A stretch of DNA of 64,000 nucleotides from Mytilus californianus (lineage: Eukaryota). The notes beneath the pieces were generated by a model. That model saw only the letters and a list, made by a program, of their open reading frames with translations, had not been told where the DNA came from and did not search any database. Within the stretch, counting starts at the first letter, position 1; each line of letters begins with the position of its first letter. Position numbers and translations under genes: made by a program. The DNA lies in contig NW_026262723.1 in NCBI RefSeq assembly GCF_021869535.1, positions 51,770,001-51,834,000 of the forward strand, read 5' to 3'. Of this stretch, positions 1 to 64,000 are shown in pieces.

Positions 1-540
1 TAGCAACAGTTGGTAAGTTATAAACTTCAGCTGGGCTATATGACTTATGTTTTGACTCTGGAATTTATTCTCGAATACAGTAAACAGATTGTGGTGTTAC
101 AGAATTAACACTGCCGTATGAGGCTCTCGTGGTTCCTTTAATTAAAGCATTATTCAATAGATTCAGAGACATAAACTGTATAAAAAGTATTGCACCAAAC
201 GTGTGGAAGGCGTTCCTTGACTGTCATAGCTCATTTTTTGTCTCACCAAAAAACACGGAAGGCATTGAAAATCTCTTTATTGTTTTTAACGATAACATAT
301 TTGTTTGAAGAATTGAGAACACAAACCGGTTTTCTTCGAGGGACTTTTTTCATCAGACATCCTTCAATGCATTATTTTAACATGCCAGGGTAAAGAGCTT
401 GAAATAAAAGTTGAGTATATATATGCTACACACAGAATTTAACTTGTAAAAGTATTTCATTATGTAGAGGGTCTGCGGGATTTAGGAATCATTTTACTCA
501 ACAAGCGATTTCTGAAGAAGACGACGATGAAAACGATTAA
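1..540 (+). CDS. Candidate 3' end of an unidentified spliced gene (exons ..12, 88-186, 311-389, 468-540)
   Basis: GTAAGT donor at 13, AG acceptors at 86-87, 309-310 and 466-467, and GT donors at 187 and 390 give phase-compatible joins. The reading is ...ATVDCGVTELTLPYEALVVPLIKALFNRFRDINCIKKLRTQTGFLRGTFFIRHPSMHYFNMPGGSAGFRNHFTQQAISEEDDDEND* (TAA 538-540). The donor at 187 is weak and no homolog was recognised. Confidence 0.35.
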
Positions 541-1831
541 AAAATTGTGCATTTTTATAGGCATGTAGGGTGGTACATTAAAATTGAAATTGTGTTGGCT
601 TGGTCACTCCACTATTGATGGAGTAAGTATAAATAGTCTTAACAGCCTTCCAATCAAAACAAAAACACAACATACATGTGCTTTAAATGTCTCTTCCATT
701 GTATCATGTGACTTTACACATTTAAATATTAAAATAACCTTAACTGACCGGTAAACAAAATTGAATTTCAGTTAAGTTTGTTGTCATGAGATTGTTTAAA
801 TGTCTCATCAAATAACAAAGTATTCTCCATTGTCCAATTTCTATTAGAACAGTACATTATAGGCAAATAAGATCAAAATGAATACAGTATTTTCATTTAG
901 ATTAATACCTTCATATGCTATCAAAATACAATAATTTTATTTTCAGCCATAAAGGTCTTAATCATTGTTATTTCAAAAATTTGTATTTTTCTTATTTTCC
1001 CCAAAATTATTTTTATGCTTTGCTGGTCAGCAGGTGTGCACTTTACAACGAAGGAAATGTTTATTCCGTATGTATTTCTTGATAAAAGATTTCAGGGCCT
1101 CTTTGTTTTGTTGTGAAAGCGACCATGCTAAAAGCATGAAAAGCTTGCTTATAGTCTTATAGAGTATAGAAATATTTATTAAATCAAATAAAGGCAAAAG
1201 ATGTTTCTAAACATTCTTTCAAGGAAACAAAAACATAAAAAAATCTTGTAACAATAACTTTAATTTCCGAAATCATCTTCGAATATATGTTTGTTAACTC
1301 ATAAATTGATTTAAAATCAATAAAGAAAAAGATGAGCATTTTTATAGGTGTCCTTTAATATTTAAATATGCAAAGTCACATGGTACAATGAAACAGACAT
1401 TTTAAGCACATGTATGTTGTTTTTGTTTTGATTGGAAGGCTGTTATTTATATATACTTACTGTTACTCCATCAAGTACTTCCTAAACTAATGAAATTAAC
1501 ACAGAGACCCTAACAGGTAACTTTTTAAATTATAGACCAAAAATTATGAAATTAATAGTCGGAGTTCATAATATGGACATACATCAAGAAAATAAAATAA
1601 TGATTTGAAAAAGTGGATTTTTAAGAATTTTTTCCTGCAAATATATAGAAGTCAAACGGACAATGGTAAGGGATTATCCAATTGTTTAGGTCTACTTACA
1701 GTTCAAAACAAACAAAATCTATAAATGTGTTATAACTGCCACGAAGCACGTTTATCAGCTTGAAAGGACGAATGATTGAAACTGAATAAAAGATGAAAGT
1801 TGAATTTCGAAACAAACAAAAAAATCAAACA

Positions 1832-3434
1832 ATAGTAGATATACGTATACAAAATTTTAAAGAACATTTTACACTTAACAACAACCATAAAAATCCTATT
1901 TCTCGTATCAAACATAAACTAAAAGAACTAGCCAAGGAATTTGTTTTTGTCCCGGCTGATAAAGCTGCTAATAATATCATTATAGTTTGAGGTAAATTTT
2001 ACATTGAGGTTCTGCAAAAGGAAATCACGAATTCACCAAACATTCCAACTGACTTCATTTTCAGAAAACGATATCTGTAACAAACATAAACTATTAGCTA
2101 CTTCTTTACAAGCAGAACCAAATACAATGAAAGTCCGAACTATGTACTGGCTTCCGAAGCTACACAAATCACCTTACAAATATAGATTTATTTCGTCTTC
2201 AAGTCATTGTTCCACTAATAAATTGTCTATTCTACTTACTAGTACACTTGGTACAATAAAAAACCTGATAATAAATTGTTCAAATAAGGCCTTTGAAAAT
2301 AGTGGAATTAATTACTTTTGGAGTGTCAAAAACTCATTGGAAGTACTTGATAAATTACATGCATATATTGGTGATTTTGAATCTGTTCAAAGTTTTGATT
2401 TTTCTACCCTATATACCACTTTGCCTCATATTCTTATTAAGAAACAATTCACACACCTAATTAAATGGGCATTTAAAAAGTCGGAATGCGAATACATATG
2501 TTCAAACTCTTTTAGGTCATTTTTTAGTAGCAACAAACAAAAGAACTATGTCAATTGGACATGCTTTGATACTATATCTGCCCTTGAATTTTTACTTGAT
2601 AACATTTTTGTTCGCTTTGGAGATTCCGTATATCGTCAAGTTATCGGAATTCCAATGGGGACTAACTGTGCACCACTTATTGCGGACCTGTTTTTGTATT
2701 GTTATGAGTTACAATTTATGACTAAAATCAGCAAAGACCCATCGAAACAACATCTGATACAAAAATTTAACAATACTTTTAGATATTTGGATGATATATT
2801 GGCTCTCCATAATGACGACTTCAGTATGTATACTAAAGAAATTTATCCTGTTGAACTTACTTTAAATAAAGCTTATACTAAAAATGACCACTGTCCTTTC
2901 CTCAATCTTGATATCTATATCATTAACGGGAAGCTTAATACAAAAATTTATGATAAAAGAGATGATTTTTCATTTCCTATCGTTAATTATCCATTTTTAG
3001 ATGGTGACGTTCCCTTGTCACCATCTTATGGTGTTTATATATCTCAACTTGTACGATTCGCTCGTGTATGTAACAACGTATTAGATTTTAGCGAGAGAAA
3101 TTTATGTATTACTGAAAAATTATTACACTAGGGTTTTCGATATCATAAACTAGTCAAAACATTTACTAAATTTTATCATCGGTACAAGGACATCATTCGT
3201 AAATATAACTCAACATGCAGACATCTTATACATTCGGGTATTTCACATCCAATCTTTTATGGTAATATTCTTTACAAAGCACAAAAATGTCAGTATTCAC
3301 CTCAAAAGCTAACAAAACCTTTAAACAGACTTATTAAGAAGGGATATAGTTACGATACTGTTGTCAGGTCATTAAAGATTGCATATTTTGGCTTTAATAT
3401 TGATTCACTTATATGGTCTTTGCATCGGAATTAA
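1832..3434 (+). pseudogene. Disrupted PLE reverse transcriptase ORF (putative selenoprotein)
   Basis: In-frame TGA at 1988-1990 (NNIIIV-TGA-GKFYIEVL), a +1 frameshift near 2040 (tcaccaAacattcc) and a TAG at 3129-3131 (probably CAG>TAG). The frame continues GFRYHKLVKTF...LIWSLHRN to TAA at 3432-3434. Confidence 0.85.
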
Positions 3435-3485
3435 ACACATTTATTCTAAAACCAGTTGTTGGCATGACACGGGTTATGTTCTTCT

Positions 3486-3550
3486 CATATATTTTATGAC
3501 GGTATAATACTAAACCCCTAACAGGAGGGATTGTGCCTGATATTCATATG
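3486..3550 (+). promoter_or_regulatory. SECIS element (eukaryotic form 2)
   Basis: ATGA core at 3496-3499 and helix II GGTATAAT (3501-3508)/ATTGTGCC (3530-3537). Unpaired AAA at 3512-3514, apical mini-helix CCCCT/AGGAGGG, 3' core TGAT at 3538-3541, and helix I CATAT (3486-3490)/ATATG (3546-3550). It starts about 50 nt after the RT stop codon. Confidence 0.8.
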
Positions 3551-3746
3551 ATGAAGACATAATCTTTCAATCAGTTTAATTGAGGTCTGGAGCTGGCATG
3601 TCAGTAACTGCTAGTAGTCTGTTGTTATTCATGTATTATTGTCATTTTGTTTATTTTCTTTTGTTTCCTATTCTGACATCGGACTCGGACTTCTCTTATA
3701 CTGAGTTTTACTGTGCGTACTGTTGTGCGTTTGTTTTTACTACATT

Positions 3747-3839
3747 GGCTAGAGGTATAGGGGGAGGGTTGAGATCTAAAAAAAACATGTTTAACCCCGC
3801 CGCATTTTTGCGCCTGTCCCAAGTCAGGAGCCTCTGGCC
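3747..3839 (+). ncRNA. Putative twister ribozyme, P5-type circular permutation
   Basis: P5 GGCTAGAGGT (3747-3756)/GCCTCTGGCC (3830-3839); P2 GGGG (3760-3763)/CCCC (3795-3798); conserved G-A-GGG (3764-3768); U-A-A (3792-3794); GCC (3799-3801); P3 GCA-TTTT-TGC closed by C3801-G3812; P4 CCTG/CAGG with loop TCCCAAGT; T1 CCC/GGG; T2 G3799-U3824 and C3800-G3823. P1 is not Watson-Crick paired. Confidence 0.75.
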
Positions 3840-4576
3840 TTTGTTAGTCTTGTATCATTTTTAATTTCAGTTTCCTGTGTATAATTTGGAGTTTAGTATG
3901 ACGACCATTATCACTGAACTAGTATACATATTTGTTTAGGGGCCAGCTGAAGGACGCCTCCGGGTGCGGGAGTTTCTCGCTGCATTGAAGACCCATTGTG
4001 GCCTTCGGCTGTTGTCTGCTCTATGGTCGGGTCGTTGTCTCTTTGACACATTCCCCATTTCCATTCTCAATTTTAAGTTCGATGTTTACCATTGCAGTAA
4101 GATTGATAATTAATGTTACTATGTGAATATCTATAGCAGCTTCAGAATGATAAAAAAACAAATTCAAATTCAATATAACCTAAAGGCTTTAGCTAATACG
4201 CTTACAAAACAAACGTTTGAATTTCACATATAATTCATTTTATTTGAACATTTAAATTTTAGTTAATTGTAAAGAGCTAGAATAAAATATTGGCTGTGAG
4301 ATAAAATTTAGTTGTAACTCAGATTTTGAATTTATTAATTTGAATCGTAAATAAACAAACTGAAGACAATTCCTCACTTAATTATTACATTATTTACACT
4401 CATACTCATAATAAGGAAATTTATACACTTTTTAACCATTTCATCTACTGTTGTGTCAACTAATGTCTAGTACACAATTTATTAAAATTTCTAAAAAAAA
4501 AAATCAGTCCTCACATAATAAGACTAATCCATAAATTAAATGCCTAAAAAGGAAGTCATCCATTAACTATAAACAT

Positions 4577-4744
4577 CAGTGGCGGATCCAAGGGGGGGGG
4601 GGGGGGGGGGGGGGTCCGTGGGCTGGAACCCCCCCTTTTTTTGGACGATCAATGCATTTGAACAGGGACATATAGTTGGAACCCCCCTTTATCCTGGGTT
4701 AGGACCCCCCCCCCCCCTTTTATAAATGGCTGGATCCGCCCCTG
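4577..4744. mobile_element. MITE with CAGTGGCGGATCCA/TGGATCCGCCCCTG termini and 5-bp TSD
   Basis: Imperfect 14-bp TIR, AACAT duplicated at 4572-4576 and 4745-4749, and internal poly-G and poly-C tracts. Confidence 0.8.
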
Positions 4745-5346
4745 AACATTGCACTGACAATCTGAGACTACTATACTGTGTTAACGTAGTCTCAGTGACA
4801 ATGAAACGAATTCTTGATCAAACACCAATCAAGAGATCATTTGAGCCTTGAGCACTTTACAATATTCTAAATTTATAAGATAATGATAATTCTTTTATTC
4901 ATGATAAGTACTCGCTAACGCTTGTACTTGGATTATCATTCTCTTGCATATATATATACAAAAAAAAAAGAAAAGATGACTGACAATTTATCACCTGACT
5001 TTCGATCAGATTGAATAAAAAAGCAACAGTATTACGTCACCTATCTCTTACCTGAATCAGATAATATAATTATTTTATATGTGTCTGTTCAATTATATAT
5101 CTCTGTTTGAATAAATTAATAAATGATTAGTCTATTGTGGTTTTAATCATCGACGTTGTATCATTGCATGAATTGTTTATGACCTTCGACTGAAAAATGC
5201 AAGCTGTGTTTACCAACGGCATATGTGGTTACAAGTCAAAAGCAACCTTGTTCTTATGAAACATCTCTGTCTGAGGTTAGTGGAGCCTCAACCCTGCCAA
5301 ATTTCTAAATGTCCCAAGTCTGTATTAAGGTCAAGGAACAGTAAAC

Positions 5347-6320
5347 GGGCTATGTCACAGATTTTGCTAAAATTTTGCACACAACCTTGATTCGTTAAAC
5401 TATAAATGATCATAAATGAAAATTGGAAAAATAATGCGTTTATCTCTTTTATTATCTGAAATTTTACTGATTGAATTCTTTCAATATAGGTGATCATTTG
5501 TATAGAAAGCACATAAAATCGACAAAAAAAAACTTCTTACAGTTTTAAAATCATTAAATACATAGATTTTTCTTATAAAACTATATGTTGTTGATACATA
5601 AATTTTCGTTTTAATGATATGAAATAATCATATGGTCACCGACTTTGTTTTTTTTTTGTGTCTAATAATCAATACGTATCTGTTACCTATTTGGTAGTGA
5701 AAAACGTCAAAATTATCGTTTTACGGCCTGCAACGCGATGCATGACGTTACGATTTTTTCACACAGAACACCACTTTGAATAAACGAAGTCGGTGACTCT
5801 ATCATTATTTTACATCATCAAAAAGGAAATTTTATATGTATAAACAACATATAGTTTCAATTCTTCATTATATATTAATTATTTTGAATTTAGCTAAATC
5901 TTTTTCATTATTTTGTTTGAAATCCGTGATAAAAGAAATACGTTTTATGATTTTGAAAGTGAATTATGTCGGGTGTATTTTATTGTTTATGTAATATATC
6001 TGTATTTTGTTAAACTGTTATTATACATGTCACTATAATAAAAAAAAATACTTACTTACTTGCTTACTATAGTTTTTCCATAAAAATCTATGTATTAGAA
6101 GTTAGAGATTTGATGATTTTAAGACAAATTTCAGAATTTTTTTCGCCGATTTTATGTGCTTTGTACACAAATGTTCACCTATCTTGAAAGAATTCAATCA
6201 GTAAAATTTCAGATAATAAAAGAGACAAATGCTTTACTTTTACAATTTACTGTTATAGTTCAATGAGCCAAAGCTGTATCATCCCCCCGGCCAAATTTTA
6301 GCAAATCTGTGACATAGCCC
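5347..6320. mobile_element. Non-autonomous TIR DNA transposon (~975 bp)
   Basis: GGGCTATGTCACAGATTTTGCTAAAATTT at 5347 and the near-perfect reverse complement AAATTTTAGCAAATCTGTGACATAGCCC ending at 6320. Internal IR TCACCGACTTTGTT/AAACGAAGTCGGTGA. No clear TSD. Confidence 0.7.
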
Positions 6321-6708
6321 ATTAATGTAATTTGACCTTAAGTGGTTGCTGTTGGTTGCCGTCTATATCTTTTAATTTCCTGTAGAAAACAATTTTGATT
6401 GATATTTTGCTCGTTCCATGTAAGTCATGATTCATAGTTGCATTAATATAAGATACACAATGATGCACAAACATAACATTTTACACTAAATTGTTATTAC
6501 TGATGAATGGGAGATAACTCAGGATAAATATAGCACAACATTTCTTGTCTTGAAAGTTTTGATATAAGAGTAAATGAGGTATAATATACCGTATATGGAA
6601 GATATCATTATTCCTTACAGTTAATAGATTATACTGTGATAATCATCATGATATCTTGCTATGTAAAAGATTTTACGTGTTTTACAGTATTGTAAAAGTT
6701 ACATACAT

Positions 6709-6965
6709 ATAAAAATAAGGAAATGTGGTATGATTGCCAATGAGACAACTACCCACCAAAGTTCAAATGATGTGAATGTAAGCAATTATAGGCAACCATA
6801 CGGCCCTCAGCAATGAGAAAAACCCATACCGTAAAGTCGACTATAAAAGGCCCCAACATGAAAAATATGAAACAATTCAAGTGAGAAAACTCTGGCTAAC
6901 GGCCTGACCTAATCTGTAACAAAACAATTTACGAAAAACAAGTATGACACAGGTGAACCAACGAC
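6709..6965 (-). mobile_element. Short PLE-type 3'-end derivative (SINE-like)
   Basis: The reverse complement carries the same GTTGTCTCATTGGCAATCATACCACAT terminus as the copies at 16020, 16882 and 62560. Confidence 0.7.
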
Positions 6966-6967
6966 GA

Positions 6968-7030
6968 ATGTAGGACAGAAAGTCACAGGACAAAGGTCAC
7001 AGACAAAAGTCACAGGAAAAAAAGTCACAA
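6968..7030. repeat. Short (G)GACAAAAAGTCACA-type tandem repeat, probable DNA-transposon subterminal array
   Basis: About four degenerate ~15-bp units. Confidence 0.5.
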
Positions 7031-7371
7031 CTCAGTTTTGACATTATTTTTCTTAGAATAAGAAAACACTAATATTTTTAAATGTATTGTTTGTAATTTC
7101 TTGAACTTTTATATATAAAGCAATTTTGTAAACAAAGTTTATTAAAAAAAAAAATCAATAATGATCTAATAATTATTAAAAAAAAAACAATTTGTCGAAG
7201 TGGCTTGGTTCTTAATTGGCTTCATGGTTCCTAGAAATATATCCTTAGCATGATTTAAATTTCATAAATCTTGATTTATCAAGGCTTGTGAACAATTTCC
7301 TTAAAAGTAAAATGAATATATGTAATAAAAAGCAATTATTTCAAGATACTTCTCTCAGTATATATTCAAAC

Positions 7372-7529
7372 CAGAGGCGGATTTAGGGGGGGCAGGGTGC
7401 CCGCCCCCCTTTTTGTGGGAAAAAATTGGTTGATTATTTAGGGACCACTGAAGCATGACTGGAGCGGGCCCCCTCATATGGCAGTCAGTTGCCCCTCCCC
7501 CCCCCCTTTATGACAATTTCTAGATCCGC
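7372..7529. mobile_element. MITE of the CAGRGGCGGAT family (right end decayed)
   Basis: CAGAGGCGGATTTAGG...CTAGATCCGC, with G and C tracts as in 4577-4744. Confidence 0.6.
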
Positions 7530-8344
7530 AGAAATCGACATTATAGATTTTACAGATAAAAGTCTTATAGAAAAATTACATTTGGAATTTTGTAAATTTG
7601 TACTTGGAACCAGAAAGAATGCTTTCAGTTTAGCAGTATGATGAATAATTCAAGGAGATTCTGATCATTAGAACATTATAATAAACAATCTATAATATAT
7701 TTAAAAAGATTTATAAATAAGCTTAACCCAATTTTACAAGAAGCGTATGAGTCAAGTCTGATGGAATATACACTTCGTATACATTTGCCGACAGTATTGT
7801 TTAAATGAAATTAATTTTGATACTAAACAGCTACAACAAAATATAGACGAACAAAATCATTTAAATAATAGGTTCAACAAAATTATAAACAGCTTTATGA
7901 CAGATTAATCTTTAAAATTACTAAATTAGAAAAAACGATGAAGAAAGTGAATGGTTTTTATATAGCAGACTTTAACAAAATTTAAGGGTAGAATATTTTT
8001 TAACTACACAAAATTTTATATGTAGAAAACTGATCACTAAACTCAGAATTAGTGATCACAACTTAGAAATACATCTAGGGGAGACATTCAAATGTTTTAA
8101 TTCACTAGAACCTGAAATGCATGTTTTATTGCATTTTAGATTTAACAGCTTTTTATTGCAGTTAAAAATTAGCGAAGAACTAAGAGATATTTATTTTACC
8201 GTAACTTTAAGTAAACATGAATTTCATTGAGTTATCAGAAAATCAAATGAAAAAAAAAATATGTATTAAATTCATCAACTCTATCTTGAATAAATCAACT
8301 TGGTTCCTATATAAAAAAAAAGCCATTAAAACTTCTTCTTAACG

Positions 8345-9436
8345 ATGGTAAGCCGTTCTCGTCAAAACTATGTTTAAACCATTTTTGAAAAATTTACACA
8401 CTGAGAATTAAAAAAAAAACACAGAGATTACAAAAAATGAAAAACAAACACTGAAAATTGAAAATTACACAATGAGATTTCAAAAAGACACACTGAGATG
8501 AAATAAACTCAAAAACACACTGAGAATTTGAAATTACACACTGAGAATTTAGAATTACACACTGAGATTTGTGCGCACTTTTTTGCGCACATATCTAATT
8601 AGCATACTTAATCTGAATCTATTACAAGCTTAAAACAACTAGGGGACAGAACTCGTTAGTCCTTCAATTTGGCGCTAAATGTTTTATAAAAAACATTAAA
8701 AATACAATGTATAGAAAAACTGCGTTATTAAAGATCAATAGAAAAAGAAAAATACCCATTAATTTACTCTAGAGCTGCAAGAATACAAACAATGCAGAGA
8801 TTTTTCCCCCCAAGTGCCTATTAAAGCATATATAGGTAACAAAAATGTAAAAGATTACCTTATGAAATCAGGGTAACAGTTGAAAGACTTTTGAAAAGGG
8901 ATCATGCTTAAACAGTTTTAAGCAAAAAATCCCGATATACGGTTAGTAATAATCTGAATTATAGGCAACAAACTTATGAATATGAGTTAGCAATAAAAGT
9001 TGTTAAGTCTCGAAATTTATTACGAATGTTAGTTGTAGGAACTGCATTTCATTATGACAAGAGTCCGGGAGACCAAGATATTAATCTGTTGAATTATTCA
9101 TCTCATGAATATTCATTAGTAATTTGCATATTAATCTCAGTGTGTATTTTTGAAATCTCATTGTGTAATTTTAAAACAATTCTCAGAGTGTGTTTTTCAA
9201 TTTATTTCATCTCAATGGGTTTTTTAAAAATATCAGTGTGTAATTTTAAATTCTAAGTGTGTGTTTTTCAATTTTTTAAATCTCAGTGTGTAATTTTAAA
9301 ATCTCAGTGTGTAATTCCGATTTCTCAGTGTGTTATTTTAGGTTCTTAAATCTCAGTGTGATTTTTTTAATTCTCAGTGTGTAATTTTTTCGAAAAAATG
9401 GTTTAAACATAGTTTTGACGAGAACGGCTTGCCATA
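8345..9436. mobile_element. Foldback-type TIR element with subterminal tandem arrays
   Basis: ~40-bp TIR ATGGTAAGCCGTTCTCGTCAAAACTATGTTTAAACCATTTTT and its inverse ending at 9435. Inverted arrays of (A)CACACTGAGAATT units lie on both arms. CTTAACG is duplicated at 8338-8344 and 9437-9443. Confidence 0.85.
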
Positions 9437-9647
9437 CTTAACGGTCTCCTCAACAAATCTGGTGGTCTTCTGTAGGGCATCCACTGGTCCATATTATAGC
9501 TTCTCTTTGAGTAGTGTTAGTGAATGCCATATCTTATCTCTCAATGCCTGATGGATCTTGCATGACTGTAAGAGGTGTGCAGTATCCTGCTCTGCTTCTC
9601 CACAAGGACAAATTGGAGATTAAACAACTTTCATGACTTTGTATAAT
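9437..9647 (-). pseudogene. 3' fragment of a non-LTR retrotransposon (C-terminal CCHC zinc-knuckle)
   Basis: The minus strand reads SPICPCGEAEQDTAHLLQSCKIHQALRDKIWHSLTLLKEKL*YGPVDALQKTTRFVEET, a C-x-C...H...C motif typical of LINE ORF2 C-termini. An (AAG)n-like tail continues at ~8331-8340 beyond the foldback insertion. Confidence 0.75.
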
Positions 9648-9770
9648 TCAACAGATTAATATCTTGGTCTCCCGGACTCTTGTCATAATGAAATGCAGTT
9701 CCTACAAGATTTTACTCGAATTTTTTAATTCCTTATAGAATACATGCAAGACATTAAGTCATTTTATTGG

Positions 9771-10103
9771 CCCTGAACTAAGGACATTCTCAGGATTATC
9801 CAAGAATTATCCCAGGGCCAACTTAATGCAAGCAAATCTGTAAATCCTGACATCAGGATAATTTCCTGAGACCAGGACCTGATGAATCCTAAGCACAAGA
9901 TTATCACAAGATTCTTTACTATGATCATGATGATATTTATGGTCTGGATGGTCTCTGGATATCCCTGGAATATCCTTGTTCCAATACCGTCCCATGTTTA
10001 ACCCTATCTCAGGATAAGGATTATCTCAAGATTGCCCTGGGATTTTTCCCAAGATTATCCTGCTGGGGATATCTTGTGATATCCTGACCCATTTTCGCAA
10101 GGG
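9771..10103. mobile_element. Probable MITE remnant with CCCT...AGGG termini and many internal ATCC/GGAT palindromic motifs
   Basis: Starts CCCTGAAC and ends TTCGCAAGGG, with repeated ATCCTGA/GGATA motifs. No TSD seen. Confidence 0.4.
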
Positions 10104-10337
10104 TCAGTCACCATCACCAGGGGCATTAAAGTGATTTTCTTAATTAAAATGTCATTTAATATTTTAAATATTTTACATCAAGAATGCAAAAATAGCAAAA
10201 TATATTTTTAGAACTGCATTTTAAAAGTCAAATCCTGAATTCCTGCAAAAATAAAAGCTCGAGAAAGACCTTCTGCCCCTCATATTTGTATTCATGAATT
10301 CTAAATTTATTTCTACATTCAATATTCAAGAACATCT

Positions 10338-10861
10338 ATTTCGCATTCATGGTTATTCTAGAATATTCTAGGATATTTCACATTCATGGTTATTCTAAAA
10401 TATTCAAGGATATTTCACATTCATGGTTATTCTAAAATATTCAAGGATATTTCACATTCATGGTTATTCTAGAATATTCAAGGATATTTCACATTCATGG
10501 TTGTTCTAAAATATTAATGGAAAATTACTTCACATTCATGGTTATTCTAGAATATTCAACCATTCAATATTCATGGACATCTTATTTCACAGTAATGGTT
10601 ATCCTTTAAGTCAGTATTCCACTATCAATACTCATGGACATCCTTTTTCACATTCAAGAATATTCTGTAGATAAATATTCATGTTAATTCTTGGTTATTC
10701 AGTTCATACAATATTCATGTATATTCAAGGTGCCATTTAACATTCATGAATATTCATGAATATTCATGAATTGTAACCTTGAATATTCATGAATATTATT
10801 CATGAATGTTCTAGAATTATTCTGGAATATTCATGAATAATTCCAGTTCAGGAAAGCAGGG
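10338..10861. repeat. Minisatellite: ~37-bp units followed by (TATTCATGAA)n, ending in a ...GCAGGG terminus
   Basis: ATTTCACATTCATGGTTATTCTARAATATTCAAGGAT occurs about 5-6 times, then 10-bp near-palindromic units follow at ~10740-10840. Confidence 0.75.
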
Positions 10862-11080
10862 TTTAACGCCACTTTTGAGCACCGTTTTTGGGCTATTTCG
10901 TGGCGGCCAGTTTTTATTGGTGGAGGAAGCCGGAGTGCCCGGAGAAAACCACGACCTTCGATAGGAAAACTGACAATCCTAGTCAATTAAGATTGGAGTC
11001 GAGTGCACCTGCACGAGCGGGGTTCGAACTCACAACCTCAGTGTTGACTGGCTAGTGATTACAGTAGTAACTACTTAGAT
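10862..11080 (-). mobile_element. tRNA-derived SINE remnant
   Basis: The minus strand has the B-box GTGAGTTCGAACCCC and the GGTTTTCTCCGGGCACTCCGGCTTCCTCC central motif characteristic of V/Meta-type SINE domains. The A-box end is lost. Confidence 0.7.
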
Positions 11081-12613
11081 ATGGACTTGTGAGTAATTCA
11101 ATCCTTTTCAAAACTTCATAAAAATGCTGCTAATAAAATGTGTAATAATAAAGGCTAACTGTCCATTAAACATATGATAAAAAGGCAGTGTGATGTTGAA
11201 TTTTCTGGGACATATATATATCTACTTTTGCTAGGAGACATAAAAGGAGTGTATGTAATATCAGGCTTAAGAGGAGTAACTCCCACAAAACAAGCATCTG
11301 TTTCCACAGATAATTGAATTTATTCTATACTGAAATAAATCATATTATTACACAAAAGTTAGTTCAGGACATATAGATTCCAACACTGCATCAAGTGTGT
11401 TACAATATTTCTCCACTCAAGACAGTTAAATTTTAATATTTTTAAATAATTAATTTAATTTAACTGTTGAGAGTGAAGAAATATTGCACAAGTTATACAT
11501 GTAAGTGGTGGAATCTATTTCTCAAATGATTTTTAGACGATATCTAAACAAAGTATATCTTTCCTTTTCAAAGATTTGCAAAATGTTGTGTTCTTTATAT
11601 GTGACGTCATCATGCATGGTCGCCGTTTTTCATGACCTCACAATAGGAAATTCAGAAGAAACCAAGAAAATTTGATGTCATAATTAAATTTCGACCATTC
11701 ATTTGCTGAGAACAAAGTTTTCTCTAAAGATGAGAAATATTTTTCTCACACAGATCGAGAAATGTGAAAAAAGCATGAAAATTAAAGAAATCTGAATTAA
11801 GTATTATACCTGTGACAAAATATCACAATATGACAAGTTAAAGTTTAAAAGAAAGAATATATACCAGGTAATATGAACTGCATTTGATTTTACATACAAG
11901 TTTTTGATTTCAGTTTTCTTGAGGAAGGATTAAATGATATGGAAATTTCAAGTCAGTTTGGTTGTACAAAATTATCATAAGAAAACTTGAGTTTTCTCCC
12001 TTTAACTATAATAATTATAGACATTGTTATGGTAAAATGCATAGTTATCTGAACTAAATATTTCAAAATAAGGCCTAGTTTTCATTGAAATACAATATAG
12101 TTGAGTCGGTCCGAATTGAAAAACTATAATTTAATCTTGAAATGGGTTAGAGTTATCCTGGTTTAATCTGTGCATATATCTCCATTCCTCTATACTGAAT
12201 ATGAACTAAGACATAAAAAACTTTGAAAATTGAAAGTTTACAAATTCTTAATTGGCTATAACAACCGAAAATTGTTGAGTTAAAAAGCATGGTTATATTT
12301 ATACATCAGACCGTACTGTGCTGGTTACTGGAATTTTAGATACATCAAACCAGGCACTTCATATCTGAGAAACAGGCTATTTAGAATTCATTCATACATT
12401 TTTGTATTATTCAAAATTATCTGTAAATTGTGTGTTCTTACAAGGATCACCAGTCCTTCACCTTTCATCTGATACCTTAATTACTAAAATACATATATGC
12501 TACATAGTTTAAGATTTACACCTATGTGTAGAAACTATTTTGTTGTAAATATGTACTACTTTCCAGTACGTTCTTTTTTACCGTGCCCAATTAGGAGGTT
12601 TTACATCTTCCAG

Positions 12614-12686
12614 AGTCTATCCAAATCATTTTTGCAAAGAATTCCGCTCAAGCCGGTGCTAGGGGCCATCTTAAACTTGCAGTGAG
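12614..12686 (+). other. Candidate orphan exon in a small CpG-retaining patch
   Basis: CTTCCAG acceptor and AG|GTGAGA donor. One frame is open (SIQIIFAKNSAQAGARGHLKLAV). An alternative minus-strand AAGATGGCC start is also possible. Confidence 0.25.
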
Positions 12687-13104
12687 GTGAGAGTTTTTTT
12701 GCTCCGTGTTGAATGCCTCACTGTGACTTTGAGATGAAGAACAGCAATAAAAGCGGTGTTCCTTTGCTTTTTGTGTGTTTATTTTTTTGCTGTGCATGTA
12801 CTGATTTTGTGTCATGGATGGATACCCATAATGGCCATATCCTTTTTTTTTCTTTTTCTTTTTCTATTATTATATCTATAGTAAAATTATGCAATCAATT
12901 AATTATAATTGGTTCTAAATGAATATTTATCAAAGTTGAAGCTCAGTTAAATGGGCAACATTTGCTGTCAGAGTAAAATGTTTGTGAATATACATTCGAA
13001 AAATATTTGCCACAGTATGTTAAACAAAAAAAATTATCAATCTTGTAAGAATGACTGGGTATTTTCAACAATTATAACCAGGTTTTTGTAAGGATAGGTA
13101 TACA

Positions 13105-13800
13105 TTTTTAGCTCTGACACCTGGCCTTGATCTTTTCTCATCATTTGGCATCTGTCGTCATTGTCTGTTAAATTGACAAAAATCCTCTCCTCTTAAACTA
13201 CTTGGCAAAATGTAACCAAAATTGGCCACAATCATCATTCAGGTATCTAGTTTAAAACTTGTGTCTGATGACCGGCCCACTTGCTAACCAACTTGGTCGA
13301 CATGGCTAAAACTAGAACATAGGGGTAAAATGCAAGTTTTGTCTATTGTCTTGAAAACCGCTTTTCATTTAGAAATGAAAAATATGGTTAAGTTCTTCAT
13401 TTAAGGCAATAACTCCTATGAGAAGTTATCTATCAGTTTTGATGTGAATGGACAGTCCGTATATATATATATCTCAACTTTTTGAACATTTCTGTAACCT
13501 GTTAGATTTCATTTTTCTCATCACTTGTTGTCCGTCTTCATTGATCGTTACAAAAATCTTCTATGAAATAAGTGGGCCAAACATGTCCATAAAAAAATGA
13601 AAAAAAAACAACACATTATAAATTTCATGCGTCCGAAGCGCTTTTCTGGATTTACCTTCATCAGGAATCATCATTTGGTATCCAGTTTAAGAATTGTGTC
13701 CGATGACCCTGCTTGCCAACTAACTTGGTCGACATGGCATAAAATAGAACATAGGGGTAAAATACAAGTTTTGTCTATTAATTTGAAAACTGCTATAAAT
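13105..13800 (+). mobile_element. Two decayed Helentron-like non-autonomous element (HINE) 5' portions
   Basis: TTTTTAGCTC...CTCATCAYTTG...TGTCCG(T) leader and AAAATAGAACATAGGGGTAAAAT motif, shared with the elements at 23189 and 50813. Confidence 0.55.
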
Positions 13801-13898
13801 ATAGAAAATCTGACTGCATGGGACAGAAATGGTCAGATTGATGAAATCTACTTGTTCATTTACATTAGAACAGTCAGACAACTTCTTATAGCCCTTAA

Positions 13899-14506
13899 GG
13901 GCATACGATACAGTAGAGATCTCTCGTTGATTTTTATGCCCCACCTACGATAGTAGAGGGGCATCATGTTTATCGGGCTGTGCGTCCGTCCATCCGTTCG
14001 TGCATCTGTCCTGCTTCTGGTTAAAGTTTTTGGTCAAGGCAGTTTTTGATGAAGTTGAAGTCCAATCAACTTGAAACTTAGTACACTCATGTTCCCTATG
14101 ATATGATCTTTCTAATTTTAATGCCAAATTAGAGTTTTGACCCCAATTTCACGGTCCACTGAACATAGAAAATGATAGTGCGAGTGGGGCATCCGTGTAC
14201 TATGGACACATTCTTGTTTTTTTACATTTCAAGATAATACTTTTGACTCATTATTTTAATATAAAAATGAATAAATATAACAATTCTCATGATATGGCCA
14301 CTTTTCTTAGCAGGTACTTTTTTTTTAAATTCGCGCAACTGGATTTATGACGTCAGTGAATTTTCCGCAAATGTGACTACATCTAAAGCGATGTCGCAAA
14401 ATGATAACGTTTTGATTAGAAACATGGCAAAATTACAACGTCGCGAAAACAACACGAAAAGCTTTGAAAACATTGTTATCTGCCCCTGCTACTGTATTGT
14501 ATGCCC
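13899..14506. mobile_element. Non-autonomous TTAA-TSD DNA transposon (Kolobok-like), interrupted by a HINE
   Basis: TTAA|GGGCATACGATACAGTAG ... CTACTGTATTGTATGCCC|TTAA: an 18-bp TIR with 1 mismatch, and TTAA at 13895-13898 and 14507-14510. Confidence 0.85.
13931..14220 (+). mobile_element. Complete short Helentron-like element (HINE)
   Basis: T-rich start, sub-TIR TGCCCCAC/GTGGGGCA, 5' hairpin, (GTCC)n-like microsatellite and a 3' hairpin ending in TTGTTT. Confidence 0.75.
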
Positions 14507-15534
14507 TTAAATGATGAATTCTACCAATTTTATTCATTTTAGCCTATTGTCCTAAACTATAATAAAACTGTAAACAGAAAAAGATGTTGGGCAATACAAG
14601 ATCAACATAAAATAGTTTTTTTCTGTTCTAGTTTATGATGTTAGAGAGTGACCATTGTTTAGAAGCACGTAGGCCTAGGTGAGTGACAGTCTTTTTAGAG
14701 CTTCTAGTCAATGCTAGTTGTATTTAGTTAAATAAACCTTTCATTGAAAAACGTATCATACATATCTTAAAGACACATATGGATTGATTGGTTGTTAGGT
14801 GGCAGTTCAATAGCAAATATAACACTTATGTGCAGGTCGGTTACATGTTTTATACATCAAATCAAACCATTCCAATTATTGCTTTAAAAATGCAAAGCTA
14901 GGATTAATAGAAGATATACACAATTCAATATATATTATATTTGATACCATGCTTTGTAGAGACGGATGATCTGGGTGATTTTTAACATGCTGCTAACAGG
15001 GTAACTGTCCTCTATAACACAAATATATTTTTCTGTTGGGTAGATAGGGAAATCCTTAAGCGTCAGTAATTTATGTCTCCACGTGAGTAAAGGAAAACAT
15101 ATTATTGTAAATTGAATTTGTGTTGATGTTCTTCTTCTTAAATTATCAAATTTGATTGTAATACATCAGCAAGTATGATTGGTTGATTGTTGTTTAACGT
15201 CCAGTGGCATAGTATGCATTTTACTTTTGTTTCTGAGGCTGTAATGCATTATATAAGATGCTCTATGGACAAACATATGAATTGTTAATTTTGAAATGCA
15301 TATTATTGCTGTATATTACAGATAATTGATACATAATTATCACCCATGGAGAAATAATTACAGTCAGACTGCCATGCTGTAATGTCAACATATGATCATT
15401 TCTCACTGTATTGTAAACATTGGTCATTTTTGGTGAAGTGCTAAACCAGTGTACATGCATTAGAGATATATATACTTCAGGAAAAAGGTATGTACTATGA
15501 ATAAATGGTAAAAAAAGCAAAAAAGAAATGGAAA

Positions 15535-15960
15535 TTAGGGCACATCAAAGATGCAGACGCATCACTTTGTCCGTCGGTCTGTGAGCCACAAATTTTATAA
15601 ATGCAAAAACTCCAAAAGTATAGGTAGGAAGCCAATAACATTTTGCACAGTTGTTGTGCATAATATGTAGATGTGCATATCATGTTTTGGTGTAATTAGG
15701 CTCATTAATTTTGGGAAAAAAAAACATTGTTTTTTTTTTTAAATCAAAAGTTTTGAGAAAAACTTTATTTTTGTTTTAAAAAATCAAAAAGTTTTGAGAA
15801 ATGTCTTTTCTAAATTTATTTATGCAAAAACTCCAAAAGTATAGGTAGGAGGCCAATGAAATTTTGCACAGTTGTTGTGCATTAAACATACATAATAGGT
15901 AGATGTGCTCATTATATTTTGGTGAAATTTGGCTCATTCATTTTGGAAAAAAAAAAATTT
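15535..15960 (+). mobile_element. Decayed HINE-like element with two internal units
   Basis: TGTCCGTCGGTCTG leader and a duplicated ATGCAAAAACTCCAAAAGTATAGGTAGGA...TTTTGCACAGTTGTTGTGCA unit. Confidence 0.45.
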
Positions 15961-16019
15961 TGTTAAAAAAAAATGCATTCTGAGAATGATTTTTTCTTTG
16001 TAGGATTTAAATGAAAAAG

Positions 16020-16147
16020 GTATGGGTTATAGGTTTTGCTCATTGTTGAAGGCCTTATGTTGACCCATAGTTGTTAACTTCTATGTCATTTGGTCTCTGG
16101 TTGAGAGTTGTCTCATTGGCAATCATACCACATCTTTATATTTTTAT
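16020..16147 (+). mobile_element. Short PLE-type 3'-end derivative
   Basis: TTGCTCATTGTTGAAGGCC...GTTGTCTCATTGGCAATCATACCACATCTT terminus. Confidence 0.7.
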
Positions 16148-16881
16148 ATCATTTTTTATTACAAAAGGATTTTTTGTGTCAAAATTATTGGTTGCCCACT
16201 ATTTTTGAAAATACCCACCAAAAACATAGAGCTTGGATTTTAACAAAACAAATATTAATCAAGAAGACATCCAGTATTAATTGCTGGTGTCAAAATTTAT
16301 GAAACTTGACAACTATCAACATTTGCTTTGTATGCATCAGTCTCTTTGCCGCTCATAAAGATGTGCTATCGGGACCCTTGCTGACATGTCAGTTTTCTAG
16401 TTCCTTTTTAAAAACAAAAGGAGTATAAAAAGAACCAATTTTTACAAATATCATTCAGTTACCACATGGTTATTTTTCATTATCTCAAATTTCCATGGAT
16501 ATTTTTCTCCCCTCAGTCAAGGCCCATTGACTTTGAAACTTTTACACAGTTTACATGTTAAAGTTTGTGTTAAGGTCTGTTTGAAGGGAAACACTTATGA
16601 TAAGTCAATGGTATTTGGCATGTAGTTTTATTAGCATTTTCATTTCTCATTTCCATGGAGGTTATTTAGCCCCGCTACTGTGGTCATGGTTCATTGACTT
16701 AGAATATTTTGGATAGTTTACATGTTAAAGCAACACGATTTTAATTTCAACATTTGCATGAAACTATCAAAATTACATAAAGGCAAGGCCTATCTCTGTG
16801 TCAACAGTTTATTTTTATCCCATTATTTTTTTTACAATCATTGCAAGGTATACATGTCCCTTATCATCTGACTTTGATATA

Positions 16882-16978
16882 GATAAAAGAAGATGTGGTA
16901 TGATTGCCAATGAGACAACTCTCCACCAGAGACCATATGACGTAGAAGTAAACAACTATAGGTCACCAAACGACCTCA
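16882..16978 (-). mobile_element. Short PLE-type 3'-end derivative
   Basis: Reverse complement of the same terminus (AGATGTGGTATGATTGCCAATGAGACAAC). Confidence 0.7.
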
Positions 16979-17049
16979 TTTCATGGATCAATGATCAGCT
17001 TATGCTTTCATGGTTAAGTCCATTCATCAGACATCATTAGAAATAGGTC

Positions 17050-17412
17050 AATAGACCATTTTCATAATACCGACTTTTGACTCCGGAATTTATATTTTTT
17101 CGACAGGTTATCTATTCTGTGGTAGGACATCCTGGTACTCGGTCAAGTAAGAGCAAATTAAAGAAGTAAAATCAAGCATTCAATCGGTACAATTTTGCGG
17201 GAAAATTAACTGTTTTATGTTTTCTATACACGACAAAATCATCAGAAAACAGTAAACTTTCCCCTCAAATTGCACCGATTATATATTTGATTTTACTTTT
17301 TTTGGTAGCTCTTACTTGACTGAGTACCAGGATGTCCAACCGCAGAGTAGGAAACCTGTTGAAAAATTATATAATCCGGAGTTAAAAGTCGGTAATATGA
17401 AAATAGTCTATT
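17050..17412. mobile_element. MITE with ~100-bp TIRs (AATAGACC...GTCTATT)
   Basis: The arms AATAGACCATTTTCATAATACCGACTTTTGACTCCGGA...GGACATCCTGGTACTCGGTCAAGTAAGAGC recur as an inverted copy, with a second internal IR. Confidence 0.85.
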
Positions 17413-18040
17413 GTATTTTGTGTATGGAATGATTGTTAGGTGTTCATGGCAGGGTTCTTCTTACCATGATCCAATTTTCATAGTTGATAGGTCAACATTT
17501 AAGTTCATGATTGGTTCTATTTCTAAGATAATACAGGCAATAGGTCAACTTATTGGGTGTGTAGAATGATTGTAAGGTGTAAATGTCCTTCTGACAGGGT
17601 TAATCTGACCTTGACTCATTATCATGGTTGATTTGTGAAAGTTGAGTTTTTGTGATCAGTTCTGTTGTTAGATACTATAAGCAAAAAGTCAACATATACT
17701 GTGTATAGAATGATTGATTGTAAGCTGATGTAAACAACAGTCACTTGGACATCTTCCAGTTTGTGTCAAGAGTTGCAAAAAACAAAGGTCGTCAGATGAG
17801 CTGAGGGAGGAAAAAGTTTAGAAAATGAACATTTTGAAATTTTGATAGTTAATGATTCAATTTTTTGAAACACAAATAAAAGTCATAAAAATGCTTTGTT
17901 TGAAGTGTTTAAGATGGTTTAAAAATGTCTCTTTGAAAAGTTTTATTCACAGAACATGGTTCAAACATGGCCCCAGATAGCTTCAACTGGTTTGTTACAT
18001 CATGAAAAAGTTGTGTAATTTTGTAACTTATATGGATTTG

Positions 18041-18430
18041 AACTAGAGGCTCTCAAGAGCCTGTGTCGCTCACCTGTATCTATTATTGTTTTGGAAATCA
18101 TGTTAAATAAGGTTAAAATCATAATTAATAGTATTACATACCTTAATAATGATTGAGGCCAACTTTGGTTTAATTTGCCCAGTAGTTAAATTAAAAGCAG
18201 GTCATCCCATTGTAGTCTTACAATAGTTAATGAAGACCCCTTATCATTATTTAAATAAGTTTCAAGTTGTGACCATTTGAAATTATTTTTTTTACAATTT
18301 TCCTTTAGACTTCTATAGTAAACCCCTATGTTCTATTTTTAGCCATGGCGGCCATCTTGGTTGGATGACAGGGTCATCGGATACATTTTTCAATCAAGAT
18401 ACCCTATTAAAAATTGTGGCTAGGTTTAAT
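18041..18430 (-). mobile_element. HINE 3' portion on the minus strand
   Basis: AACTAGAGGCTCTCAAGAGCCTGTGTCGCTCACCTG is essentially the reverse complement of the 3' end of the 23189-25014 element. Confidence 0.75.
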
Positions 18431-19372
18431 TATTATGGTATACAAATGTCCGGCGTCTGTCCGTCCGTTGTCTGTCTGTCCGGCGTAAACATGTCGCACC
18501 GTAACTTGAGAATGACTTATCCAAATTTCATGAAACTTAACATAGTTGTTTCTTATGATGGTCAAATGATCTGTATACTTTTTGGTGAAAATAAGATTAA
18601 AACTTTTTGAGTTACGGGACTTAGTGTTTTTTTTCACATGTCGCGCCGTATCTCAAAAACAATTTATGATTATTGCTTAAAACTTTACACACTTCTTAGT
18701 TATATTAATCTTAAGATCTGTATACATTTTGGTGATGATTCAAAATTTTATTTTAGAGATATTGAGTATTTTGTTAAAAAAGGGAGAGGGGTTTTTCACA
18801 TGTCGCGCCGTATCTCAAAAACAGTTTATGATTATTGCTTAAAACTTTACACACTTCTTAGTTATATTAACCTTAAGATCTGTATACTTTTTGGTGATGA
18901 TTCAAAATTTTATTTTTGAGTTATTGAGTATTTTGTAAAAAAAGGGGGAGGGGTTTTTCACATGTCGCGCCGTATCTCAAAAACTATTTATGATTATTGC
19001 TTAAAATTTTACACACTTCTTAGTTATATTAATCTAAAGATCTGTATACTTTTTGGTTTTGATTCAAAATTTTATTTTTGAGATATTGATTTTTTTTTTT
19101 AAAAGGGGGGTTTTCACATGTCGCGCCGTATCTCAAAAACGATTTATGATTATTGCTTAAAATTTTACACACTTCTTAGTTATATTAATCTAAAGATCTA
19201 TATACTTTTTGGTTTTGATTCAAAATTTTATTTTAGAGATATTGAGTTTTTTTGTAAAAAAAAAGGGGTTTTTCGCATGTCACGCCGTATGTCAGAAACT
19301 ATTTATGCTTATTGCATAAAAATTCACACACAAGACGACGGGCGTATAATGCGCTCATGGCGCAGCTGTTTA
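18431..19372 (+). mobile_element. HINE carrying a ~160-bp tandem array (~4-5 units)
   Basis: (GTCY)n leader and units starting CACATGTCGCGCCGTATCTC at ~18636, 18797, 18959, 19115 and 19275. 3' sub-TIR GACGGGCGTATAA and a GCGC hairpin. Confidence 0.8.
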
Positions 19373-21252
19373 TTAGCACTTGCTGTCAATGAATAATTAA
19401 AGTTCAAAGATTCAAATATTGAACCGATTTCCAAGTATTTTTTTGACACTAAGCTGTAAATATTACAGTTTATTGGATCAATACAAAATTAAGAGGATTT
19501 TAGATTGAATTGCATATACTTTGATAGTTATCCAAACTATTCTTACTTTTCTTATATAATTTATGTAATAAACTGTTTTGTTACATGTTTTTATTTCATT
19601 TTGGGTTTTTTTTTCTGTTCAGGAGTTCATTGTTCTTTAATACATGTATTGAATTGAAAATATTTTTAACAAACAATGTTTCAGTCATAACCAAGAATAA
19701 TTTTGTGGAAAACTTTAATTTTTTTTCCTGATGAAGATAATGTTTAATTTATTGAAGAGGAAGCAAAATTAATGCCCTAAGGAATTTTATCTCCAAAACA
19801 CAGAGAAATTTAGTAACAACTGGATGTTTCTGGAATCCCTTGCTCAACTGTTGTGTTAGAGTGTATGTATAAGTGTTATTAGTTTTCATATGATACTGTC
19901 AGTTGTATATAATTAAGGCCAGTATTAATTGCACATTTGCAGAAATATCAGATTTGCATAGACTTCCCAAAATAATTCTTATCAAAAACAAAGTATTGTT
20001 ACTGGAAGATCCCATCCATCAATCTGGTGGTAGCCTAGCATTATCTAGGAAAATAGGAAAATACAGACCAAGGTACTGGTACTTATCTCAGACAAAAAGC
20101 AAACTGAAAGTCTCTTCAACCAGAAACAATTGATAATGATTCATTTGTCAGGAAGATTATGTAAATATTCATTGCTTTTAGAAAAAAATCTGAACATAAT
20201 TCCCAGTTGAGGTTTGCCTGTTAAGAGCAGTGATGCCAATTAGACATAATTATTTTGTGGAATGCTATCAGGTTCAAGCTATTAAGAATGTTGTAATATA
20301 GTATTAAAGGTCTCTCACCTTCCTTTAAAAAAACTTTATACATTTTAATTCTAGAACTGAAGGAGTTCACATGCCAGACACTTTTATCAGCAATTTTACC
20401 GAAGACTTATTCCTTGAATTTTAAGTTTAACAATATACCATTTCCTTTAAGCTTGTATACGGAATTTGTCAATGCCATGTAATCATTAGTATCCTGCAAA
20501 CTTACATGATGTAGGTGTGCAAGTACACTGTTTTAACCCCTTGTCACGATTGCTACATCTTGATTATGAAAATAGCCCCAAAATATGATTGTGTGAAAAT
20601 CTACCGGTACATGAAGAATGTGTTGTTTCACAATTTTGAATTTTCCCCAGGAGACATTCCATGAAGTTAATTAGCCAATAAAAATCATTTTTTCATGTAG
20701 TCATGCTTTCATCTCCTGATTAATAGTGGATTTGTGAATTTTTAAACTGATATATTCCATATAATATCAGACCCTATATTGATAGTTTTCTATTAGAACT
20801 ATATAGACATGCTGACATGCTCTCCAAAACACCTTATAAATGGAAGGAAATCTACAAATATTTAAATCTTCAATCAGAAATAGATAATTCTGGGAAATAA
20901 CTTGTTATGAATGTATTCAGATTACTGAATTTTTCCTCGCTGAAAGAATAGTGGATTGGGCTGTGCAATCAACCTGATTAATGAATTAAGACTTACTAGT
21001 GTGACCATACAATCAGTTCAAATCTCAATTAAAACCATCATGTTCTAGGATACCAGTATATATTTTGGAGTTTGTGAGACTCAGTCAAAATGGTAGTCTC
21101 CAAAGCATGTGTATTCACTCACTATAAGTTTGAATAAAAGATTCATTGTATCATGTTCTTAATCTAGCTGTGTAAAAAATAAAAAAAATTGTTCAACAGT
21201 TGATATGTTATTGATTGGAACTTATCATATTTAAACATTATAATTTGCTGCA

Positions 21253-22315
21253 TTTTTATATTACCGCAAAAATTTGTTGGTCGTATATTGGTATCACGTC
21301 GTCGTCCGAAGACATTTGGTTTCCAGACAATAACTTTAGTATATGTAAATAGAAATCTATGAAATTTAAACACAAGGTTTATAACCACAAAAGGAAGGTT
21401 GGGATTGATTTTGGGGGTTATGGTTCTAACAGTTTAGGAATTAGGGGTCAAAAAGGGGCCCAAATAACCTTTTTTCGAGTTTCCAGACAATAACTTGTGG
21501 AAAGGTGTATGGATCTCTCTGAAATTAGACCACAAGTTTCCATACCACAAAGGGATGGTTAGGATTGGCTTTGGGGGGTTATGGCTCAAATCTTTAAGGA
21601 ATAAGGGGCAAAAAAGGGGGTAAAACAAGGGTTTCCTGGTTAACGGACTATTACTTAAAAGTACAATGTTATGTTTGGATTACCTCCCTTACACTGCTTT
21701 TAAATTATGTATAAAGAAATGTTGTATTGTCTTGAGGTGATTAACTGTCAATTTATTTTTAGAAGTTACTATTAGAAATGCTGATTAAGGAATGTTAATT
21801 TGAGTCATGATTATGTATGTCATTTTCTATTTTAAGACTTTTATGATGTATTTAAATGGGTAATTATGGTTGGAAACTCCATTGGAAATTTGAATTGAGA
21901 CCATGACCATATCTTGAGGGAAAGATTTTTTTTTTGAAAAAGTGGGGGTGGGGAGGTGAAAAAAAAATTGGGGGGGGGGGGGGGGGGGGACAATTTTTTT
22001 CTCATTTCAGATTTCAGAAATTAAAAAGATAATTTCTTCAAATTTTATATTTTTTTTTTTTTTGCAAAAAAACGGGGGGGGGGGGGGGGTGTTCATTCGC
22101 AACAGCATAGTGAATAAAAGCAAAAAATTGAATATAAATTCAAATCATATAACCAATTCTAAGTTCTTTGACTACAGTTATTCTGTGTCAGAAACCTATT
22201 ATGTGTCAAATATTTAATTACAATCCCAATTCAGATCTGTATCAAGCGCGAATATTGTGTCCATTTTTGCCCCAACTGTTCAGGGTTGGACTTCTGCGCT
22301 CGGGGAAGCAATTTA
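21253..22315 (+). mobile_element. HINE with two ~150-bp internal units and poly-G tracts
   Basis: CGTCGTCGTCCG leader, a duplicated TTTCCAGACAATAACTT...GGGATTG..TTTGGGGGTTATGG unit and a 3' hairpin-like end. Confidence 0.6.
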
Positions 22316-23188
22316 TTATTACTTATCTTGGTTTAACTTGAACAGGAATGCTATAAGTCGAAATTTTTGAAAGCCAAAAGTAGTTTGACCACAAAAAGGT
22401 TCACTAAAATAATGTCCAAAAACCCTCCTGGATCACCTCCAAAGTATGAATCATCAAAGTAATTGCATGTGCTGTTACTTTATTTTACTATTTCAGATTT
22501 TAAAAGACAGTGAAAATCAAATTTGCAGAGGCAGTCACTTATCTTACTCATCAGTTTACAGTAGAACACAACAAAAAAACTAGTGGACTTGAGAATAAAA
22601 TTAGATTTTAACTGAAACCTAATGGGAATTTATTGGAAATACTATTTAAAAGGTGCGAACAATCCATTAGTCCAAGAGTATCGTCAATCTATTAAAAAAC
22701 AATAATAAACAGCTATATATACTTACATTTAAGTAATACATTGCATACTGTTGATGATCTCACTAACTATCTTAATTTTCTAGGAATTAATTCAGTAACA
22801 CTATTCTTAGTAATGCATACATTAAAAAATCACATACACTATTTTAATTAGCTCTGTTGTCCATCCCTAAAGAAAGTAATTATCATTATTATAGCAAACA
22901 TATGGCCAATGTCTTTTGTCTGTCCCTGTCGGTTAACTTTCACAGTTGTTTATCCTTTCCCTAGAAACTTGGCAGGATTAAATTTTGTTTGAAGAGTTCT
23001 TTAAAAAAGTGGTAAGTTAGACAAAATTAATTCTGAATAGTGGATTATTTTATTTTCACTGAAACTACAAGGCTAAAACTTTTTACATTATGAGAGCAAT
23101 TATTAAGGGACTCTCATGCCAGTCTTTTGGCATGTAAGATGACTTTTGTGCTATAAAGTTGCGAAGTGAAACTGTTTAATGTTTTACC

Positions 23189-25014
23189 TTTTTAGCTCAC
23201 CTGGCCCGAAGGGCCAAGTGAGCTTTTCTCATCACTTGGTGTCCGTCGTCCGTCGTCCGGCGTCGTCCACTGAATGGAATGAAACCAAACATGGCATGAA
23301 TGTTCCTTATGAGGTGCTGACCAAGTGTTGTTACTTTGTAGCCGATCCATCATCCAAGATGGCCGCGAGCGGGGGACTTAGTTTAACATAGGACCCTATG
23401 GGAAATGCATACAAATGACTTCTTTTAGAGAACCACTGAATGGAATAAAACCAAACATGGCATGAATGTTCCTTATGAGGTGCTGACCATGTGTTGTTAC
23501 TTTGTAGCCGATCCATCATCCAAGATGGCCGCCATCGGGGAACTTAGTTTAACATAGGACCCTATGGGAAATACATACAAATGACTTCTTTTAGAGAACC
23601 ACTGAATGGAATGAAACCAAACATGGCATGAATGTTCCTTATGAGGTGCTGACCAAGTGTTGTTACTTTGTAGCCGATCCATCATCCAAATGGCTGCCAG
23701 CGGGGGACTTAGTTTAACATAGGACCCTATGGGAAATACATAAAAATGTCTTCTTTTAGAGAACCACTGAATGGAATGGAACCAAACATGGCATGAATGT
23801 TCCTTATGAGATGCTGACCAAGTGTTGTTACTTTGCAGTCGGTCCATCATCCAAAATGGCCGCCAGTGGGGGACTTAGTTTAACATAGGACCCTATGGGA
23901 AATACATACAAATGTCTTCTTTTAGAGAACCACTGAATGGAATGAAACCAAACATGGCATGAATGTTCCTAATGAGGTTCTGACCAAGTGTTGTTACTTT
24001 GTAGCCGATCCATCATCCAAGATGGCCGCCAGCGGGGGACTTAGTTTAACATAGGACCCAATGGGAAATACATACAAATGTCTTCTTTTAGAGAACCACA
24101 GAATGGAATGAAACCAAACATGGCATGAATGTTCCTTATGAGGTGCTGACCAAGTGTTGTTACTTTGCAGTCGGTCCATCATCCAAGATGGCCGACAGCA
24201 GGGGACTTAGTTTAACAAAGGACCTATGGGAAATACATACAAATGTCTTCTTTTAGAGAACCACTGAATGGAATGAAACCAAACATGGCATGAATCTTCC
24301 TTATGAGATGCTGACCAAGTGTTGTTACTTTGTAGCCGATCCATCATCCAAGATGGCCGTCAGCGGGGGACTTAGTTTTACATAGGACCCTTTGGGAAAT
24401 ACATAAAAATGTTTTCTTTTAGAGAACCAATAAATGGAATGGAACCAAACATGGCATGAATGTTCCTTATGAGATGTTGACCAAGTGTTGTTACTTTGCA
24501 GCCGATCCATCATCCAAGATGGCCGACAGCGGGGGACTTAGTTTAACATAGGACCCTATGGGAAATACATACAATTGTCTTCTTTTAGAGAACCACTGAA
24601 TGGAATTGAACCAAACATGGCATGAATGTTCCTTATGAGTTGCTGACCAAGTGTTGTTACTTTGCAGTCGATCCATCATCCAAGATGGCCGCTAGGGGGG
24701 GGGGGGGGGGGGGGGGGCTTAGTTTAACATAGCACCCTATGGGAAATACATACAAATGTCTTCTTTTAGAGTACCACTGAATGGAATGAAACCAAACATG
24801 GCATGAATGTTCCTTATGAAGTGCTGACCAAGTGCCGATTTACTGTTCAAGATGGCCACCAGGATATTTTATTAAATAACGGGACCAATATTAATCAAAA
24901 TTTGGCCTCAATCATTATTTGGGTATCTGTTATGATTTTTATCTATCTTTACATGATTTCTAAAACCAAAGTAGAGTCAGGTGAGAGACACAGGCTCTTG
25001 AGAGCCTCTAGTTT
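23189..25014 (+). mobile_element. Complete Helentron-like element (HINE) containing a 166-bp satellite-like array
   Basis: Sub-TIR CTCACCTG/CAGGTGAG, 5' hairpin GGCCCGAAGGGCC, (GTCC/GTC)n, and 3' palindrome AGGCTCTTGAGAGCCT followed by CTAGTTT. Confidence 0.9.
23267..24834. repeat. 166-bp tandem array, ~9.4 copies
   Basis: The CCACTGAATGGAATGAAACCAAACATGGCATG unit recurs at 165-166 bp spacing. It explains the repeated MMDRLQSNN ORFs. Confidence 0.95.
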
Positions 25015-25359
25015 ATTAAACTTTTTGGCTTAAATTTCAACCAAAGGAAGCACAATGTTGCTTATGGGGTATACATCTCTAAGTTGTGAAGTTATTCCAG
25101 AGGTTGATGTTTTTTAACTCAGAGTTCTTAAAGAATAAGTTGAAGTTGAGTCTTTGTTGACTGCCAAGTAAATCTGTATTACAGATGATTACAAATATCT
25201 TCATATGTATTATCCACAATTCCATTCTCCTTCCCTTTCCAGCTATGTGACTATCATAAAATGGATAACATTGAGAACTGAGATTTTGACTGATACATGT
25301 AAGATTTACCAATATACCTGATTAATTTAATGATTTTTGTGCAGTATGATGTCAATAGC

Positions 25360-25485
25360 CCAAGTAAACAATATACATAAGCCAAAAGAACAATGATACA
25401 TAAGCCAAGTGAGCAATGATACATAAGCCAAGTGAGCAATGATACATAAGCCAAGTGAGCAATATTACATAAGCCAGGTGAGCAC
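25360..25485. repeat. 23-bp minisatellite (CAATGATACATAAGCCAAGTGAG) x~4.5
   Basis: Direct inspection. Confidence 0.85.
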
Positions 25486-26224
25486 AATGTTCTTGATTTT
25501 GGTGATTTTCAACATAACCATAGAATTTGAATAAGTTTTTTTTTTTAATTTATTTCATAGATTAATATGTATTGCTTAACTTGAATTGCTGAACTTTTAT
25601 AAAACTGTAAATTCAGAAATGGTTGTGATGTTTTTTATTATTTCGGAAAAAGTTAGTGGATGGGATTTGCAAAAATAAAACCTCGCATTCAAAATTTGAA
25701 AGCTATAGTTTTATACAGCATTAATTACGGTATCTGAATTCACAGTTTGTGTGCATTGTTCAACAAATTTTATAATAGATGCATACAAAAAATCTGAATC
25801 TACAGTATTTCCATTTCTTTTGCACAGCTCATAACTTAATTTGCTTTAATGTGCTTGTTGATTTACTTTCATCATATCAAGGGAACATGTGGAAGAAAAT
25901 TCCCCCCTCCCCCCCGTAGGGTCAGAACCAAATTCAAGTAGTCTATAACTTGTATTGAAATAAAGAATTTATTGAACATATCCTTGCATATCTTTACAAA
26001 CAAATCAATTCTGATTACCAGTGGAACAGAAACTGACATACTGTTAGACATATTGAAATCAATTCCTGTTACATACATTTGTCTTTTGAATCATCCGAGA
26101 TATCATGTGATTCTGTATAATTGATGAAGTTTTCATTGGAAGATGTTATGTTTTGTAAAAGTGCATGATATGTGTCAATGATTAACTGCCCAAGGTCATT
26201 GCTTTTATTTATATTTTTTTTCAG

Positions 26225-26313
26225 ACCAGTTGAAGATTGATCAGCCTGAAAGTGAAGAAGAATTAATATTTGATGGTACAGTTCAGGACATCCTATACTA
26301 TGCAGTAGATTAG
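26225..26313 (+). other. Candidate terminal coding exon
   Basis: Strong polypyrimidine tract and CAG acceptor at 26224. It reads (D)QLKIDQPESEEELIFDGTVQDILYYAVD*. No upstream partner was established. Confidence 0.25.
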
Positions 26314-26886
26314 TAATGTAAACAAGATTTTGGAAATTTCTTTTGGTTTATAATCCATAAACAATTTTAAGCATTCAGTTAGAAATGAAGTTAATTAAGG
26401 GGTCATGTCATCGAGTTTCAAGCTGCCTTTTCAAAATCCAATGAGTTGATGGAATTGATTTACTGTGACTTGACTGTAAGTGTTGCTTTCCACCTATTGC
26501 AGTTAATTCAAACTTCTGATCAAATCGCAATTTGTTTTATCAAACCAAACTGTTCAACTGGACAGAAAGTTTTAACAAACTGCTGTAGAACACCACAGTC
26601 AAGACGTGAAAGTGCAAGGTGATAAAATAAAGCATACTTACAATCCTATTAGACTTTAAATCCACTTTATTGTTTATTATGAAATTGTTTATAAGAATTT
26701 GTATACATTCTTTATTGTAATTTTCATCCAAAAGGTGTTAGGCAGTATTTTTTTAACAAATTGCATTTTGGTCAGAATTTTGAATAAACTGCAATAGGTG
26801 TAGAGCAACACTTACAGTCAAGTCACAGTAATACAACATTTTATTGTTTTAAAATATCCTAAAGTACAGAAACAATTATTATTCAT

Positions 26887-27055
26887 TTTAGCTCATCTCG
26901 TCAAAAGGGCCAGGCTAGCTAATCTCATCACTTGGCGTTGTCTGTTGTCATCAGTTGACTTTTACAAAAATCATCTTCTCTGAAACTTCTGTGCCAATTG
27001 AAACTTAACTTAGTCACAACCATCATTGGGCTATTTAGTTTTTTAAATGTGTCTC
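26887..27055 (+). mobile_element. Decayed HINE 5' portion
   Basis: TTTTAGCTCATCT...CTCATCACTTGGCG...ACTTTTACAAAAATC, same family as 23189 and 50813. Confidence 0.55.
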
Positions 27056-27974
27056 ATTCCCCCCCTGCCAGCAAGACAGGATCAAAGAATAAGTCAACAT
27101 GGTCGAAATTGCCCTTAAATGAGGATTTTTGTCTGGCTTCGACAAAGTAAAATAAGCGAGACTTAGGTGTGCTGTTGCCAGTGTAGGCAGCGCTGTAAAC
27201 AATGAATTTGTTTGTGATTAAGTTAGTTTTATGGGGAACCACTAGTGGTAGATCAGTAATATATAGTATGCTGTTGTATTAGCATTGGCACATCTCATTC
27301 CCATTGAGATAATTGGTCCCACCCCCTCAGTCATTGTCTATTGACTTTGAAACTTTTGCTTACTTTACATGTATTAGTTTGTGATTAGGTCAATAGTTTA
27401 TTACCAACTTATTTGTATTTTTGCTTATTATCTTGAAAACTATAATAGATAGATAGAACGTTAAATTGCAAAAATGATCAGTAAGACAAGTCTTCTAATA
27501 GCTTAACTAGTCAGAAAGATTTGGTCAACTCCTCATATTAGTATGGTAGTTGTTCCTAAGTGACACTAAAAGAAGGAAAAAATTATCAGCAGGACAAGAT
27601 CTTTAAATTTTCTAATATGTTTTAATTGGTCAACTCATAATGTGGGTTATTGCTCCTAAATGAAGATTTTTAACTTTTTTTTTTGCATTTTTGCCTAAAC
27701 TACAGTAGTTAAAGAAAAACTGTACACAACAAAAATTATAAGCAAGACAAGGTCTACAAATATATCAACATGGCTGAAACTGTCAGTCAACTCCTTATAA
27801 TATGATAGGATAAAATTAAATTGATATATAATATGATAGACTGCCAATAATTATATATTTATATATCTTCAAAATCATATCAGAGGTAAATTATTGATGA
27901 ATGTCAAAGGATACAGGTTAAAGTATTAGACAAAAACCTATACTGATCATAATGTTAGGTTTGAGTACTGCATC

Positions 27975-28088
27975 TCATCACTGGTAAGCTAGCGTCACAC
28001 TGCTATCAGATGTCATCACTGGTAAGCTAGCGTCACACTGCTATCAGATGTCATCACTGGTAAGCTAGCGTCACACTGCTATCAGATG
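27975..28088. repeat. Three perfect 38-bp tandem copies
   Basis: TCATCACTGGTAAGCTAGCGTCACACTGCTATCAGATG x3. Confidence 0.95.
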
Positions 28089-30066
28089 AATAACAGCAAT
28101 AAAAGTTTTGTTTGTTTGATATACAGTTATTTTTTGTATGATTCCATTGATGTTGTTTTGTACATCCATCCAATATTCAGTTTAAACTATACAAATATAT
28201 CCAGTCTGTATTTTCTTTTTTTATTATTTAACAAGAGTCAATGGAAGAAAATAGACAAATTAGAGATACATACATACCATAAAGAATATTCATTGACTAA
28301 AATAGTGATATTCAAAATCAACATGAAATGTTTATTGATTCAATAATAAACAAAAAAATCCAAAAAAAAATAAAGTAGTTATGCAATGTGTAGCACATTA
28401 TATTTTGTCCAAAGTATAATGTTTTTAGTTCAGATAATTGTCTAGATTGGACATTTATAATTTATGACCAGAAAGCTTTCAAGATCAGAATATTAGACTA
28501 TTTTAATATTCCCTGATGGATTTTGAACTGGAATGGTTAATTTTACTATGTCATAAACAATTAAGCTTAATATTTCAAATTCCTTTCATTTTGATTATTT
28601 TAGCATGCAGTGAAAGAAGATTTAGCATAGAACAACCAAGAATTTAATTTGTCAGAAGATAAGTCAAAGACACAACAGACACAAGGTAAATAACTCAGAG
28701 TACAAAATCTCTGTTTACTATAGTATATCCTGACAACCTTAGAATTATAAACCAGGAGGTTAAACAAAGTTTTTATGCCCCTGCCATGGCAGAGGGGGCA
28801 TTAGGTGTTACTTCTAAATTTATTTTTTCTAAACTGAAAAGAACCTCCCACCTCTCAAACACTCCTTGAAAATAAAAAAATCTGATACCAAAAAGATAAT
28901 TTTAGAATAAATCTGTTACATATGATTTTTTATGCTATGCTATTTAAATATATATAACCTGCTTGATTGTATAGATGTGTACAAAGGAAATCATCTCTGT
29001 ATTTACCAGTGTTTTCACAACAATAAATCAAGTGTAAATTATACACATATTAACAATGGTTAGTCACTATTGCATTGAATTGTGAAACTTTGTATCAAAG
29101 ATCTTTACTACTGTGATATTACAAGATAATATTCTTTTATCCTCAAATGATATACATTGTAGTAGGAGTTGTTTCATAAAAGTATTTCTTTGATAAAAGC
29201 TTAGTGGGTAGATGTATGGTGGATGCTACTGGTTTTGTTATGAAAATACTCAACTAGAGGTTGAAACTAGCACAATTTTATCAAGGTCCAGGCCTCAAAA
29301 TTTGGAGTACAATTATCATACTCAGACTCAGAATTCAAATAATCAAAATACTTGATTTGGTGTTTTGAGCACAAATTTTGTACTGGAATAACTGAGTAAA
29401 GTGTTATGACTGCAGTCTCAGGACTTGAAATAAAATTCAAGAAAGATTCTAGTTTATTTGTTTGTTTGTGTATAACACCACTTACAGATTCCTTAGCTAT
29501 TTCATGGCAACCAGTTTATTTTTGTCATTTTGTTGTGGATGCAAGACATAGCGCTCCTTCATTCCATCTTCAGCTTCAGCAAACATTTAAGTTCAGTCTG
29601 TGGTTAAATTTTTGTAGTTATCAATAACTTTGTCAAACCTGCATGAAATTTTATGGAACTTGATCAGAAACTTTTTTGTTATTAAGAAATAATGTCCAAA
29701 TCCAAATTTTGAAAATATATTTTTCAGTTTTCAATTTTTTACTGATAAGTAGACTTCTTTTTTCTTGGCAATTAACATTAACATAGTCTCAGACTACATT
29801 TTTTGAACATCAATAAATTTGTTAAACCTTTTAATGGCATGTTTTCAAACTTTGAAATAAGCTTCTTCAAAATTTCAAGAAAAAGCACCTGAAGAAAAAA
29901 GTTCAATTTAAAAATTTTGTTTTCCTGTAATTTACTGATAAATGGACTTACTTTTTGGTGACCAACAAAGTTCAACTTTACACTTTTACACAGAAGCAAT
30001 CACAGGTGAGATACAGGGTCCTGCAGAACCCTTTACAAATTTTTGATTTAGGAATTGGACCTCTGG

Positions 30067-30175
30067 CAGGAAAACCATCAATCCTTGTCAATTAAGATCG
30101 GAGTAAACACCTCACCATGACCAGGGTTCAAAAGCCTCAAGGTTCACAACCTCAAAATTGACAGGCTGGATTAGG
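30067..30175 (-). mobile_element. Highly decayed copy of the 10862-11080 SINE
   Basis: AGGAAAAC...AATCCT..TCAATTAAGAT.GGAGT...GGGTTC...TCACAACCTCA aligns with ~10960-11050. Confidence 0.5.
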
Positions 30176-30390
30176 CAGTTTCAAGAGAAATTCTGCCAGG
30201 CCTTGTGCCTATCATTATGAAATGTAATGAATTTAAAATATTTTGAATATTGCATTTATGATTGTGGAGTTCTATTTGCCTATATAATTAACTTCTGGGA
30301 AACATTTTGGCAGGAAATCTTTCAGAGTTGAAGAAAAACATATTTGCATTTGAACCTGAAAATGTAAATAGTTTTCAGACTTTTGATTTC

Positions 30391-31093
30391 TTTTTGTCCA
30401 CCGCGCAACGTGTTGCGGGGGACATAGAAATACAGGGCGCCCGTTTGTGCATATGTCCATCGGGTCTTGTTAGCGCTCTCACGTGTACACTTCTTGCCAG
30501 ATTTTTACGAAACTTATATCATAGGTTTATATCAGCAATGTCTTGGAAGAGTTCCAAAATCAGTGCTGATCATTTATTTTTAAAAGAGTAATGCCCCTTG
30601 GAAACATTAATTATATGGAAAATTGCATCGTTAGCGCTCTCATTTGTTCAATTCTAGCCAGATTTTTATGAAACTTATAAGATTATATCAGCAATGACTT
30701 GGAAGAGTTCGAAAATCATGGCCGATCAATTATTTTTTTAAAAGTTATACCCCTTGGAAACATTAATATGGAAAATTGCATTGATAGCTCTCTCATTTGT
30801 TCAGTTCTTGTCAGAATTTTATGAAACGTATAGAATAGGTTTATATCAGCAATGTCTTTGACACTTTCGAAAATAAGTTCTGATCAAATATTTTTAACAA
30901 GTTATGCCCCTTGGAAATATTAATTATAATGGAAATCACATTGCATTTGCTCTGAAGCCTTCAATTCTCTAAAATATTAATAAAAAGTCTTATAGAACCA
31001 AAAAAAAAAAAAACTGCTTTTTTTAGTTATTGCTCTTGTACCTTGAATAGATAACATATGTGCAAAAGGGGGACATTGGAACTCTGTTCTTTT
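30391..31093 (+). mobile_element. HINE with three ~158-bp internal units
   Basis: 5' hairpin CCGCGCAACGTGTTGCGG, sub-TIR TGTCC/GGACA, units GTTAGCGCTCTC... and 3' end GGACATTGGAACTCTGTTCTTTT. Confidence 0.75.
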
Positions 31094-33911
31094 ATTCAAA
31101 TAGATTTCATCAGAAAATTGTTAAAAGAATCAGATCTGTCCTATTTTCATGTCCTTGCCAAGTTGTCCCTTGAGTGACCAAGTTGTGATTATGATATTTA
31201 TAGTGGAAAACAAGTATATTATATTCTGAATATATTTAGATGGAAATTGCATGCAAAATTTTGATACGGGTATGATTTATAATGGTTTATAATAAAAAAT
31301 TTATCCCATTAGAAATTATACAAAGACTTAGAGAAGTATTATATGAAACCTGTAAAATATGTATTCCAGTGAAAAAATGCTTAAATGGAAGTTAAAACCT
31401 TGCCAATATATGATTTTTAATCAAACTTCTAAATGTCACCTGAACTGATCTAAACCAAGAGAATCGTGCCTTCAAAATGTTTAAAACAAGTTTTATTTTA
31501 GGAAATAGATTTCCTGTTTAAAAATTGGAGCAGATATTGGCCAAAAATCTGTCACGGAATAAATGTATAAACATTTTTTAAGTAAAGAAAACCTTTTAAA
31601 AATTACTTCAGAATAAAAATGTCATATCTAGTAATTCTATACATAAATAGCAAACACCTTCATGATGTCAAATGTGACCTTAAAAAGTATAGAAGAGTAA
31701 TTATTTTATAAAGTACATACATGTGTAGTCTATTTAATTTATGAATGGAACCACCTAATCTCCTTTTCAATCTATTACCGATGACAAACACCAATGAATA
31801 CAAACATTTATGAGGTTTACTTACCTGTAAATAGTTGTGGTCAGATTATACAAAATCTCTCCAAAGACAATTTGTCTATGATAATCCTATAACAGGTGTT
31901 CATGTGAAATTCTCATACAAAGCTTAGTGGACCTTTGTTTCATGGAATAATGTTTTTTTGTGAAGGATTTATATTGTTAAAGAAATGACCAGGTACCTTA
32001 AATATGTAAATATATGTATGTCAGAAGATAGAAGCTTTTATTTTATGTTGGTCATCAGTGTAATTTTTGTGATGCTGATTTCAAAGTTCCTGTAAAAACT
32101 TAAGACAGTAAAATTTTATAAAGACATGCTCATATGAGTTTGAGAAACTTATACACTCTTCAGGTGACATTATTGTAGGAAGAGATTGGATTGAGAGAAT
32201 TTGAAATTTAGAATGAGAACTTGGGAGTACATGTAAAAGGATGTAAATGAATAAGGATACTATGTCGAACCAATGATAATTGATTATCAACATGAGGGAA
32301 ACCATATGCCTGGCCAGCACCTTTTATTAAAGCATAATCAGGTTTTTCTGCAGAACTGAAAAAATTTGAATTTTGTATATGGAAATTGGATAATGTATAT
32401 TTCTAATTTAGCTTAAAGCTTTCAACATCTTAAATCATTATAATTTTAGAAAACAAGAATTCAAACTTTCAATTAAAAAATTCAGTTCCTCCACTGTTCT
32501 AAATATGGGAGGTTATACTGAATATGAATAAAAGAAGACATTAGGAGGTAAAGCATGCAGTCTTATATATATAGTTGATATTCATTGTTTATGCATTTTC
32601 CATTTGCTAAGCACTGGTATTTTACATATATGTAATTTTTGTTACCTTCATTTCAACTACAAATCACATCATTGATCTTTAAAGCATACCATGAGATGTA
32701 TTTTTTGAAATATTCCCTGGGGTATTTCATGTTTGCCAGATTATCTTTCAAATAACAGGAGCAATAGAAATATGTAATTCTCACAGCATGCATCTAGTTT
32801 AAGCAAGATTTTAAGATGCAGGCAAAAATAATAATTCCAATAATGACATTCAATTTTTTAAAGTTCTGTGGTCAATTTGTTAACCTAAACAGTAAATTTC
32901 TAAGGTTAAATGATATGGAAAAGAAGAGATATGGTGACACAATAATCCCAACACGAACTTGAAAGAAACCAAAAGCATAGGATCATGTACATCATATCAA
33001 AGTCACAATGATGCCTTAAACACAGCAAAAGCTCACAGCCCACTGCAGTTGAAGACAGCCTCTAGCATATTTTCTTTACAAGAAGCAGAAAGGGGTCTAA
33101 AATTGGAAAAGTAAAACAAATGTTGTTGTTTGTTATTGATGATAGTAAACCATAACTTAATATAGAAAAATTCTAAATCAAGTCAAAATTATTAGGATTA
33201 CAAGAGAAAACAATAACTCTGTTATCAGTGCGTTAAGTTTTTTTGACCATACACTATAAGTATGTCACAATATATAGTATAATTTATATAATATACATTT
33301 TAGAGATCATTATGGTATTATAAAACTGTTATGTTTCGTAATAAAAGTGACAAACTCATAAAGTTCTCAATCAAATTCCACTGGAACTGATCAATATATG
33401 TGATCATGCACATACTTATATTTATACCTTTAGGGGGGAGACTAAAATACTATATGGTTAGAATAGAAAAGCAAGTAACTTTTCAGTGATGGGTCCAGGA
33501 TATTCTATTAGGGCGCCCTTAGAGACCCATTGAGAAAAGGAGTAAAAAATCAGCAAAGTGAACTAAAAACAAATTTTGGGCCAAAAAATGGTGAAAGTGT
33601 TTTTTTAGGTAATGTTTTGTAAATAAGTGGAAACAGGATACAAGACATTCTAAGTTTCAATTCCATATAATGCTTTCTGGAAGGTAAAGTAATTCCAACT
33701 AAATAAAAAAAGGGTCTTATAAGAAAATATGATACATCTGTAAATAAGAGGGAGAATATAATAAGGTAGTATTCCTCAGAGCATGTTGAAAATAGGTGAA
33801 CATTACACAAAGATGATATCTATAACCACTGTATGAGAAAAGAATGAAATTCCTAAAAGAGATTATTTCTCTAATTAAAATGAGGGTAAAAAATATGTGA
33901 AAAAATAAAAA

Positions 33912-34893
33912 GTAGAAGAATAGGGACAAGATACGTAGGATAATAGAGACAGACAAGTAGGAAAATAGGGACAAGATAAGTAGGAGAATAGGGACTAGAT
34001 AAGTAGGAGAATAGGGACAAGATACGTAGGAGAATAGGGACAGATAAGTAGGAAAATAGGGACAGATAAGTAGGAGAATAGGGACAGATAAGTAGGAGAA
34101 TAGGGACAGATAAGTAGGAGAATAGGGGCAGATAAATAGGAGAATAGGGACAGATAAGTAGGAGAATAGTGACAGATTAGTAGGAGAAGAGGGACAGATA
34201 AGTAGGAGAATAGGGACAAGATACGTAGGATAATAGAGACAGACAAGTAGGAAAATAGGGACAAGATAAGTAGGAGAATAGGGACAGATAAGTAGGAGAA
34301 GAGGGACAGATAAGTAGGAGAATAGGGACAAGATACGTAGGATAATAGAGACAGACAAGTAGGAAAATAGGGACAAGATAAGTAGGAGAATAGTGACAGA
34401 TAAGTAGGAGAAGAGGGACAGATAAGTAGGAGAATAGGGACAAGATACGTAGGATAATAGAGACAGACAAGTAGGAAAATAGGGGCAAGATAAGTAGGAA
34501 AATAGGGACAGATAAGTAGGAGAATAGGGACAGATAAGTAGGTGAATAGGGACAGATAAATAGGAGAATAGGGACAGATAAGTAGGAGAATAGGGACAAG
34601 ATAAGTAGGATAATAGAGACAAGATACATAGGAGAATAGGGACAAGATAAGTAGGAGAATAGGGACAGATAAGTAGGAGAATAGGGACAGATAAGTAGGA
34701 GAATAGGGACAAGATAAGTAGGAGAATAGGGACAGATAAGTAGGAGAATAGGGACAAGATACATAGGAGAATAGGGACAAGATACGTAGGAGAATAGGGA
34801 CAAATAAGTAGAAGAATAGGGACAAGATAAGTAGGAGAATAGGGACAAGATACGTAGGAGAATAGGGACAAATAAGTAGAAGAAGGACAAGAT
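33912..34893. repeat. Purine-rich 22/23-bp minisatellite with a 112-bp higher-order repeat
   Basis: Unit TAGGGACA(A)GATAAGTAGGAGAA, roughly 44 copies. Diagnostic variants recur at 34186/34298/34410 and ~34220/34332/34444. Confidence 0.95.
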
Positions 34894-37865
34894 AGGGGAA
34901 GAAGATACCAAGGGGGAAATCAAAACACATTAGTAAAAATTAAACGTAAAAGACTGATGAAAATAATAGTCCATTCTCAACAAAGCATAGCACAGAAAGC
35001 TAACGATTTAGCAACATGAGCACACCAAAAATTGAGGTTTGACTTTGGTGTTCTGGAAGAATCAGCAGTTAAATAAATGTAAAAGAGGAGACAGACAGAG
35101 AAAAAGGAAGTTTCTTGTATATGTTATATTTTTTACTGGTGTGATAAAAAGATTTACTAAAAAATGACAGTATGATTACAAATGATATAAGGAAACAATT
35201 ATTTATTTATGATGTTAGTGACGCAGTTAGAAAAAATTGAACCAAAAAAGAAATCTCAGAGGTGTTAAAATCTACAGACATAACATGTTTAGTATATTAA
35301 ACTATCAAAATATAGCTAATAAGTTATGAACTAAATACTATACAGGTAACAACTTTTATTGATACATAGCTTTCATACCAGGTAAATAAAGTTTTACTAT
35401 AAGATTAAAAACAAACAATCATAGTACACAAAACATAGGTAAAGAGATCCCAGGTGTACCAAGACTGGGTTATTGCAATGACTTTTAGATGTTTGATAAG
35501 GGCATGACTTGAATACTGGCCAATTTCAATTTTAGAAAGAAACATTGTTTCAGTATGGAATTTTATAATTGGATGTATAATATATTTCTATAAGGTAAGG
35601 TTGTTTTGCACATATTCTTCAACCTTATACTTCTTGGTCAATTACGTTTTTAGTTTACTTAAATCTGTAAGTTTTGAAAGAATCGCTGCAATTAAAATTA
35701 AGTATATCATGAATTTCCAAATTTATTTCTAGTTTGAAGATATAATTTGAAAATGTTAAACATTTAAAGGTCAAGAATGAAAGGTTCACCAGTTCCCTTC
35801 ATAAAACTTCCTTCTTAAGTTTTACAACCACTAAAATTGTGAACAATTGGATTCTTTTATAGTGTATATTACTGTATCTGTATTTTGTTTAAGTGTTACT
35901 ACATGTAGTATCATCATTAAATTTGGTGGTAATGTGTTCAAAAAGGATAAAATAGCTCAAGAGTTGTAATATCTGTGTGTGTCATTAAAAGATAACCATA
36001 AGATAGTAATGTTGTGACACTTCAATTTTTGATAAAATCTCTTAAACTTTACAAACTGTATAAACTAGCACTCAATCTGTGATACTTTGTCCCTGCTTTA
36101 ATCTATGGAGGTTGATCTGGACCATTGAGGGAGATGAGATATGATAATGTTTAGGATGGTTAAGGATTTTGTGGAGTATATACTGTAAATTCAGATATTT
36201 TTGCAATGTTATTATTATTGCAAATATTGGGAGGGAATCTGTTTCTTAAAAAAAAATTTCAGACCATAATTTTTATGCAGCATTTGTTCATTTTTGAAAA
36301 ATTGCAATAATAGATGCATACAAACATTTCTGAATTTATAGTAACTTACATTTACTTTCACCTTTCTAAAGTATACTTCTTTGTACCTTTGATGTCCTTT
36401 GTTCTGGTTTTTAGATTTTCTGTATTCGTACTCCCCAAAAAGTATATGTCTGTTGATCCTGCCTCCAGACTGACCTTAAGTTTTATTGCCATTCCAAAAA
36501 ATTATGGATTTTAATGCCTCTTTTGTCTAAATATTTATATTATAAGATGTAAATAATGTTTGAAGAAATTATAAAGTACCCAGTATCCTACTTTACCATG
36601 ATTTTTGATTGACAGAAATATACATCTGTAAATTGATTCCCACCCTGGTTAATCACCTTAAATCTCCATTGAACACCTGTTTTCTAATTTCTTTAATCTT
36701 GCACAATGCCTTCAGGTTTCACTGTGTAGGTGTTCATTTATGTAAATTACCTGAATTTTTGACATTTCAGAAATGTTTTTAATAGATGATATATTAGATA
36801 ACATCAGCTAATAATCAGGTACTTACAGACTAATATATGTGGAATTGAATATGATTTATACTTATAACAGGCTTTGACTTTGTTAAAGTACTGGAACACA
36901 TCATTTGTTAAAAATCTAAATTCTTTGTTTTGTTTTTAAAATTGACCTTTGCTTTGAATATTGTATTCTGATGTGAAATTTGCCAAAAATCTAATATTTT
37001 TTTGCTTTTTTATTGTTTTAAAAAGCTTTCATGATGAATGTTTATCGTCTGTTGGGGTATGGAAAAAGGCGGTTGATTAATCATTTAAATATATATTAAT
37101 ACTGACAAAAATCATTTTTTTGTTCATTTACTGTAAAGCAAGATAATGGTAAGTGTATTTCTGCTACCAATAGCTACAGTAAGATTCAGCATTGGAAGAG
37201 GACCCATTTGCAGTTGGTGTCTGTATCTTCATTCATAAAATGATATTTCCATGATATAAGATCAATTCATACTTCCTTAGAATAAGATTGCCATCAGACT
37301 GATCATTCATTTCTTGTTAGGGATCTGATTTTAGGAATTCTAAGATGGTATTTAACTTGGGGTGAATATGGTGAATGTTTAATCCCCTGTAAAGTAATAT
37401 AATCTGAAATAAACATTTCTAATCAACACACTGGATAAATTCCAGTCAAACTATTTTTTCACTTTTTCTCTATTGTTTAACTTTTTGCACTTCAGATTCC
37501 TATATGAGACTTCAATGAATTACATATTTGTTTCTCCTCTGTTGCTACTGCAGCTTCAAATCTTATAATTGGTTACTTCTTTCAGGATTCCTATGTAGTG
37601 ATCTTAAGGTTGAATGAATACAATTATGTTTTTTTTTCATTTTGTGTCTTCATTTAGAATTTATTAAAGGGAAATAAAGCAGACCTGTTATTAAAGCCTT
37701 TAATTCTAGGGACAGGGGTATAAGTAGACCCCAGGTTCTTCTGAATCGGTGTTTTGTAGTTTCATCATTTAATGAAACTAATATGTTCACAGTTTTTGTA
37801 TTTTTATTCCCCAGGTTGGTTAGTTGGAGGCTTCTTTACATCCGCGTAAGGAAAGTTTATTAAAT

Positions 37866-39045
37866 TGATGGCTGCTTAACATCCATTTAAGGAAAGGTTG
37901 TTTGATTGATGATAGCTTCACATACTACAAACAAAAGTTTGTTTGGTTGATGATAGCTTCACATACTACAAACAAAAGGTTGTTTGGTTGATGATAGCTT
38001 CACATACTACAAACAAAAGGTTGTTTGGTTGATGATAGCTTCACATACTACAAACAAAAGGTTGTTTGGTTGATGGCTGTTTAACATCCATTTGAGGAAA
38101 GGTTATTTGGTTGATGATGACTTAACATCCATTTAAGGAAGGGTTGTTTGGTTGGTGGCTGTTTAACATCCATTTGAGGAAGTTTGTTTGGATGATGACT
38201 GCTTAACACCCTACTAAGGAAATGTTGTTCGGTTGATGATGGCTAAACATCCATTTAAGGACATTTTGTTTGGTTGATGATGGCTAAACATCCATTTAAG
38301 GACATTTTGTTTGGTTGATGATGGCTTAACATCCTACTAAGGAAGTGTTGTTCGGTTGATGATGGCTAAACATCCATTTAAGGACATTTTGTTTGGTTGA
38401 TGATGGCTTAACATCCATTTAGGGAAGTTTGTTTGGATGATGATGGTCTAACCTCCTACTAAAGAAAGGCTGTTTGGTTGATGGCTGCTTAATATCCTAC
38501 TTAGGAAATGTTGTTTGGTTGCTGATGGCTTAACATCCATTAAAGGGAAGATTGTTTGTTTACGGCTGCTTAGAGCTATTTTTCTTATGCTTGTAGTTTG
38601 AAGGTTTGGTTGGCTTGCTTACTTTGTTTGTATAATATTTGCTCAAGCATTGTAATTAAGATTGACATCTGCAATCAATAGATAGGCGAGGCTTCAGCTT
38701 GTATACATTATACTCTGCATTATACTTAACATCCAATAACATTATACAAGCTGAAGCTACTCCTAACTGTTGATTGCAGATGTCAATCTTAGTTACAATG
38801 CTTGAGAAAACATTTATACAAGCATTAGGAAAATAGCTCGGAAGGGTTGTTTGGTTGATAGCTGCTTAACATCCTAGTAAGGAAAGGTTGTTTGGTTGAT
38901 GAAGGCTAAACATCCATTTAAGAAAAGATTGTTGCTGCTTAACATCCATTTAAGAAAGGTAACAATGTTTGGTTGATGATGGCTTAACATCCTACTGAGG
39001 AAAGGTTATTTGGTTGATGATGGCTCAACATCTATTAAAGGAAAG
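37866..39045. repeat. ~40-bp minisatellite (AAGGTTGTTTGGTTGATGATGGCTTAACATCCATTTAAGGA-like)
   Basis: About 20 degenerate units, with a homogeneous 41-bp sub-array x4 at ~37908-38071. It is interrupted by a MITE. Confidence 0.9.
38573..38839. mobile_element. Hairpin MITE inserted in the minisatellite
   Basis: GAGCTATTTTTCTTATGCTTGTA...CTCAAGCATTGTAATTAAGATTGACATCTGCAATCAA...GCTTCAGCTTGTATA, with the inverted arm ending AAAATAGCTC. Confidence 0.85.
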
Positions 39046-41217
39046 CTTTTAAAAAAAAATTTCTATCTTGTTCATTAATAGTCAAGATGAAATAGTTGAT
39101 GTATGTACATATAAAAGTAAAGGATAAACCTGGAATTATCTTTATTTCTTTATTTCCTTATTCTCAGAAATTACCCTTTTAAAAGGTCATAAATAAGGTC
39201 ACATTTGTGACATTAAAGGTATACAAGTTTAACCTTTCAGAAAGGTGTTTTGCAGTATCGTTAATTAACGTCAGTTTTTATTTTTGTGGTTTTTTTTGGT
39301 GATTTTTAGAGAAAAAAGAAGTTTTTTTTTCAGAGGTATTGGGTTTTTTTTTTTTTTATTTGTGGATACTCTTAGGGTTCCAGTTTCATATTTTTATTCA
39401 GTTATATGATGCAAAATGCGACCTTACAGGGAATAGCCTTTATCTGTCACAAATACAGGACTGTGAAAGGAAAATATAACATAAAATAGTTATAAAATAA
39501 CAAATTATTGAGGTTATATTCGGATCTCATTGATTAGACTGACACAATGCCGTTAATTCTGACTGATTAATTTCACTCTCTCCAATGAATTTGATTACTT
39601 CTCAGTCTTCTGTCAGGTACGAGTAAATTGATACCCTCCACTTCATCATCACCTTCAGTACACAGCTACAGTAACTCATAAATTGATGCTTTAATTTAAC
39701 CATGTTCCAAAGGTTACTGATATATACTTGTGTGTTGGTTGTTTTGTTGTACTGTTTTTTAAAGTGCCGTTTTAGACCCATTCTTAAATGTGATAGTTTA
39801 TAACATCATATGATAACTCAAATTTAACAACAAAGTTGAAAATGTTTTATTTGCTGGAATGCTTGAAGTTTTGTTATAAAGCACATGTACATAGACTTTC
39901 TTTTAAATAAACTAATGGTAATGAAAGGATAATTTAATAGAAAAACAAAGAAAAATGGTCTATCATATCACTTATTTTTCACATGCACCATGAATCTGTG
40001 GTGTTTGTTTATCAAGGTGACGATGATACATCTACTATCATCTACGGCACAAAAACCAGAGTGTTAATTAGTAGTCTTAAGTTTTTAGATCAATAATCAA
40101 TGAATGAAATATGTTTTTTTCAATTATGGATTCATATAAATATAAAAAAACGTACACAGAGGACTTGGTTTAATATACATGCATGCATTGGTATCAATTT
40201 CGACTGTCAAAGCTTATCCAGCAATATCTTATTCTACAACAACATATTCATTGATCAGGGCTCGAATACCCATACTGTCAGATTATCTGTATATTATTTC
40301 TTCTCCCCTTTTTATCATCCTCCCAAAATTATAACTCATTCTAGCCAATGGAATCTTATTAAGGCACACCAATAAGCAACCAATCAGAGCTAACTGTTGT
40401 TTAGTTATTGTTTCAAGATGGCATGTATATCAACTGAAACTAATAGCTAAAAGCAAAAAGGATTCCAATTTACTTATATTTTTCATCAATTTATATACAA
40501 CTGTACAGGCATTGCAAACCCTTGAAATTTCATATTATAATTGTAAACAATTTTTAAATAAAATAGCACTACAAATTTTTAGAAACAAGGGTCACAGATT
40601 GTTGTTTATCTAACAAAGCATAAACAAATGAATTCCAGGTCTTCATGTAGTCATTAGGGTGGGGATGGATGCATTGTATTTTGACTCTAAGTGACCTTTT
40701 CTAAACATTGTATTTTAGACCCTCATTGTACTGAACATACAGATCAAAGAAATATGATAATCCTATTTGAATTGATTGCTTTTTCATTGGAATTTATTTG
40801 AATACACACAAGGTGTATAAAGTAATGTCAATATTTGTTGAATAATTGTTTAAACCACAGTAAAAATCTGTTACAGTGGTATCAAGCTTCACAAACTTTC
40901 ATTTCTTTCCTATACCAGTGCCTTATTTGGAGGAGAATCTCTCTTCTTTTTTCCTTTTGTCTGTATGTCCATTTCCTTCCTTCACAGGAGTTTAAGGGTT
41001 CTCTGTTCTTTGAATTAGAATGAACAGAGGTTAGAGATGTGAAATTTTCTATATTATTTAAAATGTTATAGAATTTATCAAGATAACTAGTTTTTGTATC
41101 CTAGAAAATTCCATAAAAATGAAGAATATAATTATGATTCTACATTTGACTTTAAATTTTAATCAAAAATTGCACTTTTTTTATTGCACATTTTTTATTG
41201 CCCATTTGTATTTACAT

Positions 41218-41859
41218 TTATTAGGGCCCCGCCGAATGGCGGCAGCCCTATAGTGATCAGTCTGTCCGTTCGTCCATCCGTAACAAATTGTGTCCGCTCT
41301 ATATCTAGAGAACCTTTATTATTTCAAAGTTTATACTTGACATGTATATTAACCAACACCAGAGGGTGTGTCATAATGTATGTTCAACTTCCTAGGTCAA
41401 AGGTCAAGGTAAAAAACTTTGGTCTTAGTTGACAACCCCATGTCCTATGGTAAAGATCGTGTCCGCTCTATATCTTGAGAATTATGATTTCAAAGTTTAT
41501 ACTTGATATGTATATTAACCAACACCAGAGGGTGTGTCATAATGTATGTACAACTTCCTAGGTCAAAAACTTTGGTTTTAGTTGACAACCCCATGTCCTA
41601 TGGTAAAGATTGTGTTCGCTCTATATCTTGAGAACCGTTATGATTTCAAAGTTTATACTTGATATGTATATAAACCAACACCAGAGGGTGTGTCATAATT
41701 TATGTACAACTTCCTAGGTCAAAGGTCAAGGTCAAAAACTTTGGTTTCATTTGACAACCCCATGTCCAATGATAAAGATACAAATTTACAAATTTTTTAC
41801 CACACATTATTCACAGCGGGGCCCACAGAGATGGCTCCCATCTCAATGATATCTAGTTT
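41218..41859 (+). mobile_element. Complete HINE with three ~165-175-bp units
   Basis: Sub-TIR GGGCCCCG/CGGGGCCC, 5' hairpin, GTCTGTCCGTTCGTCC leader and 3' palindrome GAGATGGCTCCCATCTC. Confidence 0.85.
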
Positions 41860-43250
41860 CACATATTTTCATGGTTATTGGCTGAAGTTACATGTGTATT
41901 TTTTAAATATTCTGAAATGCAAGTTATAGGCCTAGATTTTCATTTTCATTTTTTGTTCTTCTATATTCATCTCCTTCCATCATAAACAGATAATAACGTT
42001 ACGTCATTGTCCTGAAATTCATGACTATCAGACTTTCGTCATTTTCTTTCTTTTTTAATTCTTTTTTCATTTGGATTTGTTTATGGCTTGCTCTAAACAT
42101 ATCCGCCTAAAAAAAGGCTAAATTACAAGACAACATTTAATAAATCACATAGAGAAGAGAAGATGTTTGGTCATTTATTGCTAATTTCATAAATAACCTT
42201 AGATAGATGTCATAATTTGTATAAAGTACACAAAAGAAAAGTTTGTTTTGTTTCCTTAATTTGTTGATGTAAATGAGAATTAGGTAGGATTTGGCTGTAG
42301 TTTGAAAGAAATAATGAACTGAATCTTTTAATTGTTTGAGGCAGATATTTTCCTCTGATTATTCAACATAAAACATTTTTTTCTCTCTCACTTGTATGCA
42401 TGTATGGAAATTTATCAAAAAACCTGACAAATTGTCAAAAAAAGAGGAGTAGTCATCTTTTTATGTCAGAATTAAGTTGGTCATTTTCCAAACTTTTGTT
42501 AACCAGTGTTTACATTTTTGGCATTGTGTTATAAAAAAAGAGATAAAATTTGTTGTCTGGTGAAAAATTATGTATTTTTATTTGTAATTACAAGTAAGAA
42601 TGCATGTCTGCATTGTTATATTTCCAACAAAAAAAAAGAATAGACATTTAAGTTGCTCTTTGACCTGGAATATATTTTGGTTAAATATGTAGACTTGATT
42701 GTTTCCCCAAGGAATGTATATAAAGAATGTTTATATTTAGTCCTTAATGTATATACCAATATAAATTCAACCTATGCATGCCAATAATTCTTCCAATATA
42801 ATTTTTTTGAAATTTAGTTTTTGTTAATTTATGAAAAAAGGAACTATCCAGGTTTTGGTTGGACTGTTTGGTAATTAATTTTTGGCATGTTTAATTTGGA
42901 CAAAACAGCATCAAGATTAAAGTAATAAGTAACATGTAGATAAAATATAAATGGTAAATATATGAATAAACAGATTGATAAATAAACAAAAAGTTAGATA
43001 AAAGAATTTTTGAAATTGATTAACTTGTCTCATTTATGTCTAGTGCAAGAAAGAGTTCAATTTATACACCTGTTTAAAATGTTAAACTCATAAATGTGGT
43101 ATTGTCTATCCTTTTGATGTTTATATGTGACATTAATATGTGCTTTAATTAGCAAACTGGATTAAAAGTGATCAAATCATTTGTTAATTAGTTTGAGTTG
43201 TTCAATTAAATATATGCTTAATTAAGTAAGATTTGATTTCCTTTTTACAG

Positions 43251-43461
43251 CTTCACCGTATATAACTATCAGCTGATAAACAAGAAATCTTTGTCATAGC
43301 ACTGGAGATTACATTTATCATGGATAATATTACTGGAAGTATTCAATGGATGTAAAATTAATAATATATTCATAACAGATTATGTGTGTGGAGTTTATAA
43401 TATTATAGTTTTAACAAGGATCATTGCATTCAAAAGTGACAACTTCAGTTTGAAAATAAAG
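43251..43461 (+). other. Candidate non-coding exon (UTR/lncRNA)
   Basis: CTTTTTACAG acceptor and AAG|GTATGT donor. All three frames have early stops. Confidence 0.25.
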
Positions 43462-45951
43462 GTATGTTCAGTTTAATATATATTTATATGTGTAATTCTT
43501 AAATGTATATGAAAAAAACCAAAGAAGACATACCTTTTGTAAAAATAGATTAATTCTGCAAATCTTTGATACATTATTTCCTGTGACAAGGATATAATAC
43601 ATCATAATTTATATGATTACTAATTATTTTGATAAATATATTAATATTAATATATGTATTACATGAGTTGATTTTCCACCGCAAAAGCAGGATATCAATG
43701 ACACGAAAAATGGAATCTCAGTAAAGAGGTTATATTACAAGAATGGACAAGGGGTTATTCACAAATTAAGTAACTTAAGTTATCATGGTTATATATGGTA
43801 AGTAACTTTTTTGGAAAATATTTTTAATGTGATGGGGACTAAAATTTGCTAAATATTTCTCTAAAATTGAATCTTTTGGTATGTTTTTGAATATTTTTGC
43901 TGGTGTATAAATTGCCAATGGTGGATATAGTTTTGCAATATTTGAGAAGATAGAATATCTATAACATTACAGATGTCTGAACATGAAATTAGATGGTATG
44001 GTTTATACTTAACAACAGTTACTATCATGACTGTTCTATGTAACTGAATACTGAAATATGTAATAAGTCTTTCTTTAGTTGGATTGCTAAACCTTAATGG
44101 TACATTTCATTATAATGTTGTAAAAGATATATTATAATATACTATTTTATTGCTATAGTGACAATTTTCTTGAATTTCATGGCTAGATTAAACAAAACAT
44201 GAATGTTACTACCCACCATAACTATGCATTGGGTTGATGGCTTTCAACCTACTGGTAGCACTCATATAATTCTTATTTCTGTCAACAAATCAAGAACATA
44301 CTCTATCAAAAACTTTTCAATCTGAGTTTTCTTAAAGTTATTACATCTATCATAATGTTAAAGATTATTCATGAAACAGAAACAAGATCATATGATATAT
44401 TTTCATTGATTTCATTCAAGTCTAAATCCAGGAATTCAAAAGCAATGAACCAAAAATATTTCCTCAAACTACAAAGTGCACACATGTACTGATAAGACTT
44501 CCTTTTGATCCCCCTTTATGTATATCTATGCTGATTCTGTCAACAGAGGGGGACTTCAAAAGAAAATATTTCCGAAGTACATAAATAGCAATAACAAGAA
44601 AGGATGATGAGCATGGCAGATTAGAACTTCATCTCAGGTTTTAGATGTGGAGATAAACAGAAAACTCACTGTGCTTACTGTCTTTCCATGTAGTTATTTT
44701 TGTGTAAAATATATTCTGTCATTCCAGAGTATATGACCCTCTGAAATCCTTCCTTAATCTATAACTTGAAAGATTTAGGGATCTGGGACAGAAATTTTAG
44801 GTCTGTCAGATATGGAAACATTATTGTAGTAAGTATTAGATACGCCTATGAGGGCATTAGCTTGATATGGTGTATCTAATTTACCCCATGATATTTTTGT
44901 CAATGCAGAATGATAGTTTTCAATAATTTAGGAGGGGGCCTTTCAGCTATGTGACCATATGTTATTGAAAAGCATGATCAATGCAGGGCATCCAATTTCA
45001 TTTAACGACATCTTTGTAAGCTTGAGATATAAGAATGGAAAAAACTCTAACTGATATTAAAACAGAGCATTGAAGGTTAATTTAGATAGACTGAATCAAA
45101 TGACATTTAAGGATTATCCAAAATAGGATTATCAGAAGATGAAGCAAGTAATCTTTATCTTGGTTATCCCTCTGTCAACAGTCTAAAATTACAGCTTTGT
45201 GGCAAAATATGAAACACTTAAAAGTCCAGGTATTAAAACATGGGACACATCAAAGTTAGTAAGGTGAAATCTTTACGTCTACAAAGTTGTTATGTTTTGG
45301 TGGCAAAATTTGAAATTGTTTCTTTTATTTGGAAATGATTCCATAGTAAAAAGTTGTTTTATTTTAAATTACTAAATGTGAAATATGAGGAGTATCATGT
45401 CAATACTGGGAAACTACTTCTTGATTTTTTGTGAATTTAAAAAAAAAAAGCCAATTCAACATTTAACTTAATGTAAACAGGATGCCTATTTATTCGAGTG
45501 TGTAGAGATACATTAGTTGAGCTAAATAAGAAAACTATTGGTTGGAAAAAAAGTTTGATAGCTTCACAATTTACAGTATCAGTTACATTAATTTTCTCCT
45601 TTCTGTTTTATTTCAATCAGTTATTTATTGTAAAACATTTAGAAATACTTGACATTTCATGTTATCATTGTTTGTCTATTGCACCTCATCAATATCAGTA
45701 AATAAAATAACAGTTTCTCTGATGATTTCAATCAGGAAAATAATTTTTATGTTGATAGCACTTGGTTTAGTTTTACCTTGGAACTAATCATTTGCATGTT
45801 GAAAAGTCATTTGTCTGTTCATAACAAGATTTGAGAGGTATCCAATTTCAACAATGCTACAGGTAAATATACATACATGTACATATCATTGGTTGACCTG
45901 AACAAAAGCTAGCTTGTCTGGAATATTTGAACAAGGGGGATAACTCTACTT

Positions 45952-46121
45952 ATTTTCACTGAACTAGTACACAATTTTATTTAGGGGCCAGCTGAGGACC
46001 ACCTCCGGGTGCGGGATTTTCTCGCTGCGTTGAAGATCCATTGGTGGCCTTCAGCTGTTGTCTGCTCTTTGGTCAGGTTGTTGTCTCTTTGACATATTCC
46101 CTATTTCCATTCTCAATTTTA
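45952..46121 (+). mobile_element. Solo copy of the 3'-terminal ~170 bp of the Naiad-like element
   Basis: Aligns with ~3910-4075: CACTGAACTAGTA...TTTAGGGGCCAGCTGA...CCATTCTCAATTTTA. Confidence 0.9.
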
Positions 46122-49100
46122 TTTTATAGTATCAGATATGTTGATGTTCAATGAGACGATGACATCAGTGAACTTTTACAGCTCCTTAAATGTATTCTGA
46201 CCTTTTTAACATTTGAATGGGAAACTCTTTAAAGGAAAAGTCAGTCTCTGAAAACATATAAATTTTGTTTTTGAATGGTCAGATGAAGAAGAAGTTTTTG
46301 ACAGTCACTTTAAACCGAGTGTGCAGAATAGAATATAATTTTTGAATTCTTGTCAGTTTAGTTGTAAGAAAATCTGATATCTTGTGATTAGTCTGTGGTA
46401 TCCTCTATTGAAATGGACATACACGTGATTGATTTCTGTATCATGGTAAGCATTCTGAATTCTTATTACATTTTATTAAACATTTCTTTACAAATGATAT
46501 ATTCATTGACAGATAAGCTTAAAGTAAAGAATGAACCTAGCTTGCATCAGCAATTCTTTTTAAAGATGCATCTAATATTTCATTTTAATTGATATAACAA
46601 ACATTTTTGCTAAAAATTGTTGGAAAATATTACTTTCAATAAGCCATGACATATCATGTTCAATATGTTATGATAAAGTTAAAAATGTCAGAGAGAAAAG
46701 TTTACTTTTGTTAATATCAGCTTTTTAGAGGTTATTACATAAATTGTTTATATAGATATATAGTTAAAGGTTATTATATTTTTATAAGACTGGTAGCCTA
46801 ACCTTTGCTTTGCCATGATAGATTTCTCCACATCTTGTTGAAATTCTTGACTTGAAAATTCGAATTACAAATTGTACTAAAAATTAAAACCTGTCAAATA
46901 TATATTCATCTATGTAATACTCAGACTGCTTTACTAAAATTTTGGATGCTAAATTTGTGTGAAATCTTCACCTATAATACTAAAAACAGATAATAACAAA
47001 ACACATCATTTTCAGACGTCAATTGATTGAATGCTGGCCAACTTTTATTTTGGGTGTAAACATTTTAAGTCTAATTTACAAATGATAGACAAATCTGTGT
47101 TCCTAATTAAAGATTTATTGTTAAAATTTGAGTCCTAAAAAAATCTTTTGTATGTATGTTTGACTAATTTTAAGAAATTTAATGAATCAATATCTTAAAT
47201 GTTAAGATACCCTTTAACGAACGTTCAAGTGTTGAAGTTAACTTGTCTTCGGTTTTTGAATACTTTGACAGTGAGATCATAATTGTCTGAACTGCATGTA
47301 GCTTGAAATGTTTCACAAAATGAAATTTATACTCTTCATGTGCTTCACTAGGCTGTTAAAGAGAGGAGAAACAAGTCTTATATAAATTAGTCTGAACTTT
47401 GGGATCAACTTTTAAAACAAAGCCTTAATCTTGTTGACTTGATAAATTACAATTAATAATGTAAGTGAGAATGCATAAAGTATGAAACATCGGTTTTTTG
47501 GACCATTTGTTTTTAAATTTCAATAGCTTTAAGGTAAAGGGTGCAGCTGCAGAATTCAAAGTCCTCTTTATTTAAGCCTAAGTTTAGAGCATGATTTTTA
47601 TTTTCAGCTAACAATTTTAAGTAAGACATGCTTATTACTGGAAATTTAGCAACTTATAATCAGTTTGTCTTGAAACAAGAAAGGTCTATGAGAAAGTGCT
47701 TTATTCAGGGTATTGTTCAAGACCTGCATGACTATAGATGATGCTGTTATTTAGATATGATATGGTCAGTAAGGTCAAACTCAATGAGAAGGGAACCCAA
47801 CAACATTATAAAACCAGATGTTTTGATCATGATTACAAGTGTGAATGTTGAGTTCTCAAATACTTGTTTTACCTGTCACAAGCTATTATAAGGTGTCTGT
47901 CTCAGGAACTTTGTCTCTGTCTTTTATCTCTTATAATGTTTTTTTGTCCTTTAAAGAATTCTGGTATTGATGGAAGAAGTTCTGAATCAGTAGTCTCATT
48001 TAAATTTATTCACAACTAAGGATGATTTAGAGATTGACCATTGGTTGACCTCTAGATTTCTTAATGTAGGGTTACTGTCTCATTGGTCTATGTCCTATAT
48101 CTCTTGTTAATCATGTTTAAAGGTCAAAATATAGCATTTAATGATAAACAAGTGGTCATACCATATGTCAAGGCTTAATTACATAAAGTCTACAATGGTG
48201 TTAATGAAATCAACAGAGTCCACCAAATTTAATCTATCAGCCAAGATTAAAAAAAAAAGGGGGGGGGGGGGGGGGCTCAGTAAACTGGGAGAGAAAATGG
48301 ACTACAAATCTAATTTTTGACCAAATTGGACCTTCTGAGCCCCTAGATCATTAACACCAATTAATACAAAAAGAAAATTATACATGATCAGCATACTCCT
48401 CAAGAATTGAGAGGCATTTTACTGTATCCACTCAGCACTAGATAATAAATTAACTTCAATGAATGTACAACAAATGATTAGTAAGTGGTAACATCACATG
48501 TCTTATCTTGATTGTAATGATTGAAGATAATGTCTATCCTAAGGTTGTATTTAATCAAGGTAGATTCTTTGATAAATATATTTTTATTTAAAAATGTTCA
48601 AGCTTCAAAAAGGTTTATATATTGATCTAATAAGATAATCTGATATGCCTGTATACAGTTGTGTTTGCTTGATATATATTCTGTTTTTGAACTTAAATGA
48701 AAGTTTTTTATTTTACCACACGTATAAGATCTCTCACAAATCCACCCTACTTAAAATATAAAACGAATAAAAAAATGATGCTAACATTTCGTATAAAATT
48801 TGAGATGGAAAATGAACCATGCACCCCTCATTAAACATTGTCATTACAGAGACATCACACCCAATCCCCATTGAAACTGACAAAAGAGTGACTCTTCCAA
48901 TAATATAAATACATAGGGTACAGCATAATCAGGCTATCAATACTTTTCATTATTTGCAGATTTTGGGATTTGTGTCAAAAATCTTAGATTGATTCTGTTA
49001 AATTCATTACACTTTTTATGGACTTGAGAATTTAGAGCTTGCCATAATGTATAAACACCTGTCTATTATTTAGACTGTATGTTGCCCTCTACATGTCTTG

Positions 49101-50812
49101 TGATTATTTTTGACTTTGGGTTTATGTCTCATTGATGTATACACCCTATTTTCACTTCAAGCTTTTAACAAATTATGATGAGGAGATGAGCTCCATAAAA
49201 GAGTTTTACATGTATTTGAAGATAATAGTAACCACACTTGTTGAGTTTTACCACTGTGATTACAGTAATAAATCTAATGTTTTACATAACATTTAAACTT
49301 TAACCAGACAGATTATGTTTGAATTAAAATAGTATATTATGGAGAAAGTGATACTTAATTTTTTTATGTGTAAATCTGGAGCCATGTCTAAAATGATTGG
49401 GGTATTACCATGATTACCTTGACCCACAGAAAAGTTACATTGACATGGAAATTGAATGAACTGTGTACTTCATTGATTTGACCTTTAATTTAAAGTCAAA
49501 TCAATTGATCTTTATACAGATTCAATGGACACAATATCTATTTAAACTTTTTTCTCCTGTGGTGAAAATATTCAGCTTTAAAAATGTTCTGAAATACAAC
49601 TGTCCATTTTCAGATGTTACAAGTTCAGTTTGCAATTTAGTTGGGAATTATCGTTTTGTAAGGGAAACAAGGACTTAGCACTCTTTTCCAGATGGTAAAG
49701 TGTTTTTGGTTTTTATAGTTTTTAGATAAAGCCATATTAAATACCTTATTAAATATCTATTTTGTTTACAGAAACTAACTGTACCATCTGCCCAGTTTAA
49801 CCACTTTTTTTTAACTGGCATGATTTAAATAATACATGCATAATTTAAATTGAAAATGTTCAGGTTATGAATTATGCAATTTTACTACAATGAAGGATTT
49901 GACAATGAAGGATTCAAATCCTTCAAGCTCAGATGACTTATGAAAGATTTGGCTTTACTGTTCAGGCCTTTATGGGTTTGAAGCTTCTGAAAATGGTAAA
50001 TATTTGGTGTCAAACACACCTACTGGTAATGAATATTATTCCAGGAATGTGCTGTGCATTATGCTTAGATAATAAGAACTTTTTTGGATGTTCACCTAAG
50101 GAAAAATTAAACCCCTGACGAAAGAAGTACCTGCACTGAGGATGGATTAAGGAATCTACATCCACATTAAGGTGAAGAAAATATACTGAAATTTAGACCT
50201 TCCAAAATATCCTTTTGATTGATAAACTCTTACATATAAATTATATCATTGGACAGTCTAAATTTCCTTATGATAGCTATAAACATAACAAAAAGGTATC
50301 TGTTAGCAAAAATTGAAATTAAGTGGGAGAGTTACAAGCAAGGATGGTTTGTTTCAAAGTATTTAATAACACATTTGAATAAATTAGTGCAAGATTAATG
50401 TCTATGTTTTTACATATAAAAAACCATTTGATAGGTAAATAAGTATGTAAAGGTAAAAAGTAAAGGCTAGGTTTGACCTAATTATGATTGCAAGATAAAA
50501 GGATTACCTTTAGGGTAGTTTCATTATCTTGTAAAGAAACAGGACGAGACATAGTAGATCACAATCTAAACAAATTACAGGAAATATACTTTTATGGTAA
50601 TGATACCCCTCAGTTAGAGTTAAATTTATTTTAATTTTTTGGGGAAAAAGTCTTGTGTAGGTTAATTATATCAGTCTTAGATCTGGAAGTTAAGCAGGAA
50701 ATAGTAAGTGACAAGAAAAAGGTATTTATTATCAGTAATTTCTTCATGAAAATAATCAACTATCTAATGATAAAAGAAATGCATAAATTAGAGCATGAAA
50801 TTTAAATAGAGT

Positions 50813-51160
50813 TTTAGTGAAACTGACCAGAAGTGTCAAGTGAGCTATTTATACCATTTGGCGGTCGTTATCTGTTAACTTTTACAAAAATCTTCTCCTC
50901 TAAAACTACAGGGCCAATTGAAACCAAAGTTGGCCACAATCATCATTGAGTTATCTAGTTTTAAAATGAGTTCGATGATCTTTTCTGCCAACCAACATAG
51001 CTGACTGGCTTAAATTAGAACATAGGGGTAAAATGCAAGTTTTGTCTATTCTCTTGAAATACAGTGATCTTCTCCACATTGTTGGAGAGTGGTCATTGTT
51101 GGAGATGCAGATAGATCCAAGTGAGTGACATAGGCTCCTGACTTTAGTGCCTCTAGTTTT
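50813..51160 (+). mobile_element. Decayed single-unit HINE
   Basis: CAAGTGAGCT leader, AACTTTTACAAAAATCTTCTCCTC core and GTGAGTGACATAGGCTC...GCCTCTAGTTT end. Confidence 0.65.
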
Positions 51161-51635
51161 AATATTTGATAGAAATTTAGTGTTAACATTTTGGTAACAA
51201 TAAATTAGAAGATGCTCTTAAAAATGAAATTTAAGAAATAGATTATGTACCAGTAAATCTTAAATGTTACCCCTCGAAATAAATGATGTCCAGTTAATGT
51301 TGGGATTACAAATAAATTGCATTACAATTTTATATGTAGTGTGGATAATTGAGTATATTCATTTATTGAAGATCACTGCTGTTTTTTATTCTTATGTGCT
51401 GTTTTGATTGATATTTACTCATATTTTAATTTGGAAAAAATGTTGATCAAGCTAATACATGTAGACTAATCAGTATTCAAAATAAGCATTCTCACACTGG
51501 GTATCGTGATACAATATCCGCAGAGGGATCCCAATCCGGAGGAGCAATTACAAGAAAAATAGAAACAGTAGGCATATAAAATCTGGAACCAATTCCCACA
51601 GAAGATTATGAGTAAAAATTTCTAAGGCATATAAC

Positions 51636-51997
51636 TTTTTGTCCCCCTTGTGACACGTTGTTGGGGACATAGAAATATCAGGTGACTGTCTGTCCTATCT
51701 TTTCAGCGCTCTCACATGTTCAATTCTTGCCAGATTTTTATAAAACTTATATCATAGGTTTATATCAGAAATGTTTTGGACCATTTCAAAATCAGTGCTG
51801 ATCAAATATTTTTGAGAGAGTTATGCCTCTTGAAAATATTACTTATATCGGAAATTTCATTTCATTTGCTTTCAAGCCTTCATTTCTCTAAGATATTTAT
51901 GAAAATTTTAAAGAACAAAAAAAATTATTTTTTAAGTTGTGGCCTTTGGACAGATGAAATATGTGCAACACAGGGAACATTGGAACTCTGTTCTTTT
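51636..51997 (+). mobile_element. HINE of the same family as 30391-31093, with fewer internal units
   Basis: Shared 5' (TTTTTGTCC...GGGGACATAGAAATA) and 3' (ACATTGGAACTCTGTTCTTTT) ends. Confidence 0.75.
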
Positions 51998-54773
51998 ATA
52001 AAGATGTGATTAAAATGAGTCAAAATTTTGAAACAATATTTCTGGATTTGTAAGCATGAAATTCTTCCTAAATTTTCATTTTTGACTTCTCCAAACACCA
52101 TGTTTTCAACCCAAAATGAAAAATTTGGCCAAATTTGTGAAAACTGAAGATACATGTATCTTTTCACTGAAAACAATGAAAATGACTGATGTTCGGTTTC
52201 GTAATTTTGATTTTTTTTTTCTAATGACCAATTTGAAATTGACTATAATCTCAGACTTGTAAATTTTGACTTTTATAGTTGAAATCCCAATTGTCGCCAC
52301 TAAAATGAAATTTTCTTGTCTTTCAAACCATGGATTACTTTCAAGATTAGACTTAATATCCTCTAGTGTTACGTAAATTTTCGCAAAAAACAAGAGATTT
52401 TGATATGACCAGTCATAGTTATTAGGTAACAACATTAAGTATTGTTGATTTAAGTAGTCTCTACTAGAAAGTTGACTTTTCCATTCCGGAATATTATACC
52501 ACCATTCTTGAGTGCGTCAATGTCATAACATGTGGAAGTATACTTGTATACAGGACATTGCATGCAATTACTTCTTGTTAACTTATTTAGTGAATGTGAT
52601 GATCTTTTAAAATCCAAATAAATACTTGTGTTAGTCCTGTAAAAAAAATAAGAAGATGAAATTAGTCTAAACAAATGATGCTGACTTTAATATTCTCAAT
52701 TTTTACTCTAGAAGAAATAAAAAAGTATTTCTTTGAGTCATTGGTTTTTCCAATGAATTTTGTGCTTATCCCTATAAGAAGTTGAAAGTATTCAAGTTCC
52801 TATCCCTTCACCTAACTACTTGTGTAAGCGTGCACTACTTTAAAAGTATACGGAAACCACCAAGTGTTTCCTATCCCCTCAAAGGTAGTATTTATAAACA
52901 AAAATTAATTTTATTTTCATTCATACATGATTTTTAAGGTATGTGTATATCAGTATACTTCTACAAAGAAATATTTAGGACTGATTTAATATTGGATGTT
53001 GTATGTGCTGTCTCCTTTTTGAAGATATTTTTACATTAATTTGTAGTGCTTGTAATTTTTTTTTTATTTCACCAAAATTAAAAGAAAAACCTGTTTATAT
53101 AACAAATAAGATGAAAGAAATTACGAAAATAAATAAGTTAAAAGACTTAAATTAAGATGTAATAAGTTGAATATCAATTCAGAATCAAGTTTTATATCAT
53201 TATTCCAGCAGAGAAGCTTTCAATATCATTGAATTACTGAACTCTTTTAAATGGCTATTATTTTCAGAAAAATAGAAATCTTATTTCTATTTCAATATCA
53301 ATTTAACAAGTGATTTAATTTAATATGATATTTAATAATTTTTGAAATAGATATTTGCTATGCCATTCAAATTATTGAACTCACAAAGTGCTAAATATAA
53401 GCCAATATGTGGCTTGCAGATTGCTCAGCTCTACATGTATCCGCATCAACTAACGCCCTTTTCAGGAAGTCCTTTTTGAAAGCCTGTGTTTGGTGTAAAT
53501 TATATTTTGATGAGAGTTACTTGGCTTGGCTTGTTTGCTGCTAAAATGAAGAGTATATGGTAAAAGATATAAGGCCTAAAATTGTTTATATCCTGAACTT
53601 ACAATCAAGTTTTGTTTGAAGTTAATTTAAGAGACCTTCTGAAGTTGTTAAGAAATCTTATAAAAATCAAACATTACTTGGAAATTGTTATAATATCAGA
53701 AAATAAATGCTTCTGGCTATATTGCCCTTCTTTGCAAAAAAACAGTATTACCACCCAGGAAAGGAAAAATGATATCAATCAGGGATTTCAAGGTCAAATT
53801 CAGACTTTCACAAACTACTTTCTGGAAAGGGCTACACTACAAGTACACTAAATGTTTTTATATTCATTTTCATTTCATATATTGCTTGATCAATATAAAG
53901 CTATTTTGGACTTTAATGCCAATTGAGAAAAAGTACAACATATGAGGCACATGTTAAAATTCTTCAAAATTAGGAAATTACAAGACATTAAACATTGGCT
54001 CAAAATTGCCATATAGAAAAATAATATGTACAATTCAGAATATGAAGTTAAACTTTCCAAAAGCTGTGAAAATTGAAAAATTTGGTTGATTTTATAGGGG
54101 TTTTGAATTGGTCTGACACTAAAATACAATCTAAAGGATGCACTTTGATTCACAAACGATGCCTCTTTTCGGGAGATAGTTAATATTCATAGATATTTTG
54201 TTTTGTTTGCCTACTGGTTACCAGATATAATCTCCATGTTTCATCTCATAGTGATACAACATGGGAATTTTACCAGTATAAATACAGTTGGGTTATATCA
54301 GCAGTTAAAATTGAATTCTCAGGAAGACTCAAAGTAAAGGGAGGGGAAGTACAGAATTTTAGTATAACTTTAAACTCTTAGAAGTTTGTGGCATATAAAA
54401 GTTGAAAATATGCCGCATAGCCCTATGTTTTGACCTTTGCAAAAAATTGTAGTGCATGTGAACTTTCCGGACATAATGGGATATGCATAGTAAATGTGAC
54501 ATAGTTTTAGCTGTAAATATTCTATTTCATTAACTTATAGTTTCAACTAATTGAATATTTTATTGCACTTACTCAGCTTTTAGTGAAACCGTTACATAAA
54601 GTTACATTCTGTGAGGGAAAATTATTACAAACCTTTGTTGATTGCTATTATTGGATGGCACCTTTTTGAAGTGATATTATTGCAAATCATTTAATACGAG
54701 GAATTATTGCACACTGTCTTGTTGTTAAGATCTTCAAAAAATATTATGTATTTAAACAAATAGATATTATTAC

Positions 54774-55575
54774 TTCAGTATCTATGACAAACGAGACGAT
54801 TTTAATTTTGAAATGATAAATTTCCCCAACCTTAGTAGCAATAAACCAACTTCACCTGCATATGGGATATATATTTACGAACTCATTCAGTATTCAAGAG
54901 CTTGCAGCTGCTACTCAGACTTTGTAATACGTCACCAGTGTCTGAGCAGAAAGGTAATGAACCAGGGTTATGTCAAAGAACGTCTTGTCCTTTTCCTAAA
55001 AAAGTTCATCAGAAGATACCAAGATCTTGTTGATAAATATTCCGTATCAACTTCACAAATAATACACTATGGTCTTGAAGTATAGATTCTAGGTACTGAC
55101 GTTGTTTATCATCTTATTTGTGTGTTGTAGTGTTCTTTTTATTTGTCTTTGTATATTTTTTAACCTTTACTGTTTAGTCCTTTTTTGGTAATATCCTTTT
55201 GGCGTGGCTTGGTATTTATACATCCCTCCATTGTGTTATTGTACTATGGTCATTTTTTTAATTCTTGTCTTTCATTTTTGCATATGTGTTTTGTCTATAG
55301 AGTGTCTATATGCCATTTTGTTTTAATTTATTGACATAGTTGTTTGTTTTTATAGTAATTAAGATTATAACACAATGTTGACTGCTGTACGCCCAGTGAG
55401 AGGTTTAGCTAGCTAAAAAACCATTTGCTACATAACGAAATGCCTGTACCAAGTCAGGAATATGACAGTTGTTTTCCATTCGTTTGATGTGTTTGAGCTT
55501 TTGAATTTGCCATTTGTTAAGGGAATTTACTTTTTGAATTTTCCTTGGAGTTCAGTATTTTTGTAATTTTACTTT
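54774..55575 (+). mobile_element. Second PLE family: RT C-terminal fragment plus 3' UTR
   Basis: IYDKRDDFNFEMINFPNLSSNKPTSPAYGIYIYELIQYSRAC...GLEV* (TAG 55083-55085) is homologous to YDKRDDFSFPIVNYPFLDGDVPLSPSYGVYISQLVRFARVC of the first element. The UTR has a decayed twister-like core. Confidence 0.85.
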
Positions 55576-56740
55576 ATTCAGTAAGAACAGACTCTCAGTG
55601 TTAGTAACATACAAATGTACTCTGTGACCATGCATCAGTAAAGTCTAGACTTAAAACCTTTGCACCATGTAATGATTCAAATAGTGGTTGTCATGCAGCT
55701 GAAATTTGGATATTGAAACCCTTGACAAATGCATTTTTGTTTTGATAATTAAAAGCTTAATTTTGGACAAATTCTTTGACCAAATAGTTGTGAATTCTTG
55801 ATTGTTCCTAACACTGAAACTTGATTCCTTGAAAGCAAAGAATATAAAAGCCTTACACATATGGTATGCTTGAAAATAGTATAATGCTATTAAATATTTA
55901 TTCAATAATTCTATTGGCTTTTCCCCTGAAAATTATAACATTCGGAAGATTATAAATTGATTTTGGTCCTTAAATAACAAATAATAGTTGGCATTAATAT
56001 ACATAGAAACATTTGCCGTATTTACCTTTTTGCTTGAATTATTAATAGGCATTATAATACTGTCCGGTGATGCGCAATATTCATAGTACTACGCTTTATT
56101 GTATGAAATAGACACATAGTAATTAAATTCATCTTCTCACTGCTTGATGTGTTTTGCATCTCTCCAAATAAGAACTGGAGATACTTTTAATCTTGATATA
56201 TAAATGTGTAGCTGGAATGTACTTTTTTACCTAAGGTAGGTATGCTTTCAACATTTTCCAAATGAGATTAGTTTAAAATATCCTTGCTTTTGGAAATTGG
56301 TCGGCCTAATATTGCAAGGACTTTACAATTGTTTTTTTGTTTAATCGAAGATAGTTGTTTTTGTGTGAAATATGATGTCCGCTAATCTGATGGAGCATAT
56401 ATACTGTAGCTTTTCTATGAGTGGAAATTTATTTTAAGATTGAATGCTTCTTTTTGTAATTTTATTGGGGTTTAAAAGTGTTAACCAATGCACATTTTGT
56501 ATGATAAGCACAGAAGCACTGCGCTTCATACTAAAAATATGTGCACGTCCAATACTTTTACAACCCTATAAAATAACAAAAAAGCATGCAATTCATATAG
56601 ATATAGTTTTTGTTTTTCTACAACTATGAAATAACCAGTTAAATCAAGCCTTTTGTTTGTTTTTTTCTATGCATTGTTTTAAAGTTGTCATGGATAGCAC
56701 GTTCAGTAATAGATATTGTATTTCATATAGAAATCAAATT

Positions 56741-57480
56741 TAAAGGAGCATTAGCTACGAGATATAAAAAAATATTAAAATATGATTTTGTTTGTTCAAT
56801 CATCATGATCATTAAAGTGAAATATTGAAATAATAATTCGCTATTAGCAGTCAGTTTGGTTCAGTTTTATCAAAATAAGGTAAGAAACATCACTGATGAA
56901 TTATTCACTTGCAAGTGAATAATTTGACCTTGTTGAATCCGTATTCATATGTGACCTTAAATTTAACCCCTTAGCTGGAGATGGATTATGCATGTATTCA
57001 GCTATTAAAAGGAAAAAAATGTCAACACAAGGATGAACCATTTGGTTGACTGATTCAATCCACAACATAAGTCATTCATTTACAGGTAAAAATGACCAAA
57101 ACATAATTTTTAACCTACAATATGAAATCAAACAGACCTAGAAAAATCCAATTGCACGTGGTCACTATCTATTTATATTTATATTTATGTTTATGTTTAT
57201 GTTGGGTTATATGACCATTGGCAGTCTTCGGAGGTCATATTAATGGTTAATTAGATGACGTCTAGACAAAAATACACACGAAATGCTGATACATATGATC
57301 AGTCCAGGTATTGTTAATTTGTTTATCTTAGACTTTTTGTAATTTAGATATACGTTTTATTATGTTATAACTCAAATTTGAGAATTTTAGTCAAATCGGT
57401 GATCATGAATTTGATAGCTAATCAAAATTACTGAATTGTATGAAACTTCTATGTACTATAATTATTCTGCTATTTTATGG
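56741..57480. mobile_element. Probable non-autonomous DNA transposon fragment starting TTAA|AGG
   Basis: TTAAAGGAGCATTAGCTACGAG start and internal palindrome ATTATTCACTTGCAAGTGAATAAT. The matching end was not found. Confidence 0.3.
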
Positions 57481-60460
57481 TGCGACCGAGTTTGCTGACT
57501 TACATGTTTCTGTTACTGTCATTCCTTTGCTGACACAATTAATTTTTTGTTGTAGTTGACAATTCCTTTTCAATAAATTAGGATGATACATAGAAGTTGT
57601 ATCTGTAACATAATAATGGTAACTCTTCTTATAATAACCATAGATATAATAGGCTATTATATCTATGTAATAACAAACACTTATATGCAAGGAGAATTAA
57701 CCGTCATGGTCCTAAATTGTCAATACTGTATTGCATTTCTTTTTTGTATGCTCATTCAATTATCTCCATGAAAAGCTTCATAAATGAGCTGTAAAGGAAT
57801 GATAGAGAAATTTTCAAATTTTACTTGTAGCTGGTGACACCATTTTTTCTTTTTATTTTCTTAAAAGCATAATTTAAAACCTATCTACTGGTATTCATAT
57901 CTAATTTCAAAAATTCTTTCTCATAGATTTTTATTCACAAATTTTTTTTTTTTCATGAACAATCTATGCAAATTTAGGCAAATTTGCATGACTTGTAGCT
58001 TGAAAAACAGCACGGTGACCCATACTTTTATTATATTTTTGAAAAAAGCATGGAAAAATCTACATTCTGGAAAAGTATAAGAAAATTCTATCTGAGGAAA
58101 AATATACCAATGATCCATCTTAAAGTTGTAGGATTGTGAAGTGTTCAAAACATTTTAACCTGGAAAATTGCAAAACAATTACTGATAATCACATGATAAC
58201 ACTCACTTTGAAGTCTGAATATGCCTAAAAATCATCTTGACTTTAGGACGTTACCGGGATATATTTAACTTGGCAAGTCGACTTGTCCTGATAATAATCT
58301 CGGCAAGTCGACATAAGATGTGATTAAGTTGACTTAACGCCAACTGTAAGCCAACTTGTTGAGATAATTATCTCGGTAAGTCAACTTAATTATCTCGGCA
58401 ACTCAGCTTCACAACGGCAGAAATAATCCTGCATACTTACTTAACATTATTTCTTTTAAGGGTTAAGTTGTTTCAATTATACAAAAAAGTATGTGTAAAA
58501 TCATGGAAGTATTATATTGACTTTTTACTTCCATGATGTAGATTAAAGAGAACTTCTTTGTTTAGAATGGGAACCAGTCAGCTAGACATGGAACCTGTTG
58601 TATGATATCTGTTGTTGGTTCCACTAACTGTCGAAAGGGAATAAATTAAATCTTCTGCATTATCATATGTCCCTTGACAGAACAAGAAAATCTATATTTA
58701 TTGGATATAACTACACTTCATTAACATCATACAAAATAATATTTCCTGCTTTTTCTCAATCTGGTTGAAATCTGCTGATTAAAAATTTTTTTTGCTTTGC
58801 CCTATATATTGCTTGGAGAAAAATCCTTAAATTGTCACATTTTCTACAATCCATATAATTTCTAACCTACTTCAACTTAAGAAAATGGAAAATGCCATAT
58901 GGAAAGTATGCAGTATCTTCAGACTAACATCATATTCAATCCTTCAGATTCAAATGAAATATTTTAAAAATCATATGGGAACTGCAACCTTTTATTGAAG
59001 ATAAAATACTATTGACAAAGACACAGTTTTCTTTAAAAATTTTATAATAACGTTAATTGAAAAAAATGAATTTGTGTTAATTGGTTAAAATGAACACGAA
59101 TCAAATCAGTCTTATGAATTTGACTCGGGGGATTCAGTGTAATTAGTTTCTGTAGGTATATACTAAAATAAAAAAAAAATCTAAATATTTTTTAAAGAAC
59201 ATACTTTTGGTTAGAAAATGCTCAATATTTTGAGTTTACCTGTGCCAAAGGTTGTATGCATTTTAAAAATTCTGTACACCCTGGGTGTAAATAGTTTAGC
59301 TGGGGTGGGTTGTTATTTACACCTGGGTAATTAACCAATCAGATTACAAGATTATTGAGGCATAAGAAATAAAAGAGCTTCTTCCTTGATGGATAGTTGT
59401 TTTCCAATATTTTGATTTAATTGTTGTCTCATGTTAATCCCCGTCTTGAATATGCATGAAATATTTGCTACTGGATGTTATGTAAAAACAATCTATTATC
59501 ATGTATATCACCTTATGATATTTTTTCCTGTTATACCTGCATTCCTTATTTACTTGATCAAACAAATGTTGGGGTTTTAATTTTGTCTGTTTCTAGATAG
59601 ATACTTAATCGTGAAATTTAAAACCTCAACAAAAATTAACCTTAAAAAAACATTGATTTCTCAAACTGAAACTACAAAAATTTATCCCCACAAAATCAAT
59701 TTTACCACAAAACTTTCACTCCCACGAAAAATAAAAGAAATGAGAAATCAAAAATCTATGAGAGTATTTTGATCTAACTTAAATATGCAGAATATACATA
59801 TCAACCAAATTAGATAGTTGAAGCTGTCTCTTTGAAAATCACATCATATTTGCATTAAGAGGAATAATTAATGGCAAACATTATTTGAGCTTGGATAAAC
59901 AGACATTGACTTTTGTAAACTTATAATACAATTGACAAGACTGCATTTGGTGTAAAAATTAAGCTTTCAAACCAAAAATGTGTAAAGCTGCATGTATATA
60001 ATGGGTTTCTTGCAGAAAGAACCAAAAATGATTTTTCTTTTATTTATTTAATTTATGCATGCTATTCATTTGCTTTTGTACATCATCATTTAATTTTAGC
60101 AGTGGTTGTGTTTTTTCTCAAGGTTTCTCTGGTTTTTTTTTTTGCTTTTGGTTCTTGCTTAGTATCATTGTTCTAAACTGATATTGCAAAAAAAGACAGT
60201 GAGTTGTCTAGACTAACTGACATTTGCCACAAAGATATTGTAAAAGTAACTGAATATTTATAAATGAACTTTTCCTGTAATGTAATGGGAGATAACTCTA
60301 GTTGTCTGAGATTAGTTGTTGGTTTCTACTGACCAGCATTAAAGACATATTGAGGTGGAAAAGAGTTGTTAAGGTTTCTACTGCCACTTGAAAGGGAGGG
60401 CATTTTTAGTTGTTATTCTTTAACACGTATAGAGTTTGACAATATATTTTCACTGGACAT

Positions 60461-60605
60461 CAGAGGTGGATTTAGAAGGGGGCAGGGTTCCCTTATGGAG
60501 CTACATTTATGTTTAATGTAGACTGTTGACCTGTTCCACTCCAAACATTGTCTAGTTTGGGGACCCCTGGGGACCCCCATTTTCAAAATCTTGGATCTGC
60601 ATCTG
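60461..60605. mobile_element. MITE of the CAGRGGCGGAT family with 5-bp TSD
   Basis: CAGAGGTGGATTTAG...TTGGATCTGCATCTG, with GACAT duplicated at 60456-60460 and 60606-60610. Confidence 0.75.
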
Positions 60606-62559
60606 GACATATATATTGAACGCATATTAATGCACCCTGTAAAAACAAAACTGAAACTCTTTTATGGAGGGTTATACAAAAGGACATTTAAGAGACTGTT
60701 CTTCTCCAGGGACCCTAAAATTTATATGAAGTGCATACGGATTAGTCAATTTTGCAAAATCAGTACTTTGCTAAAATTCATGTTTTGATCATGCAGTCAG
60801 TTTTAAATTTATATAGGCTTTTCATATTTAGTTTCTATATGATGAATTTATATTTTGTACTCAAAACACCTATGATGAATATTAATTAGCATTGATTTCC
60901 ATACCCATCCTATCTCTTTGATATTGACTGCACCTATTACCTCAGGACCTTCTATGTACCAGTAATGTCTATTCCAGCTATGTTAATTCCACAGTCAGTA
61001 AAGGTTAATACAATAAAATGTATAGATTTATTGCTAGAAGGGGAAGGAAGCTTGTAATGGAACAAATAATATAAAGTTTACCGATCAGTTGCCAGATTAC
61101 ATAATTTGATCAACAGTTAGGCCAGAATTATATTATTTGCTTCAAATTTTTATTTCATTTACAGTAATGTTCATTATCACTATTTTGTGTATTTTTCCTT
61201 TGGCCTTTTAGTGATAATTTTTCATATCATGCTACTTGCTTGAGATAGAAAATTATCGTAAGAAACTAAGGGCGCATGTGACGTTGTCAATGTAAACATC
61301 AACAACATCATAGGCAAAATAGCGATAAACAGATTGACAATGATCTTTCCAACTCTGGATGTTTCTCTGCCACATCTCATCCCTGAAATGTCACCCTTTG
61401 ATGAGATTGAAGGTGAGGAACACCCTCTGGTTTCAAAAACCATGATAATCTATAATTATTTGTCATCTGACAATATAATAGAAAAACAAAGGATATGGCA
61501 GTTTATGGAATAAACTCATTCCTCTTTTCTTAAAATATAAACTTTGAGTTCAGCTCAATTAGTTTAATTATCGCCCTGATATGTAAGAATATCATGCAAA
61601 TGAAATGCTGTTAATTTGGATATTTTAATTTCTGATTTCAGAACAATGTAAAAGCTGTCTGTTATATATTATGTTGCAGACTAGTATAATTTGAAAAAAA
61701 CCTCTCCATCAATATAAAGACAATTTGTGTTTGAAAAGAGATTTAAAATGAATGAATGGGATATAAGAAAATGAGGAAAGTCATAAAAAGTTTTAATTCA
61801 TCCTGAAAACCTGTGTAAAAGGGAATATAGGCTGGAAAATCTGAGAATTAAAGTGTAGTGGCCTTACTATCAATTTCATTCATAAAACTTCTGTATAAGT
61901 GTGGGTGGTTGGAATGTTTGCTTTTGAATTGCATGCAACCACAATTGTATAAATTTAGCACTTGGAGATTTCATGTCAAATAAAAAAGATTAGCAATACA
62001 TTTTATGGCATTGATTTCTCATAGGTAAATCTGTTAATTTATTAAAATACCTGATAGTTATGATGAAAGGTTTTATGAGTATTGAGTCTCAACATTGGGA
62101 ATATTGAATTCTTGTGATCCTTTGACTGTATCGATGTTTTCCAGAGGCAAAGTTAAGATGATGTGGGGCAAATGTCAATAACAAGAAAGCAACCCAAGAC
62201 CACAAATAACCAAAAATCATCTACATGTCAACATAAAGTCTGTAACAAAAGACAGGTGTCTATAAAATATGTCTTAATAAGCTATCAGTATGTACAGATT
62301 TCAACATGATTATAGAATAAAAGATAATAGTTTTTTTTCACTCAACCTGGACTCATTTTTCTGACTCAGAGATGACCAAAAACAATTTGGGTCCATTTCT
62401 ATTTAAATTTGAAAATATGAATACATGTTTAAGAGATTTGTAGGGTTAAATGTTAACAAAATAGCAACCAGCCAACACTAATTCACTACATAATAAACTT
62501 TTATGACATCTTTACACTAAAGCCATTGAATGTGTGCTGATTGATATTTTGTCTTTGAA

Positions 62560-63067
62560 ACATGGTTTTATTATTTGTTGTTATTGGCTTGGAACTTAAG
62601 CTTTCAAGTACTCTCAGATTGGTCTTTAGTGTTTTTGTTAGTTGTTTGATTGCTTTTTATCGATCTGATATGATTTTTTCAATTGATTTTTACAGTTTGT
62701 TCTTATGCTGTGCTGTTGCACCACAGTCCCAGGTTAGTGGGAGGGTTGGGCCACAGTAAATATGCCTGCCATATTCTATATGTGCCTGTTCCTTAGTCAT
62801 TAGCCTGTAATTCAGATGTTGTTGTTTGTTATATATATCATATTTGTTTTTTGTCTGTTGATTTGTACATGAATTAAGCCATTGGTTTTCTCATTTGAAT
62901 TGTTTTAAATTTTGTTATGTGTGGCCTTTTTTAGCTTGCTATCCAATATGGGTTTTGCTCATTGTTGAAGGCTGTAAGGCTATCTATAGTTGCTAACATC
63001 TAAGTCATTGGGTCTCTGGTGGATAGTTGTCTAACTGGCAATCAATACCACATCTCCTTATTTTATA
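62560..63067 (+). mobile_element. Decayed PLE-type 3' UTR (third family) with a twister-like remnant
   Basis: CAGGTTAGTGGGAGGGTTGG...CCTGCC...GCCTGTTCC...AGCCTG, then the TTGCTCATTGTTGAAGGC...GTTGTCT...GGCAATC..ACCACATCT terminus. Confidence 0.65.
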
Positions 63068-64000
63068 TTCTTAAGATTAACATTTAAACAGCCATTAGGG
63101 GCAAGTACTTACTTATTAATTTGCAAACTCGAAATTGAGTCATGTTGATGAGATCCAACGTCTTATGTAAAATTCCATAAAAATGCATGCATAATGACCC
63201 TAAGAACTAAGGTTATAACTTAACTAATTGCATTAGTTTTCCAGAGAGTAGTCCTAGTCTGATATCGTGGAATTACATTCTTTGGGTTATATAGTTGGCC
63301 TGTTTTATAAATTTGAAGTGAAACTTTCTCAGAGAAAATATTCCTGCATACTTATATCCTGTTTCTCATTATCTTCTTCGTGTCCATTTGTACAGAAAAG
63401 TTGATTAAGTACAAGTGTTATTTTCCAATATCAGATAAGGATACAGGGATGGATAAAACTCAGTAAATATTGGAACTTCAAATATGCTGTTGTAAGTAAT
63501 TTTTTCCTTGATTGATTAATTTTGAAAAGATTTGATTGTTAATGGGAGTGATTGAAGACTGATGGGATCTTAGTCATTTATACATTTCTAGGTTTTAGTT
63601 GATCTATCATTACCTATACTTGCTGTTGTCGTGAGGCAGCAGAAGTGGAATTTTCAAGGCAAATCAGAAAATAAAAAGTTTGCATTTCTTGACAGGACAA
63701 GGAAAAAAGTGTATTGAAATCTTATATGGGAGGGGAACCTATACATCATAACCACTCCCCAAAATCACAGTCTACCTTTGATGATCATAGTTATTAAAGA
63801 TTAATTAACTGCTTGCCACTTCAGCCTCAGCTGGCAATGTTTCAGTTTCTTTTTAGAACATGAACAAGTTAAAGAAAACAGGTTGAACCATTCCAAACTT
63901 AACTAGATATTTGTAGGAGGCTTTTCCTAAGTTAAATTGATGCAAGCATGCTGCATGCAAATCTCTTAAATACTTATTTTAATTTTTGCATCAGCAGCAT

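What the first reader, a model, noticed from the sequence alone, without database searches (positions are those of the whole stretch)
3747..3839. P5-type twister self-cleaving ribozyme in the 3' UTR/pLTR of a Naiad-like Penelope element
Seen: every twister core element maps in the P5-permuted order. These are the P5 outer stem (10 bp), GGGG-G-A-GGG, U|AA-CCCC-GCC, P3 closed by C-G, and P4 CCTG/CAGG with loop UCCCAAGU, plus both pseudoknots (CCC/GGG and GC/GU). Predicted cleavage is between U3792 and A3793, with G3764 and A3793 as the catalytic residues. Established: canonical PLEs use hammerhead ribozymes in their pLTRs, while the Naiad clade was described as lacking canonical hammerheads (recalled from memory). 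Inference: twister replaces the hammerhead in this lineage. I am not aware of this association being described, but the literature must be checked.
Basis: partly seen in the sequence, partly recalled or inferred. Interest (0 to 1): 0.92.

Follow-up and report, generated by a model that had tools for sequence, protein, structure and literature searches.

The report
Twister ribozyme in Naiad retrotransposons
A self-cutting RNA of the twister class sits in the terminal repeats of Naiad Penelope-like jumping genes, which were thought to carry no ribozyme, and its usual first stem is replaced by two palindromes that suggest it works in pairs.

Summary
Window 3747-3839 (+) holds every twister core element in P5-permuted order, about 246 nt before the 3' end of a 5'-truncated Naiad copy (1832-4075).

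Rfam models do not detect it: no gathering hit, and only a 13-bit partial match. A covariance model built here finds 52 copies in the window and 93 contigs encoding Naiad reverse transcriptases at 31-96% identity. All 52 lie on the RT strand, downstream of the RT or in the upstream pseudo-LTR.

P2, P3, P4, P5 and both pseudoknots show compensatory changes. The catalytic G-A and the A-A after the cleavage site are invariant in all 32 parsed sequences. This is a real, vertically inherited twister-class ribozyme, occupying the place that hammerheads hold in canonical Penelope-like elements.

Two covarying palindromes replace it. Neither can form a stable hairpin, but each forms a strong self-duplex. 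I infer a dimeric "double twister", analogous to the dimeric hammerheads of other PLEs.

I found no paper linking twister to PLEs or Naiads. Two other first-reader notes flag the same kind of motif elsewhere in this genome. Cleavage itself is untested.

The parts
1832..4075 (+). 5'-truncated Naiad Penelope-like element copy: RT part, 3' UTR and tail
   Evidence: blastn gives 93.8% identity to L003 1439-3679 over 2249 nt. tblastn RT matches cover 1826-3431. The DKA motif PADKAANN sits at about 1955.
2004..3131 (+). Longest open stretch of the RT, with motifs FSTLYTTLPH, GIPMGTNCAP and RYLDDIL
   Evidence: There are 6524 homologues, the best at 96% identity.
3747..3756 (+). P5, 5' strand (closing stem of the permuted ribozyme)
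   Evidence: Pairs with 3830-3839. The P5 duplex has z = -6.1 against shuffles, and relatives have P5 helices of entirely different sequence.
3760..3763 (+). P2, 3'-side strand (GGGG)
   Evidence: Pairs with 3795-3798. All 4 P2 pairs show changes on both sides across relatives.
3764..3765 (+). G-A of loop L1. G3764 is the predicted general base.
   Evidence: GA is invariant in 32/32 parsed distinct sequences. The position matches published L1 3'_1.
3766..3768 (+). Pseudoknot T1, 5' strand (GGG)
   Evidence: Pairs with CCC 3818-3820. Relatives carry GGG/CCC, AGG/CCU, GGA/UCC, AGA/UCU and GGU/ACC.
3771..3778 (+). Palindrome 1 (Pal1), damaged in this copy: only AGATCT 3772-3777 remains self-complementary. 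Close relatives have TGAGATCTCA.
   Evidence: There are 25 distinct longest palindromes (22 of them are Pal1, 3 are Pal2 or AU runs); Fisher combined p = 4e-12.
3783..3792 (+). Palindrome 2 (Pal2), AAACATGTTT, ending on U-1 at the scissile bond
   Evidence: Variants include AAACUAGUUU, AAACCGGUUU and AACC(N)GGUU. In the model-fitted alignment, helix 3 is 85.7% paired and 3 of its 4 pairs change on both sides.
3792..3794 (+). Cleavage site U3792|A3793-A3794. A3793 is the predicted general acid.
   Evidence: AA is invariant and N-1 is U or C. Published twister site is N|A.
3795..3798 (+). P2, 5'-side strand (CCCC)
3799..3800 (+). Pseudoknot T2, 5' strand (GC)
   Evidence: Pairs with GT 3823-3824. 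Relatives carry AC/GU, CC/GG, GC/GU and UC/GG.
3801..3812 (+). P3 hairpin (optional stem)
   Evidence: P3 varies in length from 10 to about 60 nt, is 98% paired, and all 3 scored pairs are compensatory.
3813..3828 (+). P4 (CCTG/CAGG) with the 8-nt loop L4, TCCCAAGT
   Evidence: P4 types include ACCG/CGGU, GCUG/CAGC, GCAG/CUGC and GCCG/CGGC.
3830..3839 (+). P5, 3' strand
3486..3550 (+). SECIS-like element in the 3' UTR, between the ORF end and the ribozyme. It is context, not part of the ribozyme.
   Evidence: Rfam SECIS_1 scores 29.9 bits (gathering score 35), E = 4.6e-4 for the 381-nt stretch.
54777..55115 (+). Second, strongly truncated Naiad RT fragment from another subfamily
   Evidence: tblastn gives 63% identity to the L051 ORF, residues 915-1009.
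55393..55459 (+). Decayed twister of that second copy. The Pal2, cleavage-site and P2 segment is deleted.
   Evidence: R2 scores 31.4 bits, E = 8e-5. Sequence compared with L051.

Best explanation
Window 3747-3839 is a copy of a twister-class self-cleaving ribozyme that is an integral, vertically inherited part of Naiad Penelope-like retrotransposons.

Fold. The RNA is closed by a long P5 stem, so it has type-P5 topology. P2 and P4 form, an optional P3 hairpin is present, and loop L4 docks onto loop L1 through pseudoknot T1 (3 bp) and onto the P2-P3 junction through T2 (2 bp). This places G3764 and A3793 at the scissile phosphate.

Reaction (inferred from homology). Cleavage falls between U3792 and A3793 and leaves a 2',3'-cyclic phosphate and a 5'-OH.

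Location and role. The ribozyme lies in the repeated terminal region (pseudo-LTR, or every unit of a tandem array). A read-through transcript therefore carries one copy on each side of the ORF. Cutting at both releases a unit-length RNA whose two ends can re-pair through P5 and P2, a form suited to ligation into a circle. This role is inferred, by analogy with what has been proposed for hammerheads in canonical PLEs.

Dimer (inferred). The canonical P1 stem is missing. Two self-complementary segments stand in its place: Pal1 lies 1-3 nt after T1, and Pal2 ends on U-1. I infer that two ribozyme copies pair through them, either from two RNAs or from the two pseudo-LTRs of one transcript. The Pal2 duplex would then supply a shared P1-like helix under both active sites.

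This copy. The window copy belongs to a dead, 5'-truncated insertion. Its catalytic core is intact, but Pal1 is damaged.
For: Shown by tool results:
- All core elements are at the stated coordinates.
- The window residues match every upper-case position of the Rfam twister-P1 consensus as printed (UAA, GCC, GUCCCAAG, GAGGG), in permuted order.
- Custom model R1 gives 43 hits and R2 gives 52 hits with E down to 1e-17 to 1e-20. All 52 R2 hits at E <= 0.05 are on the RT strand, in 373 kb searched on both strands.
- 92.9% of cells are paired against 69.6% in shuffles and 32-48% in slid controls. 16 of 19 pairs change on both sides, and 0 of 500 shuffles reach the observed values.
- T1 and T2 covary, and GA and AA are invariant in 32/32 sequences.
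- P5 is a 10-18 bp helix of unrelated sequence in each family. 30 of 33 are at least as stable as the best 1% of shuffles, mean z = -4.9.
- 26 of 29 informative loci of the clade with at least 50% RT identity carry the ribozyme, as do 6 of 16 more distant loci. On the RT tree it occurs on both sides of the midpoint root.
- Two copies lie 3541 nt apart in a head-to-tail tandem (L086), and two lie 4181 nt apart in pseudo-LTRs (L012).
- Relatives are Naiads: N-terminal GIY-YIG plus C-terminal RT, the DKA motif and in-frame TGA codons.
- Palindromes: 25 distinct longest palindromes (22 Pal1), Fisher combined p = 4e-12. Hairpin dG is about 0, against self-duplex dG of -9 to -20 (Pal1) and -3 to -12 kcal/mol (Pal2). 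L007 and L008 have identical RT stretches and differ in the ribozyme only by the compensatory pair GGCC to GAUC at the centre of Pal1.

From the literature:
- P1 is dispensable for twister cleavage (PMC5408937; PMC11662667).
- Naiads lack canonical hammerheads (PMC8557442).
- PLE hammerheads have a palindromic helix III and act as dimers (PMC4209133 and PMC6765202).
Against: - No cleavage was tested.
- Rfam twister models do not reach threshold anywhere: best scores are 13-20 bits against a gathering score of 67.
- No intramolecular P1 exists.
- P2 carries a recurrent mismatch in the largest subgroup (GUGU or GAGU against ACCC) and is only 2-3 bp in the L046/L051 group. T1 has a U-U in that same large subgroup.
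- The pair counts come from an alignment fitted to the model.
- For the canonical PLE PAc, hammerhead mutants did not affect insertion in vitro, and no RNA-seq reads ended at the ribozyme site (PMC11167929). A processing role is therefore unproven for any PLE ribozyme.
- Seven or eight more distant Naiad loci with enough flank show no twister even with filters off.
- The dimer rests on sequence symmetry alone.
Confidence: 0.8

Rival explanations
1. The motif keeps the twister fold but no longer cleaves. On this view it serves as a structured 3'-UTR/pseudo-LTR element, for example a binding or positioning site for the Naiad RT, or an RNA dimerisation domain. The conserved loop nucleotides would then be kept for folding alone.
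For: - There is no P1.
- P2 and T1 are imperfect in the largest subgroup.
- PAc hammerhead cleavage is not needed for insertion in vitro.
- The palindromes point to dimerisation as a selected function in its own right.
Against: - The two catalytic residues and A2 are invariant in 32/32 diverged sequences.
- P1-less twisters cleave at near wild-type rate.
- 94% of predicted natural twisters, many with imperfections, were active in the CHiTA assay.
Confidence: 0.12
2. The ribozyme is active as an ordinary monomer, and the two palindromes have another role. Candidates are small local hairpins, a DNA-level or cDNA-level signal such as fold-back priming or protein binding, or pairing that regulates an inactive alternative fold.
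For: - P1 is dispensable, so nothing has to replace it.
- The plain MFE fold of the window copy pairs GGGUUGAG with UUUAACCC, an alternative to the active fold.
- Some Pal2 variants have an unpaired central nucleotide.
Against: - The central 4 nt of Pal1 are self-complementary in every family (GAUC, GCGC, GGCC, CAUG, UGCA, AGCU, GUAC). A hairpin loop does not need that.
- Isolated hairpins have dG of about 0.
- A protein site would not change sequence this freely.
Confidence: 0.3
3. The twister is a separate hitch-hiking element, such as a retrozyme-like or SINE-like parasite that inserted into some Naiad 3' UTRs, and is not part of the Naiad itself.
For: - Craig et al. raise the idea that hammerheads may simply parasitise PLEs.
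- The twister is undetected in several Naiad lineages.
Against: - The position is fixed: 614-633 nt after the RT match end in 20 of the 26 carrier loci of the clade with at least 50% RT identity, and up to 1200 nt in the others.
- It is always in the sense strand.
- Ribozyme subtypes follow the RT clades.
- It is present in 26 of 29 informative loci of the main clade.
Confidence: 0.05
4. The match is a chance resemblance in AT-rich repeat DNA.
For: There is no Rfam hit at gathering score. The octamer GTCCCAAG alone occurs twice in the window, as expected by chance.
Against:: dozens of diverged copies with compensatory changes in seven paired elements.
Confidence: 0.01

Closest known systems
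Type-P5 twister ribozymes (Roth et al. 2014; Rfam clan CL00120, twister-P1/P3/P5)
   Same: P2, P4 and the optional P3 are present. The ends lie in P5. Pseudoknots T1 (3 bp) and T2 (2 bp) form. The conserved N|A-A and G-A of L1 and the U-CCC-AAG-N of L4 are all there, with the same predicted cleavage site and catalytic residues.
   Different: There is no P1 hairpin; two tandem palindromes take its place. Rfam models score it far below threshold. P5 is unusually long at 10-18 bp.
Mini-twister (engineered, P1 deleted; Kosutic et al. 2015, as reviewed in PMC5408937)
   Same: It shows that a twister core without P1 cleaves at almost the wild-type rate. The Naiad RNA is a natural P1-less core.
   Different: Mini-twister is an artificial bimolecular construct. 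The Naiad form keeps 17-25 nt with two conserved palindromes where P1 would be.
T-variant twisters at the 5' end of Perere-3 (RTE-type non-LTR) retrotransposons of Schistosoma mansoni (PMC8501958)
   Same: These are also twister variants that are integral to a retrotransposon, with an unconventional P1.
   Different: They sit at the 5' end of a non-LTR element, part of P1 comes from the target-site duplication, and their role is 5' processing and translation. The Naiad ribozyme is in the pseudo-LTR of a PLE, has type-P5 topology, and has palindromes instead of P1.
Minimal, dimeric hammerhead ribozymes in the pseudo-LTRs of canonical Penelope-like elements (Cervera & de la Pena 2014, PMC4209133; Lunse et al. 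2017)
   Same: The genomic niche is the same: the pseudo-LTR of a PLE, with one copy per tandem unit. The helix next to the cleavage site is replaced by a short palindrome, which implies action as a dimer.
   Different: It is an unrelated ribozyme class with a different fold and core. The Naiad RNA has two palindromes, not one.
Retrozymes (plant LTR and animal non-LTR retrozymes with hammerheads)
   Same: Ribozymes in direct repeats cut out a unit-length RNA that can be circularised.
   Different: Retrozymes are non-autonomous and use hammerheads. Here the element is autonomous (EN plus RT) and the ribozyme is a twister. No circular RNA has been shown.

Membership tests
twister ribozyme | P2 helix flanking loop L1 | tested here: met
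   GGGG/CCCC in the window. GUGU/ACAC, GGGA/UCCC, GGGC/GCCC, GGGU/ACCC, GUGG/CCAC and GAGU/ACUC occur in relatives. All 4 pairs are compensatory and 90% of cells are paired. One subgroup has a recurrent mismatch.
twister ribozyme | P4 helix closed by the 8-nt loop L4 | tested here: met
   CCUG/CAGG with loop UCCCAAGU. Five other P4 pair types occur, and 98% of cells are paired.
twister ribozyme | Pseudoknot T1 (L1 3' strand with L4, 3 bp) | tested here: met
   GGG/CCC, AGG/CCU, GGA/UCC, AGA/UCU, GGU/ACC and GGU/GCC. The largest subgroup has 2 bp plus a U-U.
twister ribozyme | Pseudoknot T2 (junction after P2 with L4, 2 bp) | tested here: met
   GC/GU, AC/GU, CC/GG and UC/GG. 30 of 32 sequences are fully paired.
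twister ribozyme | Strongly conserved nucleotides of L1 and L4 (N|A-A; G-A; U...AAG) | tested here: met
   GA is invariant in 32/32 and AA in 32/32. The L4 pattern U-NNN-AA-G-N is kept in 29 of 32. The window matches every upper-case residue of the Rfam consensus as printed.
twister ribozyme | P1 helix adjoining the cleavage site (one of the three 'essential' stems of the consensus) | tested here: not met
   The strand after GGG is not complementary to the strand before U|AA in any family. Two self-complementary segments are found instead. P1 is known to be dispensable for catalysis.
twister ribozyme | Type-P5 permutation: ends in a P5 stem between P4 and P2 | tested here: met
   10 bp in the window. 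It is 10-18 bp in 30 of 33 distinct copies, with unrelated sequences.
twister ribozyme | Score at or above the Rfam gathering threshold (RF03160 / RF02684 / twister-P3) | tested here: not met
   No gathering hit in the window or in 20 loci. The best sub-threshold scores are 13.3 and 20.3 bits against 67.2.
twister ribozyme | Site-specific self-cleavage giving a 2',3'-cyclic phosphate and a 5'-OH | not testable with these tools
   Needs an in vitro transcription and cleavage assay, or end-mapping in host RNA.
Naiad clade of Penelope-like elements | N-terminal GIY-YIG endonuclease followed by a C-terminal RT in one ORF | tested here: met
   Met in relatives: L051 and L046 have intact ORFs of 1019 and 1007 aa, with GIY-YIG at about residues 139-230 (25.9 and 22.6 bits, cutoff 22.6) and RVT_1 at about 740-870. 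The window copy is 5'-truncated and keeps only the RT part.
Naiad clade of Penelope-like elements | DKA variant of the DKG motif, and a CxC motif in the linker | tested here: met
   PADKA is present in the window and in 60 loci. SCNCS lies in the L004 ORF upstream of the DKA motif. Both motifs are as described in PMC8557442.
Naiad clade of Penelope-like elements | Pseudo-LTRs or partial tandem organisation | tested here: met
   L012 has a direct repeat of about 240 nt at a spacing of 4181. L086 is a full head-to-tail tandem at a spacing of about 3400-3541.
Naiad clade of Penelope-like elements | No canonical hammerhead ribozyme | tested here: met
   No Rfam hammerhead hit in the window or in 27 loci, at gathering score or at E <= 2-5.
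dimeric ('double') ribozymes of PLEs and viroid-like RNAs | The helix next to the cleavage site is replaced by a self-complementary segment, so that two copies must pair | tested here: inconclusive
   Self-complementarity and its covariation are shown. Dependence of cleavage on dimerisation is not testable here.

The most novel reading that the evidence does not exclude
Naiad retrotransposons carry a natural dimeric 'double twister'. Two ribozyme copies, either the two pseudo-LTR copies of one read-through transcript or copies on two RNAs, pair through two covarying palindromes.

The Pal2 self-duplex, which ends on U-1 at both of its ends, would serve as one shared P1 helix under two active sites. 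The Pal1 self-duplex would bridge the two cores. Cleavage, and possibly re-ligation to a circular template, would then be licensed only in multimeric RNA.

This would be a second, independent invention of the dimer-gated ribozyme logic already seen in the hammerheads of the other Penelope-like clades. It would also argue that self-cleavage is a required step of the PLE life cycle and not a hitch-hiker.
Probability: 0.45. Interest if true: 0.88.

Novelty: new variant of a known kind. Interest (0 to 1): 0.8.

Why it matters
Penelope-like elements are the third great class of eukaryotic retrotransposons and the closest relatives of telomerase. What their ribozymes do is unknown.

[quoted passage not shown] They were reported to lack hammerheads, and that absence was used to argue that PLE ribozymes may be dispensable parasites (PMC8557442). 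Finding an unrelated ribozyme class in the same position of Naiads reverses that argument. Two different catalytic RNAs recruited to the same niche point to selection for self-cleavage itself.

The finding also:
- gives a large natural family of P1-less, type-P5 twisters that current Rfam models miss;
- offers the first sequence-level case for a dimeric twister;
- provides a concrete set of constructs for testing what PLE ribozymes are for.

Tried and rejected
- Rfam at gathering score on the window and on 20 loci found nothing. E-value scans gave only partial twister-P1 matches and no other ribozyme class.
- The second GTCCCAAG at 5311 is a chance match with no twister context.
- There are no direct repeats of the ribozyme within 1-9000, so this copy has no upstream pseudo-LTR inside the window. 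It is 5'-truncated.
- Pfam on the window RT fragment gave no RT hit. Identity came instead from motifs, homologues and intact relatives.
- I looked for an intramolecular P1 in all families and found none.
- Whole-ribozyme cofolding of two copies was uninformative, because any hairpin RNA gives domain-swapped dimers. I used only the isolated palindromes.
- R1's weak window hits at 62734-62802 and 47836-47907 were not recovered by the better model R2. I treat them as chance or heavily decayed.
- The viral contig scan found no relatives.
- A filters-off search of 11 twister-less Naiad loci found nothing.
- The apparent absence in L027 is not informative. A strong hairpin followed by a T-run, resembling a bacterial intrinsic terminator, lies 578 nt after the RT match, so the contig may be chimeric.
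- I could not settle the P2 register of the L046/L051/L047 subgroup.
Full report
**1. The observation**

Read from the sequence, window 3747-3839 (+) contains the following, in order:
- P5, 5' strand: GGCTAGAGGT
- linker: ATA
- P2, 3'-side strand: GGGG
- G-A
- T1: GGG
- a 23-nt segment
- T|AA, the cleavage site
- P2, 5'-side strand: CCCC
- T2: GC
- a P3 hairpin: C-GCATTTTTGC-G
- P4: CCTG
- loop L4: TCCCAAGT
- P4: CAGG
- A
- P5, 3' strand: GCCTCTGGCC

The plain fold is more stable than every one of 200 shuffles (z = -3.6).

Rfam 15 gives no hit at gathering score in the whole window. A permissive scan of 301 nt returns only a 13.3-bit partial match of the twister-P1 model to P3/P4. That alignment, and a 20-bit one in a relative, print the Rfam consensus: UAA, P2, GCC, P3, G, then GUCCCAAG inside P4, then P2', GAGGG and P1'. 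The window matches every upper-case position of this consensus, in circularly permuted order.

**2. Context**

The window copy spans 1832-4075. It is 93.8% identical to metagenome contig L003 from that contig's position 1439 onward, so it is a 5'-truncated insertion. The ribozyme lies about 246 nt before its 3' end.

The ORF at 2004-3131 is an RT with 6524 homologues. It carries the PADKA (DKA) motif. Close relatives have a CxC motif upstream.

When TGA is read through, relatives have a single ORF of about 1000-1080 codons with 2-6 in-frame TGAs. Lineages without TGA (L051, L046) encode an N-terminal GIY-YIG domain at or just above the Pfam cutoff, plus a C-terminal RT.

This is the permuted Naiad architecture of Craig et al. 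2021. That paper also describes selenoprotein Naiads in clams and states that Naiads lack canonical hammerheads despite relaxed searches (PMC8557442).

**3. Comparative evidence**

I fetched 80 metagenome loci, 11 loci from mis-binned or contaminated prokaryotic assemblies, and 2 single contigs. All encode Naiad RTs at 31-96% identity.

- *Model hits.* A covariance model of the core (R1: P2, P3 and P4 only, 8 seed sequences) found 43 hits. A second model that also included the palindromes (R2) found 52 hits at E <= 0.05, the best at 1e-17. Every R2 hit is on the RT strand, although both strands of 373 kb were searched.
- *Position and frequency.* In 20 of the 26 carrier loci with at least 50% RT identity to the window, the hit starts 614-633 nt past the end of the RT match. 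In the other six it starts at 680-1200 nt. 26 of the 29 loci in this clade that extend at least 700 nt past the RT carry it. The three exceptions are broken copies or a possibly chimeric contig: L068, L081, and L027, which has a strong hairpin plus T-run there.
- *More distant Naiads.* 6 of 16 informative loci carry it. Seven or eight do not, even with filters off. No other Rfam ribozyme was seen in them.
- *Phylogeny.* On an RT tree the ribozyme occurs on both sides of the midpoint root, and its subtypes follow the RT clades. It is therefore old and vertically inherited, with some losses or undetected divergence.
- *Repeat structure.* Two copies lie 3541 nt apart in the head-to-tail tandem of L086. 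Two lie 4181 nt apart in the roughly 240-nt direct repeats that flank the ORF in L012. L013 and L046 show the upstream copy 400-600 nt before the ORF. This is the pseudo-LTR position that hammerheads occupy in canonical PLEs.

**4. Structure**

*Pair counts.* On the model-derived alignment, 92.9% of cells form standard pairs. Column shuffles give 69.6%, and sliding the partners by 1-3 columns gives 32-48%. 16 of 19 pairs show changes on both sides, and 0 of 500 shuffles reach any observed measure. The alignment was fitted to the model, so I added analyses that do not depend on it.

*Parse by fixed offsets*:
- P2 types: GGGG/CCCC, GUGU/ACAC, GGGA/UCCC, GGGC/GCCC, GGGU/ACCC, GUGG/CCAC, GAGU/ACUC.
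- P4 types: CCUG/CAGG, ACCG/CGGU, ACUG/CAGU, GCUG/CAGC, GCAG/CUGC, GCCG/CGGC.
- T1 types: GGG/CCC, AGG/CCU, GGA/UCC, AGA/UCU, GGU/ACC.
- T2 types: GC/GU, AC/GU, CC/GG, UC/GG.
- The G-A of L1 and the A-A after the scissile bond are invariant in 32 of 32 distinct sequences. N-1 is U, or sometimes C.

*P5.* It is a 10-18 bp helix of unrelated sequence in each family. 30 of 33 are at least as stable as the best 1% of shuffles.

*Weak points.* The largest subgroup has a recurrent mismatch in P2 and a U-U in T1. The L046/L051/L047 subgroup has only 2-3 P2 pairs, and I could not settle its register.

**5.

In no family is the strand after T1 complementary to the strand before U-1. The intervening 17-25 nt always has the same layout:
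- U or UU.
- A perfectly self-complementary Pal1 of 6-10 nt. Examples are UGAGAUCUCA, UGGGAUCCCA, UGGGCCCA, UGGAUCCA, GCAGCUGC, GUAGCGCUAC, UGGCAUGCCA, ACGCGCGU, UGAGUACUCA, GGGGCCCC, GGGCGCCC, UGUGCGCACA, GGUGCACC and UAGCUAGCUA.
- An A-rich spacer.
- A second self-complementary Pal2 that ends at or on U-1. Examples are AAACAUGUUU, AAACUAGUUU, AAACCGGUUU, AAACGUUU, AACC-N-GGUU and AAGUC-A-GACUU.

An alignment-free test of the longest palindrome against composition-preserving shuffles gives Fisher combined p = 4e-12 over the 25 distinct longest palindromes, 22 of which are Pal1. It gives p = 1e-4 for Pal2. In the pair counts, all 4 Pal1 pairs and 3 of 4 Pal2 pairs change on both sides.

L007 and L008 have identical RT stretches. 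They differ in the ribozyme only by GGCC to GAUC at the centre of Pal1.

As isolated strands the palindromes cannot form stable hairpins (dG about 0). Their self-duplexes are -9 to -20 kcal/mol for Pal1 and -3 to -12 kcal/mol for Pal2. A hairpin would not need a self-complementary centre, and a protein-binding site would not vary this freely.

I therefore infer pairing between two ribozyme copies. Topologically, the Pal2 duplex presents a 3'-terminal U-1 at each of its two ends, so it can act as one shared P1-like helix under two cores. The Pal1 duplex links T1 of each core to the partner strand that completes that helix. This model is inference; nothing here tests it.

It parallels the minimal hammerheads of canonical PLEs, whose helix III is reduced to a palindrome and which cleave as dimers. 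In the window copy Pal1 is damaged: relatives have CTCA[C/T]AAA where the window has CTAAAAAAAA, which leaves only AGATCT self-complementary.

**6. Function**

*Shown:* the ribozyme-like fold is conserved, it lies in the sense strand, and there is one copy per repeat unit.

*Inferred:*
- It self-cleaves.
- Cutting at both copies of a read-through transcript releases a unit-length RNA.
- The ends of that RNA can re-associate through P5 and P2.
- The RNA may then be circularised, and may template more-than-unit-length cDNA. This has been proposed for PLE hammerheads and retrozymes.

*Caution:* for the Poseidon element PAc, reverse transcription starts internally, hammerhead mutants did not affect insertion in vitro, and no reads ended at the ribozyme site. 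The role of any PLE ribozyme is still open.

**7. Novelty**

Full-text searches found no paper linking twister to PLEs or Naiads. The queries were 'twister' with 'Penelope-like', 'PLEs', 'Naiad', 'pLTR' and 'GIY-YIG'.

Known relatives of the idea:
- Twister T-variants at the 5' end of Perere-3 in Schistosoma.
- A remark about truncated twisters in RTE elements.
- Twisters predicted in bivalves, with no stated context.
- The engineered P1-less mini-twister.

The only dimer mentioned for twister is a crystal artefact. The library does not cover most subscription journals.

Two other first-reader notes in this genome flag the same kind of motif in other windows. They are unchecked.

**8. Verdict**

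This is a real twister-class ribozyme, conserved in Naiad pseudo-LTRs. I class it as a new variant of a known kind: P1-less, palindrome-bearing and missed by Rfam. The association with Naiads is apparently undescribed. The window copy itself is a decayed relic with an intact catalytic core.

Noticed in passing
window 1988-1990 (TGA in ...NNIIIV*GKFY); the same position in L001, L003-L005, L007, L009, L011-L034, L036, L038, L040, L048 and L081: There is an in-frame TGA exactly where other Naiad lineages have Cys (PADKAxNNxxx[V/I]-C/TGA-[RK]xxY). Read through, the ORFs are about 1000-1080 codons long with 2-6 TGAs. This fits the selenoprotein Naiads reported in clams and spiders (PMC8557442), but at an RT-proximal Cys position and in many lineages.
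   Followed up: partly
window 3486-3550 (+); also L075 1044-1106: SECIS-like element in the 3' UTR, between the ORF end and the twister. Rfam SECIS_1 scores 29.9 bits in the window (gathering 35; E = 4.6e-4 for the 381-nt stretch) and 23.3 bits in L075.
   Followed up: partly
window 54777-55115 and 55393-55459 (+): A second, strongly truncated Naiad copy of a different subfamily (63% identity to L051). Its twister has lost the Pal2, cleavage-site and P2 segment by deletion.
   Followed up: yes
window 45952-46125 (+): A solo fragment about 84-88% identical to the last ~150 nt (tail) of the Naiad family at 3947-4075. It may be an extremely 5'-truncated insertion or a pseudo-LTR remnant.
   Followed up: no
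L083-L086, L092 (assembly CBDDTI01, labelled 'MAG: bacterium'); L088/L089 (SUP05 isolate CRYPA); L093 (Bathymodiolus septemdierum symbiont MAG); L087 (Paenibacillus tengchongensis assembly); L090 (1.6-Mb contig of a 'bacterium' MAG): Prokaryotic genome records contain animal Naiad retrotransposons, including tandem arrays. This points to host-DNA contamination or mis-binning of eukaryotic contigs.
   Followed up: no
L043 about 30-70 and L045 about 250-300 (+), upstream of the ORF: Naiad lineages without a detectable twister share a conserved hairpin (GGCACUGAGGGUAUCAGUGCC) in the upstream region. Its function is unknown, and no Rfam ribozyme matches it.
   Followed up: no
L027 4590-4675: A strong hairpin followed by a T-run, resembling a bacterial intrinsic terminator (weak Phe_leader match), lies 578 nt after the Naiad RT. 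The contig may be chimeric, which would explain the apparent absence of the twister there.
   Followed up: partly
window 8392-8571 (+): Degenerate tandem repeat with a 21/48-nt period (ACACACTGAGAATT-like units) in AT-rich DNA, unrelated to the finding.
   Followed up: no
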